Positions 1 to 59,375 of a stretch of DNA of 59,375 bases are shown one piece after another (the stretch's first letter is position 1; every line of letters starts with the position of its first letter). Both the position numbers and the translations under genes were made by a program. The notes below the pieces were generated by a model that was given only the letters and a program-made list of their open reading frames with translations, was not told the origin of the DNA and ran no database searches. This DNA comes from Candidatus Gottesmanbacteria bacterium (GTDB lineage: Bacteria; Patescibacteriota; Microgenomatia; UBA10105), in assembly GCA_023245415.1 (NCBI GenBank), contig JAHFKJ010000006.1, positions 1-59,375 on the forward strand, given 5' to 3'.

Positions 1-601
1 TTTCCCGACTCTTTCAAGTTATGGAATTACGATATTAAATCCGGCGTTTGAAACAACGCGATTGAAAGCAGAAAAAACTTTCCTGGAAGAGACCAAGTTT
101 TCTCAAGATGAGGCCTGTATCCATAAAGTCATTATCAACACTATCATTTCGGTTAATCCAGAACTTGCGGGAAAACAATTTCGTTTGAGCTTTTGCGCAC
201 GTCCATCTCCGACAGCTACTCCGGTCTCCCTACCAGATGTACCTATCAATCCGGCCCTGCGGGGTTTGTCGGTTGTAAAAACTACACCCCGATCTGGAAA
301 AACTGCGATGGCGGGAACTCGCGGATCAATTTTTATAGATTTTGAAGAAGAGGTTATTTTAAACTCTACTCGAATAACTATAACTCCGCAAACTTCTTAT
401 TTACTAAAGACTCATCCTACTAATAAAAAGGAGCTTATAATTATTCCTGATAACAATTGGCAGGCTGGTACTTACAAAATCGTTTTAAAAGCCGGTCTTT
501 TATCTCTTTCCGGTAAAACTCAACTCAAAGAAGATTATGATATTAAATTTGAGATGATTCCGGTTCCACCGATCCCCGATTACCCTGAAGGCGGTATTTA
601 A
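1..601 (+). CDS. 5'-truncated hypothetical protein with C-terminal Ig-like (Big_5-type) domain
   Basis: Frame is open from the window start (no stop upstream of 62). C-terminal 'IFIDFEEEV...ELIIIPDNNWQAGTYKIVLKAGLLSLSG...LKEDYDIKF' resembles bacterial Ig-like domains. Confidence 0.5.
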   Translation, partial: FPTLSSYGITILNPAFETTRLKAEKTFLEETKFSQDEACIHKVIINTIISVNPELAGKQFRLSFCARPSPTATPVSLPDVPINPALRGLSVVKTTPRSGKTAMAGTRGSIFIDFEEEVILNSTRITITPQTSYLLKTHPTNKKELIIIPDNNWQAGTYKIVLKAGLLSLSGKTQLKEDYDIKFEMIPVPPIPDYPEGGI

Positions 602-607
602 TTCACC

Positions 608-1714
608 TTATTCCTGAATCCGCACCGGCATAATAATATGCAAATAAGACTGGTCTTTGAGTGGCTTAAATACGCCGGGCGCTAATGGACCATTCATTTC
701 AAAAACCACGTCTTCCTCCGGAAACACGTTTAACAAGTCCTGCAAAAATCGTGAGTTAAAAGCCACTTCCCCGCCGTCTCCTTGAAGTTCAATCTCAAAT
801 TCCGTTTTGTTTTCACCTATTTGCGGTGTATTGGCTGTGACTGTGGCAACGTTGTTTTTTAAGCTCAGTTTTATTATATACGAAGATTCGCGCGCATAAA
901 TTGATGCCATCTTCACAGCCTGGTTTAAGTCTGCTTTCGGCAAAATTGCCCGGGACAAAAAAGACGCCGGAATTATTCTTTCATACGGTGGATATTCGCC
1001 TTCGATAAGCCGGGTAGTTATTTGGGAATTTTTCATAATAAATGCCAGCTGGTTTTTATCTTTACTAAACGCAGCTTTCATCTCTTCGGCTTTTTCTTCA
1101 CTTAGCAATCTAAGTGTTTCAGACAAGGCTTTGACCGACAGCACTACTCCTTCATCAAAACCTATATCCATATCAAGTTTACGCAAGGACAAGCGGTATC
1201 CGTCTGTTGCGACTACAACTGTAGACCCATCTTTTTTAACGATCCTAATTCCAGTCAAGAGTGGCTTACTTTCGTCATTTGAAGCGGCAATTATTATAAA
1301 AGGCAGTGTGGTTTCTAAGACTTTTTTTTCTAAAATGTGAGTTTTTGAGTTTTCAATTTCCGGTGAGAGCGGAAACTCACTCGCGTCTATTCCGCTTAAT
1401 GTGGCCTGGCTTTTGCCGCAAACTAGTTTAAGCAGCGCACCTTCTGCGCTTATTTCAACTTTATCCGGCGGAAATGAAGCAATCAACTCTGAAAAAACCC
1501 TGGCTGGAACTGTAATTTTTCCCAGTTTTTCAACTTTTGCTCCTACCCAATAATCAATGCTCGTCTCCAGATTGGTTGCAGAAATTTTCAACCTACCATC
1601 TTTAGCTTCTAGCAAAAAATTGGACAAGATTGGCAACTGTGTTTTTGTACTTACTATTTTAGTAGCAAAAGATACGGCAACTTTTAGATTTTCCTGTAAA
1701 ACTACGGCTTGCAT
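608..1714 (-). CDS. dnaN: DNA polymerase III beta clamp
   Basis: 368 aa with LPILSNFLL, ATNLE, ATDGYRL, LIEGEYP and a C-terminal IIMPVR; immediately downstream of dnaA. Confidence 0.98.
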   Translation of the reverse strand: MQAVVLQENLKVAVSFATKIVSTKTQLPILSNFLLEAKDGRLKISATNLETSIDYWVGAKVEKLGKITVPARVFSELIASFPPDKVEISAEGALLKLVCGKSQATLSGIDASEFPLSPEIENSKTHILEKKVLETTLPFIIIAASNDESKPLLTGIRIVKKDGSTVVVATDGYRLSLRKLDMDIGFDEGVVLSVKALSETLRLLSEEKAEEMKAAFSKDKNQLAFIMKNSQITTRLIEGEYPPYERIIPASFLSRAILPKADLNQAVKMASIYARESSYIIKLSLKNNVATVTANTPQIGENKTEFEIELQGDGGEVAFNSRFLQDLLNVFPEEDVVFEMNGPLAPGVFKPLKDQSYLHIIMPVRIQE

Positions 1715-1935
1715 AGATTATATATATTAGTAGCAGTATTAGTAGAGAACGTGCATAAGTGTATCGATTTTGACCCGGTACTGCAAGAGCAAGAAAAACA
1801 GATTATAAAAAAACCCACAAAGCCAGTGGATAAGTTTGTGGATAAGTAGACTCTTTTTGGGGATATGTGGGTTATTTGAATAAATACCCAGAAACGACCC
1901 GAACTTATCCAAAAACTTCTTTTTTTATCCACGTT
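1715..1935. other. oriC part 1: DnaA-box cluster in the dnaA-dnaN spacer
   Basis: Perfect TGTGGATAA at 1837-1845 and AGTGGATAA at 1825-1833. Near-matches TTATCCAAA (~1905) and TTATCCACG (~1925). AT-rich stretch next to the dnaN start. Confidence 0.8.
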
Positions 1936-3263
1936 ACATCATCGCGTAGCAGCGTATTAGTCAACATTAGTTTCGAAATGGTGTCGACTGCGTGTATCAC
2001 TGTGGTATGATCTCTTCCGCCGACCCACGTCCCCACTTCATTAAGAGGCAGTTCGAGCTCGGTTCGCAGTAAATACATGATAATTTGCCGCGGGCGAGCC
2101 AGCGGACGGCTTCTTTTGGAACTTTTAAGCTGTGTGAGCGTTAAATTGAAGCGTTTCATGACGGCATCAAAAACGACTTTAGGAGCGACCTGGCTTCTTG
2201 ACTCATGATTGGTTGAGTCAGGTTTACCTACTACCATGCGGGCCAAATCTTCCGATAACGGAATTTTTTTTATCTGAACTTCGGTAATGATTCGTGTCAG
2301 CAATCCTTCGAGCTTGCGCACCGAATCCACATTGGCTGCCAGAATCTGGGCAATAGGCATAGGCAAGTTTACATTTTTCTGTTGAGCTTTAATTCTCAGT
2401 ATGGCACACCGCAGTTCAAAATCTGGTTTTTGAACATCTACCAAGAGCCCGCCCTCAAAACGCGACTTGAGCCTTTCCTCAAGCCGATCAATTTCATGGG
2501 GAGCCCGGTCTGAGGTCAACACCACCTGTCCGCCTTCGCGTTGAACCGCATTGAATGTATGGAAAAATTCTTCCTGGACACGCATTTTGCCTTCGATAAA
2601 TTGGATATCGTCTATAAGCAAGGCTTTCGCCGTACGATATCTATCTTTAAACCGCTTGGTGTTTTTTGTTTGAATAGCGTCAATGATTTCATTAGTAAAC
2701 TCTTCACCAGTGCAGTATAAAATTTTAAATGCTGGGTTTTTCATAAGCACTTCATTGCCGATGGCTTGCATAAGATGCGTTTTGCCAACACCGACCCCGC
2801 CATAGAAAAAAAGCGGATTATATAAAGCTCCCGGAGAGGAAGCAACAGCAGTTGCTGCAGCATACGCCATCTGGTTGGTAGTAGATACTGCAAATGTCTC
2901 AAAATTGAAATCATGGCGTAAATGATTTGGATTGAAAGGAATCATTGGGGAATTTGCGATCTTGGTGGGACCTAGGGTTTCCTGTGAGAATAACGGGCCG
3001 GTTGTATTTTGGGTTTTGAGAGCAACTATTTTAAACAGCAAACTTACGTTTTGCTGTGTATGTTTGTCTAGGATATTTTTAACCAGTGAATAATACCTTG
3101 TTTCCATCATTTGCACTGCAACCGCTGAGTTGCATCCGATCGTCGCCACCGACCCCTCAAGCGTCAGGAGGTTAGAAGAAGCAAAAAATGTGCGGAACGT
3201 AGGTTTGGTGACGAGAATTTCTAACTCACCAAGGACAGTTGTCCACAACTGTTCAAACTTCAT
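1905..3263 (-). CDS. dnaA: chromosomal replication initiator DnaA
   Basis: YNPLFFYGGVGVGKTHL Walker A, LLIDDIQF, QEEFFHTFN, RLKSRFEGGL and GGRDHTTVIHA. Confidence 0.99.
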   Translation of the reverse strand: MKFEQLWTTVLGELEILVTKPTFRTFFASSNLLTLEGSVATIGCNSAVAVQMMETRYYSLVKNILDKHTQQNVSLLFKIVALKTQNTTGPLFSQETLGPTKIANSPMIPFNPNHLRHDFNFETFAVSTTNQMAYAAATAVASSPGALYNPLFFYGGVGVGKTHLMQAIGNEVLMKNPAFKILYCTGEEFTNEIIDAIQTKNTKRFKDRYRTAKALLIDDIQFIEGKMRVQEEFFHTFNAVQREGGQVVLTSDRAPHEIDRLEERLKSRFEGGLLVDVQKPDFELRCAILRIKAQQKNVNLPMPIAQILAANVDSVRKLEGLLTRIITEVQIKKIPLSEDLARMVVGKPDSTNHESRSQVAPKVVFDAVMKRFNLTLTQLKSSKRSRPLARPRQIIMYLLRTELELPLNEVGTWVGGRDHTTVIHAVDTISKLMLTNTLLRDDVTWIKKEVFG

Positions 3264-3289
3264 ATGTTTTGGGTATACTATTTAGGGGC

Positions 3290-3330
3290 AAGAAAGTATT
3301 CACATCTTAAGTTGAGTTATCCACAATTGT
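3290..3330. promoter_or_regulatory. DnaA box(es) in the divergent dnaA-rpmH spacer
   Basis: Perfect TTATCCACA at 3317-3325 and a mismatched GTATTCACA at ~3296-3304. Confidence 0.75.
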
Positions 3331-3362
3331 CAACTCATGAAAAATGATGTACAATATATCAT

Positions 3363-3500
3363 ATGCCGAAACGCACCAATCAACCCAAGAAACTCAAACG
3401 AAAACGCGTCCATGGTTTCCGGTCACGGATGAGCTCAGCGGGAGGAAAAAAAGTTTTACAGAGACGTCGCCGGTCGAATAGAAAAATCTTAAGCGTTTAA
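3363..3500 (+). CDS. rpmH: 50S ribosomal protein L34 (missed by ORF track)
   Basis: [45 protein letters not shown]; canonical position divergent from dnaA. Confidence 0.97.
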
Positions 3501-3503
3501 TTC

Positions 3504-3836
3504 ATGTTCATCTCTATTTACAGACTTAGAAGACCGGAAATTTTAAATTTACTTCGCATACATCAAAAATTTGAATTTAACTTAATCAAGGTATTGTTTA
3601 CGCAAAATCCCAACCTAAATCGATTAGGAGTCGCAGTTATATTTCAGCTTCGTCTTGCTGCTTGGGAGCGGAACAAAATAAAACGATTCATCCGTCAAAT
3701 CTTCATAACAGGGCGAAAAAGTTTAAAATGCGGCGGGACATGCCTTATTGTTATAAAAAAAACCGCAAGCACAAGTTTAACCTTAGATATTAATAAGCAA
3801 CTAAATGCAGGGCTTATAAACGCAAAGTTTTTATGA
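3504..3836 (+). CDS. rnpA: RNase P protein component (divergent)
   Basis: Lies between rpmH and yidD; RLGVAV and an RNR-like motif [10 protein letters not shown]. Confidence 0.75.
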
Positions 3837-4075
3837 AAAATATCTTGCTGAGTTTAATCCGGATTTATCAGAAGTTTTTATCTCCAGATCAAGGAGGTTT
3901 TGGGAGATTTTTTAGGCTGTCCCCTATTTGTCGATTTCAACCAACCTGTTCTAGCTACATGTATGAGGCGATTAACCGCTATGGTATAATGAGAGGCTTG
4001 TGGTTGGGATTTGGGCGAATTATGCGCTGTCACCCGTTTAATAAAGGCGGAATCGACGAGGTCCCTTTATTTTAA
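3833..4075 (+). CDS. yidD: membrane protein insertion efficiency factor
   Basis: [10 protein letters not shown]...[11 protein letters not shown] motif. Confidence 0.95.
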
Positions 4076-4141
4076 TATTAAGATTTAGGAAATTCGTATC
4101 TGTTCTTATTTTATATTTCGTAAATTTTAAATCTAACCAAT

Positions 4142-4921
4142 ATGCCTTTTTTTGATACTTATTTTATTAATCCAATTATTAATTTACTCATCGCTCTTTA
4201 TAAGTTGTTTGAGTTCGTTAAAATACCAGGAGCGTTTGGCTTCGCAATAATTGGGTTAACCGTGATTATTCGCGGACTACTTCATCCTCTGACTTCGGCC
4301 CAACTCAAATCTGCTAAAAAAATGCAGGAACTTAAGCCCAGGCTTGATGAAATATCCAAAAAGTATAAAGACGACAAAATGAAACTGCAACAGTCACAGC
4401 TGTCTTTATATAAAGACGCGGGTGTAAATCCGGCAGCCGGATGTTTGCCATTATTGGTACAAATACCTATATTTATTTCACTCTACAATGTATTTACGCG
4501 AGTTTTAAATAGCGGAGTTGACGGTAAGTTTATTGAAAACCTTAATCACATTTTATATTTCCCCTTTTTACACATTTCCCGCCTTGACTTGTCTTTTTTT
4601 GGAATAGAGCTAACCACCAAACCGAATGAATGGCAGAAATATGGATGGTGGCTCTTACTGATTCCAGTTCTTACCGGGGTACTACAGTTTTTACAATCTA
4701 AATTTATGCTGCCTCCTAAAGCGCCAGTAGATGAAAAGACTGCGAAAATATCTGCAGCGGAACCGGATCAGATGATGGAAGTTCAGAAGCAGATGACACT
4801 GATGATGCCGATTATGATTGGTTTTTTTGCATTATCTTTTCCCATAGGGCTGTCACTTTATTGGAACACATTTTCAATCTTTGGTATAATGCAACAGCTA
4901 CACATTAATAAAAATAAATAA
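4142..4921 (+). CDS. yidC: YidC/Oxa1 membrane insertase (short form)
   Basis: FAIIGLTVIIR, KMQELKP, GVNPAAGCLPLLVQIPIF and GLSLYW. Confidence 0.95.
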   Translation: MPFFDTYFINPIINLLIALYKLFEFVKIPGAFGFAIIGLTVIIRGLLHPLTSAQLKSAKKMQELKPRLDEISKKYKDDKMKLQQSQLSLYKDAGVNPAAGCLPLLVQIPIFISLYNVFTRVLNSGVDGKFIENLNHILYFPFLHISRLDLSFFGIELTTKPNEWQKYGWWLLLIPVLTGVLQFLQSKFMLPPKAPVDEKTAKISAAEPDQMMEVQKQMTLMMPIMIGFFALSFPIGLSLYWNTFSIFGIMQQLHINKNK

Positions 4922-5376
4922 TGTCTGATACAATTTCAATCATAGAAACGGTTGCCGGAGATTTGCTGGGTAAGATTGAGATACCGAACCAGGTTAATGT
5001 CACTGAAGCCGATGGGGTGTTTTTAGTGAATATCGAGACGGAAGAGTCAGGGATTCTCATCGGTCATCATGGTAAAAATCTTGAATCGCTGCAAATAATG
5101 CTGGGTCTTATAACTGCTAAAAAACTTGATAATTGGGTGCGGATATTGGTCGAAGTCGGCGATTATCGAAAAAGACGCGAAGAACAATTATTACAAATGG
5201 CTAAAAATATCACTTCACAAGTAATTGAATCAGGACAAGCTGTAGAAATGCCTTATCTTTCCCCAAATGAACGGCGCGTGGTTCACATGAGTTTGAGCGA
5301 CCATCCTCAAGTCACGACTGAATCAGTTGGTGTTGGCCGAGATAGAACTTTAATAGTTAAGCCAAGAGCAAATTAA
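4921..5376 (+). CDS. khpB: KH + R3H RNA-binding protein (Jag/EloR family, no Jag_N domain)
   Basis: GILIGHHGKNLESLQ (KH) and ERRVVH (R3H); located after yidC. Confidence 0.9.
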   Translation: MSDTISIIETVAGDLLGKIEIPNQVNVTEADGVFLVNIETEESGILIGHHGKNLESLQIMLGLITAKKLDNWVRILVEVGDYRKRREEQLLQMAKNITSQVIESGQAVEMPYLSPNERRVVHMSLSDHPQVTTESVGVGRDRTLIVKPRAN

Positions 5377-5416
5377 CAAGCTCAAGGAGTGTTCTCAAAT
5401 CAAAATCTGCAAGTTT

Positions 5417-6664
5417 GTGAAGCATACGCCAACGTTACTTTTATACTTTTTCCTATTTCTACTTCCCACACAACTTGGCATACATTTCTGGCCAGATTTT
5501 TCAATAGTTTTAGGCAGGCGCGTTGATTATCTCTCCCCCACTTTATACTTAAGCGATATCGTTCTGTTTTTATTAGCTCTCCTTACTCTCGTCTTTTATA
5601 AAGATAAACCTGTCCCCAAAAGCATGCTTTTTTTCCTGATAGGAATATTAATTATCGGGTGCATTTCCTGGTGGGTGTCAGAAATTAAACTACTGTCAAT
5701 TTACGGAACGCTGCGGTATTTGGAAATCTGGCTATTCTCTTGGGTTTTAATAAAACTTACGCCTTCTAGACGAGGCATATTACTAATATTGAGTTTATCA
5801 GTTTGTTTTACTTCACTTCTTTCTATATTGCAGTTTTTAAATCAAAAGTCAGTGGGAGGAGTCTGGAGATGGTTGGGAGAGCGGACATTTACTGCAAACA
5901 CTCCAGGAATTGCCCAGGTAATTGTGCCAAATCAATTGTTGCTTCGGCCCTACGCAACGCTTCCCCACCCAAATGTCTTAGGCGGTTTTATGTCAATATT
6001 ATTGCCATTAATATTGTTTGCGACCGTTCATAAAGATGACTGGTTATGGTACGTGTTGCGGCTTTCTTCGATTTGTTTTATGGTGTTAAGTATTTTTATT
6101 TCGCTTAGCCGCGGAGCCTGGTTTGCCACAGTAATGATTCTAGTAAGTTGGGTATGGCAAAAATTTCCCGGTCGACGCATACTTAAAATTGGCATACCGG
6201 CAATTCTTACAACGTTATTATTTATTGAAGAAATTTTAATCGGTCGACTGGCAAGTATTTTTTTTCTAGATACTGCATCTGCTTTTGAACGCAAACAACT
6301 GGTTGAAATAGCGTTAAAGTTGTTTGCTGACGCTCCCCTTCTCGGGGTTGGAATACTTCAGTTTATTCCCCATATTCCGTTAGTCAGTTCACCGCCGTAT
6401 TTGCTGCAGCCTGTACATTCTCAGTATATTCTTATCTTAACGGAGAATGGAATATTCGGGGTTGGTTTATTCTTAATTTTGTACCTGAAAGCTCTGTCTC
6501 AAGCGAAACGTACCTGGCAGGGATTATTTTTGGGAATTTTGGTCTTAGGTTTTTTAGGCAGTTTTGACCATTACTTCATTACGCTAATTCAGGGCCAAAG
6601 ACTGCTGGCTCTTGTCATCGGACTCGCGTTTTCGACGCGAAACAAGGAGTTTTCATCAAATTGA
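5417..6664 (+). CDS. O-antigen ligase family membrane protein
   Basis: Multi-TM; RPYATLPHPNVLGG, SLSRGAW and PVHSQYILILTENG. Confidence 0.85.
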   Translation: MKHTPTLLLYFFLFLLPTQLGIHFWPDFSIVLGRRVDYLSPTLYLSDIVLFLLALLTLVFYKDKPVPKSMLFFLIGILIIGCISWWVSEIKLLSIYGTLRYLEIWLFSWVLIKLTPSRRGILLILSLSVCFTSLLSILQFLNQKSVGGVWRWLGERTFTANTPGIAQVIVPNQLLLRPYATLPHPNVLGGFMSILLPLILFATVHKDDWLWYVLRLSSICFMVLSIFISLSRGAWFATVMILVSWVWQKFPGRRILKIGIPAILTTLLFIEEILIGRLASIFFLDTASAFERKQLVEIALKLFADAPLLGVGILQFIPHIPLVSSPPYLLQPVHSQYILILTENGIFGVGLFLILYLKALSQAKRTWQGLFLGILVLGFLGSFDHYFITLIQGQRLLALVIGLAFSTRNKEFSSN

Positions 6665-6695
6665 CGTCCTCGAAATTACTGCTATAGTGGGTGAT

Positions 6696-7931
6696 ATGAA
6701 TTTAAATCCGAATCCAAATCTTTATTGGCTGACAGCAGTTCAGTTTAGCGGGCGAGTTTTGGGCAGCGGGATTGCTTTTTTGACTACCATATTTCTTGCT
6801 CGCAGTCTGGGAATAGAGCAGTTTGGCGAATTTACCAAAATTACCTCATTTGTACTGGTGTTTATGGCAATTGCTGATTTTGGATTAAATCAGGTATTTT
6901 TAAAACAGCACGCCACAAATTATATAAAAAGTTTTTATTGGTTTTTAGGCCTTCGTTTCACGTTTAGCCTTGTATTGGCAATCATCGCGAGTGCGCTAAT
7001 TTGGTTTTTTGCACGTTTGCAAATCGGGATTAGTCCGCTGGTTCAGTCTGGGGTGATGTTTATGAGTTTGAGTGTTGTGGGTTATGGAATCTTTCTGAGC
7101 TGCAGTGCAGTGTTGCAGCGGGAACAGCGGTTTTTAACAATATCTTTTATACAATTGTGCGGCAGTTTGGCCGGATTTATTCTTATCTTGGGATCATATT
7201 TATTTGGGCAATCGGGGATAGGTGTGGGTGTGGCGGCCTATGTTTTGAATTGGTTTGTGGCAGGGATGATAAGTCTAATCGCACTCGGATCGATTGACGG
7301 GAAAATTCAGTGGTGGGATAAGGAGAACAGTTTGCGTCTGATGATGAGCGCGGGACCTGTGGGTGCGGCTTTACTTATGAATGCGCTGATGTTTAGGGCA
7401 GATGTTTTCCTGCTTAGTAGATTCAGTTCAAACACAGAGGTGGGGGCGTATGGTCTGGCATATAGGTGTTTTGAACTATTGATAAGTCTGCCGACTTTTT
7501 TCATGATGAGTCTATATCCGGAACTTCTAAGTAGAAAAGAGACTGTTTTGGTGTGGAGGAGAGAGCTCGGAGCAATATTTCAAAAAACTGCCATAATTTG
7601 GTTGCCTGTGACGATATTAAGTTTGATTGGAGCGCCAATGCTTGAGTGGATCAGACCAGAATACCAAAATGCTGTAATAATTTTAAGACTTTTAACTCTG
7701 GGTTTGCCAATATTTTTTGTTACAAGTCCGACAATGTGGTTTGCCATTTTGGCAGATAAACAGAAAAAGTTACTTTTAATTTATGCAGGGGGATTAGGAT
7801 TTAATTTATTGGCGAACTGGTTGTTTATTCCAATTTTTAGGGCAGGTGCTGCAGCGGTCAACACCGGTTTAACCGAACTTGTGGTTCTAATATTAGGCTG
7901 GTGGTTATTATTTAAGAAAAACAACATATGA
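6696..7931 (+). CDS. Wzx-type polysaccharide flippase
   Basis: About 12 TM segments; LARSLGIEQFGEF, ADFGL, RADVFLL and VGAYGLAYR. ATG at 6696 is preferred over the overlapping TTG. Confidence 0.85.
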   Translation: MNLNPNPNLYWLTAVQFSGRVLGSGIAFLTTIFLARSLGIEQFGEFTKITSFVLVFMAIADFGLNQVFLKQHATNYIKSFYWFLGLRFTFSLVLAIIASALIWFFARLQIGISPLVQSGVMFMSLSVVGYGIFLSCSAVLQREQRFLTISFIQLCGSLAGFILILGSYLFGQSGIGVGVAAYVLNWFVAGMISLIALGSIDGKIQWWDKENSLRLMMSAGPVGAALLMNALMFRADVFLLSRFSSNTEVGAYGLAYRCFELLISLPTFFMMSLYPELLSRKETVLVWRRELGAIFQKTAIIWLPVTILSLIGAPMLEWIRPEYQNAVIILRLLTLGLPIFFVTSPTMWFAILADKQKKLLLIYAGGLGFNLLANWLFIPIFRAGAAAVNTGLTELVVLILGWWLLFKKNNI

Positions 7932-8347
7932 ATGAAGACGTATTAATTATATATTGTGACGGTGGTGCGCGGGGTAATCCCGGTCCCGGTGCATCTGGGG
8001 TAGTTGTGGTAAATGGAATGGGGGAAACGAGAATGGAAATAGGTAAATTTTTAGGAGTGGCAACAAATAATGCTGCCGAGTATGCAGCAGTAATTTCTGC
8101 GCTTAAGTGGGTTTTGGAAGAAAAAGTAAAAGCGCAAAAGATTATTTTTAAACTGGATTCTTTATTGGTGGTAAAACAATTGTTGGGGGAGTACCGGGTG
8201 AAAGACACGCGGTTAAAACTTCTATTTAGTGAAATAAAAAATCTCGAAAAAAAAATGACGCAAAAGTTTAAATATGTTTACATCCCGCGTAATGAAAATT
8301 GGCGGGCTGACAAAGTTGTAAACCAAACGCTTGATTGTCAACACTAA
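7928..8347 (+). CDS. rnhA: ribonuclease HI family protein
   Basis: DGGARGNPGP, TNNAAEY, DSLLVVKQ and PRNENWRAD. Confidence 0.92.
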   Translation: MNEDVLIIYCDGGARGNPGPGASGVVVVNGMGETRMEIGKFLGVATNNAAEYAAVISALKWVLEEKVKAQKIIFKLDSLLVVKQLLGEYRVKDTRLKLLFSEIKNLEKKMTQKFKYVYIPRNENWRADKVVNQTLDCQH

Positions 8348-8441
8348 GCCTTACGGCACGATTTCTTCGTACTAAAATTCCGCTATCAAGATACCTCGGG
8401 CTTGTCTTTTTCGGCCGGTTTAGTAGAATTGTGTCTATCCT

Positions 8442-11222
8442 ATGAGCCAAAACGCAAATACATACAAAACTTTGATCGAGAATGAGTCCAATCCTAAAGC
8501 AGTTTTTGTGGGTGGAGAGGAGAGTTTTTTTCTGCCGCTAGCATTATACCTGGCAGAAAGAAACGTGGATTTATATGCGGGAAAAAGTTTGGAGGACGCT
8601 TTTTTTGGAACATATTTTTTTTATACAGGCGACTGGAATAGCATCAAAGACTTTCTAATATCAAATGGAGCCAGGTTGCCGAAAACACTTTTGTTTTTTC
8701 AAATCGCCATTCAGTCAGAAATATATCCAGTGCTTGAAAAATTACCCCGGATAAAACTGATTAAATTAAATAACGTATCTGCACTTACTGATGAAAATCT
8801 AGACTCGATTATCGAGTTTTTTTTCGGTGAGCACGGGATGATACTTGCCCTCAAACCTTCTGTTTTGCAAAATAATACCTCGCTGGGTTTTTCAGCAATA
8901 CATCCAGAAATTCCTGCAGGGGATATATCGAAAATCGAACTACCACAATCTACGGTGACGCCTCAAGCGCCAGAAGAAAAATCTATAGTTGATGTCACAA
9001 ATTCACAAAAACAGATAAAGCGGGAAATACTTGTTACTGAAGAAGTGACTGCTGCAAGTCAAAATGATTTACGGGAAAATTCATTCGCACCTGACGTCAG
9101 ACAAGAAAAACCTTCGGAAGATAACGCAGAAAGTTATACGAACGTAAGTATTAGTTCTGAGGAATTCCCAAAATCATTACCGGATATTTCGAACACGCAA
9201 ATTAAACCATTGTCGGACGAAACCGTATCGCGTAAAAAAAATGTCTATTCCAGCTCACCGAACATAACGGGGTCAGCGCAAGATGACGTAGCGATTCCCC
9301 ATAAAACAAAGAAACTGCCGTTATTTATAGCCATTGGAGCAATGCTATTAATTCTAGCAATTTCGCCGATTATTATTTTTGCTAGTGAATTATTGTGGGG
9401 TGGATGGAATCTCCTTTCAGCAAAAACAGTTTTAGAAAATGGAAATTTAGAATACGCGCAGAAAAAACTGGAAACCGCGGAAACATTTTTAACCCTTGCC
9501 CAAAATTTGCACAGTAGTTATTTGTCACCGATTTTAGGACTTATCGGTCAACAGTCTCTCGCAGAAGAAACATTTATACTAGTCCAAACTCAGGAACAGA
9601 CTGCAGCAGGCCTTAAAAGATTAGTTAAGTTAAAGGATCCAATCAAGACATTAATTAGAGCGATTTCTGGCGAGGAAAAAGGTGTAGTAGCGGGAAGTCT
9701 GATCGCGGACGTTAAAGGGGAGTTGACATTGGTAAATACCCAGCTCGGTTCGGCGCAGGCAAATTTAAAATCAGAGAAGCTAAAGCACTTTCTAAGAAGG
9801 TCTGAATTTTCATTTTTGGAAAATCGGATAAGTCAAGCGTCACAGGATCTAGAAAAATTGCGAACTTATGCTCTGACTTTAAAAAAAACTACGTTCGTCC
9901 TGCCGGAACTTTTGGGTCTGGTTGGCGGAAAAAAGACATATCTAGTTTTGTTTCAAAATAATATGGAACTCCGCCCAAGCGGAGGATTTATCGGATCCCT
10001 GGGTTTGATTTCTTTTGAGGATGGAGTATTAAAGGATTTTAAAGTTGAGGATGTGTACACCGCTGATGGGGCATTGCAGGGACACGTCGATCCGCCGTTG
10101 CCTATAAAAAATTTCTTAGGTCAAGAACATTGGTATTTACGTGACAGCAATTGGAATCCAAATTTCGCTATCTCAGCACAACGCGCCGCTTGGTTTTTGG
10201 AGAAAGAATTGGAAGTAAAAGTTGACGGAGTGATCGGTGTGGACGTCACATTGGCCGAATACCTACTGCAGGTATCCGGACAGCTAGATGTGCCCGACTA
10301 CAACGAAAAAATAACCGCGGAAAATTTATATCTTAAACTTCAACTCGAAACACAAAAAGATTTTTTTCCGGGTTCCACTAAGAAACGGGATTTATTGGGA
10401 TCAATTGCTAAAACCTTGATGCTAAATTTATTAAAAACAGAGAATTTAAACACCGCCAATTTACTTACGAAAATGCATCAGGCGTTGGATGAAAAACACC
10501 TTATGTTTTATTTTCCCAAATCCGAACTCGAAGCGTTAATTGCAGAATATAATTGGGGAGGGCTGGTAAAGGCAAATCGTTGTGTGGAATCTAACTGTAT
10601 ATTGGATGCGCTTATGATTGTAGACGCAAATTTAGGAGTTAATAAAGTTAACTATTTTGTGCGCCGAAATATTGAAGATCAGGTGAGCTTGGACACTTCC
10701 GGGACGGCTAGTCATGATTTTAATCTCACATATAAAAATTCATCGTCCAAAGATAATAATTTGGGCGGCGTATACAAAAATTACGTACGTGTATATGTTC
10801 ACAATAATGCAGATTTAAAACGGGTAGAAAAAAACGCTTTGCCTTTAACGCTGACGCAATCTAATATTGCCAGTGATTCGGCTGTTGCGAAATATATAGA
10901 GGGAGAATTTACAGTTTTCGCATATTTATTGGATGTGGCCCCGCAGGAAGAAATAACACTTACTTTCCACTTTTCAACAAAAAGTACCTTGAGCCAAAAT
11001 CATGCGGAACCGAGGACATATATTTACCAGCTGTTGAAACAGCCTGGGGTTGTGGGTGAATCAGCCAGCGTAACGATCGGGTATCCCGGTCAATGGACGG
11101 TAAGAAAGGGCGAAGGAGTTGGAGATGTAGCCGGGGTAAGCACGCTTGTGAAACCAAGTCAGATCACCTATAATACAGGGATGCTTAAAGATCAATTATT
11201 TACACTTAATTTCCTGCAGTAA
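8442..11222 (+). CDS. DUF4012-domain membrane protein with long N-terminal extension
   Basis: Single TM at ~aa 292-315; FQNNMELRPSGGFIGS, LRDSNWNPNF and DANLGVNKVN motifs. Confidence 0.8.
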   Translation: MSQNANTYKTLIENESNPKAVFVGGEESFFLPLALYLAERNVDLYAGKSLEDAFFGTYFFYTGDWNSIKDFLISNGARLPKTLLFFQIAIQSEIYPVLEKLPRIKLIKLNNVSALTDENLDSIIEFFFGEHGMILALKPSVLQNNTSLGFSAIHPEIPAGDISKIELPQSTVTPQAPEEKSIVDVTNSQKQIKREILVTEEVTAASQNDLRENSFAPDVRQEKPSEDNAESYTNVSISSEEFPKSLPDISNTQIKPLSDETVSRKKNVYSSSPNITGSAQDDVAIPHKTKKLPLFIAIGAMLLILAISPIIIFASELLWGGWNLLSAKTVLENGNLEYAQKKLETAETFLTLAQNLHSSYLSPILGLIGQQSLAEETFILVQTQEQTAAGLKRLVKLKDPIKTLIRAISGEEKGVVAGSLIADVKGELTLVNTQLGSAQANLKSEKLKHFLRRSEFSFLENRISQASQDLEKLRTYALTLKKTTFVLPELLGLVGGKKTYLVLFQNNMELRPSGGFIGSLGLISFEDGVLKDFKVEDVYTADGALQGHVDPPLPIKNFLGQEHWYLRDSNWNPNFAISAQRAAWFLEKELEVKVDGVIGVDVTLAEYLLQVSGQLDVPDYNEKITAENLYLKLQLETQKDFFPGSTKKRDLLGSIAKTLMLNLLKTENLNTANLLTKMHQALDEKHLMFYFPKSELEALIAEYNWGGLVKANRCVESNCILDALMIVDANLGVNKVNYFVRRNIEDQVSLDTSGTASHDFNLTYKNSSSKDNNLGGVYKNYVRVYVHNNADLKRVEKNALPLTLTQSNIASDSAVAKYIEGEFTVFAYLLDVAPQEEITLTFHFSTKSTLSQNHAEPRTYIYQLLKQPGVVGESASVTIGYPGQWTVRKGEGVGDVAGVSTLVKPSQITYNTGMLKDQLFTLNFLQ

Positions 11223-11225
11223 AGT

Positions 11226-11942
11226 ATGAAAAAAATCACACTTAATGTGAAGAAGCGGACGGTTTTAGGTAGAAAAACTAAAAAACTACGTCTCGAGAAT
11301 ATAATCCCCGGAAATGTGTATGGTCGTAATGTTTCCAGCGTGACAGTAGAAATGCCCATGTCTGATTTTTTAAAAACGTATAAGTTGGCGGGAGAAACCG
11401 GCGTAGTTGAACTTAAAATCGATGCAGAAGCAATACGGCCTGTACTTATTCACAATGTACAAAAGCATCCGGTCAGCAATAATCCGCTGCACATTGATTT
11501 TTACCAGGTTGATTTAAAATCTAAAATAAAAACTAAAGTTCCTGTGGAAATTGCGGGTACGGCTGCAGCCGTTGTGCAAAAACTGGGCGTTCTGCTCACG
11601 CTTTTAGATGAGGTAGAAGTCGAAGCATTGCCCACTGATTTACCGGAAAAAATTACAATCGATGTAACTAAACTAGGCGGAGTTAATGAGGTTATTAAAG
11701 TTAAAGATTTACAGCTACCCCAGGGAGTAGCAATGATGACGGATTTAGAAGCTGAGGTAGTAAAGATTGGTGAATTGGTTACTAAAGAAGCCGAAAAACT
11801 TGTAGCTGCAGAAACGCTAGCTCAAACTGAAAATATCGCTGGGGAAACTGCTGTAATTGAAGCGGGTCAAACTTCAGAAAATAACCAGGAAAGTAAAGAC
11901 TTGGCATCTGCCCCCAAATCAAAACCCGAGAAGAAAAAGTAG
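11226..11942 (+). CDS. rplY: 50S ribosomal protein L25/Ctc
   Basis: IPGNVYG, HIDFYQV and EALPTDLPE; long Ctc-type form. Confidence 0.95.
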   Translation: MKKITLNVKKRTVLGRKTKKLRLENIIPGNVYGRNVSSVTVEMPMSDFLKTYKLAGETGVVELKIDAEAIRPVLIHNVQKHPVSNNPLHIDFYQVDLKSKIKTKVPVEIAGTAAAVVQKLGVLLTLLDEVEVEALPTDLPEKITIDVTKLGGVNEVIKVKDLQLPQGVAMMTDLEAEVVKIGELVTKEAEKLVAAETLAQTENIAGETAVIEAGQTSENNQESKDLASAPKSKPEKKK

Positions 11943-11949
11943 TCCATTT

Positions 11950-12516
11950 TTAGAGCTGTTTAAGAGGAAGAGGTAACGACAGAATATAATTTGGATCTAG
12001 TGCACGAATTTTATTTAGATACAGTTTTGCTTCATTAAAACTGCCTTCGTTATAAGCCAGATACAACAGCTGAACCCATGACTCACGTAGTTGTGGATGG
12101 TCAATTGCCAGCTTCTGCCAATAATAAAACTCCTGCTTCTTTACAACAGGAAATCTATCCAGAAGATTTTCGGCTTGAGAAAAATCCGAAGTTGTACCTA
12201 AAACTTGATGAAGCGGAGTTATAAAAGTAAATTGAGCTTGAGCCAAATTTAATTCTCGTCTTGCGACGGCTTTGTCTTGGGTTTGACTATACAGATAAGT
12301 AAGCTTGGAGTGCAACGCCGGATCATATGGAGTTTTCGAAAGTTTGTTTAAAACCAAGTTTAATTCCTGGGTGACAGGAGTTTTTAAAAGTATTGATAAA
12401 ACAAAACTCATTACAAAACCCAAAAAAATCCAGCGTCTGAAAGAAGCGATAAAAATATCGATAAATCTTAATTTATAGACCTGTTGTTGTTTCAAGATTA
12501 ATTTTGACATATTCAT
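11950..12516 (-). CDS. hypothetical membrane-anchored TPR-like protein
   Basis: N-terminal TM; helical repeats ending 'AKLYLNKIRALDPN'. Confidence 0.55.
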   Translation of the reverse strand: MNMSKLILKQQQVYKLRFIDIFIASFRRWIFLGFVMSFVLSILLKTPVTQELNLVLNKLSKTPYDPALHSKLTYLYSQTQDKAVARRELNLAQAQFTFITPLHQVLGTTSDFSQAENLLDRFPVVKKQEFYYWQKLAIDHPQLRESWVQLLYLAYNEGSFNEAKLYLNKIRALDPNYILSLPLPLKQL

Positions 12517-12603
12517 ATTATGCGAAAGTTTTAGGTAATCATGGAAAATGTTGCAAACTCGAAAGTATATTAGTAAACTTAAACAAGAACCGCAACTGGC
12601 AGT

Positions 12604-13209
12604 ATGAAAATGTTTCTAAGTATTATAGCAATTATTACGCTGACTATAGTGTTTATAGCAAATTTGGTCGGGTCAGAAATGTATGAATTTGAAGGTGGAA
12701 ATAATAATAATTATCAATCGGCTCAAAACATAACGTCACCAGAGACGATTAAATTTATCTATGGAAGTTTAGGTCGAGGGCAAGATACAGTAGACTATTA
12801 CGCTTTAGTATTTAAGCAATATACACCTCAGGTAAGTGTCGCACTACTCGTAACGCAGGATTCCCCTGAAACATTTCGTCCAAATCTTATTTTCATCGAC
12901 CCTAATTCCAATCACATGATTGGTCAAGCTCCCTACGGGGTACCGGAAAACATGGGTGGACGAATATTCGAATGGCCAAGTGTGTCGAATATTAAACTGG
13001 AAAATCGTGAAGCTTTTGAAAAGTTTATAGTTGGGCCACAGCTTATAAAAGATATGTCTGATACACACTATCTAGTGGCGGTTTATGACCCACAGGGTAA
13101 GGGAGGAAAATATACGCTGCAGATTGGTGCTAAACGGCCGGAAAATTCCTTCAAGACAAAAGTACATAATTTATGGTCAATCGTCCGAATTAAACTCAGA
13201 TTGTATTGA
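12604..13209 (+). CDS. hypothetical exported protein
   Basis: 201-aa ORF with an N-terminal hydrophobic segment and a beta-rich body. Confidence 0.6.
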   Translation: MKMFLSIIAIITLTIVFIANLVGSEMYEFEGGNNNNYQSAQNITSPETIKFIYGSLGRGQDTVDYYALVFKQYTPQVSVALLVTQDSPETFRPNLIFIDPNSNHMIGQAPYGVPENMGGRIFEWPSVSNIKLENREAFEKFIVGPQLIKDMSDTHYLVAVYDPQGKGGKYTLQIGAKRPENSFKTKVHNLWSIVRIKLRLY

Positions 13210-13328
13210 CGACTGTGGTATACTAAGCAACCTGTTTAAATTATAGTAAGCGCCTAATCAAATTCTAAACTTGCGAAAAGAAGATTTATAAATTTATTAA
13301 GTCTGCTCTTGTGTAATTACAATTTACT

Positions 13329-14015
13329 ATGGCGGTGTCAAAAATTAGCAAACGAAAACAAAAACTAGTTCCAGAATTAAATTCGCCTGCGCTTCAAGTT
13401 ATCACTCCAGCCAAACAGTCTAGTTTTTTAAGTAAAATCAACTGGAAAAACTGGAAAACTTGGATTGTAATTCTGGTTGCAGCTCTCATCCTGGGATATT
13501 ATTTACGGAATAATAAAGCCTGGTTTTTAGCTGCTGTTGTCGATGGTGTACCTGTCACGAAGGCAGAACTGAACTCGCGGTTAATTTCGCTTTTTGGACA
13601 ACAGACTTTGGATACATTGATCGGTGAAAAAATAATATTTGCCGAAGCTGTCAAACAGAACGTGAGTGTCGAAGACAAAGAAATTGATGAAAAACTCAAG
13701 GAGCTGGAAAAAAATCTGGGACAAAACGTCAACTTTGACGATTTTCTAAAACTTCAGGGTATGACCAAAGCAGAGCTTACCAATAGACTGAGGATGCAGA
13801 TCGTGATCGATAAAATGTTTAGTAAAGATGTTTCAGTTTCCGCTCTTGAGATCTCTGATTATATAGCTTCAAATAGCGCAACGTTATCTGCAACTGAAAG
13901 TGGAACGCGTCAGGAACAGGCGAGTAAAGAAGTTCGCAGCTCCAAGGTAGGTAAATTATTTATTGATTGGTTTAATAAAAAACGCGGTGACGCCAAAATT
14001 GAACGCTACCTCTAA
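13329..14015 (+). CDS. SurA N-terminal/PrsA-like foldase (no PPIase domain evident)
   Basis: TM followed by AAVVDGVPVTKAEL, TLDTLIGEKIIFAEA, and a C-terminal AKIERYL. Confidence 0.75.
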   Translation: MAVSKISKRKQKLVPELNSPALQVITPAKQSSFLSKINWKNWKTWIVILVAALILGYYLRNNKAWFLAAVVDGVPVTKAELNSRLISLFGQQTLDTLIGEKIIFAEAVKQNVSVEDKEIDEKLKELEKNLGQNVNFDDFLKLQGMTKAELTNRLRMQIVIDKMFSKDVSVSALEISDYIASNSATLSATESGTRQEQASKEVRSSKVGKLFIDWFNKKRGDAKIERYL

Positions 14016-14030
14016 TTCAAACTTTCATCT

Positions 14031-15134
14031 GTGAAAACCTGGCAGCAACTTAAAAGTCATCCTCAATTATTTAACCGCTTTTTTTTACGCGAAAAAGTAC
14101 TCCGGGCAATTCGCGAATATTTTTACCAGCAGCAAGTACATGAAACCGAAGTGCCCATATTAGCCCCGGCTTTACCGGCAGAATCGTATTTGGAGGTATT
14201 TGAAACGACCCTCTTAACTCGTCTTCGTAAAAAATATCCAGCCTACTTAACCACTTCTCCGGAAATGTTTCTTAAAAAACTGTTGGTCGCCGGAGTTGGC
14301 AATTGTTACACGTTAACCAGGAGTTTTCGCAATACCGAATACATGTCCCAAAGTCACAATTCGGAATTTACAATTTTAGAATGGTACCGGGTGGATGCGG
14401 ATTATAAACACTTAATGAAGGATGTGGAAGAATTGTTTGTTTTCATTCATAAAGAAATTCAACAAAATTCCAACATTATTCCCGCTGAGGCGGGAATCCA
14501 TTCGAATAGATCTCGGATCAAGCCTGAGATGACGCTGTTATATCAAAATCAAGCTATTGATTTGAGTCCGCCTTGGGAACGAATCTCAATGGTAGAAGCA
14601 TTTGCTAAATTTGCACGTGTCGATTTGCTAAAAATATTGGACGAAGGGGGAATGAGGAATATTGCCATGGCAAAAGGTTATTCAATTCATAATGCTACCT
14701 GGGAAGAATTGTTTAATCAGATTTTTTTGAATGAAGTGGCGGCAAAGTTTCCTCAGGACCGACCAATTATTATTTATGATTATCCGATCCAACTGGCAGC
14801 ATTGGCTGCTAAACCGAAAAATTCAGATCCCAGATTTGCCCAGCGCTTCGAAATATATATCGGAGATATAGAACTGGCGGACGGTTGTACGGAGCTAACA
14901 GATATAAAGGAACAAGAAAAAAGATTTGCCAAAGAAAAGAAAAAAATAAGAAAACAGGGAAATAAACTACCTACGGTTGATCATGAGTTTATTGAAGCGC
15001 TAAAGTTAGGTTTGCCTAATTGTGCCGGAATTGCTCTCGGAGTCGATCGTCTAATTATGTTGCTAGCAGACGTGCCCCAAATTCAAGACACCCTCTACTT
15101 TCCAGCGAGCCAGTTGTGGGAAGATATTGACTAA
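14031..15134 (+). CDS. epmA: EF-P lysine aminoacylase EpmA/GenX (LysRS-II catalytic-domain paralog)
   Basis: YLTTSPEMFLKKLL, FRNTE, HNSEFTILEWY and AGIALGVDRL; no anticodon-binding domain; efp is nearby. Confidence 0.88.
   Translation: MKTWQQLKSHPQLFNRFFLREKVLRAIREYFYQQQVHETEVPILAPALPAESYLEVFETTLLTRLRKKYPAYLTTSPEMFLKKLLVAGVGNCYTLTRSFRNTEYMSQSHNSEFTILEWYRVDADYKHLMKDVEELFVFIHKEIQQNSNIIPAEAGIHSNRSRIKPEMTLLYQNQAIDLSPPWERISMVEAFAKFARVDLLKILDEGGMRNIAMAKGYSIHNATWEELFNQIFLNEVAAKFPQDRPIIIYDYPIQLAALAAKPKNSDPRFAQRFEIYIGDIELADGCTELTDIKEQEKRFAKEKKKIRKQGNKLPTVDHEFIEALKLGLPNCAGIALGVDRLIMLLADVPQIQDTLYFPASQLWEDID
14475..14533 (+). repeat. two-hairpin palindromic element inserted in frame in epmA
   Basis: ATTCCCGC-TGAG-GCGGGAAT (14478-14497) followed by ATCTCGG-ATCAAG-CCTGAGAT-GAC; encodes IIPAEAGIHSNRSRIKPEMT. 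Confidence 0.75.
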
Positions 15135-15340
15135 ACGGAGCTTGACTTACATAAAAGTATAGACTATTCTGCACTTAAACTATGATTTCCCGTCACCTTG
15201 ATCAAGTTTTAGCTTCACACTTTACACATTATGGCTTAAGTAACCTTTTGTGTTGGTAAAAATGGTCATTTGGGTTCTTGGTATCTTCTAAATCTTCAGA
15301 TATAATTTTGATACAGTACTATTCTTAAGATGGTATATAA

Positions 15341-15434
15341 GTCATTTCGAGCGTCAGCGAGAAATCTAGGCCGTAAGGCCATCCTTATAGTACGCTTCGC
15401 TAGATTTCTCCTCACTTTCGTTCGTCGAAATGAC
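15341..15434. repeat. composite palindromic (REP/MITE-like) element, copy 1
   Basis: GTCATTTCGA...GAGAAATCTAG...CTAGATTTCTC...TCGAAATGAC; second copy at 59195-59293. Confidence 0.85.
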
Positions 15435-15510
15435 AATAACGTACATCCTGATACTGTGAAAATTCAGAGATCATAAAATGCGAAGATTGAGAGTTCTATT
15501 TACAAATTAC

Positions 15511-15909
15511 TTACCAATATATTTTTAAGCCATATTTTTCATAAACTGCAAAATCTGTGTCTTTGGTGAGCAAGTAATAGTGATTATGAATCGCCTGCCA
15601 TGCAAGCATGCGATCAAAGGAATCTTTGTTTTTTTGTATTGCCAATTTATGAATAGAAGCTGCTGTTTGAGAATCCAAATCTAATATTTTCAAGCCGGCC
15701 GTGTTAGTAAACACCGGTAATTCTTCCGGTTGCACTCCTTCCAATTCCAATTTGCCAAGTAAAAATTTGAGGGAAATTTCCCAAAACGAGATGACGCTTA
15801 CATATTTAGGTGATTCAGTATCAGCAAGAACAGTCTTGACCTTTTGGGAAATTTTTGCAGGAGACAATAAAATCCACAATAAAAGGTGTGTATCTACAAG
15901 ATAATTCAC
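15511..15909 (-). CDS. PIN-domain (VapC) toxin, TA pair 1
   Basis: YLVDTHLLLW, SFWEI, DSFDRML and LLTKD. Confidence 0.9.
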   Translation of the reverse strand: MNYLVDTHLLLWILLSPAKISQKVKTVLADTESPKYVSVISFWEISLKFLLGKLELEGVQPEELPVFTNTAGLKILDLDSQTAASIHKLAIQKNKDSFDRMLAWQAIHNHYYLLTKDTDFAVYEKYGLKIYW

Positions 15910-16142
15910 GATTGTAAATATTCTAAGGCAGTCATTTTAAAGTCTTCATGTATTTTATAAGTCGCTTGCTTGATAATTCCCAGTTTTATTTTATTTGACT
16001 GAGCGTACCTTTTATAAGGAACCAGCGCAGCTACTTTTTTCTTATTTTTACCATAGGTTATACCAATGCTTTCACCATGCAAAATTTTAGTGATAACTTC
16101 AGAAAATTTTGATTTGAATTCACCCACTGTTAGTAGATCCAT
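15906..16142 (-). CDS. Phd/YefM-like antitoxin, TA pair 1
   Basis: MDLLTVGEFKSKFSEVI...VAALVP; overlaps the toxin start. Operator-like palindrome TGACAA-C-TTGTCA at 16165-16177 overlaps a TTGACA. Confidence 0.85.
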   Translation of the reverse strand: MDLLTVGEFKSKFSEVITKILHGESIGITYGKNKKKVAALVPYKRYAQSNKIKLGIIKQATYKIHEDFKMTALEYLQS

Positions 16143-16264
16143 ATGAATAAGCATATATCTTTCCTGACAACTTGTCAAGAAAACGAGTGAATGAAATAAC
16201 TCCGGTGTCAGTTAAGCAACGATTTGTTCACAGAAGTGATGCGATTCATGTATAATAGTGCTCT

Positions 16265-16834
16265 ATGTCTCGAATCACTACCGCGGAGTTTCATAAAGGG
16301 ATGTTTATCAAATTTAAGGATGAACCCTACCAGATAGTCGAATTCCAACACGTCAATCCGGGCAAGGGAAGTGCATTTGTGCGGACCAAACTCAAAGGCG
16401 TCAAAAATGACAAAGCTCAAGAATTTACGTTTAAATCCGGAGAGGGCGTTGAGGAATTATCTATCAATACGCGTGAAATGCAGTATCTGTATAAGGAAGG
16501 CGATCTGTATCATTTTATGGATAATTTTAATTATGAACAGTTATCAGTAAGCAAAGGGTTGCTTGGGGTCTATACCCAGTTCTTAAAAGAAAATGACATA
16601 TATCAAATCATGGTTTATGAGGATGCAGCCATCGGAATTCGGTTTCCCAAAAAAGTCCGTCTCAAAGTCATGGAAACGGAAGACGCTGTCAAGGGAAGCA
16701 CAATCTCGGGGGCAATGAAACCGGCGAAACTTGAAACCGGGGTTTCGATTCAAGTGCCATTATTTATAAAAGTGGGCGATGTAGTGGGAGTAGATCCGGA
16801 GATAGGTGAGTATGTGGATCGGGTGAGTGGATGA
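16265..16834 (+). CDS. efp: elongation factor P
   Basis: HVNPGKGSAFVRTKLK and KPAKLETG..VPLFI. Confidence 0.98.
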   Translation: MSRITTAEFHKGMFIKFKDEPYQIVEFQHVNPGKGSAFVRTKLKGVKNDKAQEFTFKSGEGVEELSINTREMQYLYKEGDLYHFMDNFNYEQLSVSKGLLGVYTQFLKENDIYQIMVYEDAAIGIRFPKKVRLKVMETEDAVKGSTISGAMKPAKLETGVSIQVPLFIKVGDVVGVDPEIGEYVDRVSG

Positions 16835-16840
16835 TACAAT

Positions 16841-17647
16841 GTGTGGGTGAAACGGCATAAGCTGAATATCGGTTTAATATTATTAGTCTTTGGAATAATA
16901 ATTGGCTGTCTGGTTATTTTAGTAAAGCGGTCAACTTCAACTCAAGTTAATGCTACTCCAGTTCCGACAACCACGAGTATTCCTACTAAAGAAAAAGTCA
17001 TCGTCAAACGAGTGCTCGATGGCGATACGATTGAACTTATAGATAATCGCAAAGTCCGCTATATCGGTATGGATGCGCCGGAGACAGTAGATCCAAACAG
17101 GCCGGTAGGTTGTTTCGGCAAGGAAGCGTCTGCTAAAAATAACGAATTGGTACAGGGAAAAGAAGTAATATTGGAAAAAGATGTTTCGGAAACTGATAAG
17201 TTTGGCAGATTATTGCGGTATGTTTATTTAAATGACATAAGTATGGTAAATGAGATTTTGGTTAAAGAGGGATTTGCCTTCGCCCGGTCGTATCCGCCCG
17301 ATGTCAAATATCAGGAAAAACTGCGTCTAGCCGAAAGTTTGGCGCGGGATAACAATCGGGGATTGTGGAGAACATGTCCGGCTAAAAATAATCAAGCTGC
17401 CCCGGCAACGAGCTCTGCGGTGGTGTCCGAGCAGAACGTGGTGTCTGGTCAAGCTTCTGCGAATGAAGTGCCCCTGTCAGGGTGTGTGATAAAAGGAAAT
17501 ATTTCCACCAAGGGCGACAAAATTTATCATCTGTCCGGATGTGGATCGTACACCAGAACTGTCATTGATGAACAAAAAGGCGAACGCTTTTTCTGCACCG
17601 AAGACGAAGCTCAAAAAGCCGGGTGGAGAAAGGCAGGAAATTGTTAG
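16841..17647 (+). CDS. membrane-anchored thermonuclease (SNase) with C-terminal Cys-containing domain
   Basis: VLDGDTI, VRYIGMDAPE and DKFGRLLRYV; C-terminal CVIKGNIS..KIYH...FCTEDEAQKAGWRK. Confidence 0.9.
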   Translation: MWVKRHKLNIGLILLVFGIIIGCLVILVKRSTSTQVNATPVPTTTSIPTKEKVIVKRVLDGDTIELIDNRKVRYIGMDAPETVDPNRPVGCFGKEASAKNNELVQGKEVILEKDVSETDKFGRLLRYVYLNDISMVNEILVKEGFAFARSYPPDVKYQEKLRLAESLARDNNRGLWRTCPAKNNQAAPATSSAVVSEQNVVSGQASANEVPLSGCVIKGNISTKGDKIYHLSGCGSYTRTVIDEQKGERFFCTEDEAQKAGWRKAGNC

Positions 17648-17650
17648 GTT

Positions 17651-17732
17651 AAGATATTCAGATACAAAGATACTTAGACATTAAGAACGCGAAAATTCTT
17701 AGTATCTTAATATCCCGATATCTTAGTATCTC
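17651..17732. repeat. inverted 8-nt periodic arrays between convergent genes (possible terminator)
   Basis: AAGATATT/CAGATACA/AAGATACT/TAGACATT facing AGTATCTT/AATATCCC/GATATCTT/AGTATCTC. Confidence 0.65.
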
Positions 17733-17734
17733 AA

Positions 17735-17896
17735 TTATTTCCCCAATTTCTGTTTAATCATTTCGAATATATTTTGCAGTGCTTCGTCTACTGTCTGGTG
17801 AGAAGCATTCGCGGCTTTTTCGATTGTATCGTCTGTAATGTTGTCATTGCTGCCCATGTTGTCTTTGGGATCCATACAGCCACAGTTATAACACAT
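17735..17896 (-). CDS. small Cys-rich protein, 53 aa (missed by ORF track)
   Basis: GGAGGTG RBS, then MCYNCGCMDPKDNMGSNDNITDDTIEKAANASHQTVDEALQNIFEMIKQKLGK. Confidence 0.8.
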   Translation of the reverse strand: MCYNCGCMDPKDNMGSNDNITDDTIEKAANASHQTVDEALQNIFEMIKQKLGK

Positions 17897-18056
17897 AATG
17901 TTCACCTCCTATTAAAATCTAAAATTATTTATTTCTATCTGCTGGTATTTAAATCTGAGCCATAAGATCGTAAAAGCCCAAGTTTTTTGTTATTCTCTTA
18001 ATTAAATCTTGCACTTCTCATTCTACATGATATGATGAATCTATCAATAGGGATTT

Positions 18057-18458
18057 ATGATTATGGATCAACAAGACGCTCGTGTAATAAATAAACCTAA
18101 AATTTTATTAGTCGAAGATAATGAGACTTTTCGCAAAGTAGTTAAGAGAACAATGGAGTTGTCAGGATTTGATATTTTTGAAGCTGAAAATGGGCTCAGA
18201 GGTTTAGAAATCGCCCGGGTAAATAAACCAGACCTGATTCTGGTTGATATATATATGCCGGTGATGGACGGGATGTCGATGCTTTCCGAACTTAAAAAAG
18301 ATGAAATCCTCATGAAGATTCCAGTCGTTATGGTGACCAACGTTCAGGAGGAACTTGACAATGCAGTCAAGGCTGGTGCTGAAGAAGCAATTCTTAAATC
18401 TTCACTTACCCCTTCACAAATGGTGGACGTGTGTAAGAAGTATTTGGATTTAAATTAG
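18057..18458 (+). CDS. stand-alone CheY-like response regulator receiver
   Basis: ILLVEDN, PDLILVDIYMPVMDG and IPVVMVT. Confidence 0.92.
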   Translation: MIMDQQDARVINKPKILLVEDNETFRKVVKRTMELSGFDIFEAENGLRGLEIARVNKPDLILVDIYMPVMDGMSMLSELKKDEILMKIPVVMVTNVQEELDNAVKAGAEEAILKSSLTPSQMVDVCKKYLDLN

Positions 18459-20842
18459 TCTTCACTTCTTGTTGGCCAGGAAGCGGTGATTAATAAATTT
18501 TTCGATTCAATCGGCATTAAGTGCCAAATTTCTTCAGTCACAAACGGCATGAAAGGATGGAGGAGTTTCAGAATCGTGAAATAAATATAGCGCATGACGC
18601 TTAATGTTTTTGCTGTTTCTTCATGTTTTTTCTCCAATTCGTAAGTTCTAATTCGCAATTTTAAATTCTCAAGATACCAATCGGCATATGTATGCCAGGT
18701 GAATTCATACAGCGAACTTGTAGCTTCACCAAAGTTGTAATTATCCAGGGCTTTCGTTACCCGATTGATCTGCATAGTTAGTTGTGAAAGTATGCGTCTG
18801 TCTTGAGGGTGTAAAGTTTTTCGCGCTGCTACTAAATCTTCGTAAAAAGGAATATCCACTGGACTGCCATCTGTGAACTGCATACTTACAAATCTGCCAA
18901 TGTTCCAGAGTTTATTGGAGAAATTGCGATAACCCCGGATGCGTTCTTCCATTTGCTGTTTGGAAATCAACAAATCATTTCCGCTGTCGCGTCCGGCAAG
19001 CAGGGCCATACGCACAGCATCGGCGCCATATTTGGCAATAGCTTCGTTGGGATTAATACCGTTACTTTTGGATTTGCTCATTTTTTGGCCTTTTTCGTCC
19101 CGGAGTACGCCATTTATCAAGGCAACCTGAAAAGGAACCTCATCAGTCAGATACAAGCCGAACATGATCATCCGCGCTACCCATAAAAATAAAATTTCAT
19201 ACGCCGTATTCATAACTGTAGTAGGGTAAAAGTGTTTAAAGTCATTGGTATCTGAGTTTTTTAGCGTATTTACCGGCCATTGTCCTGACGAAAACCAGGT
19301 GTCAAAAGTATCCGGATCCTGAATATATTCATCATCTCCAGCTGGCATATCCTGTGAAACTATTGGAGATTCCAGTACGTCGGTGCGCGACCGCGTGTCG
19401 CCTTTTTTCAATAATTCAAATTCGTGAATCTGTTCAGTCGTCTTTTGTGATGAACGTCCGTACCATACAGGGAGTTGCTGTCCCCACCAGATTTGTCGGG
19501 AAATTGGCCAATCCCGGATATTTTTCATCCAGTTAAAATACATTGCTTCGTATTTCTTAGGAATTATTTTAACCTTGCCGGTTTCAACTGCGGTGGTAGC
19601 ACGTTTTGCTAAAGGCTTAATACTCACGAACCATTGACGCGACACCAGAGGTTCAATTGTAGTGGCACAGCGTTCACAGACAGCCACTTCGTGTTTGAAG
19701 GGGACAATTTTTTCCAGCAAATTATTTTTGGATAAGTATTCGGAAATTAACTGCCGGGCAACTTTAGTTTTTAGTCCTGCCCACTGTCCTGCGTCGCTGG
19801 TAAGCTTTCCATCAAAGTCAATTCCGTTTTTAATCGGGATATTATGTTTTATGGCTACCTGATAGTCCTTGCTGTCATGGGCCGGTGTCAGTTTTACAAC
19901 ACCTGTGCCAAATTTGGGATCTACAAATTCGTCGCCGATGATTTTCATGTCTTTTCCGGTTAAAGGGTTTTTGACATTTTTTCCGATTAAGTGAAGGTTT
20001 TTTTTGTCCGTCGGGTTTACTGCCAGATGTGTATCCAGCCAGATCGGTTCCACCCGAGTCGTGGCAACAATTACATATCCTTCTTCCCATGTTTTGGGGT
20101 ATCTTACAAAATAAAGTTGGTCTTCCTGTTCTTTCCATTCCAGTTCCAGATCAGCTAAAGTGCTCCTACAACGGGGACACCAGTTAACGATGCGAAATCC
20201 GCGATAGACTAATCCTTCACGGTGCATTTTGATAAATGTTTCCAATACCAACTGGGAAATTTGCGGATCCATGGTAAACTTTTCGCGCTGCCAGTCACAG
20301 CTGGCACCCAAAGCTCGGAGTTGATTTTCCATGAGCATTTTGTTATCCATGCAAAACTTATAGCATTGCTTAACAAATTCTTCACGGCCCAGGTCGTAGC
20401 GCGATTTATCCTGTTCCTTCCTGAGTTTTTTTTCAAAAGTAACTTGGGTGAGAATTCCGGCGTGATCTACGCCTGGCAGCCATAAGGTGGGTTCGCCTCG
20501 CATTCGGTGATAGCGGATCAAGGCGTCGGAAACGGCGACAAATATCGCGTGCCCCAGGTGGAGTTCGCCATTGGCATTGGGCGGGGGCATAATAATAGAG
20601 AAAGGTTTACCTTGTTTATCCGCCTCTGGTGGAAGCGAGCCGAAGGGTTTACCGTGAGCGGAGCCGAAGGGTTTACCGTGAGCGGAGCCGAAGGGTTTAC
20701 CGTGAGCGGAGCCGAAGGGTTTACCGTGAGCGGAGCCGAAGGGTTTACCGTGAGCGGAGCCGAAGGGTTTAAATGCTCCTGCCTCTTCCCACATTTTATA
20801 TATGCGGTCTTCAGTAGTTTTGTGGTCGTATGTTTTATCCAT
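18455..20842 (-). CDS. valS: valyl-tRNA synthetase
   Basis: PPPNANGELHLGHA (HIGH), GTGVVKLTPAHD, DWPISRQIWWG, DTWFSS and KMSKS. Confidence 0.97.
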   Translation of the reverse strand: MDKTYDHKTTEDRIYKMWEEAGAFKPFGSAHGKPFGSAHGKPFGSAHGKPFGSAHGKPFGSAHGKPFGSLPPEADKQGKPFSIIMPPPNANGELHLGHAIFVAVSDALIRYHRMRGEPTLWLPGVDHAGILTQVTFEKKLRKEQDKSRYDLGREEFVKQCYKFCMDNKMLMENQLRALGASCDWQREKFTMDPQISQLVLETFIKMHREGLVYRGFRIVNWCPRCRSTLADLELEWKEQEDQLYFVRYPKTWEEGYVIVATTRVEPIWLDTHLAVNPTDKKNLHLIGKNVKNPLTGKDMKIIGDEFVDPKFGTGVVKLTPAHDSKDYQVAIKHNIPIKNGIDFDGKLTSDAGQWAGLKTKVARQLISEYLSKNNLLEKIVPFKHEVAVCERCATTIEPLVSRQWFVSIKPLAKRATTAVETGKVKIIPKKYEAMYFNWMKNIRDWPISRQIWWGQQLPVWYGRSSQKTTEQIHEFELLKKGDTRSRTDVLESPIVSQDMPAGDDEYIQDPDTFDTWFSSGQWPVNTLKNSDTNDFKHFYPTTVMNTAYEILFLWVARMIMFGLYLTDEVPFQVALINGVLRDEKGQKMSKSKSNGINPNEAIAKYGADAVRMALLAGRDSGNDLLISKQQMEERIRGYRNFSNKLWNIGRFVSMQFTDGSPVDIPFYEDLVAARKTLHPQDRRILSQLTMQINRVTKALDNYNFGEATSSLYEFTWHTYADWYLENLKLRIRTYELEKKHEETAKTLSVMRYIYFTILKLLHPFMPFVTEEIWHLMPIESKNLLITASWPTRSED
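20601..20770 (-). repeat. in-frame tandem array of 24-nt REP-like units in the valS 5' end
   Basis: CGAAGGGTTTACCGTGAGCGGAGC x5 exact (20641-20760), plus a sixth unit interrupted by TCCGCCTCTGGTGGA; encodes (KPFGSAHG)5-KPFGSLPPEADKQGK. Confidence 0.95.
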
Positions 20843-21090
20843 AAAAAAACCGTCCTGCCTTAAAAAGCTAAAGGACGGAAAGTTTTACCTTTTTCCGTGG
20901 TACCACCTTCATTTAGCGTTTAGGAATTAGAAATTAGAATTTAGAAATTAAACAAATTTCTTTACGCTAAGTTCTAAGCGCTCTCATTTACAGTTTTTAC
21001 GGGCTTACCCGGTCTGCCTTACTAATTAAATAAAATGTTCTGACAAACAGCTCCCTGGTGACTGGCCAAGTAATAACGCTTTTATTTACT
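20843..21090 (-). ncRNA. T-box riboswitch (valS leader) with ultrashort Stem I and Val specifier
   Basis: Antiterminator AAGG-UGGUACC-ACGGAAA...UUUCCGU-CCUU. Stem I CUUGG-CCA-GUC-A-CCAGG-GAGC. Stem II with AGAAC/AGUAA S-turn and IIA hairpin CGGG-UAAG-CCCG. Competing hairpin CCGUCCU/AGGACGG followed by U7. Confidence 0.92.
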
Positions 21091-21096
21091 TAAGTT

Positions 21097-21124
21097 ATTA
21101 TAGCTTCTTTCAGAAAGATGTCAA
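21097..21124 (-). promoter_or_regulatory. sigma70-type promoter of the valS T-box leader
   Basis: TTGACA-16 nt-TATAAT on the minus strand. Confidence 0.85.
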
Positions 21125-21135
21125 AAAAACTAAAG

Positions 21136-21558
21136 TTATACCTTCAATTTATATCTTTTGACGTAAGTTCCACCTGTTTTGAGAGATACGGTGACCGTAA
21201 GCGAAGCATTTTTAATATTGTAGTGCGGTGTACAGACGCCTTTACTGCAGGTACCAAAATAAAGATCCCGGCTGTCGGTTGAAGAGCTTGGAGTAATTGA
21301 ACCGACTGCACCCTGTTCAATTCCACTGGCAGAATAACTTAGCGTATAAGACACTTTTGCAACTTTATCAAGATTTGATAAAGTAAGGATGATACTATTG
21401 GTATTGCGGGAGAGTTTGGCAGATGAATAAGCGACACCTTTGCCTGCAGTTGAAGTTGACCGCACGCGGATTTTGGCAGCTTGAATGGGGGCAGGTGTAA
21501 GATGAACAAGTAATATTAATAATAAGCAGATAAGAATTGCGCTGCGCAGAAACTTCAT
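21136..21558 (-). CDS. hypothetical secreted protein
   Basis: Signal-peptide-like MKFLRSAILICLLLILL...IQA; FGTCSKGVC motif. Confidence 0.7.
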   Translation of the reverse strand: MKFLRSAILICLLLILLVHLTPAPIQAAKIRVRSTSTAGKGVAYSSAKLSRNTNSIILTLSNLDKVAKVSYTLSYSASGIEQGAVGSITPSSSTDSRDLYFGTCSKGVCTPHYNIKNASLTVTVSLKTGGTYVKRYKLKV

Positions 21559-21598
21559 AAAATGAATTATAGCAAATCTCATGCTATACTTCCTTATT

Positions 21599-22237
21599 AT
21601 GCAAAAGAAACCGATAATAGCTGTTTTCATTGCTATTTTAGTCATTTTAATAGGAACTGGAGTGTGGGTATGGAAAAGGAAATTTCAAACCTCTGCGATT
21701 CCTTCTTCTTTACAGGAAACATCTGTAAAAGCTTCTCCAAATATTTCCCAGAATTTCGTCACTTGGAAAGACCAGTTAAATTTCAGCTTTGATTATCCCC
21801 AAGATGCTAAAATCGATAAACATGATGAGGACCAGGATAATTATGCGCATGTAGAATTGACACAAAAAGATCACCCGGGAAGTTTGATTGTCTGGGCCAA
21901 AGATCCGCCCAAAAGTAAAACCGGAAAAATTGTAACTTCAGCAATGGAATGGATTGACGCACAAGACGATCTTAAAGACGCATTGGTAATTGATACGACG
22001 TGGGGTGAGCAAAAAGCGAAAAAAGTCAAAGTGACGAGTCTCAAGTCAAAGTTCTATGTAGTTGCATATTATGACGGACTAATTTACTACATCGAAACAG
22101 ATTTGAAAGATAGCGATTATTGGAGCGCAGTTTCTGAAAAAGTAGTAAGTAGTTTTGCTTTTACGCCAAAAGCTGCGTCAGCAGATGAAGGTGGGGGAGA
22201 AACTCAAGCAGTAGATGAGGAAGAAGTGGTGGAGTGA
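21599..22237 (+). CDS. hypothetical membrane-anchored protein (PsbP-like)
   Basis: N-terminal TM; FSFDYP near the start and VVSSFAF near the end; acidic tail. Confidence 0.6.
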   Translation: MQKKPIIAVFIAILVILIGTGVWVWKRKFQTSAIPSSLQETSVKASPNISQNFVTWKDQLNFSFDYPQDAKIDKHDEDQDNYAHVELTQKDHPGSLIVWAKDPPKSKTGKIVTSAMEWIDAQDDLKDALVIDTTWGEQKAKKVKVTSLKSKFYVVAYYDGLIYYIETDLKDSDYWSAVSEKVVSSFAFTPKAASADEGGGETQAVDEEEVVE

Positions 22238-22660
22238 TTATTTTAAAATCTTAAATCCCATCTGCTCAAAATGGTCGTCAAAGGTAAAAACTGTTGATAT
22301 TTTCAGTTCTTTCATGACGACAAAACTCGTACAATCAGTAAACGACCACTGTTTATCCTTATTAAAGCGTTGAAACACTTTTACTGCTTGCAAAAACAAA
22401 TTATTGTTCATCCAAATGAGTTGAATCGGAGTATTAATTTGTAAAATCCAATCCAATAAAGAACTTGAGTATCGAAAACCACTTTTTACACTAGTAATTA
22501 AATGTGTAGTTGATTCGTCAATGACATAGTCTGTAGTTATAATGTTGGATTTTATTTTTATTGATTTGGAGAGTAATTTCAGTGCAGATTGATGCTTTTG
22601 ATCACGCGGGCTCATGATTGCTACAAGAGCTACTGAATCAATAAAAATTGATGTGGTCAT
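22238..22660 (-). CDS. PIN-domain (VapC) toxin, TA pair 2
   Basis: IFIDS, TTDYVIDE, SFTDCTSF and FTFDDHF. Confidence 0.9.
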   Translation of the reverse strand: MTTSIFIDSVALVAIMSPRDQKHQSALKLLSKSIKIKSNIITTDYVIDESTTHLITSVKSGFRYSSSLLDWILQINTPIQLIWMNNNLFLQAVKVFQRFNKDKQWSFTDCTSFVVMKELKISTVFTFDDHFEQMGFKILK

Positions 22661-22968
22661 GCAATTTTCTTTTTCGGGGCACCATACAAATAATGGTCAA
22701 GATTTATGGAACCGTCAGTTGGATCATCAGGTGAGCCATATTTTCTATCGATTTTTTCTGCTTTTTTTGCTAGTTCCAGCAGAGATTGTATTCCAGTTAG
22801 TCTTTTTGATTTACTTTTTTTTCTTGTTTGGATACGTTTTTCCACTTTCACTTTTTCCACGACAAACCGTCTGACAAGCGATGACATGGATTCATTCGTC
22901 ATCTGGGAAATATATTCCAGATCACGTTTAGTTTCAACATCAAGCAGTATTTGGGCGCGTGTCAACAT
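22657..22968 (-). CDS. RHH/CopG-like antitoxin, TA pair 2
   Basis: MLTRAQILLD...SMSSLVR and C-terminal SINLDHYLYG; overlaps the toxin start. Confidence 0.82.
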   Translation of the reverse strand: MLTRAQILLDVETKRDLEYISQMTNESMSSLVRRFVVEKVKVEKRIQTRKKSKSKRLTGIQSLLELAKKAEKIDRKYGSPDDPTDGSINLDHYLYGAPKKKIA

Positions 22969-23002
22969 ATACACAATAGTATTACACAACTATGCGTTTT
23001 TG

Positions 23003-24115
23003 TCAAAAATCCACAATTTCGACTGACAAATCCGGTTGAGCTTCAACTTTTCTCCAATCCACAGAATTCCTGTGAAAATAGGCGTATGCGCCGATGTAGA
23101 CGGCGTTGTCGGTACAGAGTTGCACCGGGGGTACGAATAACTTAATCGATGATAAGTGATATGTGACAAGTGACAAGTTAAACTGCTCACGTAATCTCAG
23201 ATTTGAAGCAACGCCGCCTGAAAGAAGGATTGACTTAGCGTTATATTTTTGAGCAGCTTTAAGTGTTTTTTGTACTAATACGTCAGTAATTGCTTCCTGA
23301 ATTTCGTAAGCAAAAGCGGAAACTAGTTGTAAGTTGTCAGTTGTAAGTTGTGGGTTAGAAACATATTTATTCCAATCACGTGCTACAGCAGTTTTAAGAC
23401 CGGAAAAGGAAAAATTAAGCGAGTCATCATGTAGCATAGGCCGCGGAAATTTAACTGTGAACGATGAACTATGAACATTGAACTTACATGCTGTTTCCTG
23501 TATAGCCAATCCGCCGCGGTTGCCAAAGCCTAAGAGCCGGGCAGTTTTGTCAAAACATTCGCCTGCTGCATCATCCAAAGTTCCGCCCAGCCATTTCAAA
23601 TTTTTGGTTGATTCCATCAAATATAATTCTGTATGACCGCCGGAAACGACGAGAGAAATGGCGGGGAAAACTATTTGTTTGTGGTCCCTCGACTGCGGGA
23701 CGTACCGAATGGTACATCCCTGCGCTCGGGAGGAATTTTGTCCTTCGACTACGTTCGGGACAAAATTCGCATACATGTGGGCCAGGACATGATTGACGGG
23801 AATCAGGGGTTTGTTCCAGACAAAGGCCAAAGTTTTCGCAGTTTCTACACCAATTAAAAGCGAACCGATTAACCCGGGGCCAATTGTTACGGCAATTGCA
23901 TCTATATCATCTTTGGTAAACCCAAACATGCCTTCGGTTAAAACCGGAATCATGTACTCAACTTGATTGCGCGCGGCAACTTCCGGAACCACCCCGCCGT
24001 ACTTTTCGTGAACTTGGGTAGAAGAGGTGAGAGTATTGGTTAAAATTGTAGTACCATTCTCTACAATTGCCACAGCAGTTTCATCACAACTTGTTTCTAT
24101 TGCCAGTATTTTCAT
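23003..24115 (-). CDS. tsaD: tRNA t6A37 threonylcarbamoyltransferase with four repeat-derived insertions
   Basis: ILAIETSCDET, GGVVPEVAAR, GPGLIGSL, HVLAH, VSGGHT, DDAAGE, FSFSGLKT and CTDNA. Confidence 0.97.
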   Translation of the reverse strand: MKILAIETSCDETAVAIVENGTTILTNTLTSSTQVHEKYGGVVPEVAARNQVEYMIPVLTEGMFGFTKDDIDAIAVTIGPGLIGSLLIGVETAKTLAFVWNKPLIPVNHVLAHMYANFVPNVVEGQNSSRAQGCTIRYVPQSRDHKQIVFPAISLVVSGGHTELYLMESTKNLKWLGGTLDDAAGECFDKTARLLGFGNRGGLAIQETACKFNVHSSSFTVKFPRPMLHDDSLNFSFSGLKTAVARDWNKYVSNPQLTTDNLQLVSAFAYEIQEAITDVLVQKTLKAAQKYNAKSILLSGGVASNLRLREQFNLSLVTYHLSSIKLFVPPVQLCTDNAVYIGAYAYFHRNSVDWRKVEAQPDLSVEIVDF

Positions 24116-24124
24116 AACGCATAT

Positions 24125-24547
24125 TTCCTCACCTTAGGATAAGGGGAGGTGAGGAGGGGTTACGAATTTTAGAATTTCTTCGCATACCCCCGACATGTTA
24201 TTTAAGACTTCATTATTCCAAAATCGAATAACTTTAATTCCATGGTTTTTTAAATATTCAGATCTCATTAAATCTTGAATTTTTTTCTCGCTTTCATTGT
24301 GTTGTCCACCGTCTATTTCTATAGCTAATTTGTATTTTGAACAATAAAAATCAAGTATATATAGACCAAATCCAAATTGTCGTAAGAATCTCGTATTATT
24401 GATTTGTTTACCTCTAAGTTTTGACCAAAGTAATCTTTCTGCGTCAGTACAATTTTTCCTTAACTGTTTTCTTCTAATTTTAAATTCTGGTGAATTTACT
24501 AAATATTTCATAACTCACCCTAACCCTCTCTTATCTTAAGAGAGGAA
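24125..24547. mobile_element. DUF559 gene bracketed by ~36-nt inverted hairpin repeats (putative mini mobile unit)
   Basis: Reverse complement of 24125-24161 (AACCCCTCCTCACCTCCCCTTATCCTAAGGTGAGGAA) resembles 24512-24547 (AACTCACCCTAACCCTCTCTTATCTTAAGAGAGGAA); each contains a hairpin. Confidence 0.5.
24134..24511 (-). CDS. DUF559 / Vsr-like endonuclease
   Basis: LRKNCTDAERLLWSKLR, FLRQ, YILDFYC, IEIDGGQH and VIRFWNNEV. Confidence 0.92.
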   Translation of the reverse strand: MKYLVNSPEFKIRRKQLRKNCTDAERLLWSKLRGKQINNTRFLRQFGFGLYILDFYCSKYKLAIEIDGGQHNESEKKIQDLMRSEYLKNHGIKVIRFWNNEVLNNMSGVCEEILKFVTPPHLPLS

Positions 24548-24571
24548 CTATGCCAATTATTAATTACTTTT

Positions 24572-24892
24572 TTATTTTTCAACTAAAAATCCTACCTTCC
24601 GGATTCCAAAGCGAGTTACGACATTAAAATATATTACAGGATCTGGAAGTTTACTCAAAATAAGGTATTTATAATGATAGGGAAAAGCAAATTTAGTAAG
24701 CACTGATTTGTTTAAATCTCTCGATTGGATCCAGGAATAAGCAGATTGAGGGATCAACACTTTAAACTTTGAGAGTTTTTTCGAATTGTTCCAAAGTGTT
24801 TCCCGCAGCTACTATTTTACCATCCGGATCATAAAGAGACACCACTTTGCCATAGAACTTTTTTGCAGCGTGTTATACGTTACGTATTTCAT
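24572..24892 (-). pseudogene. decayed DUF5678-like + retropepsin-like gene pair
   Basis: ATG 24892 MKYVTYNTLQK, A-run frameshift, KFYGKVVSLYDPDGKIVAAGNTLEQ..., internal TAA. Overlapping GTG 24703 ORF ends at 'VGFLVEK*', where a protease D(T/S)G would be expected. Confidence 0.5.
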
Positions 24893-24899
24893 ACCACTG

Positions 24900-25526
24900 C
24901 TATTTTACCACATTAATGCCTTTTGTTTCTTTGACGAAAAAATCTACGCCGTCGGATTCGAGAACAATTAACCCCGCATTGCTGATGCCATGTATGGGTA
25001 ATGTGGCAAATGCAGCCCAGCCAAGATGGATAAGTAGATAACGCATGAGTCCGCCATGACAGACGATTAAAATGACTTTCCCAGGATTTGCTACGGCGAT
25101 TTCACGCAGGAATGTAATTAAACGGCTATTCGCGTTTTCGATCGTCTCGGTACTAGGCAGACCTAGCATATGGCGTTTTTCGATATCTAAATCCTGATGT
25201 TTGACGTGCAGTGCTTCAAGCGCTGTGTTTATTTCAGTGTAAGATTTGCCTTCATAAATTCCGTAATGTCGTTCCCGCAACGCTTTTGTGGTCGCTATTG
25301 CCAGCTTTTTTTCCAGTGTGATGATTTCTGCGGTGCGTTTGGCGCGGACTAAATCTGACGAAAACACCGCGTCAAACTGTACTTGCTGCAGGTCTCTGCT
25401 TAACTTTTTAGCCTGATTTACGCCAGCTTGAGTTAGCGGAGAATCAAGTTGTCCTGCAAGTATTTGTTGTATATTTGCCACTGACTGTCCGTGCCGGACG
25501 ATATAGAAAGTGGTGAGATTATTCAT
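24900..25526 (-). CDS. histidine phosphatase (phosphoglycerate mutase family)
   Basis: RHGQS, SSDLVRA, LRERHYG and CHGG. Confidence 0.92.
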   Translation of the reverse strand: MNNLTTFYIVRHGQSVANIQQILAGQLDSPLTQAGVNQAKKLSRDLQQVQFDAVFSSDLVRAKRTAEIITLEKKLAIATTKALRERHYGIYEGKSYTEINTALEALHVKHQDLDIEKRHMLGLPSTETIENANSRLITFLREIAVANPGKVILIVCHGGLMRYLLIHLGWAAFATLPIHGISNAGLIVLESDGVDFFVKETKGINVVK

Positions 25527-26670
25527 TCGATTTAAAGACTTTACTGTAAAATAAGAGTGGAGTCAGCAAGAGTAAATTTGCGATGATTAAGGCTTTTACC
25601 GGTCCATACACATCACCTATTTTACCTAAAAATATTGCAAAAACACCAAACAGCAGACTGCCAAATAATGACGTTAGAGAGCCCAGAGTAGCCCGCTGGG
25701 CCTGTGTAAATTCTTTTTGTAAGAGTGTGTCTGTGGTGATTTGGCTTACACCATATGTAAGTGAAGTTGTTGTCATTAGAGCAGGGGAAAAAACACTGGG
25801 GAAGAAAAGTGCGGTTAAATTTATGAGGCGATTAAATATAATTTCAAAACGTAATATATTTTGCGGTTTGAATCTATCAATTAATTTTCCGCTAAAAAAA
25901 GAACTAGTAGCAGCAAAAATATTTGACATCATGTTGGATATACCAATAGCCCACAATGGCCAGAGAAGTGATACAAAAACCGATCGAAAGAGATATGCAG
26001 ATTCTCCGATTCCAAATCTAAGCGCAGAAGTGATTGTTAAAAGCCTGAGTTTTTGATTTGTCTGAAATTGCCTGAGCGATTCTTTTAAATGGGAAAAAAT
26101 GTTGCTGCTTTTCTCGGATATTATATGTGGATCGCTTAATGACAGACTAACGGTCACCATTAAAAATTTCGGGATCACCGAAATCCACATCACCCAGGCA
26201 AATGACCGATATGCCACTATGCCGCCGATTAAAGCAGAGACTGCAGCTGCGATCTGAAATAAAGAGCTTAATTTGCCTAAATAAATATGAAATTCATTTT
26301 CCCGGTCATTTTCTTTGAGCCAGTCATGCAGGAGTGCATCATTGTTTCCACTGAAAAATGACCGGGCTAAACCTTCAAAAATTGCTCCAATTATTAAATA
26401 TAAATATCCTATTCCGAGCGCATAAAATACAAAGCCTATCAGGTTTGCAACTGAACCTAAAATCACCGTGTTCTTGCGGCCAATGCGGTCTGAAAATATT
26501 CCGGTGGGAATCTCAAAAACAGCTGCTGAAATAAATACTGTTGAAAATACGCTCATTCCCAGCGCATATGAACCAGAAACGCGTGCGAAATAGATAATCG
26601 CAACTGGTGCGTAAAAAATAAGGTCGGTCAAAAAATTGAAATAAGCAAGGAGTTTAATATTACGGTTCAT
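25519..26670 (-). CDS. MFS transporter
   Basis: About 12 TM; EIPTGIFSDRIGRK motif A. Confidence 0.9.
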   Translation of the reverse strand: MNRNIKLLAYFNFLTDLIFYAPVAIIYFARVSGSYALGMSVFSTVFISAAVFEIPTGIFSDRIGRKNTVILGSVANLIGFVFYALGIGYLYLIIGAIFEGLARSFFSGNNDALLHDWLKENDRENEFHIYLGKLSSLFQIAAAVSALIGGIVAYRSFAWVMWISVIPKFLMVTVSLSLSDPHIISEKSSNIFSHLKESLRQFQTNQKLRLLTITSALRFGIGESAYLFRSVFVSLLWPLWAIGISNMMSNIFAATSSFFSGKLIDRFKPQNILRFEIIFNRLINLTALFFPSVFSPALMTTTSLTYGVSQITTDTLLQKEFTQAQRATLGSLTSLFGSLLFGVFAIFLGKIGDVYGPVKALIIANLLLLTPLLFYSKVFKSNE

Positions 26671-26772
26671 AGGTGTATTTTAGCGGTGAATTACAACAAA
26701 GTCTAAGATTAACCGGTGCTTGACAAATATATGTGACCATGATACCATGACTATGGTTAGTAAATTATAAAT

Positions 26773-27006
26773 ATGCAGCAAACAGTTTCCAAATCCCAAT
26801 TTAAACCCAAAGTCCTGGAATATTTGCGCTTGGTCGAACTAAATAAAGAACCGTTAATTATTACCCATGATGGTATTCCAGTAGTTCAAGTGCTGCCATA
26901 TAGCCAAGATCCTAAAAAATCTTTGGAGATTTTTCGCGGTACAGTGAAAAAGTATGTATTACCTACGTCGCCTGTTGGCGTAGATGAATGGGAGGTGCTC
27001 AAATGA
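26773..27006 (+). CDS. Phd/YefM antitoxin, TA pair 3
   Basis: VSKSQFKPKVLEYLRLV...IITHDGIPV; upstream TTGACA and TGACCAT..ATGGTTA inverted repeat. Confidence 0.88.
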   Translation: MQQTVSKSQFKPKVLEYLRLVELNKEPLIITHDGIPVVQVLPYSQDPKKSLEIFRGTVKKYVLPTSPVGVDEWEVLK

Positions 27007-27398
27007 TTCTATTGGATACGCATGTGTTGGTGTGGTGGCTTTCTGATCCGGAAAAACTTTCACTCAAAGTGCGAAAATTGCTCAACAGTGCACAAAACGA
27101 AGGCGAGATAGCGATTTCAGCTATATCCATTTGGGAAATCGCGCTGCTTGTGAAAAAGAAACGATTGGAATTAACTATTGATGCCGCAATTTGGATAGAA
27201 AAAGCCATTGCTTTGCCTTTTTTGAAAATCATCCCCATAGATCACCACATAGCATTTAAGTCAGTATACTTACCTGAACCGTTTCATGAAGATCCGGCAG
27301 ATCGGTTGATTGTAGCAACAGCCATGATGCAAAACCTGATGCTGATTACGCGCGACAGCCGCATCAGGGCGTACGGGGTAGTAAAAACAAACTGGTAG
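27003..27398 (+). CDS. PIN-domain (VapC) toxin, TA pair 3
   Basis: ILLDTHVLVW, SIWEI, HEDPADRLIVATA and LITRD. Confidence 0.92.
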   Translation: MILLDTHVLVWWLSDPEKLSLKVRKLLNSAQNEGEIAISAISIWEIALLVKKKRLELTIDAAIWIEKAIALPFLKIIPIDHHIAFKSVYLPEPFHEDPADRLIVATAMMQNLMLITRDSRIRAYGVVKTNW

Positions 27399-27512
27399 TC
27401 GTCGAAAATTCTTTCAAAAGTAATACTTTTGTCAAACAAGTATTACGACTGGTTTTTCAAGATCTCAGACTTCTTTGCTTCTCTTGGCAACGAAACTTAT
27501 AATATTAGACTT

Positions 27513-28670
27513 ATGGTATTTCAAGAGTCTCCTTTATTACGTGACGTTACTGAAATTAAAGAGCCAACTAAATCTGTAGCAGAGACAATTTCCGATCATG
27601 TTTTGAGTCGTGTGCAAGTAAACAATCCTTTCAGAAATAATCCTGATCCTGATAAAGCTTATTTAGCAGAAAATTATTTAAAGAAACTAAATCTCTGGGA
27701 GCGATATCAGCAGGCTACTACTTTACGAGGAAAAGCTGCCTATGAAGACAGATATGTTAGTGGACTTGCTAGTACGGTGTTTTCTGTGGTAGGTCTACAC
27801 CCTATAAAAGTGGAAGAAAAAAAGCGTCGGTATAAAGACTTTTTGGATTTTTTAATCTATAGCGGTTTTCTACCTCAAATAGAAGAAGCCTGGCAAAAAA
27901 AGAAAGAAAAATATGGAATATTGACTCCTCCGCGTCCACCATTTGATATGGAATTTACTGATTGGGTAGAAACGTATTGTAAACCGAATTTTAGGTATGT
28001 CGATGTCTATTCGGCGCCCCAAAGATATCCGGAAATTGTCGACTATATTAATTCTAAGCCCGTAGTTAAAACTGTAGTTGAGTTTGGATGCGGGCCAGGT
28101 GATTTTTTGCTTGATGTAGCTGGTCCACTTGTACACCCAATAGGTATTGAACGCCTATCTTTAGGACAAGCAGTTCACGATGAGATGATGTATCGAAATC
28201 GCTGGATGATAGATGGAACTGAAAAGTGGATAGATATTCATGAAGCGAGAGTTAAGGCAGAAGAACATATCAAAGCGATAATGAGATCTCATATTACAAT
28301 TATTAAAGGAGATGTGCTTAAACAGAACACTATAAGAAAAGTTGACTCGTTAACTGATAAGCTGCATCTTTTTGCGGTGAGTTTAAATGTAATGTATCCA
28401 CATTATGATGTTAGACACATACAACAACTTATTCGAAATATGATGCAGATTGATCCGGAATACATAATTCTAGGAGGGGGAGATCCGAGTTTAGAATTTG
28501 TGCATCCAGTAACTGGGGAACAATTGCCAAGAAAACATTTTTGTATTTTTAACATAAACAAGAATATTGAAGTCTTGCCTTATGGCATGTCTTTGCAGAG
28601 TGGAGACCCGTTTGACAGTTTAGGAAACATTGGTAAAGTTGTTTCGTTGGTTGCTGAGTTAGTAGTTTAA
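27513..28670 (+). CDS. hypothetical protein with class I SAM-methyltransferase-like motif
   Basis: VVEFGCGPGDF motif I, GIE and IIKGDV; the N-terminal half is unrecognised. Confidence 0.5.
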   Translation: MVFQESPLLRDVTEIKEPTKSVAETISDHVLSRVQVNNPFRNNPDPDKAYLAENYLKKLNLWERYQQATTLRGKAAYEDRYVSGLASTVFSVVGLHPIKVEEKKRRYKDFLDFLIYSGFLPQIEEAWQKKKEKYGILTPPRPPFDMEFTDWVETYCKPNFRYVDVYSAPQRYPEIVDYINSKPVVKTVVEFGCGPGDFLLDVAGPLVHPIGIERLSLGQAVHDEMMYRNRWMIDGTEKWIDIHEARVKAEEHIKAIMRSHITIIKGDVLKQNTIRKVDSLTDKLHLFAVSLNVMYPHYDVRHIQQLIRNMMQIDPEYIILGGGDPSLEFVHPVTGEQLPRKHFCIFNINKNIEVLPYGMSLQSGDPFDSLGNIGKVVSLVAELVV

Positions 28671-28694
28671 TGAATAAAAGAACAGTAACTATTC

Positions 28695-28710
28695 TCCGCC
28701 AAAAGGCGGA
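28695..28710. repeat. TCCGCC-N-GGCGGA hairpin (REP-like or terminator) between convergent genes
   Basis: TCCGCCAAAAGGCGGA; relatives at 20619, 32399 and 44008. Confidence 0.65.
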
Positions 28711-28726
28711 TCGAAGAAGAAACAGT

Positions 28727-29197
28727 TTACTCAATTTCTAAAAGTTTCATGAGTTGCGTCGTGGAGGGAGTGTGGATCTTGGGAATAATTATGAGTTTCG
28801 CCCCGACGTCTTTGGCCTGGAGTTGTTTATTTTTCATAAGCGGATCACCTGCTGTGATACATATGACTTGCGGTGAAATGTCTTTAACCAGCTGGAAATA
28901 ATCTGCGTGTTTGGTAAAAGCGGGAAGTAAAATCACATAATCAACAGTTCTTAGAGTTGCCAGAACTTCAGCCCGCTCTGCTTGCTGATGTATCGGACGC
29001 AGGTGGCCTTTGTGTTTGGTTAAAGTCGCGTCGCTTTCGAGCGCTACAAGTACTTTTCCATATTTTTTAGCTTCCCGTAAAAACCGCACGTGCCCCAGAT
29101 GCAGGATATCAAAACAACCGCCTACCAGGACTTTTTTATTGCTACTTAGTTTTGAAATCAGGCGCGGTAAATCGTTGTAGTGAATAACTTTATTCAT
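28727..29197 (-). CDS. cytidylyl/adenylyltransferase family (RfaE/TagD-like)
   Basis: GGCFDILHLGH (HxGH), KGHLRPI, ERAEVL and STT. Confidence 0.85.
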   Translation of the reverse strand: MNKVIHYNDLPRLISKLSSNKKVLVGGCFDILHLGHVRFLREAKKYGKVLVALESDATLTKHKGHLRPIHQQAERAEVLATLRTVDYVILLPAFTKHADYFQLVKDISPQVICITAGDPLMKNKQLQAKDVGAKLIIIPKIHTPSTTQLMKLLEIE

Positions 29198-29267
29198 AAT
29201 AAAGCGTAAAGCGTTTAGGGTATAACATATAGTTATTAGAACACTACTATGCTCTAAACGGTAGACG

Positions 29268-30686
29268 CTAATTTGTCTTCGTGCCTTTTAAAAATACTGC
29301 CTGCCAGGGAACAAAATTGGAAAAGAAAGTGGTTTTGAAAAGTTCCTGATTGTCGCGTTTGACCGAGTAGTCAAATGCAGCTTTGATCCCGGGGTTTGAC
29401 CAATCAACCTGTTTGATAACACCTGCGGGAAGTGTCGGGTCATCCTGATATAAAGACGGCGGAGCCGGTTGATAATCCCACAGTCTTACCGGAGACAGTT
29501 CTTGAGTGCGGCCGTCCTTTTTACCGTACATCTCAAATATTAAATGCGTATTCGCTGTATCGATCACTGCTTGAATTAAAATATGCGTCGGGGTGTCATT
29601 TTTTATTTTTAAATCATATGAGGGCGCATAAACTGTCGCATCAAATCCCGGTTTCCAGCCTCCTTGCTCATAGTAACCGACGCGGTAAGAATGGGCGTGG
29701 CGTTCAACTATCGGCAGTCCTGAATTTAAAGCTGTCCGAAACAGCGTGGTTGAAACCTGGCACACGCCGCCGCCGTCATCCAAAACTGTACGACCGGATT
29801 TGATCACATATGCCTGTTTATAACCAGTTGCTGCTGAGATATCCCCGACAGTAGCATTAAACGAAAATGTTTCACCAGGTAGTATAAGCGCGCCATTTAT
29901 GCGGGATGCAGCCAGGGCGACGTTGTGGATCCGGCCGGGAATAGATCCTTGAAAGAAAGACTGGCCGCGGCCGATAAGTTCTGTGATGCCAAATCCATTT
30001 GCCTGTTCATTGTCGATCGCAGGTTTTTTTGGTTTTACCGGTAATGCAAAAGTAATTTGAGTTGACGATGATTTTTGGCGAATGCCAACATTTAAGGTAT
30101 TGATGAAGTTTTGTTTAATTTCATCAATATCCAGAAATCTGCCGGGCTTTGAAAGTTTAAAAACCGATACCCGGCCATTCGTAAATTCAAACAAAGCATT
30201 TTCCGCTTCTATATCAATGTTTTGGGATAGGTTGTGAAGAGTTTGCATTAATGGTTCCTCGTTCCAGCGGAATAACGGGTCCAGGTTTATTCCAGTTGTT
30301 AAACCCTGATATTTCTGATACGTATCAGTTAATATATTTCGGTTTCTGCCGACACTTAAGGCTTGTGTCGCTGAAAGAGTCGCGTCATATCCAATATCTA
30401 ATTGCCTACCCGAGAGAGTAGCGATCTGATTTTCAAATCTAAACGTAAACTTAAGATCTTTAAACTGTTGATTTTGCTCCAGCCAGATTTGGGTAACCTG
30501 GTCAAATGTGGCTCCGGAAAAAGAAATATGATTGATTGTGATGCCGGGATATACCCGGTTTTCATACTGTTTATGATAGTAATAAATTGTATAAATAAAT
30601 ATGATCACAGCTCCAATCATGATGCCTGCCCAAAATTGCAGTATATGCTTTTGATTTTTTGTGATTCGAAATTTATGTTTGTGCAT
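29268..30686 (-). CDS. VanW family protein with peptidoglycan-binding-like region
   Basis: N-terminal TM; FSFNATVG, GGGVCQVSTTLF, ERHAHS and DATV. Confidence 0.9.
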   Translation of the reverse strand: MHKHKFRITKNQKHILQFWAGIMIGAVIIFIYTIYYYHKQYENRVYPGITINHISFSGATFDQVTQIWLEQNQQFKDLKFTFRFENQIATLSGRQLDIGYDATLSATQALSVGRNRNILTDTYQKYQGLTTGINLDPLFRWNEEPLMQTLHNLSQNIDIEAENALFEFTNGRVSVFKLSKPGRFLDIDEIKQNFINTLNVGIRQKSSSTQITFALPVKPKKPAIDNEQANGFGITELIGRGQSFFQGSIPGRIHNVALAASRINGALILPGETFSFNATVGDISAATGYKQAYVIKSGRTVLDDGGGVCQVSTTLFRTALNSGLPIVERHAHSYRVGYYEQGGWKPGFDATVYAPSYDLKIKNDTPTHILIQAVIDTANTHLIFEMYGKKDGRTQELSPVRLWDYQPAPPSLYQDDPTLPAGVIKQVDWSNPGIKAAFDYSVKRDNQELFKTTFFSNFVPWQAVFLKGTKTN

Positions 30687-30844
30687 AATTGTTAGACAGA
30701 TATGTAAGCCGTTATGTCGTTATTATGACGTATTGACCGTGAAAGCTTCACGTATGATATCATTAAATTCAGATTTTAATAAATTACCAACTGAGCCTTT
30801 CCTCTTGTCAAGGTTAAAAGAGAAGCGTATTATAAAAAATACTC

Positions 30845-32398
30845 ATGGACAATCTGCCAAAAAATCCTAACGATATATCCAACTTTGCCGGAAATTATCC
30901 TGATCCGTCTGTGGTACAACCTCAGGTTCCACCTCAACCATCGCAAGGAGCACCAATTCCGGAACAGCCTATGCCTCAAGCATTCCCGGAAATTCCAGTT
31001 CCGGTGCAAGATGTAAACGCCAATGTTTATCAGCAGCAAGTGGCGCCGGCAGAGAATCCTTTCGTGGTACAGGTAGATCAGCAACCTGGAGGAACCGGTG
31101 GCGGCGGGGCAAAGAGAATACTCGGAGTACTCATTCTACTTATAGTGCTTGCAGGTGCAGGTTTTTTTGCTTTTAAATATTTAGGCAAATTTTTCACAGG
31201 CCTTAAATCCACGACTATAACATATTGGGGTTTATGGGAAAACGACGAAGTATTTAAAAGCTTAATCGCCGAATACAAAAAAAACCATCCCAAAATTGAC
31301 ATCGTTTACAGCAAGCAAAGCCCTAAACAATATCGCGAACGGTTGCAGGCGGCTATAAAACGCGGTGATGGTCCGGATATTTTCAGATTTCATAATACCT
31401 GGGTACCGATGCTCAAGGAGGAGCTTACGCCGGCCGGTAAAACCGGATACAGTGTAGCCGACTTTCAGCAAATATTTTATCCGGTTGCCAATAAGGATTT
31501 GGTAGTAGGTGGAAAAGTGTATGGAGTTCCCTTGATGTTTGATGGCTTGGCACTTTATTACAATGAAGATTTATTGCGTGCGGCAGGGGTAACACCGCCG
31601 ACATCTTGGGAAGCTTTCAGAACTGCCGCTCTCACGCTGACGGTTAAGGATCAGACAGGAAAAATTGTGACAGCGGGAGCAGCTTTGGGGAGCACCGGCA
31701 ACATTGAACATTTTAGCGATATATTGGGAGTGATGATGCTGCAAAATGGGGCAGATCTGAAAAATCCTGTTGGCAAGGAAGCTCAAGATGCACTATCTTT
31801 TTATCACCTGTTTGCCGAAAAACCCAATAATACCTGGGATGAGACACTTGACAATTCGATACTATCATTTGCCAACGGCAAAGTCGCGTTTATATTTGCG
31901 CCTTCCTGGCAGGTCTTCAATATTCGTGAAATTAATCCCAATCTTAAATTTCAAATTATTCCGATTCCACAGCTTCCTGGGACCAACGTGTCCTGGGCTT
32001 CTTATTGGGTAGAAGGCGTATCGAGTAAAAGTAAATTTGAAGATGAATCGTGGGAATTTTTAAAATTTATTTCCAGTAAAGAGTCAATGATTTCTTTGTA
32101 TACTGAAATAACGAAACTAAAGGAACGGCCTTTTGGCGAACCGTATTCCCGAATTGATCTGGCGCAAACCGTGATTAACGATCCGCTGGTTGGGGCATAT
32201 ATCCGTCAGGCACCGGCTGCCGATACATTTTATCTGGCCAGCAGAACTTTTGATAATGGAATTAATGATCACATGATTAAATATCTGGAAGACGGGGTAA
32301 ACAGCCTCGGTAAAGGAGTTTCTATTCAAGGAGCGCTGGAGACTGCGGCCAAGGGTTTTCAACAGGTGTTATCGCAATACGGTGCCACCGCAAAATGA
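30845..32398 (+). CDS. extracellular solute-binding protein (sugar-type) with Pro/Gln-rich N-tail and TM
   Basis: ITYWGLWE, GPDIF, YGVPLMFDGLALYYN, PPTSWE and ASYW. Confidence 0.85.
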   Translation: MDNLPKNPNDISNFAGNYPDPSVVQPQVPPQPSQGAPIPEQPMPQAFPEIPVPVQDVNANVYQQQVAPAENPFVVQVDQQPGGTGGGGAKRILGVLILLIVLAGAGFFAFKYLGKFFTGLKSTTITYWGLWENDEVFKSLIAEYKKNHPKIDIVYSKQSPKQYRERLQAAIKRGDGPDIFRFHNTWVPMLKEELTPAGKTGYSVADFQQIFYPVANKDLVVGGKVYGVPLMFDGLALYYNEDLLRAAGVTPPTSWEAFRTAALTLTVKDQTGKIVTAGAALGSTGNIEHFSDILGVMMLQNGADLKNPVGKEAQDALSFYHLFAEKPNNTWDETLDNSILSFANGKVAFIFAPSWQVFNIREINPNLKFQIIPIPQLPGTNVSWASYWVEGVSSKSKFEDESWEFLKFISSKESMISLYTEITKLKERPFGEPYSRIDLAQTVINDPLVGAYIRQAPAADTFYLASRTFDNGINDHMIKYLEDGVNSLGKGVSIQGALETAAKGFQQVLSQYGATAK

Positions 32399-32474
32399 TC
32401 CGCCTTAAGAGGCAGAGTGGGAGAAAGATCTTCAATCCAAAGCCTATTTATAATCTGCCGATTTAAATTTTGTC

Positions 32475-33335
32475 ATGTTGAAGCTGCGACAGGCAATTCT
32501 TGCCACCTTGGTATACGCTGACATTTTCCATTACCCATTAACCGAAGATGAAATCTGGCGGTATTTAATCGGTGCTAAATCCACGCTTGCAAATTTTCGC
32601 AAAAATCTGAATTTACTCATTAAACAAAAAAAACTGACAAATTCTTCCGGCTTTTATACGTTTTTCAATCGGAAAAAATTTATCTTCCTGCGCATAAAAC
32701 GCAAGCCGATTGCGGTCACAAAGCTTAAGATCGCTCAAACATATGCGCGCTGGCTGGGTAAAATTCCGACCGTTCGGCTGATAGGTATATCGGGGGCTCT
32801 GGCGATGGAAAATGTCCCCAAGGAAGATGATATCGATTTTTTTATCATTACTGCTCCCCATTGCATTTGGATCACGCGCCTGGTTATCACGGTGATTTCA
32901 GATGTGTTCAACATTAGACGCAGGCCCGGTGACAGCCAGTTTGCAGATAAGCTGTGTTTAAATATGTTTATTGACGGGAAATATCTGGAATTTCCCGACT
33001 CTGAAAAAGATGTGTATACAGCCCATGAAATCGTGCAGTTAAAAATAATTATCAATAAACATCAGACGTATGAACGGTTTCTGCTTGCCAACCGGTGGCT
33101 GGAAAAATTCCTGCCTCAGGCTGTGGTGTTTTCCAAAGACGTAGAACAATTGAAAAGTGTTTGGAACATTTTTGTAATCCCGATTGAACTGCTCGTGAAG
33201 CAATTGCAGTTAATCTATATGAAACGCAAGCGCACGACAGAAACTATCCGTCCGGCAATGCTTAAATTTCATCCGCAGGACGTACGAAGTCGGGTAATGA
33301 AGGAGTTTGAGAAGAGGATAAAAGTGCTGCGCTAA
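32475..33335 (+). CDS. hypothetical protein with nucleotidyltransferase-like motif
   Basis: ISGALAMEN...DDIDFFII, KLCLN and YTAHE. Confidence 0.6.
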   Translation: MLKLRQAILATLVYADIFHYPLTEDEIWRYLIGAKSTLANFRKNLNLLIKQKKLTNSSGFYTFFNRKKFIFLRIKRKPIAVTKLKIAQTYARWLGKIPTVRLIGISGALAMENVPKEDDIDFFIITAPHCIWITRLVITVISDVFNIRRRPGDSQFADKLCLNMFIDGKYLEFPDSEKDVYTAHEIVQLKIIINKHQTYERFLLANRWLEKFLPQAVVFSKDVEQLKSVWNIFVIPIELLVKQLQLIYMKRKRTTETIRPAMLKFHPQDVRSRVMKEFEKRIKVLR

Positions 33336-33339
33336 GAGT

Positions 33340-33765
33340 TTAATCTGTTAATTTGACAATCTCGACTTCTTTGACGTGCTTAAATTCAGGATCGCCAGTT
33401 AGTATTGGACATTTGTTTTGTATTGCTGTTTCAACCACAAACGCATCTGTATACGAAATAGCATATCTGCCTTTCCAGGCGGCTGCATGTAGTATAAATT
33501 GACGATCAACCGGTACGTACACAAGCGGTAGTTGGTATGTTTGTGCTAACAGTGCTTGTGCATCCTGCTGTCCCTGATTTTTCCAGACCCGATAATATAG
33601 TTCTCCTAAACTTATTTCATTAAAAAAAATTTTCAGCGAATTAGATTCGGCCTGTTTTAAGTGATTTTGAACAATTTTATATCCGGATTGGTTGTAGTAA
33701 AAAGTGAGCAGTGCGTGAGTATCGAAAACGAGCAATTTTTTATTGACCGCGGGCGATTTCGGCAT
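33340..33765 (-). CDS. PIN-domain (VapC) toxin, TA pair 4
   Basis: VFDTHALL, ISLGELYY, ISYTDAF and LTGDPEF. Confidence 0.9.
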   Translation of the reverse strand: MPKSPAVNKKLLVFDTHALLTFYYNQSGYKIVQNHLKQAESNSLKIFFNEISLGELYYRVWKNQGQQDAQALLAQTYQLPLVYVPVDRQFILHAAAWKGRYAISYTDAFVVETAIQNKCPILTGDPEFKHVKEVEIVKLTD

Positions 33766-34000
33766 ATTTATCCTGGAGCATTTTTTTAAATATAACCCGT
33801 TTATTTTTTACGTGCTTAAACAAATTTACCGCTTCTTCAATTGGGTCATTTGAAATAGGCTTAAGTTTTACCGTGAGATCTTTTGTATCTATAGAGAGAA
33901 AAACTTTTGCACCCGGCTTCATCTTCAACGCGTCACGCATTGCTTTTGGTATGACCAGCTGGCCTTTGGTAGATAATGTTTGAATCACCGGAAGCAGCAT
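33740..34000 (-). CDS. AbrB/MazE-type antitoxin, TA pair 4
   Basis: LSTKGQLVIPKAMRDALKMKPG; upstream CTTAC...GTAAG inverted repeat. Confidence 0.88.
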   Translation of the reverse strand: MLLPVIQTLSTKGQLVIPKAMRDALKMKPGAKVFLSIDTKDLTVKLKPISNDPIEEAVNLFKHVKNKRVIFKKMLQDKYAEIARGQ

Positions 34001-34062
34001 ATGTCTAATCTTACCATACTTTAAAAAGTAAGTCAATCTATATTACCGTCTTACTAGGAAAA

Positions 34063-36360
34063 TTAATGTACTACAGGTTGCACCCCAACAAACTTGAATT
34101 CAAAAGTTCTATTTTCAGGTCTGGCAGAAACCTGGAATAAATAGATAATTTCTGGTTGATCACTGCGCGAAGCCATAAAAACTACCGGATCGATAGCAAT
34201 ATCACCCGGGATAGGCAATCCGGTGACCTCATTGTCCAGTCGCATGACTTGAGTATGGACATCATCAGGAGTTTGGAGGTTAAAGTAAGTGACTCCATTT
34301 TGATCATATCCTGGTCGGATAATCAATGGCGTAACAAAATTAACGATTCCGTTGGTTGAGACCGGCGAACGTACGCTTAATATTAGTACTGTGCCTAATG
34401 CTGTTTGATCTAAATCTTTCCATGGAGGAGCTTCCTGTTTTCCGCCCTTACATCTTTCATAGCAGGCATTCCAGGTGCCTGTGTAAGCACTTACCATATC
34501 AGCCTCATGAATTATCACTTTTCCGATGTTTCCATGAACCAGTTCTGCTAGAAGCCTATCATATTTATAATTATCCGGAATCAGGTGCCCGTCAAGGAGT
34601 CGTTGATTTATCTGTGCAACTTCACTGTCAGTAAGTACCTGACGATTTGGATCTTGGAAATCCAGATTAAATTCTGTTCCTGATACCGGATTACTCCAGA
34701 CCAAAGCATGCCCCATGACATTTTCGTCTATAAGCGTAGCCAGTTGATAAAGTGATACGGCATCTCCAACGACCTGTAGACCAAATTTAACCAAAGATCT
34801 TACCGGTCCGAGACTGTTCCAGATTTCGATCAATTTTGCATACTCAGCTTCAGTTAAAACTCCGGCAAACTTGCGTGCGGATGAAATATCTTTTACTTCT
34901 TGCAGCAGTGATTTTGAAGTGATGACTTCATCACTAAGAGCGCCTTTAGCCATAATTTGCAAAAGTCCGAGATCGTTTTTCATATCAGCTGCAGTTCTTA
35001 CAACAACAAGACCCGAAAATTTTCCGGTGTTTACCTCGGGAATAAGTTCTACGATAACGCCACCCTTGCTAATAAAATCAGCAAGCCCTTCGCTCTTCGT
35101 ATACAAAGCCATTCTTAAAGCGGTTAAGTCGGTATAATTGTCGGCTGTCAACACCAGCACCCTTCCGGATTGAGGCAGATGAAGCAATGAATAGTCTATA
35201 CCTCCGACGACTTGAGTGGCTTCTTCTAGACTGAGGGGACTGTTTGTTAAATCCACGCTAGATTTAAAAACTGTTCCCTGTTCTTGGGTTAAATCTCCAA
35301 GTAATTGTGCTGATGTAAAACGACGTGAGCCATTTAATATGTTAATTTTTGGCGCTTGACCTTGGGCGATGGCTTCAAATACCGGATGCGGCTGATTGTT
35401 AAAATCGAAAAAATCTTTAAGCAGTTTAAACTGCGGATTGTTAATATCATAAATATTGCCTAATTCATCTACGACACCTAGTTCCATCAATGTTTCATCT
35501 GCATGTCCATATACACCATAAGCCACAAAATGATTTCCGCCGTTTTGATATGCGTTGATTTCAGCTTGAACCTGAGCTCCTATACGCGCCCACGTAGACG
35601 GATCGCCGGTATTTCCTAAGTCAATCATCCGCTTTACTTCTTCTATGGTGGTTTGGCTGACACCATGATGTTCAAGTGAAGTAAGACCTTCGGGAGATGA
35701 AAGTGCCTGTTTAACCGCCGCGGCAAATCCACAACCTGTAGTGATATTGCATTCGGTTTGGTGGGGGATGAAAGCGCTAAACTTCGCTCCTTCCGGAAAA
35801 AGCGCCGGTTGTGCACCAACTCGATTAACTTGCTGTGTGATACCCCAGACATCTTCACTGCTTTCGACAATTGTTGGAAAAATATCTGCCAGACAAAAGC
35901 GTGAATCAGAACAACCGCTGACATAAATCACCGTACCATCTTTCATAGCTTGATTTCTCACCGCAATAAATCCGCTTCTTACTATCTGATCATTCTGAGT
36001 AAATGCGGCGTATAAAATATCCCGTTGAGCCGGGTCGGTGACAGAATCAAGTCGGGCGACAGCATTGTGGTTTAATCGTGTCAGAACAGAAAATAAACTG
36101 AGTTCTTCAGGTACTGCGGATATAATTTTTTCTGGAGGAGCGGTAACACTTGGTTGATTTGGAGCTGAGTCACACGCTTCTAATAATCTAGCAGCCTGTA
36201 CGGCATAACCTAGAGATGGTTTAATTTCACCGGTAGTCATTAGTTCCAGCGCTGCACGGGCTAGCGCATATGGAAGTGACACTGCTTTGCCAGTTTCGTC
36301 AGCTAATTTAAGAAATTCTCTTCTAGTCAATATCTTATTTGTCAAATTCTCACCTGACAT
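34063..36360 (-). CDS. large, possibly exported protein with beta-carbonic-anhydrase-like domains
   Basis: TRREFLK at the N-terminus and lipobox-like LLEAC. GCSDSR...RVG...HQTECNITTGCG, then a second GQAPK-type degenerate unit. Confidence 0.55.
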   Translation of the reverse strand: MSGENLTNKILTRREFLKLADETGKAVSLPYALARAALELMTTGEIKPSLGYAVQAARLLEACDSAPNQPSVTAPPEKIISAVPEELSLFSVLTRLNHNAVARLDSVTDPAQRDILYAAFTQNDQIVRSGFIAVRNQAMKDGTVIYVSGCSDSRFCLADIFPTIVESSEDVWGITQQVNRVGAQPALFPEGAKFSAFIPHQTECNITTGCGFAAAVKQALSSPEGLTSLEHHGVSQTTIEEVKRMIDLGNTGDPSTWARIGAQVQAEINAYQNGGNHFVAYGVYGHADETLMELGVVDELGNIYDINNPQFKLLKDFFDFNNQPHPVFEAIAQGQAPKINILNGSRRFTSAQLLGDLTQEQGTVFKSSVDLTNSPLSLEEATQVVGGIDYSLLHLPQSGRVLVLTADNYTDLTALRMALYTKSEGLADFISKGGVIVELIPEVNTGKFSGLVVVRTAADMKNDLGLLQIMAKGALSDEVITSKSLLQEVKDISSARKFAGVLTEAEYAKLIEIWNSLGPVRSLVKFGLQVVGDAVSLYQLATLIDENVMGHALVWSNPVSGTEFNLDFQDPNRQVLTDSEVAQINQRLLDGHLIPDNYKYDRLLAELVHGNIGKVIIHEADMVSAYTGTWNACYERCKGGKQEAPPWKDLDQTALGTVLILSVRSPVSTNGIVNFVTPLIIRPGYDQNGVTYFNLQTPDDVHTQVMRLDNEVTGLPIPGDIAIDPVVFMASRSDQPEIIYLFQVSARPENRTFEFKFVGVQPVVH

Positions 36361-36499
36361 ATTTATTCAACTTAAAAAAAAATCCCCTCTATGAAATGGG
36401 ATGGGCTTATAGTAACATAACTGGATTAAAAAATCCATGGCTTTATGTTTAAAGCAGATTTATTTATAATCTATCGAAATATTTTTAAGAATTAAATTT

Positions 36500-36940
36500 A
36501 TGAGGATTTCAGAAGTATTAACGAATTTAGGAATTAAAGTTCATCCGGAGCATATTCATCCGGTGGGAGTCGATCCGGCGAAGGCATATATTGGCGGTTC
36601 GGGAATGGGCGGTGATAATGATGGCAGCTGCGTCAATGTAGTAGTGCGTGATACATCAGGTGGTATCGTGTTAAATATTCATCATCAGGTAGCTCAGGCT
36701 AATGCGCATCTGGAAATTGTCTCGACATCAAATGGAAGAGTTTTAGATGGGACGTTTACCATTAATGATGGGTTCGTCCATTTCGGACCTGATGGTCGCG
36801 TGACTGACGCACAAAGAATTGAGGCGCATGATCCGTTAAATATACCTGGTGTAGTAGCGGTTATGGTTTTGGATAATAGTTTTACCGGACCTAGATTAGA
36901 GCAGGCACTTAGTGATGCATTGCTGTCAGAGCCGTGCTAA
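36500..36940 (+). CDS. hypothetical protein
   Basis: 146-aa ORF with ATG start, divergent from the 765-aa gene; no motif recognised. Confidence 0.55.
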   Translation: MRISEVLTNLGIKVHPEHIHPVGVDPAKAYIGGSGMGGDNDGSCVNVVVRDTSGGIVLNIHHQVAQANAHLEIVSTSNGRVLDGTFTINDGFVHFGPDGRVTDAQRIEAHDPLNIPGVVAVMVLDNSFTGPRLEQALSDALLSEPC

Positions 36941-37022
36941 ATTTTTCGTTTAACTTCTTTTAAATATCTGCTAGAATCAATTTTTACGCCGCATTTCAAA
37001 TTTAGATAGAAAGGATTTTTGT

Positions 37023-37391
37023 ATGGCGCATAAACATATCTGTAGCGGTTTGGTGGTTACCTGTATTGACTTCCGGTTTCAAAAGATTATTGAAGACTGG
37101 ATGCAAATATATATGGGAGAAGGCAAGTATGACCGGGTGGCGTGGGCCGGGGGAATTTTTGACAGCGTGGGCGTCATCAAGCAAGTTGATATTTCAGTCA
37201 GACTCCATGATATCAAAAAATTGATACTTATGAATCATGAAGACTGCGGAGCATATGGCAAGTCGGGAACTCATGCAAGACATTGTGCAGATTTAAAAGA
37301 GGTGAAGAAAAAAATCGCTCAACTTCATCCGCAGCTCAAAGTTGAAACATACTTCATCCATCTTGATGGCGTTTTTGAGAAAATAGAGTAG
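37023..37391 (+). CDS. small beta-carbonic-anhydrase-like protein
   Basis: TCIDFR (C-x-D-x-R), AGG and NHEDCGAYG (H-x-x-C). Confidence 0.8.
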   Translation: MAHKHICSGLVVTCIDFRFQKIIEDWMQIYMGEGKYDRVAWAGGIFDSVGVIKQVDISVRLHDIKKLILMNHEDCGAYGKSGTHARHCADLKEVKKKIAQLHPQLKVETYFIHLDGVFEKIE

Positions 37392-37454
37392 TAAGCCTTC
37401 TGCATCATACATACATATTGACATACATACGTATTTATGGTAATATGGCTATAT

Positions 37455-37715
37455 ATGCAAAACTTAGTTAAAACTACTTTAACTATCCCGGAAGAATTAT
37501 TGCAGCAAGCAAAAATTACCGCAATCAAAGAAAACACGACTCTCTCTCAATTAGTGAGAGAAGGATTATTCGAGCGGGTGCAACTAAAGAGATCTCCAAG
37601 TAAATCTAAAGATCCGATGCGGTTGTTAGGTAAATTCAGTTTGGGAATAAATAAAATCTACAATAAGCGTTCTGATTTGTATGACGAGCACATTAAACGG
37701 AAGATGGGCCTTTGA
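37455..37715 (+). CDS. RHH/CopG-like antitoxin, TA pair 5
   Basis: KTTLTIPEELLQQAK...TLSQLVREGL; upstream TTGACA overlaps the CATACATAC-GTATTTATG inverted repeat. Confidence 0.82.
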   Translation: MQNLVKTTLTIPEELLQQAKITAIKENTTLSQLVREGLFERVQLKRSPSKSKDPMRLLGKFSLGINKIYNKRSDLYDEHIKRKMGL

Positions 37716-38127
37716 CACGCATCTCTTGATTTATGTCGTTGATAACAAATCAACGTTTCATAAGCAAACTAAAACATTGTTTTTGGCTGTTGCAAGAAAA
37801 CAGATATTGGCTGTTATAGCTCAGCAAAATATTATTGAAGCCGAACGGGTAATGTCTCTTGTATATCACAAAAATCCGCAAGAAATAATCCAAACTCTTG
37901 AACAAATAATTGATGAATTTAATTTCCAGATAGTTACGCCTTTTGCAAAAACATACCAACGCTTTCATTTACTGCTCAATTCCATGGGAAAAGTTAAGGA
38001 CTATTTTGATACGTATCTGGTAGCAACATTGATAGATAACGGCATTGATCAAATTCTGACCGCCAATACCAAAGATTTTGCAGAAATTAAGCAAATGCAT
38101 GCAGTAAATCCTTTCCTCACAAAATAG
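37681..38127 (+). CDS. PIN-domain toxin, TA pair 5
   Basis: FDTHLLIY, QNIIE, FDTYLVATL and LTANTKDF. Confidence 0.88.
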   Translation: MTSTLNGRWAFDTHLLIYVVDNKSTFHKQTKTLFLAVARKQILAVIAQQNIIEAERVMSLVYHKNPQEIIQTLEQIIDEFNFQIVTPFAKTYQRFHLLLNSMGKVKDYFDTYLVATLIDNGIDQILTANTKDFAEIKQMHAVNPFLTK

Positions 38128-38130
38128 GTC

Positions 38131-38198
38131 TTGACAGAAAATAATTCGCATATTAAAATAGCAATCAGATATTAAGACTGCCAGTGATCGACTGCTAA
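38131..38198 (+). promoter_or_regulatory. sigma70 promoter plus CIRCE-like element upstream of groES
   Basis: TTGACA(38131)-17-TAAAAT; ATAGCAATC-N9-GACTGCCAG at 38158-38184 and an extra GACTGCTAA at 38190-38198. Confidence 0.65.
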
Positions 38199-38303
38199 CA
38201 CAAAAATAAAACTGCTTCGTGTAGTATTCAGTTGATCCGGACTATACTTCTAGAAAAATTAGGTTCAAGTAGTATAATTTTTATAAATAAAGGAGGTAGT
38301 GGT

Positions 38304-38606
38304 ATGAAGCAATCAACACAAAAAATTACACCACTTTTCGATTATGTTCTAATTAAGCCATTGGAGGCTGATGAAAAAACCCCGTCGGGAATACTGCTTC
38401 CCGAAAGTGCTAAAGAAAAACCCCAATCCGGTCAAGTGATGGCAGTTGGACCAGGCGCTAATGATGATAAAGGTAATCCGATTAAAATGCAGGTAAAAGT
38501 CGGACAAAAAGTCATGTACAAAAAATGGGGCGGTAATGAAGTAAAAGTCAATCTGGAAGAATGGCTGCTAGTGGAGCAAAAAGATATTTTGGCAATCGTT
38601 GAGTAA
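38304..38606 (+). CDS. groES: co-chaperonin GroES
   Basis: AGGAGG RBS; PLFDYVLI, KTPSGILLPESAKEKP and AVGPG. Confidence 0.97.
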   Translation: MKQSTQKITPLFDYVLIKPLEADEKTPSGILLPESAKEKPQSGQVMAVGPGANDDKGNPIKMQVKVGQKVMYKKWGGNEVKVNLEEWLLVEQKDILAIVE

Positions 38607-38679
38607 AAAAATATAAATTTACCCTCCTTCGCATAATGCTTCGGAGGGTCTAAGAAACACTAAACTCATATTTCGTTAA

Positions 38680-40436
<1,757 letters not shown>

Positions 40437-40461
40437 TTATAATCTATCTAAACTCATTTAC

Positions 40462-41397
40462 ATGGGCAGCAAACAACTCACAATACTCGACGTTTCCACA
40501 TTGTTACCTGGACCGTTTACCAGTTTTTTATTGAATAAACACCTCAATGTTCATGTTGAGAAAATTGAAGATATCAATCATAGTGATCCGCTTGCCCATA
40601 TGCGTCCCACCAAAGATGGAATTGGGCTCGGGTACATGGCAATTAATAAAAATAAACACATCACAAAACTTGATTTTAGAAAAGACGGTATAGAAATCAT
40701 TAAACGAAAAGCTCAATCCTCAGATATTTTTATTGAAAATTACAAACCGGGAAAAGCTTTTAGATTGGGGTTGGGATTTGAGGATTTGCAACAGGTAAAT
40801 CCACATATAATCTACTGTTCATTGACTGGATTCGGACCGTCTCATCCACTCGCCAAAAAATCAGCTCATGATCTCAATATTTTAGCGCTCAGTGGATTTT
40901 TGGATCAGCAACAAAAAATGAGAAGCGCATCCTTCTTGCCGCCTCTGCTTTTGGCTGATTTGTTTACTGCGTATCAGAGCGCCATCAAGATTTTGTCATG
41001 TCTAATCAGTAACTCTCGGGGAATTCATCTAGAAATTTCTATGTATGAAGCTTTTCAAGAAGCGATGATCTTAAATAATTACCCGCAACTTACAACTCAG
41101 GCGGACTTTAATGCAATTGATTATATTATGTCGGGAATGTATCCCTGTTACGGACTATATCAAGCTCGTGACGGATGGGTGGCGGTTGCTGCAATTGAAA
41201 AACCCCTTTGGATTGATTTTTGCCACCACTTGGACCGTCAGCCGTGGATAGACCAGCAATTTGATATGACGCTCACCAAAGATATCGCACTTGTTATGAG
41301 GCAATTTGATCGTGGACATTGGGAACAAGAAAATTTGGATTTTTGTGTGAGTCCGGTGCTTTCTGTGACAGAAGCACAACAGCGGCAGTATGTATAA
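40462..41397 (+). CDS. CaiB/BaiF family III CoA-transferase
   Basis: ILDVSTLLPGPF, INKNK..KLDF, DIFIENYKPG, IYCSLTGFG and AHDLN. Confidence 0.88.
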   Translation: MGSKQLTILDVSTLLPGPFTSFLLNKHLNVHVEKIEDINHSDPLAHMRPTKDGIGLGYMAINKNKHITKLDFRKDGIEIIKRKAQSSDIFIENYKPGKAFRLGLGFEDLQQVNPHIIYCSLTGFGPSHPLAKKSAHDLNILALSGFLDQQQKMRSASFLPPLLLADLFTAYQSAIKILSCLISNSRGIHLEISMYEAFQEAMILNNYPQLTTQADFNAIDYIMSGMYPCYGLYQARDGWVAVAAIEKPLWIDFCHHLDRQPWIDQQFDMTLTKDIALVMRQFDRGHWEQENLDFCVSPVLSVTEAQQRQYV

Positions 41398-43931
41398 ACC
41401 TAATTACTCCTCACTTCTGGCGTATCTTGAAGCAAGTGCCAAGAACTGGCCTGAACGTGAAGCGCTGATTATCCGCAGAAGAATCCGCCGCGAAATCATA
41501 AAATACAGCGAGCTATTGCATGCAATTGCGCAAACTGAGTTTTGGTTTCAGAAAGAAAAAATTCTCCCCAGATCCAAAATTTTATTTTGGTGCCAAAATT
41601 GCCCAGAATATACAGCCGCATTACTCACAAGTCTTTTGACCAATAGAGTCGCCGTGCCTATAGATTGGCGTACCGGGCATGAGACGATTGTAAGGATAAT
41701 TGACAAAACACAGCCGAAATTCTGCTTCATATCAAAATATTTCAAACACGATTTTTTGTTGAATCGTCAAATCAGAGTATTTTATATTGAAGATTTGTTC
41801 ACGCTATTTAAAGCGACTAAAACCCAAGATTTCAAGAGTCTTCTTACTCACAAAAACTACACTGACCCCGAAAATATAGTGGAAATTGTTTTCACCTCCG
41901 GCACTACCGGTAAACCAAAGGGAGTAGTTATGAAGCAGAAGAATATACTAGCCAACTTGCGGGCGGTTGAACTGGCCCTGCCTGATTTAAACAATTCAAG
42001 AACCATCTCTATTTTACCTCTGTCTCACATGCTTGAACAAATCGCCGGTTTACTATTGCCGCTTGGTCATGGAACGTCTATTTATTATTTACCCAGAATA
42101 AATAGTTTCCGACTATTGCAGACATTTTCAGAATATAAACCTACGCACTTAGTTTTTGTGCCGCAAATGTTGAAAATCTTTTGGAACAAAATTGAATCAC
42201 ACGCAAGTACTACAAAACAGTTGGACAAACTTAAAAGACTTATGAATATGACTCAAGTCGCGCCGCGTGGGGTGAAGCGGCTGATTTTTAGGCAAATTCA
42301 TGCACTCTTTGGCGGTCAGTTGCGCTATGTCGCTTGTGGAGGCGCGCCACTGGACGTAAAAATTGCTAAACACTGGGTAGATATCGGCATACCCATAATT
42401 GAAGGGTATGGAGCGACCGAGGTAACCGCGATAGCCACAATTAATACGCTCGAAAAATTGAAAATTGGGAGTGTCGGTAAGCCGCTTCGTGGCGTGAAGA
42501 TTCATCTGAAAAAAGGGGAAATTTATATTCAAAGCGAGAGTGTTTCTTCTGGTTATTTTGCAGATGCAAAAAGAAACAAAGCTTCATTTACACAACTGGG
42601 TTATAAAACGGGAGATATTGGAGAGCTTGACGGTCAGGGATATTTACGGATAGTAGGGCGAGATGTTTTTAAAATAGTTTTGCCCAGAAAAAGTATTTGT
42701 GGAAGATTTGGAATCCAAAATTAGCAACCAAGATAGTGTAAAAGAGACATGTGTGGTGGCAAGGCGTTTGTCCGACGGCGATCAAATTCACGCCTTTTTT
42801 ATTTTGAAGCATAAAGATGCGGATTTAAAAAAAATTGTTGCCCAACTAAACTCGCGCCTTGAATCTAAGCAGCAAATTACCAGTTTCGAGTTGTGGCCTC
42901 AGGCAGATTTCCCCCGCACCCCAACCCTTAAAATAGATCGTAAACTAATGTCTGAACTGGCTAATAATCACATCTCCCGAAAAGCTGTGGTAGCGTCCCA
43001 ACTAAATACCGGGCAACTGTTTGACATTCTGGATGTGGTAAGCAAAGTAAGTAGCTTTCCCAAAGAGCGGATTGTCGACACAGATATTTTGGCAACTGAT
43101 TTAGAATTGGATTCTCTGACGCGGACTGAGTTGGTTTCATTGGCTGAAGAATATTTGGGAATTGTGATTGATGAAGCAAGTATTACCTCTAAAACAACGA
43201 TAGGGGATTTGAAAGATTTATGTAAGCATTCAGAAAATATTGCAGATCTTAAATTACCGGTATGGCAATTTAGCAAATGGGGACAATTTTTTAACCGATT
43301 GGTTATAAGTATGGTGTTGATCCCTTTGCATAATTTTGTAATAAAAATTAACTATCCGCAAATTCACCTTCCCCGCATCAAACCAGGCAGTTTAGTACTT
43401 ATCAATCACCCGGGAATTTTGGACGATATTTGTACTATTCGTCTGCTGTGGAAACAAGGACTCAAGAAGATCACTTCTGCAGCAGTATTTACGAATTGGG
43501 AACCGCGAGACATATTGACCTTTGCGATCGAGTTGTTCGTGGGCGGATTACCGCTATATAAGTCTGGACAAAAATTTACCAAAGTTATGTCGAAATTTTC
43601 TGATCTTTTGGATCAGGGCTACGCATTCATTTTTGCACCCCAAGGCAGAGTTGAAGCTTTCACTGCCATGCATGAAGATCCATTTCTACCCGGAGTAGGT
43701 TATATAGCTAAAGAGTTAAGAAAGCCTATATTTATAGTAAAAGTTAAAGGTTACAAAAAGATTTGGCCCAATACGCCCCAGGGTTGGAGCAAGTCACCAT
43801 TCAGGGAACTGTTGCCAAAACGGCGTGGGACCGTTGAAGTGATTGTTTCAGAAGAAATCAAAGTTGATTATGAAAACTTGAGTCCTATCCAAATTACCAA
43901 TTTACTTGAAGAAAAATACAAAGCAATTTAG
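41390..43931 (+). pseudogene. frameshifted AMP-dependent acyl synthetase-ACP-acyltransferase (Aas-like) fusion
   Basis: FTSGTTGKPKG, EGYGATE and YKTGDIG, then a frame break at ~42685 (KIVLP|EKVFVEDLE). ACP LDSL and PlsC-type NHPGILD and FAPQG follow. Confidence 0.8.
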
Positions 43932-43966
43932 TCTTTTGAAATTTGGGCAAAATTTTCAATAAGGTG

Positions 43967-44108
43967 TGTCAGGCGGAATAGGTGGCATGGGCGGAATGGA
44001 CTATTGATCCGCCAGCCGGCGGAGAAATCCTGAGCTTGTCGAAGGATAAAGTTTTCAGTAGAAAAAAAGAATTAATAACCCCTGCGAGCGCGCAGGGGTT
44101 ATTGGTTG
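43967..44108 (+). repeat. direct repeat copy 2: orphan groEL 3' end + REP-like hairpins + terminator
   Basis: Same sequence as 40318-40436, with TCCGCCAGCCGGCGGA at 44008-44023 and a compensatory AATAA/TTATT stem base. Confidence 0.92.
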
Positions 44109-44119
44109 CATTGACAGTA

Positions 44120-44524
44120 TTAGGGTTCTAAGCGGGTTATATTTTTGAAGTGACTGAGTCCTTTATCGTAGGAATATGCTTTTAAAATCCTTTCTGCGCT
44201 AATCAGATGAATATTTATCACATCAATAAAATCAGTTTGTTGTGCACAGTCGAGTAGTACTTCTTCCAGCCATTTTTTATTGCGCACTTCCAGCCCTTTA
44301 GAGTTTAAAGCTTTACTCACACAATCGGAAATTGCGTTCCAGGTAAATTTTTGGCGCTGTAAGAACCAAACAATTTCTGCCATAACCCATTCAGTAGTCC
44401 ACAAAGAAACATAGTCTTGAGCAGCTTTTCTAAATAAAGCTATGGCGGCTTGTTGTTTTGACAAATCAACATCAAACAACGTGTAAATAAAAATGTTAGT
44501 ATCAACGAATATTTTTTGCTGCAT
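44120..44524 (-). CDS. PIN-domain toxin, TA pair 6
   Basis: FVDTNIFI, VMAEIVW, DFID and YSYD. Confidence 0.88.
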   Translation of the reverse strand: MQQKIFVDTNIFIYTLFDVDLSKQQAAIALFRKAAQDYVSLWTTEWVMAEIVWFLQRQKFTWNAISDCVSKALNSKGLEVRNKKWLEEVLLDCAQQTDFIDVINIHLISAERILKAYSYDKGLSHFKNITRLEP

Positions 44525-44756
44525 ACGTGTGTGTGGCTTCGTGAATCAAATCATCTACAGTTTTGCCTTTAGGGATTTTAAGTGATCCCAGTTTTCCGGC
44601 CAAATCCAGAATACCTCCGCCTACAGGTTCAATCAAGACTTTTTTCCCTTGAATTTGAGCTTTAAGTCGGTCTCCATTTTTGATACCCAGAGCCCGGCGT
44701 ACATCGATTGGAATCGTAACCTGGCCTTTGCTAGTCATTGTCATGATTATGCTCAT
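44502..44756 (-). CDS. AbrB/MazE-type antitoxin, TA pair 6
   Basis: TMTSKGQVTIPIDVRRALGIKNGD; three TCCTTAC direct repeats upstream. Confidence 0.9.
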   Translation of the reverse strand: MSIIMTMTSKGQVTIPIDVRRALGIKNGDRLKAQIQGKKVLIEPVGGGILDLAGKLGSLKIPKGKTVDDLIHEATHTYAAKNIR

Positions 44757-44905
44757 ATCCTTACATTATAATATATTCCTTACTTTATGTCAACTCCTTA
44801 CATTGACAGCTTCTTATTTTATTCAAATTTGTGTTAAAAATAGTTATGAATCCAAATAATAAGTTAAAATTCCCCAAATGTTCCGGTTTTTGGTACTATT
44901 AAATG

Positions 44906-45235
44906 ATGAAACTTATTACGTTAAATATGTGGGGAGGTAAACTTTAAAAATCGCTTCTTACTTTTATTAAAAAACATCACAAGGAGGTAGACATTTTTTG
45001 TTTTCAGGAGGTCTATCATCAGGGTAACTCACACTATCCAGAATTTACGAATGCAGATATGGACATTTTTAATCATATACAGGAAACGTTGTCAGATCAC
45101 ATAGGATATTTTACAACGCCCCAAGACAACGAATTCGGCTTAGCGATATTTATAAGAAAAACATCTCGAGTTAAAAAAGTAGGCGAAACGTTTGTCTTTA
45201 GATGGAAGAATGCTCGCGTTGAAAGTGGTGGTTGA
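44906..45235 (+). pseudogene. endonuclease/exonuclease/phosphatase (EEP) family fragment
   Basis: MKLITLNMWGGKL*(TAA 44945)...VDIFCFQEV...FGLAIF; truncated at 45235. Confidence 0.75.
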
Positions 45236-45557
45236 CAGCTGGACTTGGTATACTTTTTCAGTACAAAAAGAACAATTTCATAAGCAAGCTATCGACTTTT
45301 TATATCTTTGGCCAGAGCTCGTGATAGTAATTACTGTTTTTGAGGAGGTAATAGCGCTTTTACATCACCGCATGGGCCTAAAAATTTACCAATTTTCACC
45401 TTTTAAACAATTAAGAAATTCGCAGCTAAAAATGGTGCCTTAAACGATTTTTCTCCGTCCGCGTAAGAGGTTTTTGATGGAATTGAATAATAAGTCTTAA
45501 AAAACCGATTCTAGAATCTTACATAAAAACTCATGAGACTTGAGTTATACTGATTTA

Positions 45558-46193
45558 ATGTACGAGAATGGTTTTTCCTTTGTTTTCTATGTCGAAATAC
45601 TATTGATGCTGGGAGGATTACTTTTTGCAATTCATAGGAAAAAACAGCAAACGGTATCCACAAAAATTACCGCTTTTGTTTGTTGGTTAACGATAGTTGT
45701 TTCTACGATAGTATTGATACCGATGTTTTTTAATTCCAACTATTGGGACGAGACGTTGCATGAAAATGGATTGTTGGGTATTAGTTTTTTGACTATATTG
45801 TACTTTACCTTCTTGGTTGCTGCATTAGGATTTGTTTTATTCGCGCTCGTCTTAACAGGAGATATTCGCGAATTGCCTATACTTCATTTCAAGGCACCCC
45901 CAAAAGCAAAAACTAGAATTAACGTCAAGAGTTATATATTAATTGAGATTGTTCGTTATTTTGGCAGATCAATACTATACGCAAGTTTACTCTTCTTGCT
46001 GACTGTTGCGTTTCTCCCATTTATCATTTCGTGTGATGAAGTTATATCAGGAGTATGTAAATATTTTAACCAAATAGCTAGCAGTATTGGTAACGTATTG
46101 CAGAATTCTCTAAATCCAACACCTACAGCATTTATATTTCTATTTTTAGGTGCTGTAATTGCTTTTATCGTTGATCGATTTAAGCAAGTTTAG
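45558..46193 (+). CDS. hypothetical multi-pass membrane protein
   Basis: About 5 hydrophobic segments. Confidence 0.6.
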   Translation: MYENGFSFVFYVEILLMLGGLLFAIHRKKQQTVSTKITAFVCWLTIVVSTIVLIPMFFNSNYWDETLHENGLLGISFLTILYFTFLVAALGFVLFALVLTGDIRELPILHFKAPPKAKTRINVKSYILIEIVRYFGRSILYASLLFLLTVAFLPFIISCDEVISGVCKYFNQIASSIGNVLQNSLNPTPTAFIFLFLGAVIAFIVDRFKQV

Positions 46194-46522
46194 ACCTTTA
46201 TGTACTGCAAATTCGTGCGATGGGGGTTTTGGTTTTATAAATAGTGGAATTGGAAAGATTAAGAAGAACTTCTTATCTTGGGATAACGGTTTAGAAGATG
46301 CGAAAAGAAACGATGGCTCCAACAAGTATTCCTAAGGCAAGTTGTTTATTTCGTACTTTGTGTTGTAAGACAAAATAAAAAGACTGTCCGGTGACATAAA
46401 AAAGCAGTAACCAGTCAGTTAAGGTCATATTTCTAGTATAGATGAATCATGAGAGAAATATAAAATATTGTAATGTTGTTTTTTTATGGTAATATCACAT
46501 ATGCATAAAAAGGAGGAGTGAT

Positions 46523-47140
46523 ATGTTTACTTTACCAGAACTATCTTATGTGGTTGGCGCACTAGAGCCATACATCGATACACGCACGATGCAGATCCAT
46601 CATGACAAACACCATGGTGCATACGTCGCAAATTTAAACGATGTACTCAAAGACCTGCCGCAACTTTTAAACCAACCCATTGAGGATCTGCTGCGCAACC
46701 TGGCAAAAGTTCCGGAAATGATTCGGACAAAAGTCCGCAATAACGGCGGCGGACATGCAAATCATAGTCTGTTCTGGAAAATTTTGGGTCCGCAAAAAGA
46801 CAGTGAACCCGCCGGGGCGTTTGTGGTAGCGATCAACAATACATTTGGAAGTCTGGTTAATTTACAGGAAAAGATGACTGCTGCTGGCATGGGCAGATTT
46901 GGCAGCGGTTGGGTATGGCTGGTAGTTTGCGGGGGACGACTGGAAATTATGGACACTTCAAATCAAGATAGCCCGCTTATGGAGCACAAAATCCCAATAC
47001 TGGGGATCGATGTCTGGGAACATGCCTACTATTTAAAATATCAGAACTTGAGAGTGGAATACCTGAAAGCAATTTGGCATGTGATTAATTGGGTGGAAGT
47101 GGAGAAAAATTATCACGAGGCTTTAAAAGCCCGCGGTTAA
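46523..47140 (+). CDS. sodA: Fe/Mn superoxide dismutase
   Basis: HHDKHH, NNGGGHANHSLFW, FGSGWVWL and DVWEHAYY; AGGAGG RBS. Confidence 0.95.
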   Translation: MFTLPELSYVVGALEPYIDTRTMQIHHDKHHGAYVANLNDVLKDLPQLLNQPIEDLLRNLAKVPEMIRTKVRNNGGGHANHSLFWKILGPQKDSEPAGAFVVAINNTFGSLVNLQEKMTAAGMGRFGSGWVWLVVCGGRLEIMDTSNQDSPLMEHKIPILGIDVWEHAYYLKYQNLRVEYLKAIWHVINWVEVEKNYHEALKARG

Positions 47141-47153
47141 CTTCATAATTCGT

Positions 47154-47810
47154 ATGACTTCAGAACAATCAATCGCAGAATTTTCGTGGATGCAGACTGC
47201 GTCAAATATCACGGCTGGCACACAAGATCAGGAACTTTTTGTATTGAGTCATGGTTTGCAGGCTTCATCCGCTGTAGCTTCCACCGATGTGCTAGATCAG
47301 GCTTTGCGGGCATACCGATTGCTGCGGATGAAAAAGTTTTATTTGCGGGCTCCCAAACGTTGTTTACGTCAGGTGATGAAACAGGGTGGACGAGTGATCA
47401 AGCGGCTCAGGAAAGAAATTGAACATGTAGACGCGGAATTGGCTGCCATCATTATCACCCAAAAACACTGGTGGACGGCAGGAGTAGGCAATATGCGGGT
47501 CTATTTATACCGTAAAGAAGCAGTACTAAAAGTGCTGCCTAAAAAAGATACCGGCGAATCTTTGCCCACAATCGGCAGTGAGAAGAAAGTATTGTGGGAA
47601 GAAACTGAAGGTGAATTTTCGAGCGGTGATATATTGCTTGTGCTCACCCATGATCTAGCGATGACTTTGAGTATGTCGCAAATCGCCAAAGTCATCACTG
47701 ATAATTTACAATTAGTCAAAATTCAGGAATTAGCAAAATTATTGATCGAAGAAGCAGTTAAGCGGCGAAAACATGACGGTTATGGAGTGTTGCTGATTCG
47801 TAAACTATAA
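47154..47810 (+). CDS. PP2C/PPM phosphatase-fold protein, probably catalytically degenerate
   Basis: LFVLSHG, GVGNMRVYLYR, GDILLVLTHDL and a terminal HDGYGVLLI stand where D-containing motifs are expected. Confidence 0.55.
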   Translation: MTSEQSIAEFSWMQTASNITAGTQDQELFVLSHGLQASSAVASTDVLDQALRAYRLLRMKKFYLRAPKRCLRQVMKQGGRVIKRLRKEIEHVDAELAAIIITQKHWWTAGVGNMRVYLYRKEAVLKVLPKKDTGESLPTIGSEKKVLWEETEGEFSSGDILLVLTHDLAMTLSMSQIAKVITDNLQLVKIQELAKLLIEEAVKRRKHDGYGVLLIRKL

Positions 47811-48230
47811 TACCAGCATCTCATCGTGTACTGTTTCTGTGTCACCAACTTCTGTCAACCGTTCCCGAATAGGCGGGGCAGTGACGCCAACTACGGCAGA
47901 TATCACATTCACGATTAATAATACCAGCGCAGACAGTATAAGTTGGGCCAAATTTACCGCTCCCTCATCTGATTTTTATGTTTATGGGACTACCACGAGC
48001 AGCTGTGATAGTTCGTGCAAGCTTAAATTAGTACTACGTCCTATAATATGAGGACTTATCTGTGCAGGTGGGATATCAGTAACAGGTGCTAATGCAAAGT
48101 CTCCACAAACAACCACTAGCCGACCGGGAGGGTTCGTCTAAATGCAATTCCAATATTAATCCGCTTGAATTTTTGGCTCTCGCTAACTTTTCAGCCAAAG
48201 GTATGAGTGAAGCTTCGACAATCATCGGTA

Positions 48231-49337
48231 CTAATACATCGCGAGTTGGTGCGCAAGAAATGCTGATAATGAGCCGAGATGTTGTGCTCCATGCCTGATG
48301 GCGCTTAGAAAAGATTGTCGTCCGGAAACTGTTTTACCCCAAGATTTAAATTGTTTTTCTGTTAAATTAGGGTTATTAAATAAACCCAGCAGTTCAGCGG
48401 TCATTAAATTCAGCAGTGTTAGTTGGTTTTGCGGATTTAATCCTAATACAACCCCGGCAGCTGGATATTTACCTTTATTTTCCGGGTCAAGCGTTTGTAG
48501 GCGGTAAATGACATTATTTACTTCATGGGTCAGGTCATCTTGAGGCGTGGCTCCGGCGCCAATTTTTTTTATCAATGAATTTGATTTTAGTAAATCTTGG
48601 TAAGCATCTTGGCTTAGATTTACTTGTTTCCATAAAAAACTACCTATTACTTGAATTTCAAGTGTCGGTAGCTTTTGGGTTAATTTTTGAAAGTCTGGGG
48701 GAGAATAGGATAGCCATTCTTGAGTCAAGTTATCTATAGTTTGTGTCGGAATAAATTTAGGAGTTTCCGGACCCCAAACTTCATCTAAAGAAGCTGGCCG
48801 TTTGATGTCATATCCTAAACCTCGGCCTTGGTCTATATATTTTAGCTGCCAGCCGGTAAATCCAGCTTGGCCGGTTAGGGCGGAAAGGACAACAGCAAGT
48901 TTGGTTTGGGAATAATTTTGAAATTTGGATCTTTCCGTTAGCGTATTGGTAAAATCCGGACGATTTACATGCTGGATTAAAGCCTGGCTAGCTTTGAGAT
49001 AAAGGTCAGCAACATCATTTCTTTCTAAATTCACTAAATCAGCTGCTTGAGGATAACCAGTGTCTGAATTTGGGTCTAATGCTTGTAAAACCTGAAATAA
49101 GTTCACGGTATAAAATTTTAAACTACTTAGAGGAGTATCTGTGCCGATTTGGATTTTTAGACATGGAGCTATTTTTTGATAGCAGTCATAATTGACACGG
49201 GCATCTTTAGCCAAGAATTGCGCCAATTCTCCGGCTATCCCGGTTACTGATTCTTTGGGCATAAGCTCATCCGGTAAAATTGATGGTAAGTTTCGCCAAG
49301 CCTCTAAAGAAGATGTGATTTTTAGCTGTTCAACCAT
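48231..49337 (-). CDS. hypothetical protein with internal duplication
   Basis: LQALDPNSDTGYPQAA...NRPDFT versus LQTLDPENKGKYPAAG...NNPNLT. Confidence 0.6.
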   Translation of the reverse strand: MVEQLKITSSLEAWRNLPSILPDELMPKESVTGIAGELAQFLAKDARVNYDCYQKIAPCLKIQIGTDTPLSSLKFYTVNLFQVLQALDPNSDTGYPQAADLVNLERNDVADLYLKASQALIQHVNRPDFTNTLTERSKFQNYSQTKLAVVLSALTGQAGFTGWQLKYIDQGRGLGYDIKRPASLDEVWGPETPKFIPTQTIDNLTQEWLSYSPPDFQKLTQKLPTLEIQVIGSFLWKQVNLSQDAYQDLLKSNSLIKKIGAGATPQDDLTHEVNNVIYRLQTLDPENKGKYPAAGVVLGLNPQNQLTLLNLMTAELLGLFNNPNLTEKQFKSWGKTVSGRQSFLSAIRHGAQHLGSLSAFLAHQLAMY

Positions 49338-49479
49338 ACATTTTCCTGTTAAATCAAGCTAATTGTAGCAAATTCACCAATAAAGTCAAAATTGTAACCT
49401 TATTTTTTAGATAACGGTAATTTTTTAACTTTTACTTCCTGGTTATTTACTGAGAGAAAAGTGGTAAGATAAATTAAAT

Positions 49480-49717
49480 ATGTTTACTCTTCCCGATTTA
49501 TCTTATCCCTACAATGCGCTGGAGCCACACATCGATACACGCACGATACAGATCCATCATGACAAACACCATGGGGCATATGTCGCAAATCGCCAAAGTC
49601 ATCACTGATAATTTACAATTAGTCAAAATTCAGGAATTAGCAAAATTATTGATCGAAGAAGCAGTTAAGCGGCGAAAACAGGACGGTTACGGACTGTTGC
49701 TGATTCATAAAACATAA
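49480..49717 (+). pseudogene. chimeric remnant: sod 5' end fused to the PP2C-like gene 3' end
   Basis: 49480-49590 is similar to 46523-46633 and 49579-49717 is similar to 47672-47810; the two are joined at TATGTCGCAAAT. Confidence 0.9.
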
Positions 49718-49782
49718 ACTTAAGCATTTTTCTTGCAATTTATATGGGGTTTGCTTCATAATAAATCCAATAACTAAATTTT

Positions 49783-51267
49783 ATGTCAGCTGATATCTTT
49801 GAAGAACTTCATGATGAAAAAACTCCGCCCAACTACAGTTGGTTTAACGGTAAAGACTGGGTGTCATCAACTTCCGGAAAATTTACATCTGTGATATCAC
49901 CGATAGATCATTCAATTGTCGGTACTGTCCCAATCGTGACGCAGGATGAAATTGATGCGAGCATCAAACAAGCCCATCTGGCGCAAAAAGCCTGGCAGGA
50001 AAAAACACTCGTAGACCGGGGGAAAATATTGAAACTAGCTGCTGACTGGATGCGTGAACACGAATTGTATTTGACGTCACTGCTGGTACGTGAAATCGGC
50101 AAGCCCGTCGATGAAGCGAAAGATGAAATACTCCGTTCTGCCGATATGATCGATTATTTTGGCCACGAAGCACTGCACATGACAGGTGAACAGATTCCAT
50201 CCGATGCTTTTCCGGGATATGACAAGCATAAAATTTCCATCATTGAACGCGTCCCCTTAGGTGTAATACTGGCCATTGCCCCTTTTAACTATCCGGTAAA
50301 TTTAGCCGTTTCCAAGCTCGCTCCAGCCCTCGTTACCGGCAACAGCATCATTTTTAAACCTCCTACAAGCGGTGCAATTTCAGGATTACATTTGACTCAA
50401 ATTTTCCGCAAAGCCGGGGTTCCTGATGGAGTGCTGACGACGGTAACTGGTGGGGGAAGTGAAATTGGTGACTATTTAGTTTCGCATCCGGGTATTAATA
50501 TGATTACCTTTACTGGTTCATCTCAGGTAGGCCAGACGGCCGCAACTAAAGCTGGGATGATTCCACTGTTATTTGAATGCGGCGGCAATAATCCGGCAAT
50601 AGTGATCGCCGACTGCAATCCCGGGACCACGGCTCAAGAGATCGTAAAAGGCGCGTTTTCTTTTGCGGGTCAGCGCTGTACTGCGATTAAATATGTATTA
50701 GGTTTAAAGCCGGAACTGGATCGAATTCTACCCATGGTTGTCAAAATTACCCAAGAAACGATTCATATGGGAGATCCGAGGAGTCCGGAGACTAAAAGTG
50801 TCGGACCTCTCATTACTGAGTCAGCGGCTCAGGAAATTGAGGCCAGAATCCGCATGGCAGAAAAGATGGGAGCCAAGATTGAACTCGGGGGAGTCAGACA
50901 GGGCAATTATTTAGAACCGACCATATTGTCTGCTGTTACATCCGACATGGAGATTGTAAAAATTGAATCGTTTGGGCCGGTTGTATCTTTTATTGAGGTA
51001 AAAGATATGGAAGAGGCGATTGCCATCATTAACTCCTCAACCTATGGCTTACAAGCGGCTATTTATACCTGTGATGAAGGCACGGGTTTAAAAATTGCCG
51101 AAAAGCTTGATGTGGGGACCGTATGGATAAATAGCAAACCTCAACGGGGGCCGGATCATTTCCCCTTTTTAGGCATCAAAGGCTCAGGAGTTGGGATGCA
51201 GGGGATCAAATATTCGCTTGAAGCCATGACCAGGCTCAAACCGGTGATACTCAACAAACCTGAATAA
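49783..51267 (+). CDS. gapN: NADP-dependent non-phosphorylating glyceraldehyde-3-phosphate dehydrogenase (ALDH family)
   Basis: PFNYPVNL, FKPP, FTGS, ECGG, GQRCTA and RGPDHFPFLGIKGSG..QGIKYS. Confidence 0.85.
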   Translation: MSADIFEELHDEKTPPNYSWFNGKDWVSSTSGKFTSVISPIDHSIVGTVPIVTQDEIDASIKQAHLAQKAWQEKTLVDRGKILKLAADWMREHELYLTSLLVREIGKPVDEAKDEILRSADMIDYFGHEALHMTGEQIPSDAFPGYDKHKISIIERVPLGVILAIAPFNYPVNLAVSKLAPALVTGNSIIFKPPTSGAISGLHLTQIFRKAGVPDGVLTTVTGGGSEIGDYLVSHPGINMITFTGSSQVGQTAATKAGMIPLLFECGGNNPAIVIADCNPGTTAQEIVKGAFSFAGQRCTAIKYVLGLKPELDRILPMVVKITQETIHMGDPRSPETKSVGPLITESAAQEIEARIRMAEKMGAKIELGGVRQGNYLEPTILSAVTSDMEIVKIESFGPVVSFIEVKDMEEAIAIINSSTYGLQAAIYTCDEGTGLKIAEKLDVGTVWINSKPQRGPDHFPFLGIKGSGVGMQGIKYSLEAMTRLKPVILNKPE

Positions 51268-51282
51268 TGTTAACCTGTAAAA

Positions 51283-51492
51283 TTACGTCGGAATGTCTAT
51301 AGGAGGCTCAATTAGATTTAAATTAATGACTGAAACTTCCTGTCCAGGTGTAGCATTTGGAGGTGTTATATCGTATACCGAAGCTTGAACAACTTCTCCA
51401 CTCGGCAATTTTACGTCGTAATAGGTATCCTGTCTCATCGGTACTACCCTTATAACAATCGCACGGACTATTGTTATCACTTCTATTCCCAT
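51283..51492 (-). CDS. small hypothetical protein
   Basis: 69 aa; GAGG RBS within the upstream PRTase stop region. Confidence 0.5.
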   Translation of the reverse strand: MGIEVITIVRAIVIRVVPMRQDTYYDVKLPSGEVVQASVYDITPPNATPGQEVSVINLNLIEPPIDIPT

Positions 51493-51494
51493 TT

Positions 51495-52088
51495 CTATAC
51501 CTCTTTTGGCAAATAGTACCTGTAGACAAAGTCGATTTGCGCATCTTTAAATTTAAGCGATTTGAGAAATGTTCTAATCTGCAAAATCGATTTGCCTTCT
51601 TTTAATAATCTTGTTGAAATTTGTTTGATCATTTCCGTGTTTTCATAGGGAAATAAGATCCACTTGGTGGTCTTTTCGGCAAATAAGTCAGGTTTAAATA
51701 TCGATCGGGGTTTATAAAACACTGCCAGTGTCGTAATTGATGCCGGCTGACTGCGTTTCAAGTAGAGTAGTGCCCGGACAAATGTCTGTCCCGAATCTGC
51801 TACATCATCAGCCAGCAAGATATGTTTATTTTTGATCGATGTCTGCAATTTACCGGTAATTTTAAATTCTCCCTGTGTTTGGATATCAGTATAGCTCTGG
51901 ATGGCAATCGTCCAGATGGGAATGCGCAAATGGTCTGATAATATATGTCCGAGCGTCAAGCCTCCGCGTGAAATCGCAACTATTAAATTGATCTGATGTT
52001 TCTTAATTAAAATATCCTCAGCGAGTGCGCGGATCTGATTTAGATATTTATTCCAGGAAAGGGGTAAATAAGAAATCTCCATATCCAT
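51495..52088 (-). CDS. purine phosphoribosyltransferase family protein
   Basis: AISRGG, ILLADDVADSGQT (PRPP motif) and WILFPYE; real start at 52088 or 52082. Confidence 0.88.
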   Translation of the reverse strand: MDMEISYLPLSWNKYLNQIRALAEDILIKKHQINLIVAISRGGLTLGHILSDHLRIPIWTIAIQSYTDIQTQGEFKITGKLQTSIKNKHILLADDVADSGQTFVRALLYLKRSQPASITTLAVFYKPRSIFKPDLFAEKTTKWILFPYENTEMIKQISTRLLKEGKSILQIRTFLKSLKFKDAQIDFVYRYYLPKEV

Positions 52089-52146
52089 TTCTAACAGGCT
52101 ATGCTGGTAGTTGTCAACTGAATAATTATTAAGTAAAATATTGGGC

Positions 52147-52794
52147 ATGTCTTCGTTGTTTAATACCGAAATTGAAGCGCAAAAAAAACGGGGAGTGTTG
52201 ATTATTCTTACCGGTCCCACAGCAGCTGGCAAAGACACGATCATGAAAGCGCTTTTGCAGAAACGGGCGAATCTGATCCGGATGGTGACGACCAATTCCC
52301 GTCCGGTTCGAGAAGGTGAGGTGGAAGGCACGGATTATCATTTTGTCGATCGCGAAGAATTTGAAAAATTAATTTCCGAAGATGCGTTTGTGGAGTGGGT
52401 AGAGTATTTGGGTCATTACAAAGGCGGACAGAAAAAACATCTGGAAGAAGCTTTGGCATCGGGCAAAGATGTGATTTGGCGTATCGATGTGCGAGGCGTC
52501 AAAAACATCCGCACCAAAATTGAGGAAATGGTAGAGGATCCGGAATCTAGCGTGCAGTCTGCAGTGTTTATTTTCCTGGCCCCACCAAATTTAGAAACTC
52601 TCGAACGTAGAATGCGCTCAAGAGGCACTGAAAACGAGCAAGTTTGGGCGCAAGGACTTAATTTGGCCAAGTGGGAATTTGAACAGTTTGATGACTGTGA
52701 TTATTTAATCATTAATGAAGACGACAAACTGGAAGAAGCTATTAAAGCTGCTGAGTCAATTATTGAAGCGACGCATCGATTAATTCTGACATAA
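52147..52794 (+). CDS. gmk: guanylate kinase
   Basis: GPTAAGKDT, TTNSRPVREGEVEGTDYHF and FLAPP. Confidence 0.95.
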   Translation: MSSLFNTEIEAQKKRGVLIILTGPTAAGKDTIMKALLQKRANLIRMVTTNSRPVREGEVEGTDYHFVDREEFEKLISEDAFVEWVEYLGHYKGGQKKHLEEALASGKDVIWRIDVRGVKNIRTKIEEMVEDPESSVQSAVFIFLAPPNLETLERRMRSRGTENEQVWAQGLNLAKWEFEQFDDCDYLIINEDDKLEEAIKAAESIIEATHRLILT

Positions 52795-52879
52795 ACTGCA
52801 TAAAGTATATCGCACTTGAATTCTTGAAGATTGATATTATCGATATTCTCTGTCTTCAAGACATCTCATAAACATCAAT

Positions 52880-53458
52880 ATGATTCCTACTCGAGATCAT
52901 TGTTACGTCCTGTTTGATAAATTTAAGCTGCCTACCCAGAAAAAAATTCATGTCGAAGAAGTGGCGAAGCTTGCAAACTATTTTGTCAAAAAGTTCGCAG
53001 TTGACAGTTCCTGCCTGCCGGCAGGCAAGGCACGCGTCTCAGTTGACGCAAAGTTAGTTGAGGCGGCGGCACTGCTTCACGATATTGATAAAAATGTAAC
53101 TAAACGACCGGGGGAGCGGCATCCGGATACGGCAGTGCGAATTTTAAACGAACTGGGATTTACCGAAGTAGCGGAAGTGGTGAGGAGACATTCATTACAT
53201 GCCATTCTCGATCCGAGGTTGGCACCGCGGACATGGGAAGAGAAAATTGTGTATCTGGCAGATAAAATGACTAAGTATGAAATCATCGGCGTCGACCACC
53301 GCTTCAAACTCTGGTATCGGGAGAATTTACCTGCTGACGCTGTGAAACAATTAGACGCAAGTTTTCCCAAAGTAAAAGCACTGGAACAGGAAATATACCA
53401 AGTGGGAAAAATTAATTTTACTGATATTCAAAAAGAATTACAATATTCGAACACATGA
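52880..53458 (+). CDS. HD-domain protein with a short repeat-derived insertion
   Basis: HVEEVA, AALLHDIDK and KIVYLADK. Confidence 0.85.
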   Translation: MIPTRDHCYVLFDKFKLPTQKKIHVEEVAKLANYFVKKFAVDSSCLPAGKARVSVDAKLVEAAALLHDIDKNVTKRPGERHPDTAVRILNELGFTEVAEVVRRHSLHAILDPRLAPRTWEEKIVYLADKMTKYEIIGVDHRFKLWYRENLPADAVKQLDASFPKVKALEQEIYQVGKINFTDIQKELQYSNT

Positions 53459-54000
53459 CTAACCAGCTAGATGCTCAAACAATTGAATTTAAACCTCAAT
53501 TTAAACTTCTAGAACAGATTGGGAAGAAATTTTTAAGTTATACGAGCGTCTTTTTTCTTCCTCTTTTCGCTTTAACCTTTATATTTTCCGGTCAATGGAT
53601 TTTTGGTTTTATATGTATCGGCCTGGTAATTCTGATAATTCAAGACTTGAGGAGTTATGTACACGATAAAATTGTAATTACTAATAAAAATTTAGAATAC
53701 ACATTTAAACCAGGAATATTTATAAGAATAATTTCTGGAAAGCTTGATTTAAGACAAGTAAGTAAAATGAAACTAAAATATTTTAAAGGTAGATACAATT
53801 TATTAGAAAGTTATGCTATAGAGTTCACAATTCCTATCAATAAAGATGAACCGCCTCTATACATCGAAAAAAAGGATTATTTAATGCTAAAAAAATGGGA
53901 CAATGAAACTGTGACTAAATTAATTAATTTTATTCGGAAACACTTTCCTCATATTATCTGGTTATCTGGGGACAATATGTTTCATCATTTCCTTTTTTAG
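53455..54000 (+). CDS. hypothetical membrane protein
   Basis: Two N-terminal TMs followed by a soluble domain; AT-rich. Confidence 0.55.
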   Translation: MTNQLDAQTIEFKPQFKLLEQIGKKFLSYTSVFFLPLFALTFIFSGQWIFGFICIGLVILIIQDLRSYVHDKIVITNKNLEYTFKPGIFIRIISGKLDLRQVSKMKLKYFKGRYNLLESYAIEFTIPINKDEPPLYIEKKDYLMLKKWDNETVTKLINFIRKHFPHIIWLSGDNMFHHFLF

Positions 54001-54043
54001 GGGCTGTGAGGATGATTCTTCCTTTTCATACAGATTTAATTTG

Positions 54044-54061
54044 ACAATATGTACATATTGT
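54044..54061. promoter_or_regulatory. operator palindrome of TA pair 7
   Basis: Perfect 18-bp ACAATATGT-ACATATTGT overlapping TTGACA at 54041. Confidence 0.75.
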
Positions 54062-54076
54062 ACTAATATAAAATAT

Positions 54077-54367
54077 ATGACTATTACTGTTTCAATCAGC
54101 GATTTCAGACAGAATATATCCGATTACCTGGCCAAGGCGCGCGCAGGTGATACGATTGTGTTAAAGGATGAGAAAAAAAATGAGGAAGTAGCAGAGCTGA
54201 TAGGAAAGAAAAAATGGGATGCGGTTGCTTTTAGAAAAGCACTACATGAAGCTGCAGGAGTATTTACTGCTAAGAACCATCCCGAATGGCGAACAAAGCG
54301 AGATGTGATTCGTTGGGTAGAAAAAAGTCGTAAAGCTGCTGACCGCACGTTCAATGTTTCTCGTTGA
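54077..54367 (+). CDS. Phd/YefM-like antitoxin, TA pair 7
   Basis: VSISDFRQNISDYL...; overlaps the toxin start. Confidence 0.82.
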   Translation: MTITVSISDFRQNISDYLAKARAGDTIVLKDEKKNEEVAELIGKKKWDAVAFRKALHEAAGVFTAKNHPEWRTKRDVIRWVEKSRKAADRTFNVSR

Positions 54368-54731
54368 TACTAATATTTTGATTTGGATATTGCGTGGAAA
54401 AGACGAGTATGTCAACTGGTTTGACCTGTCAAGCCAAAAGCATAAACACTCGATTTCCTCAATCACCGTGGGAGAAATTTATCAATATGCTTTCCCTGTT
54501 GAATTTGAACGCACAGAAACTCTGTTGAACAAGTTTGACATCTGGGATGTCACAAAAGCGATAGCTAAACAAAGTGGGATCTATTGGAAACTATATATAA
54601 AAACATTGCACAGCTTAAGTTTGATTGACTGTATTTTAGCTGCAACTGCTCATAAGTATGATTTGACTGTGTTGACTTTAAACACTAAGCATTTTCCCAT
54701 GCCGGATATTAAAGTCAAAAACCCGGTTTAA
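54354..54731 (+). CDS. PIN-domain (VapC) toxin, TA pair 7
   Basis: LVDTNILI, ITVGEI, DCILAATA and TLNTKHFP. Confidence 0.92.
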   Translation: MFLVDTNILIWILRGKDEYVNWFDLSSQKHKHSISSITVGEIYQYAFPVEFERTETLLNKFDIWDVTKAIAKQSGIYWKLYIKTLHSLSLIDCILAATAHKYDLTVLTLNTKHFPMPDIKVKNPV

Positions 54732-54764
54732 GATCATAAATTATGGTATAATACAAGTCTTACG

Positions 54765-55310
54765 ATGAGGCAATTCTTTTTGGCAGTAGTAATAGGTTTT
54801 TTCTGTTTGGGCATGTTTACTTGGGTCTTTGCTCAGGAGACTGTGCCGCTTACAGCTTCACCAAGCCTTACTGCTGTCGAATATGTTCTTCCGTATCCGG
54901 GAATTCTGCCAGACCACCCCCTCTATTTTCTCAAACTTCTGCGCGATAAAATTTTAAGCTTTTTCATCACTAAACCAGTACGCAAAGTCGAATTTTATAT
55001 TCTCAATTCTGATAAGCGCCTAAGTATGGCGATACTTCTTTTGGATAAAAACAAAACTGAAATGGCTACCAAAACCGCACAGGAGTCTGCAGAGTTTTTA
55101 GCCAAGGCCGAAGTCAAACTTTTTGATATTCCTGAAGGCGGCGACTTATCACTCAATTCTGTTAAAGATCGATTTGACAAATCGCTAGCCAAACACATCG
55201 AAAAACTTCAGGAAACTAAAGCTCGTACGAGCGGGGTAGAATCAGAAAAATTTACTAAAGTCATCGAAGAGCTAAAGCGGCTCCAACAGGATTTCAACCG
55301 CAGAAAGTAA
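54765..55310 (+). CDS. exported helical protein (DUF5667-like)
   Basis: Signal peptide; YVLPYPGILPDHPLYFLK..RD and DKRL. Confidence 0.7.
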   Translation: MRQFFLAVVIGFFCLGMFTWVFAQETVPLTASPSLTAVEYVLPYPGILPDHPLYFLKLLRDKILSFFITKPVRKVEFYILNSDKRLSMAILLLDKNKTEMATKTAQESAEFLAKAEVKLFDIPEGGDLSLNSVKDRFDKSLAKHIEKLQETKARTSGVESEKFTKVIEELKRLQQDFNRRK

Positions 55311-55634
55311 TCACTATTTTTTAAAACAAAAGAATATATAGTTCGAACTATATATTATAGGTTTCGATTTCTTAATACTTCCTTGTCCATTTGTCTAAAA
55401 ACTAAAATCGTTAATCTACGGAAACCAGATTAGGTACATTCTTTATTATGGTAGACGGTTTTAAGTTTTTTTATATGGATTTCTTATCGCATTTAGAAAA
55501 CAGATTGTGTTCATAAGAATTCTTATGTGCCAAAGGGTTTAAAATCATAATTATATATAAAACCGATAGAAAATTGATAAGCACAGGATCGTGCGTGACA
55601 GAATAAGTGATATATTATGATATAAAGTGTAGTC

Positions 55635-55687
55635 TTGACCACCTTCATTTAGTGTCTTACTATCATGTTTGGCCCTACGTATAGTGT
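55635..55687 (+). promoter_or_regulatory. nrdR-nrdJ promoter with tandem NrdR boxes
   Basis: TTGACC(55635)-17-TACTAT. CACCTTCATTTAGTGT (55640) and GCCCTACGTATAGTGT (55672) are 32 nt apart and match acaCwAtATaTwGtg. Confidence 0.7.
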
Positions 55688-55787
55688 GTAATATTTCACG
55701 AGTAATAAGTTGACAGCTTTCAACTTACAGCTAACAGAAGAATAATCAGTTAACTGTAATTTGTTAATTATTAACTGTAAATTAAGA

Positions 55788-56234
55788 ATGAAGTGTCCAT
55801 ACTGCACATCGATTACGACCGAAGTAGTAGAGACAAGAGATAGTGAAGATTTGTCAGTAACCAGAAGAAGAAGAGAATGTTCTAAGTGTGGAAAACGATT
55901 TACGACATACGAACGGATTGAATCTGTGCCACTTACCGTAATTAAAAAAGACGGATCCCGGGAAAATTTTGAACGGGAGAAATTAGGAGGAGGAATTCGC
56001 AAAGCTGCAGAAAAAACACAGGTGACGCATACGGACATAGAAACTATCGTAAATGAAATAGAGCGGGAACTGAGAAGCGCTGATTCAGTAGAAATTGAAA
56101 GTAAACTTATCGGGGATCTGGTAGCCAAACGGCTCAAACAAAAAGATAAAGTGGCATATATCCGGTTTGCCAGCGTTTTTAAGCGGTTTGTTGATCTGGA
56201 AGAGTTTGAAAAGGAATTACATAAATTACTATAA
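55788..56234 (+). CDS. nrdR: transcriptional repressor NrdR
   Basis: MKCPYC, RRRRECSKCGKRFTTYE, ATP-cone and AYIRFASV. Confidence 0.98.
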   Translation: MKCPYCTSITTEVVETRDSEDLSVTRRRRECSKCGKRFTTYERIESVPLTVIKKDGSRENFEREKLGGGIRKAAEKTQVTHTDIETIVNEIERELRSADSVEIESKLIGDLVAKRLKQKDKVAYIRFASVFKRFVDLEEFEKELHKLL

Positions 56235-56235
56235 A

Positions 56236-56323
56236 AAGCAATAAGCGACAAGCTATAAGTGACAAGAAGAAATCATAAAAATTTACCTGTCACTTCTCAC
56301 ATGTCACTTATCACTTATCACTA
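56236..56323. repeat. inverted 7-nt periodic arrays in the nrdR-nrdJ spacer
   Basis: AAGCAAT AAGCGAC AAGCTAT AAGTGAC facing GTCACTT CTCACAT GTCACTT ATCACTT ATCACTA. Confidence 0.75.
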
Positions 56324-56327
56324 ACGT

Positions 56328-58721
56328 ATGCAACTCACTGGAATTCGCAACACCGTATTTCTCGACCGTTATGCACTGAAAGATCAGTCGGGTAAACCTA
56401 TTGAACAAACTCCTGAGGAAATGTGGGCAAGAGTCGCCAGAGGCATAGCAGGGGTAGAGAAAAAAGCCGATCGAAGAGAATGGGAAGAGAAATTTTATAA
56501 AGTGATGGAGGATTTTAAATTTTTGCCGGGAGGCAGAATTTTAGCTGGTGCCGGAACCGGTTTTGACGTGACGTATTTCAACTGTTTTGTAATTCCTAAT
56601 CCTCCCGATTCCCGTGGAGGTATCATGGAGAATCTAACTCAAATGATTGAAATCATGGCTCATGGCGGAGGAGTCGGTCTGAATCTATCCAGTCTTCGTC
56701 CTCGTGGGGCACGCGTCAAAAAAGTCAACGGGTTTTCCTCCGGGCCAATGAACTGGGCAGAACTTTATTCGCTGGCGACAAAAGATATCGTCCAACAAGG
56801 CGGAAGCCGCCGCGGCGCCCTAATGGTTATGATTCATGACTGGCATCCAGATATTGAGGAATTTATCACGGTAAAGCAAGATCTTACCAAAATTAACGGT
56901 GCCAATCTTTCCGTATGTGTCTCCGATGATTTTATGCAGGCAGTCAAGGAAGACCGGAATTGGGATCTCAAATATCCTGATCTCGAGGATCCTAGCTATG
57001 ATGCAAAATGGGATGGAGATATTCATGAGTGGGAATCACAAGGTGGTAAAGTTAAGATACACAAAACAGTAAAAGCCGTATACTTATGGAAATTGATCTG
57101 TACCGGCGCTTGGCGCAGTGCCGAGCCAGGACTGCATTTTCTTGACCGAAGCAATAAACGGTCAAATACCTGGTATTTTGAGAAACTTCTGGCTACAAAT
57201 CCGTGCGGAGAGCAGCCGCTTGGCGCATGGGCGGTGTGCAATTTGGGGGCTATGAATCTGTCGGCATATGTGCGAGAGGATGATCTGGTACATGAAAAAG
57301 CAGGCTGGTTTGATTATGATGCATTTGGTCGTGATGTGAGAGTAGCAATACGTTTTTTGGATAATGTAATTGATGACACTCACTATTTCTTTGCAGAAAA
57401 TGAAAAGCGAGCCAAAGAGGTGCGCCGGACTGGCTTAGGTATCATGGGTATTGCAGATGCCTTTATAAAGATGAAAGTCCGCTACGGATCAGAAGAATCA
57501 ACAAAAACATCAAAAAAGATATTTGAAACACTCAGAGACAATGCATATATTGTCTCTTCTGATATCGCAAAAGAAAAAGGTTCTTTTCCAAAATACGATA
57601 AAGCGAAATTTCAACTAGGGTACCATATCAAAACTTTACCCGCAGCGATTCAAAATAGAATTATCAGACAGGGGATTCGAAATGCAGTGCTTTTGACAAT
57701 TGCTCCAACCGGAACTACCAGTCTGATTGCCGGAGTTTCCAGCGGAGTCGAGCCGGTTTATGAATTTGAGTATCTGAGGCGGACTAAAGTAGGTGAAGCA
57801 AAGATGTTTCATCACTTGTACGACGAATGGAAGCTGTCACATCCCGACCAGGCACGGCCGGACTATTTTGTCTCAGCCAACGATTTGACCCCTGAAGATC
57901 ACGTCAGGATCCAGGCAGTCGCACAGGAATATATTGATTCATCGATTTCGAAAACAGTTAATGCTCCAAACAGTCACACGGTTGAAGATGTCATGCGTCT
58001 CTATATGCTTTCATATGACATGGGACTCAAAGGCGTCACCTATATGCGTGAAGGATCAAGAATAGGAGTTTTGGAGCGGATAACTGAGAAAAAGGAAGAA
58101 GTTAAATTAACCAATGGTCACAGCATAAACACAATTATTCCACAGCCTGAAATAAAACCCCGCCCCATGGTAGTTCACGGATCGACTTACAAAATGGAGA
58201 CGCCGGTGGGCAAAGCATATATTACGGTCAACTCAAATGGCGAAGGCCGGGATAACCCGTTTGAAGTATTTGTAACAGTTGGCAAAGCGGGAACTGATGT
58301 ACAGGCCATGGCAGATGGACTAGGGCGACTGATTTCATTGATTTTGAGAATGGCATCGCCATTGTCCGAAAAAGAGCGGGTCAAGAAAATCATCAATCAA
58401 TTGAGCGATATTGGCGGATCCAGGCATGTAGGATTTGGGGAGCGGCGTGTCCGCTCTTTGCCTGATGCTATAGGAAAAGTATTAACTGAACATATCAAGC
58501 AGACTAATGGGCATGTGGTTACAGCTAATGGTCATGCCCAAGCAGACGGTCATGTCATAAATCATGAGGCGTCACCATTGCCGATTGTGCCTTCAGCAGG
58601 TCAACAGCAATTGTTTGTAAAACCGGCTGAATTTGACCTTTGCCCAAGTTGCGGAGAGGCAATGCTGGCACATGAAGAAGGCTGCAAAAAATGCTATGGG
58701 TGTGGATATAGCGAATGCTAA
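56328..58721 (+). CDS. nrdJ: class II (adenosylcobalamin-dependent) ribonucleotide reductase
   Basis: NCFV, QGGSRRGA, TNPCGEQ, CNLG, IAPTGT and ISKTVN; C-terminal TSCPD-like domain and CPSC..CYGC zinc ribbon; no radical subunit gene adjacent. Confidence 0.92.
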   Translation: MQLTGIRNTVFLDRYALKDQSGKPIEQTPEEMWARVARGIAGVEKKADRREWEEKFYKVMEDFKFLPGGRILAGAGTGFDVTYFNCFVIPNPPDSRGGIMENLTQMIEIMAHGGGVGLNLSSLRPRGARVKKVNGFSSGPMNWAELYSLATKDIVQQGGSRRGALMVMIHDWHPDIEEFITVKQDLTKINGANLSVCVSDDFMQAVKEDRNWDLKYPDLEDPSYDAKWDGDIHEWESQGGKVKIHKTVKAVYLWKLICTGAWRSAEPGLHFLDRSNKRSNTWYFEKLLATNPCGEQPLGAWAVCNLGAMNLSAYVREDDLVHEKAGWFDYDAFGRDVRVAIRFLDNVIDDTHYFFAENEKRAKEVRRTGLGIMGIADAFIKMKVRYGSEESTKTSKKIFETLRDNAYIVSSDIAKEKGSFPKYDKAKFQLGYHIKTLPAAIQNRIIRQGIRNAVLLTIAPTGTTSLIAGVSSGVEPVYEFEYLRRTKVGEAKMFHHLYDEWKLSHPDQARPDYFVSANDLTPEDHVRIQAVAQEYIDSSISKTVNAPNSHTVEDVMRLYMLSYDMGLKGVTYMREGSRIGVLERITEKKEEVKLTNGHSINTIIPQPEIKPRPMVVHGSTYKMETPVGKAYITVNSNGEGRDNPFEVFVTVGKAGTDVQAMADGLGRLISLILRMASPLSEKERVKKIINQLSDIGGSRHVGFGERRVRSLPDAIGKVLTEHIKQTNGHVVTANGHAQADGHVINHEASPLPIVPSAGQQQLFVKPAEFDLCPSCGEAMLAHEEGCKKCYGCGYSEC

Positions 58722-58757
58722 ATCAATATAAAAATTTAAAAAGATGAGGAGGTCAAT

Positions 58758-59173
58758 ATGTCTGAACCAATACCACCTCTGGGGGCAGCACCAGTTCCAG
58801 TAGAAGCACCAAAACCAATGGGGGGGAGTTTAAGATAGCCTACCTGAGTAACAAGGGAGGATTAAGAATTGCTGCTACAAAATTCTGTCCAGAGATAAGT
58901 GTAGCAGTAGCAACTGATGAAGGATTAAAAGCAGTATTAGAGTCCTGGGGGCAAGTTATGAAAACTGGCTTACGTGAAGTTGCAAGTCGAGATGTGTCTG
59001 ACCAACATATTACTGCAGTATTAGATAGATTTTTAGCAGAATATAATCCGGAACTAAAACAGAAACCTGGAATTGAGGTAACTACCGGAGCAGGTTAAGG
59101 TCGGTTGGCAATCGACGCTTCTGGAATAAATCAAACGGTTGAAGATGCACAAAGTCTTGGTGTAATTAAGTAA
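58758..59173 (+). pseudogene. frameshifted hypothetical gene (G7 tract)
   Basis: AGGAGG RBS, then MSEPIPPLGAAPVPVEAPKPM, then G7 at 58820-58826. The shifted frame is open to 59098, and to 59173 past one TAA. Confidence 0.55.
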
Positions 59174-59194
59174 CCCGAAATACAAAAAATCAAA

Positions 59195-59293
59195 TGTCAT
59201 TTCGAGGTGTACGACCCGAGAAATCTAGCAAAGCGTATTTTAATATTTATACGGTACTTCGTACCTAGATTTCTCAGTTCGTTCGAAATGACA
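59195..59293. repeat. composite palindromic element, copy 2
   Basis: TGTCATTTCGA...GAGAAATCTAG...CTAGATTTCTC...TCGAAATGACA. Confidence 0.85.
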
Positions 59294-59353
59294 AGATATT
59301 TAGCTTCAAATTATTATTTAATGTAAATTAAGCAGGTATCACCTACAGAAGTT

Positions 59354-59375
59354 ATGCCCATATATACCAAAACCG
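59354..59375 (+). CDS. start of PduO-type cob(I)alamin adenosyltransferase (runs off the window)
   Basis: MPIYTKT-G matches the N-terminal IYTKTGD signature; only 7 full codons are visible; follows nrdJ. Confidence 0.6.

Follow-up and report, generated by a model that had tools for sequence, protein, structure and literature searches.

T-boxes are a model for the recognition of one RNA by another, and the canonical transcriptional form is exemplified by the leader of Bacillus tyrS. A second arrangement has been described for the ileS leaders of actinobacteria, in which the decoding module consists of a Stem I with a K-turn and an apical specifier, a Stem II with an S-turn and a IIA/B element (PMC10651847, PMC7583486). 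In the accounts given by PMC7583486 and TBDB, the ultrashort Stem I figures as an actinobacterial, ileS-specific special case of translational control, and use of the TBDB class II model was, as described there, limited to Actinobacteria and to class I matches with a truncated Stem I. According to PMC7583486, transcriptional T-boxes generally need the platform of a long Stem I for the fast capture of tRNA. A search of the literature on T-boxes in CPR, Patescibacteria, Parcubacteria and Saccharibacteria found no report, though a prior mention is possible.

The leader before valS

The window, that is, the whole stretch of DNA analysed (59,375 bases), belongs to a genome of 1.55 Mb that is 96% complete (G000). 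An earlier note, made from the letters of the window, had called the genome CPR-like, and this is borne out by the nearest named valS (locus L035), which is 64% identical and comes from Candidatus Gottesmanbacteria of the Microgenomates/Patescibacteria group. Four DNA sequencing runs from one groundwater study contain this stretch, and no RNA run is listed for it. When the minus strand was read across 20500-21400, all the features that the earlier note had described were found where it had put them, and the region 20843-21090 is the T-box leader of valS. Its parts, with the flanking promoter and gene, are as follows.

21097..21124, minus strand: sigma-70-type promoter, TTGACA 21124-21119, a 16-nt spacer and TATAAT 21102-21097, 12/12 matches to consensus
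21049..21080, minus strand: ultrashort Stem I, from the sequence, the RF00230 alignment, the fold and model R1
21059..21062, minus strand: specifier GUC 21062-21060, which matches the tRNA-Val(GAC) anticodon by complementarity, with the purine A 21059 after it
21012..21048, minus strand: Stem II, GUUUGUC/GGCAGAC, from the RF00230 alignment, covariation and RNAalifold
21000..21011, minus strand: Stem IIA hairpin, CGGG-UAAG-CCCG, from the RF00230 alignment and the valS leader alignment
20912..20999, minus strand: variable linker and Stem III region, A+U-rich, with Stem III placed here by Rfam
20869..20911, minus strand: T-box sequence and antiterminator, from RF00230, the fold, model R1 and the tRNA discriminators
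20843..20878, minus strand: terminator-like hairpin and U7, CCGUCCU-(UUA)-GCUU-UUUA-AGGC-AGGACGG at 20878-20850, then U7 at 20849-20843
18455..20842, minus strand: valS, valine-tRNA ligase, 795 aa, NCBIfam PRK05729, 858.7 bits against a cut-off of 704

The promoter had been claimed as a consensus one and is so at every position; it is also the sole promoter-like site in 20700-21300, a region whose shuffles likewise average 1.0. Transcription would start near 21090, about 7 nt past the -10 box. A start far upstream, leading into a full-length Stem I, had been named as a finding that would overturn the ultrashort reading, and it is unlikely, given that the open reading frame upstream of the leader stops at 21136, that the promoter takes up most of the 55 nt before Stem I and that a TATAAT or TATACT hexamer lies just upstream of Stem I in 13 of 14 valS leaders from the same order.

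Stem I is built of a base helix (AGC 21080-21078 with GCU 21051-21049), an internal loop GUUAUUA/GA at the position of the K-turn, an upper helix (CUUGG 21070-21066 with CCAGG 21058-21054) and an end loop of 7 nt, CCAGUCA, at 21065-21059, so that the valine codon GUC was indeed read within the terminal loop of an ultrashort stem. The S-turn of Stem II and the IIA hairpin, both of which had been proposed, are present, and the S-turn motifs AGAAC (GAAC) and AGUAA align to the Rfam consensus. The T-box sequence, AAGGUGGUACCACGG, with its bulge UGGU, supplies the antiterminator feature of the RF00230 family; here the bulge UGGUACC (20905-20899) lies between helix A1 (UGAAGG/CCUUUA) and helix A2 (ACGGAAA/UUUCCGU), and the antiterminator has a folding energy of -10.4 kcal/mol. 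The 5' arm of the hairpin at 20878-20850 is the 3' half of the antiterminator (they share CCGUCCU), and the two folds exclude each other; the 54-nt stretch containing that hairpin folds at -14.6 kcal/mol. The competing hairpin and U7 were found abutting the start codon as described, the AUG of valS (20842) following directly after U7, and AAGG (20861-20858) and AGGA (20856-20853), the only Shine-Dalgarno-like bases of the leader, fall within the hairpin's 3' arm at a distance of 10-15 nt from the AUG. The 3' end of the 16S rRNA carries CCUCCU, a normal anti-Shine-Dalgarno.

The tRNA called for by such a leader is encoded in the same genome. A gene for tRNA-Val(GAC), the presence of which had been suggested as a check, was found at G000:C24:360-434 on the minus strand, along with the CAC and TAC isoacceptors. 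All three tRNA-Val genes have the discriminator A73, and the bulge UGGU is complementary to the ACCA end of such a tRNA, in keeping with the proposal that the bulge U fits A73.

The leader bears comparison with three kinds of T-box. With the actinobacterial ileS T-box (Nocardia farcinica, Mycobacterium tuberculosis; TBDB class II) it shares, on a likeness drawn from published descriptions, the same decoding module, a purine after the specifier, the lack of a distal platform binding the tRNA elbow, and Shine-Dalgarno bases in the strand that competes with the antiterminator. Of the class II features, the short Stem I, the Stem II with its S-turn and the IIA/B element are all there, with the IIB partner uncertain in the window copy. 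The differences are that the specifier is GUC before valS and not AUC before ileS, that the host is a member of the CPR/Patescibacteria and not an actinobacterium, that the competing hairpin is followed by U7 and so has terminator form, and that in the CPR lineage the design is found also with genes for Ile, Gly, Asp/Asn, Arg, Ser, Pro and His. With the canonical T-box of RF00230 it shares the UGGN bulge, an alternation of antiterminator and terminator with a U-run, Stems II, IIA and III, the regulation of an aminoacyl-tRNA synthetase gene and a specifier ending in C, the 'C-rule' of the TBDB account. It departs from the canonical form in that the U-run adjoins the start codon, the score is below the family cut-off, the specifier occupies an end loop instead of an internal one, and there is no platform, the last two because 72 model positions of the distal Stem I are replaced by 4 nt. 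The third kind, the long-Stem-I T-boxes found in these same genomes, agrees with it in T-box sequence and terminators and differs in having a full-length Stem I.

Covariance models, relatives and gene classes

Scoring with covariance models had been proposed as a check and gave a divided answer. At an E-value threshold RF00230 matches 20868-21083 on the minus strand over the full model (positions 1-219) with 53.2 bits and E 7.2e-11, but the gathering score of 93 is not reached, because the distal Stem I is deleted; at gathering thresholds Rfam gave no match in the whole window. A second model (R1) was built from the valS leaders of 12 relatives, the window sequence and that of genome G045 being left out. 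It has a single match in the 59,375 bases, at 20840-21087 on the minus strand (58.7 bits, E 1e-14), which covers positions 1-164 of its 164 and is also the best match in the whole genome. Folding energy was uninformative, neither the whole leader (z-score -0.52) nor the Stem I hairpin (z-score -0.12) being better than shuffles, and the support therefore rests on the covariance models and on covariation.

Of 61 genomes from the same order, 60 yielded a valS gene. Fifty valS upstream regions (30 loci and 20 further fetched regions) were examined by an exact search for the bulge motif, which revealed a T-box in 14, the window leader among them, and none in the other 36. A fifteenth (G001) was cut by the edge of the fetched sequence and is excluded from the 14, and the genomes behind all these counts are kin, so that the counts overstate the independent support. 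At E up to 1 there was no T-box upstream of the nearest named valS loci (L035, L038 and L047), and the region before L035, when read directly, proved to be a short intergenic region without one. The end loop of the 14 leaders is CCAGUCA in 11 and CCAGUCC, AUUAGUCAC and CCAACCA in one each; GUC is present in 13 of them, the exception being G045, which has CCAACCA.

When a structure of 21 pairs was imposed on the alignment of the 14 leaders, 92.9% of the cells were paired, compared with 29-40.5% when the partners were slid, and the covariation score was 0.487 as against 0.06-0.08. All six pairs of the upper Stem I (97.6% of cells paired) and all six of Stem II have changed on both sides, as have two of the three pairs of the Stem IIB pseudoknot; the Stem IIA helix does not vary among the 14. 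None of 500 shuffles attained the observed value on four of the five measures, and 133 of them attained it on the fifth, further pair types. Left to itself, RNAalifold recovers Stem I, Stem II and Stem IIA.

Short leaders of this kind are not confined to valS. At E up to 0.01 RF00230 has matches in 38 of the 41 genomes of the order sample, whilst only three of the 41 have any match above the cut-off. The three highest-scoring matches are 290-321 nt long, and the order matches above the cut-off are, judged by match length, long-Stem-I forms; the short elements thus go unnoticed in standard annotation. A catalogue of 107 leaders was compiled for the order (78 further fetched matches and 29 others), in which 78 leaders are at most 230 nt long and 29 are longer than 230 nt. 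The downstream genes, named by clustering followed by an NCBIfam scan of the cluster representatives, were ileS (23), argH (16), a gene for a CsaA-like tRNA-binding protein (12), aspS (7), glyQS (4), a PspA-like gene, proB and argG (2 each), and serB, serS, hisG and proS (1 each). In a sample of the phylum, 49 of 151 genomes have an RF00230 match at E up to 1e-4, and of the 85 matches tallied outside G000 67 are at most 230 nt, one partial model match having been left out.

The codon in the loop of the short Stem I, as read from the starts of the leaders, changes with the gene downstream: AUC before ileS; CGA, and once CGC, before argH and argG; GAC before aspS, with AAC in two genomes; GGC before glyQS; UCC before serS, serB and the PspA-like gene; CCC, CCU or CCG before proB and proS; and CAC before hisG. 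Whether the specifier follows the downstream gene had been put forward as a check, and it does so. With a Stem I parser blind to the gene labels the parsed loop held a cognate codon in 57 of 74 leaders, whereas shuffled labels averaged 21.2 and never gave more than 33 over 10,000 trials, a comparison that is no true probability since the genomes are related. Misparses were kept as misses, amongst them the valS leaders of L079 and L090 and three of four glyQS leaders, and a few of the parser's matches (argG, L090) come from codons that happen to lie in wrongly chosen hairpins. Two earlier Stem I parsers, which picked unrelated hairpins, were dropped in favour of this stricter one. The fourth base of the bulge also differs between classes, being U (UGGU) in 13 of 14 Val and 23 of 23 Ile leaders, A (UGGA) in three of four Gly leaders, C (UGGC) in 13 of 16 argH leaders and G (UGGG) in the one His leader, and the discriminators of the G000 tRNAs (A in Val and Ile, U in Gly, G in Arg(tcg) and C in His) fit it.

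Could the window leader nevertheless resemble a T-box by chance, or could its GUC be something other than a specifier, so that another tRNA or none is read? Its Rfam score below the gathering cut-off, a short hairpin without energetic signal and the CCAACCA loop of G045 might be cited to that effect. They are met by two independent covariance models (E 7e-11 and E 1e-14), by a loop that is conserved whilst its stem covaries and by a match between codon and gene that across the classes lies far above that for shuffled labels, and such a coincidence is extremely improbable. It is confirmed by sequence and structure that the leader is a genuine T-box riboswitch element. The picture of an isolated valine version, 'reprogrammed' from the ileS type, proved too narrow: within this order the short Stem I prevails among T-box designs and serves at least eight amino-acid classes.

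Long-Stem-I leaders coexist with the short ones in the same genomes. G000 itself has, besides the valS leader, an ileS leader, one long-Stem-I leader (G000:C21:6737-7069) and a glyQS leader of 126 nt whose end loop shows GGC. The long forms precede genes for methyltransferase-like or unnamed proteins and not aminoacyl-tRNA synthetase genes; Pfam and NCBIfam searches with the unnamed downstream proteins gave nothing firm.

Expression platform and mode of control

There is good reason to predict that the leader is a riboswitch that senses tRNA-Val and thereby controls valS, in a manner that can be outlined as follows. Once transcription had begun about 7 nt past the consensus -10 box, the first 90 nt or so would fold into the decoding module, a short Stem I displaying GUC-A together with the S-turn Stem II and the Stem IIA hairpin, as in the actinobacterial ileS T-boxes and without the platform by which a distal Stem I grips the tRNA elbow. 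GUC would then be read by the anticodon of tRNA-Val(GAC). If that tRNA were uncharged its ACCA end would pair with the UGGU of the bulge, the antiterminator would be stabilised and RNA polymerase would read on into valS; if it were charged the more stable hairpin at 20878-20850 would form ahead of U7 and transcription would stop just before the AUG. The U-run would also act as the spacer to the AUG, and since the only Shine-Dalgarno-like bases are in the 3' arm of the hairpin, a full-length mRNA that refolded would be closed to ribosomes as well, which would provide a translational layer. On the layout of the leader, antitermination is probably the main switch and the masking of the ribosome site by the same hairpin a second layer; the start site, tRNA binding, termination at U7 and the masking itself are all predictions. 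The 'hybrid class' of the earlier note, combining control of transcription and of translation, may be inferred from that layout.

An alternative is that control is purely translational, as in the actinobacterial ileS type, with the hairpin a sequestrator of the Shine-Dalgarno sequence and U7 merely a spacer or standby site. In the account of PMC7583486 the ultrashort Stem I has so far been tied to translational control, and the arrangement of the window leader, with AGGA and AAGG in the 3' arm of the hairpin and a U-run adjoining the AUG, would suit such a role. Of the other short leaders, 67 have a called start, and the same layout recurs in 25 of these, the U-run ending at most 2 nt from the start codon; 22 of the 25 also have a Shine-Dalgarno-like motif immediately upstream. 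Moreover, a simple terminator scan of 20700-21300 called no site, the hairpin having escaped because its stem has a 3-nt bulge. Against this, amongst the 76 other short leaders of the order with the T-box bulge motif, 62 have a hairpin of -8 kcal/mol or lower, with a G+C-rich stem that is directly followed by at least 5 U (5-8 U). The valS leaders themselves are divided, the U-run adjoining the AUG in 10 of the 14, the window included, and lying 16 nt upstream of it in the other four; in these four the hairpin and U7 come with no Shine-Dalgarno motif, as the aligned 3' arms end in GGUACC and have nothing of the AAGG/AGGA/GGAG type, and theirs is the layout of a plain terminator (attenuator). 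Purely translational control of the window leader thus appears unlikely, and antitermination with a second, translational layer is the reading preferred here.

Co-transcriptional action by an ultrashort Stem I would run counter to the view set out in PMC7583486, and the CPR leaders must either break the long-Stem-I rule or act mainly on translation. The wider proposal, of lineage-wide miniature T-boxes in CPR/Patescibacteria in which true intrinsic terminators are combined with a platform-less module that serves at least eight amino-acid classes, is a tentative one, in which doubt still slightly outweighs belief. Were it true, tRNA sensing during transcription would need no long Stem I, contrary to the current kinetic argument, and one hairpin, with a terminator at the start codon and Shine-Dalgarno bases in its 3' arm, would control both transcription and translation. 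The minimal module is in any event general here, recurring with Val, Ile, Gly, Asp/Asn, Arg, Ser, Pro and His codons, and its position before terminator-shaped hairpins offers a direct test of the need for an elbow platform in co-transcriptional sensing. With a dedicated model the amino-acid regulons of CPR bacteria, the physiology of which is poorly known, would come to light, and small modular tRNA sensors are of interest as engineering parts.

Peculiarities of the window copy

The window copy differs from its relatives in several respects, which raise the question of whether it is a decaying or inactive one that keeps the look of a T-box and no longer switches. In the relatives GA/GA flanks the upper stem at the K-turn, whereas the window leader has UA on the 5' side. 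In the IIB pseudoknot of the relatives the GC of the IIA loop pairs with a GC 5 nt downstream, and in the window leader this partner is missing from its usual place, either displaced or lost. There are also some 75 more A+U-rich nucleotides than in the relatives before the T-box sequence (an insertion of 79 nt relative to model R1), and a 7-nt repeat of 4.4 copies lies at 20920-20950 within this linker and Stem III region; the extra segment may be Stem III, as Rfam aligns it, or a looped-out insert. The element is moreover patchy, the motif search having found no T-box before the valS genes of three members of the same family (G003, G002 and G005), nor one before L035, and the closest leader, that of G004, has the bulge UGGC although the tRNA-Val of G004 has A73.

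Decay would, however, be hard to reconcile with a promoter that is perfect at 12 of 12 positions and with a CCAGUCA loop, a T-box bulge, both antiterminator helices and a terminator that are all intact. The UA variant of the K-turn is found in the valS leader of G015 and is conserved in all four Ser-class leaders, from four genomes, and may be tolerated, and PMC7583486 describes Stem III insertions as frequent among T-boxes. An inactive copy is accordingly regarded as quite improbable. A further divergence is that its distal Stem II is longer than in most relatives.

Repeats in valS and its leader

Short tandem repeats occur in valS, the valine-tRNA ligase gene, and in the T-box leader that precedes it, and a further reading frame lies upstream of the leader:

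Window 20637-20771, minus strand: 24-nt tandem repeat inside valS, 5.6 copies, 100% matches
Window 20920-20950, minus strand: 7-nt repeat in the valS leader, TTAGAAA as read on the plus strand, 4.4 copies, 87% matches
Window 21136-21645, minus strand: ORF of 169 aa, upstream of the valS leader

The 24-nt repeat is translated as GKPFGSAH repeats and occupies the valS N-terminus, ahead of the HIGH motif; since the alignments of relatives' valS begin no earlier than query residue 64-79, this insert looks specific to the window's own genome (G000). The TTAGAAA repeat sits within the enlarged Stem III/linker region of the leader. The 169-aa ORF had no family match in NCBIfam or Pfam.

Deviant valS leaders in related genomes

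Two valS leaders from other genomes of the order (G045 and G004) depart from the expected arrangement:

L089:139-341, minus strand: G045 valS leader, two hairpins enclosed by the Stem I base
L050:1224-1395, plus strand: G004 valS leader, the closest to that of the window, reported together with L179:1520-1596, minus strand

The first hairpin loop in G045 (CCAACCA) is without a Val codon and the second (GUGGUUA) contains GUU followed by A, so that the leader may carry a duplicated Stem I with a shifted specifier. In G004 the antiterminator bulge is UGGC, set against the discriminator A73 of that genome's tRNA-Val(GAC), and the predicted sensing pair is thus mismatched.

Other T-boxes of the same genome

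Three further T-boxes of G000 were scored with the Rfam model RF00230:

G000:C5:116229-116354 (L003:1501-1626), plus strand: glyQS T-box, 126 nt, only 28.1 bits
G000:C10:23361-23583 (L004), minus strand: ileS T-box, 25.8 bits
G000:C21:6737-7069 (L001), minus strand: long-Stem-I T-box, 75.1 bits

The glyQS element has an ultrashort Stem I with codon GGC in the loop AUGGCA, is without Stem II, and its bulge UGGA is compatible with tRNA-Gly U73. The AUC of the ileS element is placed in a small hairpin, CCAU-AAUCA-AUGG, lacking the K-turn-like flanks seen in most of the order's ileS leaders. The specifier of the long-Stem-I T-box reads as a probable UAC (Tyr); the 424-aa protein downstream has a weak Pfam match to prephenate dehydratase (E 0.0044) and none in an NCBIfam scan, and relatives' similar long leaders sit upstream of methyltransferase-like or unnamed proteins.

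T-boxes of other genes across the order

The arginine-synthesis genes argH (16 leaders, within L105-L171) and argG (two, L155 and L173) are predicted to be under T-box control across the order; the 5-nt end loops of these T-boxes hold CGA, and their bulge is UGGC. The end loops of the aspS leaders L130 (G040) and L138 (G004) carry AAC (Asn) and not GAC, which suggests tRNA-Asn control of AspRS in these two genomes; such control would fit a putative non-discriminating AspRS. Short T-boxes also precede the gene of a CsaA-like tRNA-binding protein at 12 loci (L104, L111, L112, L118, L121, L134, L139-L141, L150, L151 and L160), where a small hairpin with the loop CNAAUAA or CNAAGAA takes the place of Stem II and the loop codon, wherever Stem I is readable, is CCG (Pro), as it is in the proS leader L174.

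Follow-up and report, generated by a model that had tools for sequence, protein, structure and literature searches.

In-frame repeat DNA in four variable loops of tsaD from a Patescibacteria-type bacterium

Introduction

Small palindromes lying in frame in unrelated housekeeping genes have been described as Rickettsia palindromic elements (Ogata et al. 2000, via PMC10969869) and as intragenic REPs (Di Nocera et al. 2013, PMC3733652), and as far as these accounts go, the Rickettsia-type elements often come in pairs or twice per gene, add 20–30 residues and are thought to sit in tolerant loops. A second group, the Ssn-related motifs (NTS/SRM) described in 2025, consists of dispersed 20–50-nt hairpins with an orienting asymmetry that flank single-domain GIY-YIG genes of about 80–100 aa (PMC11893778). 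Ssn proteins cut single-stranded DNA and affect transformation, and hairpin mobilisation is not among the effects described there (PMC11893778). The tsaD gene analysed here carries a new variant of the Rickettsia-type in-frame palindromes: its units measure 22–27 nt as opposed to the roughly 150 nt described for classic RPE-1, its host is a Patescibacteria-type bacterium, one unit is nested in another, and the same gene also holds heptamer arrays as well as a fold-back built on native codons.

Cyanobacterial STRR are said to be heptameric repeats, and Elhai et al. in 2008 reportedly wrote of 'small dispersed repeats'. The repeat units found in Borg genes are, reportedly, multiples of three, whereas with the 7-nt unit seen here every array reads through all three frames. 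Like Borg tandem repeats as far as they are described (PMC9879509), the arrays are nucleotide repeats within genes, recent in the Borg case, that add disordered protein segments. They also resemble STRR and the GGGNATC arrays of Xanthomonas and Nostoc in the over-representation of period 7, the presence of several unit families and the frequency of inverted pairs, and polymerase slippage has been proposed as the origin of bacterial heptameric repeats (PMC4692102). The arrays in that account are described as intergenic and known heptamer arrays are G-rich, whereas half of those reported here lie in ORFs, their units are A+T-rich, and the same protein loops bear them repeatedly, order-wide as well as in further candidate phyla. 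A literature search found no paper joining heptamer repeats with the Candidate Phyla Radiation, Patescibacteria or Saccharibacteria.

Our best overall explanation, which we hold with moderate confidence from sequence comparison, is that tsaD is a working gene in which four variable surface loops have been filled with repeat DNA of two origins that is probably translated.

Results

The window, the whole 59,375-nt stretch of Candidatus Gottesmanbacteria DNA that was analysed, contains tsaD with the following features.

23003–24115, minus strand: tsaD coding sequence, 370 aa, intact according to the ORF list, Pfam PF00814 and the match to 6nak
23150–23178, minus strand: heptamer array (TRF: period 7, 4.1 copies, 86% matches, unit TGATAAG; sense unit ACTTRTC)
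23325–23351, minus strand: heptamer array (TRF: period 7, 3.9 copies, 90%, unit AGTTGTA; sense unit ACAACTK)
23453–23484, minus strand: heptamer array (TRF: period 7, 4.6 copies, 76%, unit AACTATG; sense unit NNGTTCA)
23685–23731, minus strand: hairpin unit 2, the host element, interrupted by the nested hairpin and encoding SSRAQ...SRD
23698–23724, minus strand: nested 27-nt insert (9 codons), a 24-nt hairpin plus a repeated pentamer, encoding GCTIRYVPQ; placement ambiguous by 5 nt
23733–23768, minus strand: fold-back stem, a perfect 11-nt inverted repeat (23733–23743 / 23758–23768) with unit 1 at its apex
23740–23761, minus strand: hairpin unit 1, sense CCCGAACGTAGTCGAAGG core, encoding VPNVVEGQ

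The first-pass annotation had reported three heptamer arrays and a REP-like pair as four separate repeat-derived insertions, and all four lie within 3 nt of where it placed them. Its further claim that frame and catalytic motifs are intact is borne out by the match to PF00814 (TsaD; E 4.5e-76), which loop 1 breaks into two stretches, and by H109, H113 and D336, which fall within invariant columns of an alignment of 24 relatives. Membership of the TsaD/Kae1 family is evident from full-length matches to the family profile and to solved TsaDs, of which Thermotoga maritima TsaD (6nak) is the best solved relative (E 9.4e-70). HxxxH is the metal-binding motif of TsaD and the C-terminal Asp likewise a motif residue, and both are retained here; His113 precedes the start of loop 1 by 5 residues. 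Over tsaD, Rfam returned nothing on the repeats, its one match being at chance level (PVX_3, E 0.45, at 23059–23111).

The tsaD stretch shows 0 differences and no gaps in the contigs of two sequencing runs (X1: 22900–24161; X3: 23078–24084), X3 being another sample from the same study as X1. No indel or joint appeared in tsaD in the contigs of four runs from this one study, at a depth of about 5 and with contigs dropping rare variants, nor did these low-depth contigs show any allele lacking the 27 nt or having another array length. The first-pass annotation had also raised the idea of sequences removed from the RNA; such intervening sequences, removed from RNA or protein, or alternatively an assembly artefact, are extremely improbable explanations of the segments, since all of them are in frame and free of stops, none matches an intron or intein family, Pfam finds TsaD alone, contigs from two samples agree exactly in sequence, and equivalents occur in dozens of independent assemblies. 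It is from their open frames only that the inserts are read as translated.

Compared with 56 distant TsaDs, the repeat-bearing segments appear as gaps, as the first-pass annotation had predicted: occupancy is 0–0.3 at residues 122–145 (loop 1), 0 at 212–215, 0.1–0.2 at about 256–260 and 0 at 319, 321 and 322, and T. maritima TsaD has gaps at the same four sites. In the structure model all repeat sites are predicted to fall between secondary-structure elements, which agrees with the loop location proposed earlier. Specifically, residues 123–145 are the sole internal stretch with pLDDT <50 and form a modelled coil between helix 109–118 and strand 152–157, and the three array sites are placed between helices or at helix ends. 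Among 100 homologues the length of loop 1 ranges from 7 to 59 aa, and in close pairs whose flanks are 83–95% identical it is nearly unalignable and of different length. Loop 1, directly after the HxxxH metal motif, is thus an order-wide hot spot. A search of 38 tsaD genes of the order for strict lag-7 arrays found 13, every one of them inside the four loops, and none at lags 5, 6, 9, 10 or 11.

The three heptamer arrays each cover a short peptide. Array 23150–23178 encodes about NLSLVTYHLS (residues 313–322), at the end of helix 306–318 and in the next loop, and its canonical unit AAGTGAT is among the two commonest in the genome (6 arrays). Array 23325–23351 encodes PQLTTDNLQL (about 255–264) in the loop between helices 238–252 and 262–290, where a related genome (G001) has a CACAACC array. 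Array 23453–23484 encodes KFNVHSSSFTV (211–221) in the coil preceding the PRPM motif; this loop has equal length in most relatives, several of which carry arrays of AATTCAN, AAATACA, AAACTTT or CAAATGC there, and residues 212–215 alone are extra relative to distant taxa. The net gain at the three arrays is small (about 4, 5–6 and 3 residues in protein order), and the arrays overlie loop sequence common to other TsaDs.

These arrays belong to a genome-wide excess. We counted 82 period-7 arrays of at least 3.5 copies in the genome vs 1 per simulated genome (three order-3 Markov copies), and 34, 15, 2 and 6 arrays of that size at periods 8, 6, 9 and 10. The arrays are therefore tandem, in excess over other periods and divided among several unit families, as in heptameric SSRs and STRR; they are not mainly intergenic, 41 of 80 merged arrays lying inside ORFs, which is still below the share expected from 87.6% coding. 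Pfam families were found in 19 of 20 tested array-bearing ORFs, including UvrD, GatB, SerRS, MiaA, LeuRS, ArgRS and LepA. In-frame repeat DNA in tsaD is a clear example of a habit across this genome and its relatives and not a one-off. Scored by exact canonical units, 78 arrays have 47 distinct units (null 67–78), and this sharing between loci above chance suggests copying between sites or a sequence preference; single-linkage clustering at 1 mismatch was uninformative because the null collapses too. Where two arrays are neighbours in the genome (10 pairs), one is in every case an inverted copy of the other.

The first-pass annotation had inferred repeated targeting of tsaD, and in its fullest form this would make all four features, the arrays included, copies of mobile elements, each with a short target duplication. 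The excess sharing of units would fit, as would the placement of an ACAACT-type array in different tsaD loops of different genomes and the 5-nt repeat that does flank the nested hairpin. However, no flank repeats were seen on sequence inspection at the three arrays, which overlie older loop sequence for a gain of only 3–6 residues; unrelated array units are found in orthologous loops that match in length, relatives having period-7 arrays of other units at the same tsaD loops; and no element boundary or enzyme is known for the arrays. We regard the targeting of arrays as unlikely. In the explanation that we prefer, the three arrays would have formed in place through slippage during replication and local copying in 7-nt steps, overwriting existing loop sequence and each adding only those few residues. 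The slippage would be set in a lineage where neither MutS nor MutL has been found: the MutS_V and MutL families gave no match in this 96.1%-complete genome, an absence not thereby proven. Two observations count against slippage: the 7-nt steps break the reading frame, yet coding arrays are uniform, and the excess of unit sharing among loci speaks against a purely local process.

In loop 1 a repeat search returned two sets of paired units, 23684–23697 / 23740–23753 (86%) and 23720–23738 / 23749–23767 (74%). The nested hairpin, GGGACGTACC-GAAT-GGTACATCCC (23697–23720), has a 10-bp stem and a 4-nt loop and is flanked by CTGCG at 23693–23697 and 23720–23724; deleting the 27 nt yields TCCCTCGACTGCGCTCGGGA. 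The unit is uninterrupted at the same place in G034 (CGAGCGGAGTCGAGGGAC) and G016 (CGAGCGAAGTCGAGGGAC), and 9 of 100 further homologues have the corresponding peptide NSSRA.SRD, interruption by the hairpin being confined to this tsaD. These comparisons uphold the first-pass reading of the 27 nt as a nested insertion, and at the same host-unit apex the homologue P0025 carries an insert unlike this one. The insertion could not be dated because the nearest homologue of the tsaD product among 5.8 billion proteins is only 67% identical. The earlier count of four insertions is too low, as loop 1 alone records at least three events (unit 1 with its fold-back arm, unit 2 and the nested hairpin).

The REP-like pair spanning 23685–23761 proved to be composed of dispersed repeat units. 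The nested type, GGATGYRCC-N4-GGYRCGTCC, occurs at 20 places in 7 of 41 related genomes and 0 in a backward control; its T.G / C.A asymmetry is kept in 20/20 copies, and the stems show compensating changes (TA, CA, CG, TG). The host element, with consensus [C/T]GTC-ATCCCGAGCGNAGTCGAGGGAT-C and two copies in loop 1, occurs in 21 of 41 related genomes, again with 0 matches in the backward control. Of 40 tsaD genes, 5 carry it in the loop, at three offsets (3, 15 and 26 nt), for which the gene tree needs 5 changes, and in G024 a unit encoding IPSEVEGS has the same offset and frame as unit 1. Unit 1 differs from the dispersed consensus CCGAGCGNAGTCGAGGGAC by 2 mismatches. A looser scan with the 22-nt unit at ≤6 mismatches (Hamming) gave 14 matches vs 2–19 for shuffled patterns, which is no better than shuffles, so membership of the host family was settled by the tighter consensus. 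In the genome studied here (G000) close copies of the host family are few, the sole match at ≤2 mismatches being unit 1 itself, which counts against spread.

A 5-nt flank repeat, read earlier as a target duplication, is seen at the nested hairpin (CTGCG) and, as CGGAG, at two copies in G037, of which one lies inside a further hairpin of this family; the heptamer arrays, for which a duplication was also claimed, have none. Across the family, a CGNAG repeat lies on both sides of 3 of 23 distinct hairpin copies, the others having none or parts of longer palindromes, and CGNAG may instead be a preferred target that is also carried by the element. No hairpin copy has been caught moving, which counts against mobility.

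Unit 1 sits within a fold-back whose sense 5′ arm GAATTTTGTCC (23768–23758) consists of native Ala-Asn-Phe-Val codons of tsaD, and whose 3′ arm GGACAAAATTC (23743–23733) is an inverted copy of those codons. In G009 (CCAATTTTGTT/AACAAAATTGG) and G014 (TTCGTTAC/GTAACGAA) the arms track local synonymous codons. Arms of at least 11 nt were found in 3 of 39 genes vs 0 of 1950 shuffles, and arms of at least 8 nt in 5 of 39 vs 26 of 1950. We propose that the first host-element copy became the apex of this 11-bp fold-back, its outer arm being an inverted copy of the native Asn-Phe-Val codons, and that the second copy took up a 24-nt hairpin in its apical CGNAG, so that the pentamer would now stand on both sides and make up the 27 nt.

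The 100-nt hairpin stretch folds as RNA at -42.8 kcal/mol (z = -5.7), with 0 of 200 shuffles folding as well, and the sense strand of both tsaD and a C43 membrane-protein gene carries the hairpin in its G.U-forming orientation. Together with the start of loop 1 so close behind His113, this would suit inserts kept for function, either as mRNA hairpins that set the pace of translation or make the message more stable, or as peptides that alter TsaD contacts with partners or tRNA. We consider such a function very unlikely: loop 1 differs wholly in sequence and length among close relatives (7 aa in some), the model gives it no structure, and the same elements occur in many unrelated genes.

The genome has 11 small GIY-YIG genes. 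A nested-type hairpin lies 12–30 nt 5′ of three of them (C32:44081–44290, C32:48825–49034 and C43:38030–38251; 81–98 aa forms) and 46 nt 5′ of a 66–69% identical GIY-YIG orthologue in G034, and the link between hairpin and orthologous gene has been kept in two of the order's families. A host-type element abuts a GIY-YIG ORF in G003. C43:38030–38251 is clearly flanked on both sides by GTCATTGCGAGG...GCAATC, and the other GIY-YIG genes show one side. The small proteins reach no NCBIfam family above its cut-off, and their PDB relatives are uncharacterised UPF0213 proteins. The SRM arrangement, a 20–50-nt hairpin repeat beside a single-domain GIY-YIG gene of ≤150 aa, is thus present; counting against the link, of the roughly 14 hairpin copies that match loosely in this genome only 3 have a GIY-YIG neighbour, and the effects described for Ssn proteins do not include moving hairpins. 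We liken the nested hairpin to Ssn-related motifs because its copies lie directly 5′ of Ssn-like GIY-YIG genes, an architecture of motif and nuclease gene that matches the published one, and the host unit has the NTS layout [C/T]GTC-AT..CCC...GGG..AT-C (PMC11893778). By this analogy both hairpin families behave like Ssn-related motifs, with a putative role for the nuclease. Unlike the NTS/SRM as described there, the sequences differ, 11 paralogous nuclease genes and several hairpin types share one 1.55-Mb genome, and some copies lie in coding sequence.

Everything, GC-rich hairpins included, might instead have arisen locally by template switching and slippage, with likeness between loci due to gene conversion or convergence and the nucleases as bystanders. 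The copying of the fold-back arms from tsaD's own codons and the uniformly inverted array pairs favour this, as does the lack of any transposase tied to the two hairpin families, the seven RAYT-like genes being flanked by other palindromes. Against it stand the same 19–22-nt sequences at unrelated loci in 21/41 and 7/41 genomes with controls at 0, the asymmetry kept in every nested-type copy, and the conserved orthologous GIY-YIG link, and we judge a wholly local origin to be rather unlikely. In our preferred explanation of two origins, the hairpins would spread in the form of single-stranded DNA, entering exposed hairpin apexes or comparable single-stranded sites, either by nicking and copy-repair or by template switching, and selection would retain in-frame, stop-free copies alone, in tolerant loops.

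Discussion

Beyond tsaD, we tentatively raise the possibility, which we think somewhat doubtful, that Patescibacteria-type bacteria have a lineage-wide mutational regime in which 7-nt slippage arrays, fold-backs of neighbouring codons and nuclease-linked, apex-inserting hairpins steadily rebuild the same surface loops of essential proteins. Such loops would therefore be conserved in place and not in sequence or length, and through this regime the smallest bacterial genomes would steadily gain new disordered protein segments, in a manner not described so far. The reduced 1.55-Mb genome of this ultra-small groundwater bacterium tolerates repeat DNA within essential genes (tsaD and the genes for LepA, GatB, MiaA and several aminoacyl-tRNA synthetases) and appears to keep making it. 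One repeat is tied to putative members of the newly described Ssn nuclease family, which offers a testable enzyme–substrate pair. Heptamer arrays, long known between bacterial genes, can fill protein loops repeatedly at the same sites, order-wide and in other candidate phyla. The loops are prone to homoplasy and better masked when uncultivated bacteria are annotated or placed in phylogenies; they also provide a natural experiment in protein evolution, on how much insertion is tolerated. Similar cases may already be present in the supplementary lists of PMC3733652 and PMC11893778.

REP/RAYT (REPIN) systems (PMC3116915, as far as described there) were considered as a further home for the hairpins and rejected, as the tsaD units lack GTAG and are not the palindromes that flank RAYT-like genes. 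The geometry of CGTC-tagged REPs, an 8–9 bp stem starting A.T with a loop of 4–5 nt and a CCA-like tail, is not seen either: the nested hairpin's 10-bp stem starts GGGA and has no CCA tail, and in the host unit a 5-bp outer stem, ATCCC/GGGAT, encloses an irregular interior. CGTC-tagged REPs bear an unpaired CGTC tag (or TGTC/CCTC) at one of their ends (Di Nocera et al. 2013). CGTC or TGTC precedes dispersed host-family copies; the TGTC of tsaD unit 1 is partly native codons, and the CGTC of the nested hairpin lies in the stem and not at an unpaired end. RAYT-like genes with flanking palindromes are present in this genome as well. There are seven, whose proteins score 33–54 bits vs a family cut-off of 80 (NCBIfam NF047646) and have no solved relative by sequence, and each gene lies between copies of a palindrome family of its own, for example CACCCCGGGGGTG, AGGGTTCAACCCT and AAAGCTAAGCTTT.

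Repeat anatomy of the tsaD gene

The repeats lie inside a minus-strand open reading frame at 23003-24115 (370 aa in the ORF listing of the window) that encodes TsaD, as indicated by a Pfam match (E 4.5e-76) and by its best structural comparison, T. maritima TsaD 6nak (E 9.4e-70). The window corresponds to contig C40 in a 1.55-Mb genome (G000; 38.7% G+C, 60 contigs, 96.1% complete), and contigs recovered from two samples of a single study match the tsaD sequence with 0 differences. The nearest homologues carry source names of Patescibacteria or Candidatus. Tandem arrays were called with Tandem Repeats Finder, paired and inverted segments came from a repeat search of the window, and the nested hairpin and its pentamers were read in the sequence.

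Repeat features within tsaD (minus strand), with placement in the protein and occupancy in 56 distant TsaDs
23150-23178, heptamer array: period 7, unit TGATAAG, 4.1 copies, 86% matches; residues 319, 321 and 322, occupancy 0, net gain 3
23325-23351, heptamer array: period 7, unit AGTTGTA, 3.9 copies, 90% matches; residues ~256-260, occupancy 0.1-0.2, net gain 5-6
23453-23484, heptamer array: period 7, unit AACTATG, 4.6 copies, 76% matches; residues 212-215, occupancy 0, net gain 4
Hairpin units (loop 1) as a whole: residues 122-145, occupancy 0-0.3, net gain ~24 residues
23684-23697 and 23740-23753, paired hairpin-unit segments
23720-23738 and 23749-23767, paired hairpin-unit segments
23733-23743 and 23758-23768, perfect inverted repeat of 11 nt
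23740-23761, hairpin unit 1
23697-23720, nested hairpin of 24 nt
23693-23697 and 23720-23724, two copies of the pentamer CTGCG

All features that the first-pass annotation had claimed in the gene, three period-7 arrays and a hairpin pair, are present, and excision of 27 nt restores the sequence it had stated. As RNA, the 100-nt hairpin stretch forms two strong hairpins (-42.8 kcal/mol, z = -5.7; z = -4.8 as DNA), and in the predicted fold the nested hairpin is stacked on the stem of its host, unit 2. A separate 10-bp hairpin, CCTCACCTTA-GGA-TAAGGGGAGG, occupies the short spacer immediately upstream of the tsaD start (24127-24149).

One inserted loop and three overlaid loops

The distant set comprised 56 TsaDs, left from 80 loci after a motif filter removed 24. 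Low occupancy and gaps in these proteins identify the hairpin region, in the loop directly after the HxxxH metal motif (loop 1), as a true insert of ~24 residues. T. maritima TsaD is gapped at each of the four sites, as the first-pass annotation had predicted from its reading of all four as repeat-derived insertions. That reading holds for the hairpin pair and the nested hairpin but not for the heptamer arrays, which span 9-11 codons each, add just 3-6 residues net and overlie loop sequence common to all TsaDs. In an AlphaFold model that draws on 24 relatives (mean pLDDT 87.3), residues 123-145 are the sole internal stretch with pLDDT <50 and form a coil that links helix 109-118 to strand 152-157. 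Of the three array sites, one maps to coil 210-237, one to the segment separating helices 238-252 and 262-290, and one to the end of helix 306-318.

Loop 1 varies and hosts a dispersed hairpin unit

tsaD is present in 40 of the 41 genomes of the order, and we read 40 of its genes, 11 of them fetched additionally. Loop 1 ranges from a few to ~50 residues with repeat-like peptides that differ between genomes, and even gene pairs with 83-95% identity over 170 flanking residues have loops of different length that can barely be aligned. Among 100 of the best 120 homologues in a large protein collection, the loop measures 7-59 residues (median 22). The sense-strand core of the unit, CCGAGCGNAGTCGAGGGAC (<=2 mismatches), occurs in 21/41 related genomes in up to 7 copies each, whereas the same pattern read backwards gave 0 matches in a control search of the 41 genomes; dispersed copies read [C/T]GTC-ATCCCGAGCGNAGTCGAGGGAT-C.

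Five of the 40 tsaD genes carry a unit of the dispersed type within loop 1, in differing frames and at offsets of 3, 26, 26, 3 and 15 nt past the Asn-Phe codons. On a gene tree made without the loop columns, by a quick search and weakly resolved, these five carriers require five changes, at least two of them forced by well-supported branches. This distribution is consistent with a hot spot that gained units repeatedly, or there may have been gain followed by loss. Unit 1 matches the single unit of the related genome G024 in offset and frame, and unit 2 corresponds to the units of two others, G034 and G016, where it is uninterrupted. The uninterrupted peptide NSSRA.SRD was found in 9/100 further homologues; GCTIRYVPQ sits inside it only in the G000 gene, and one homologue (P0025) has another, different insert at the same point. 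In the tsaD of G005 (L019), two separate loops share the 13-residue peptide VKDSSPPKADRND, so one repeat element is present twice in that gene.

The nested hairpin belongs to a family

The pattern GGAYGYRCC-N4-GGYRCRTCC matched 20 places in 7 of the 41 genomes, and 0 places when read backwards as a control. Six of the 20 are in G000; two of these, at contig ends with identical flanks, may be a single locus. Stems vary by compensating changes, and with a search pattern that permitted perfect pairs as well, all 20 copies share one imperfection, a T.G mismatch on one strand that reads as C.A on the other; in tsaD the T.G strand is the sense strand.

The first-pass annotation had proposed a 5-nt target duplication. 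CTGCG stands on both sides of the nested hairpin, and among 23 distinct copies viewed with their flanks, 3 have matching pentamers on the two sides (CGCAG, the sense-strand reading of CTGCG, in the G000 tsaD; CGGAG twice in G037). In all three tsaD orthologues the host unit has CGNAG as its apical loop, so the insertion point looks like a preferred target; the flanking pentamers may be a genuine target duplication or, alternatively, a target motif also present in the element. One G037 copy (L132, contig C67), with CGGAG on each side, lies within the 3′ arm of a second hairpin of the family.

Other coding sequences of G000 carry similar elements. A membrane-protein ORF (C43 21478-22527) contains two in-frame tandem 27-nt hairpin units that encode QRDAPTGAS twice, and a Maf-like gene (C29 2533-3315, L169) contains a long insert made up of several G+C-rich repeats, among them a perfect tsaD-type hairpin of 24 nt flanked by TCGCTA direct repeats; its Pfam Maf match is split into two stretches.

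A fold-back of native codons surrounds unit 1

In the 11-bp stem around unit 1, the outer 7 nt are codons of tsaD itself, reverse-complemented on the opposite side. The same fold-back recurs in G034 and G016 with a different apex. Separate fold-backs are present in G009 and G014, and there the copied arm tracks the differing synonymous codons of each gene. Fold-back arms of at least 8 nt occur in 5/39 genes against 26/1950 shuffled loops, and arms of at least 11 nt in 3/39 against 0/1950. We infer that the fold-back is a product of template switching.

Candidate enzymes

CGTC REPs are described as having an unpaired CGTC tag, 8-9-bp stems opening with A.T pairs, 4-5-nt loops and a CCA tail (PMC3733652); the tsaD units match the tag only partially and depart from the stem rule. 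Ssn proteins, single-domain GIY-YIG proteins of ~94 aa, have genes flanked by 20-50-nt hairpins, with an NTS motif of CGTC-ATTCCC...GGGAAT-C (PMC11893778). G000 has 11 small single-domain (Ssn-like) GIY-YIG genes on C30, C31, C32, C43, C47 and C49, three of them within 6 kb on C32, most with hairpins immediately upstream. A hairpin of the tsaD type precedes 3/11 by 12-30 nt, and at the C43 gene a longer palindrome stands on either side, one copy of which bears the tsaD-type hairpin at its apex. In G034 a hairpin of this type precedes, by 46 nt, a GIY-YIG gene sharing 66-69% identity with two C32 genes, and in G003 a unit of the host type adjoins a GIY-YIG ORF. On C32, the hairpin before the gene at 44081-44290 contains a nested hairpin.

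G000 also encodes seven paralogous RAYT-like tyrosine transposases of ~225 aa (PF01797; NF047646 at 33-54 bits, cut-off 80).

RAYT-like genes of G000
C26 2633-3298
C18 20739-21416
C28 12840-13514
C38 2943-3479
C60 8496-9170
C34 13144-13821
C7 4640-5308

Each has its own small palindrome family on both sides (e.g. CACCCCGGGGGTG, AGGGTTCAACCCT, AAAGCTAAGCTTT), and among all 12-mers of G000 these palindromes show the strongest over-representation. The tsaD units flank none of the seven.

Heptamer arrays across the genome and the order

Arrays of at least 3.5 copies number 15, 82, 34, 2 and 6 in G000 for periods 6, 7, 8, 9 and 10, against 1 period-7 array in each of three simulated genomes. Long ORFs hold 41 of 80 merged arrays, although ORFs make up 87.6% of the genome, and 19 of 20 tested array-bearing ORFs contain Pfam families of ordinary housekeeping proteins. 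LepA (C8 15265-17406, L167) has four heptamer arrays, two forming an inverted pair; LeuRS (C57 4520-7423, L165) has an in-frame inverted pair; and three arrays lie in the gene of a membrane protein of 1110 aa. Adjacent arrays in G000 are mutually inverted copies in 10/10 pairs. The 78 arrays with a 7-nt consensus reduce to 47 canonical units against 67-78 expected, with the tsaD array at 23150 falling in one of the two groups that have the most members.

A strict lag scan of 38 tsaD genes of the order found 13 arrays at lag 7, all within the four loops, four at lag 8 (three in loops, one in the core), and none at lags 5, 6, 9, 10 or 11. In the loop before PRPM, genomes that share a loop length have arrays of unrelated units. 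Period-7 arrays also occur in tsaD of five distant assemblies: Wildermuthbacteria (three arrays), Saganbacteria, Magasanikbacteria, Saccharibacteria and one titled 'bacterium'. The tsaD repeats exemplify a habit seen across the genome and across the order.

Heptameric repeats are over-represented in bacteria, mainly in intergenic DNA, with polymerase slippage as the proposed cause (PMC4692102). MutS (PF00488) and MutL (PF01119) were not found in the 96.1%-complete G000. Given this, the overlaid loop sequence, the period-7 excess and the unrelated units at like loops, we read the arrays as probably made in place.

Our literature search found no paper joining heptamer repeats with these bacteria. 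Among known systems, the tsaD repeats most resemble Ssn-related motifs and the palindromes that lie in frame in Rickettsia genes; unlike both, they combine nesting, a native-codon fold-back and recurrent coding heptamer arrays. Elsewhere in the window, arrays of period 7 or 14 lie at 20920-20950, 56236-56266 and 56290-56322 (units TTAGAAA, AAGCAATAAGCGAC and TCACTTA), and a 24-nt tandem repeat at 20637-20771 (GAGCCGAAGGGTTTACCGTGAGCG, 5.6 copies, 100% identity) is G+C-rich within an A+T-rich genome.
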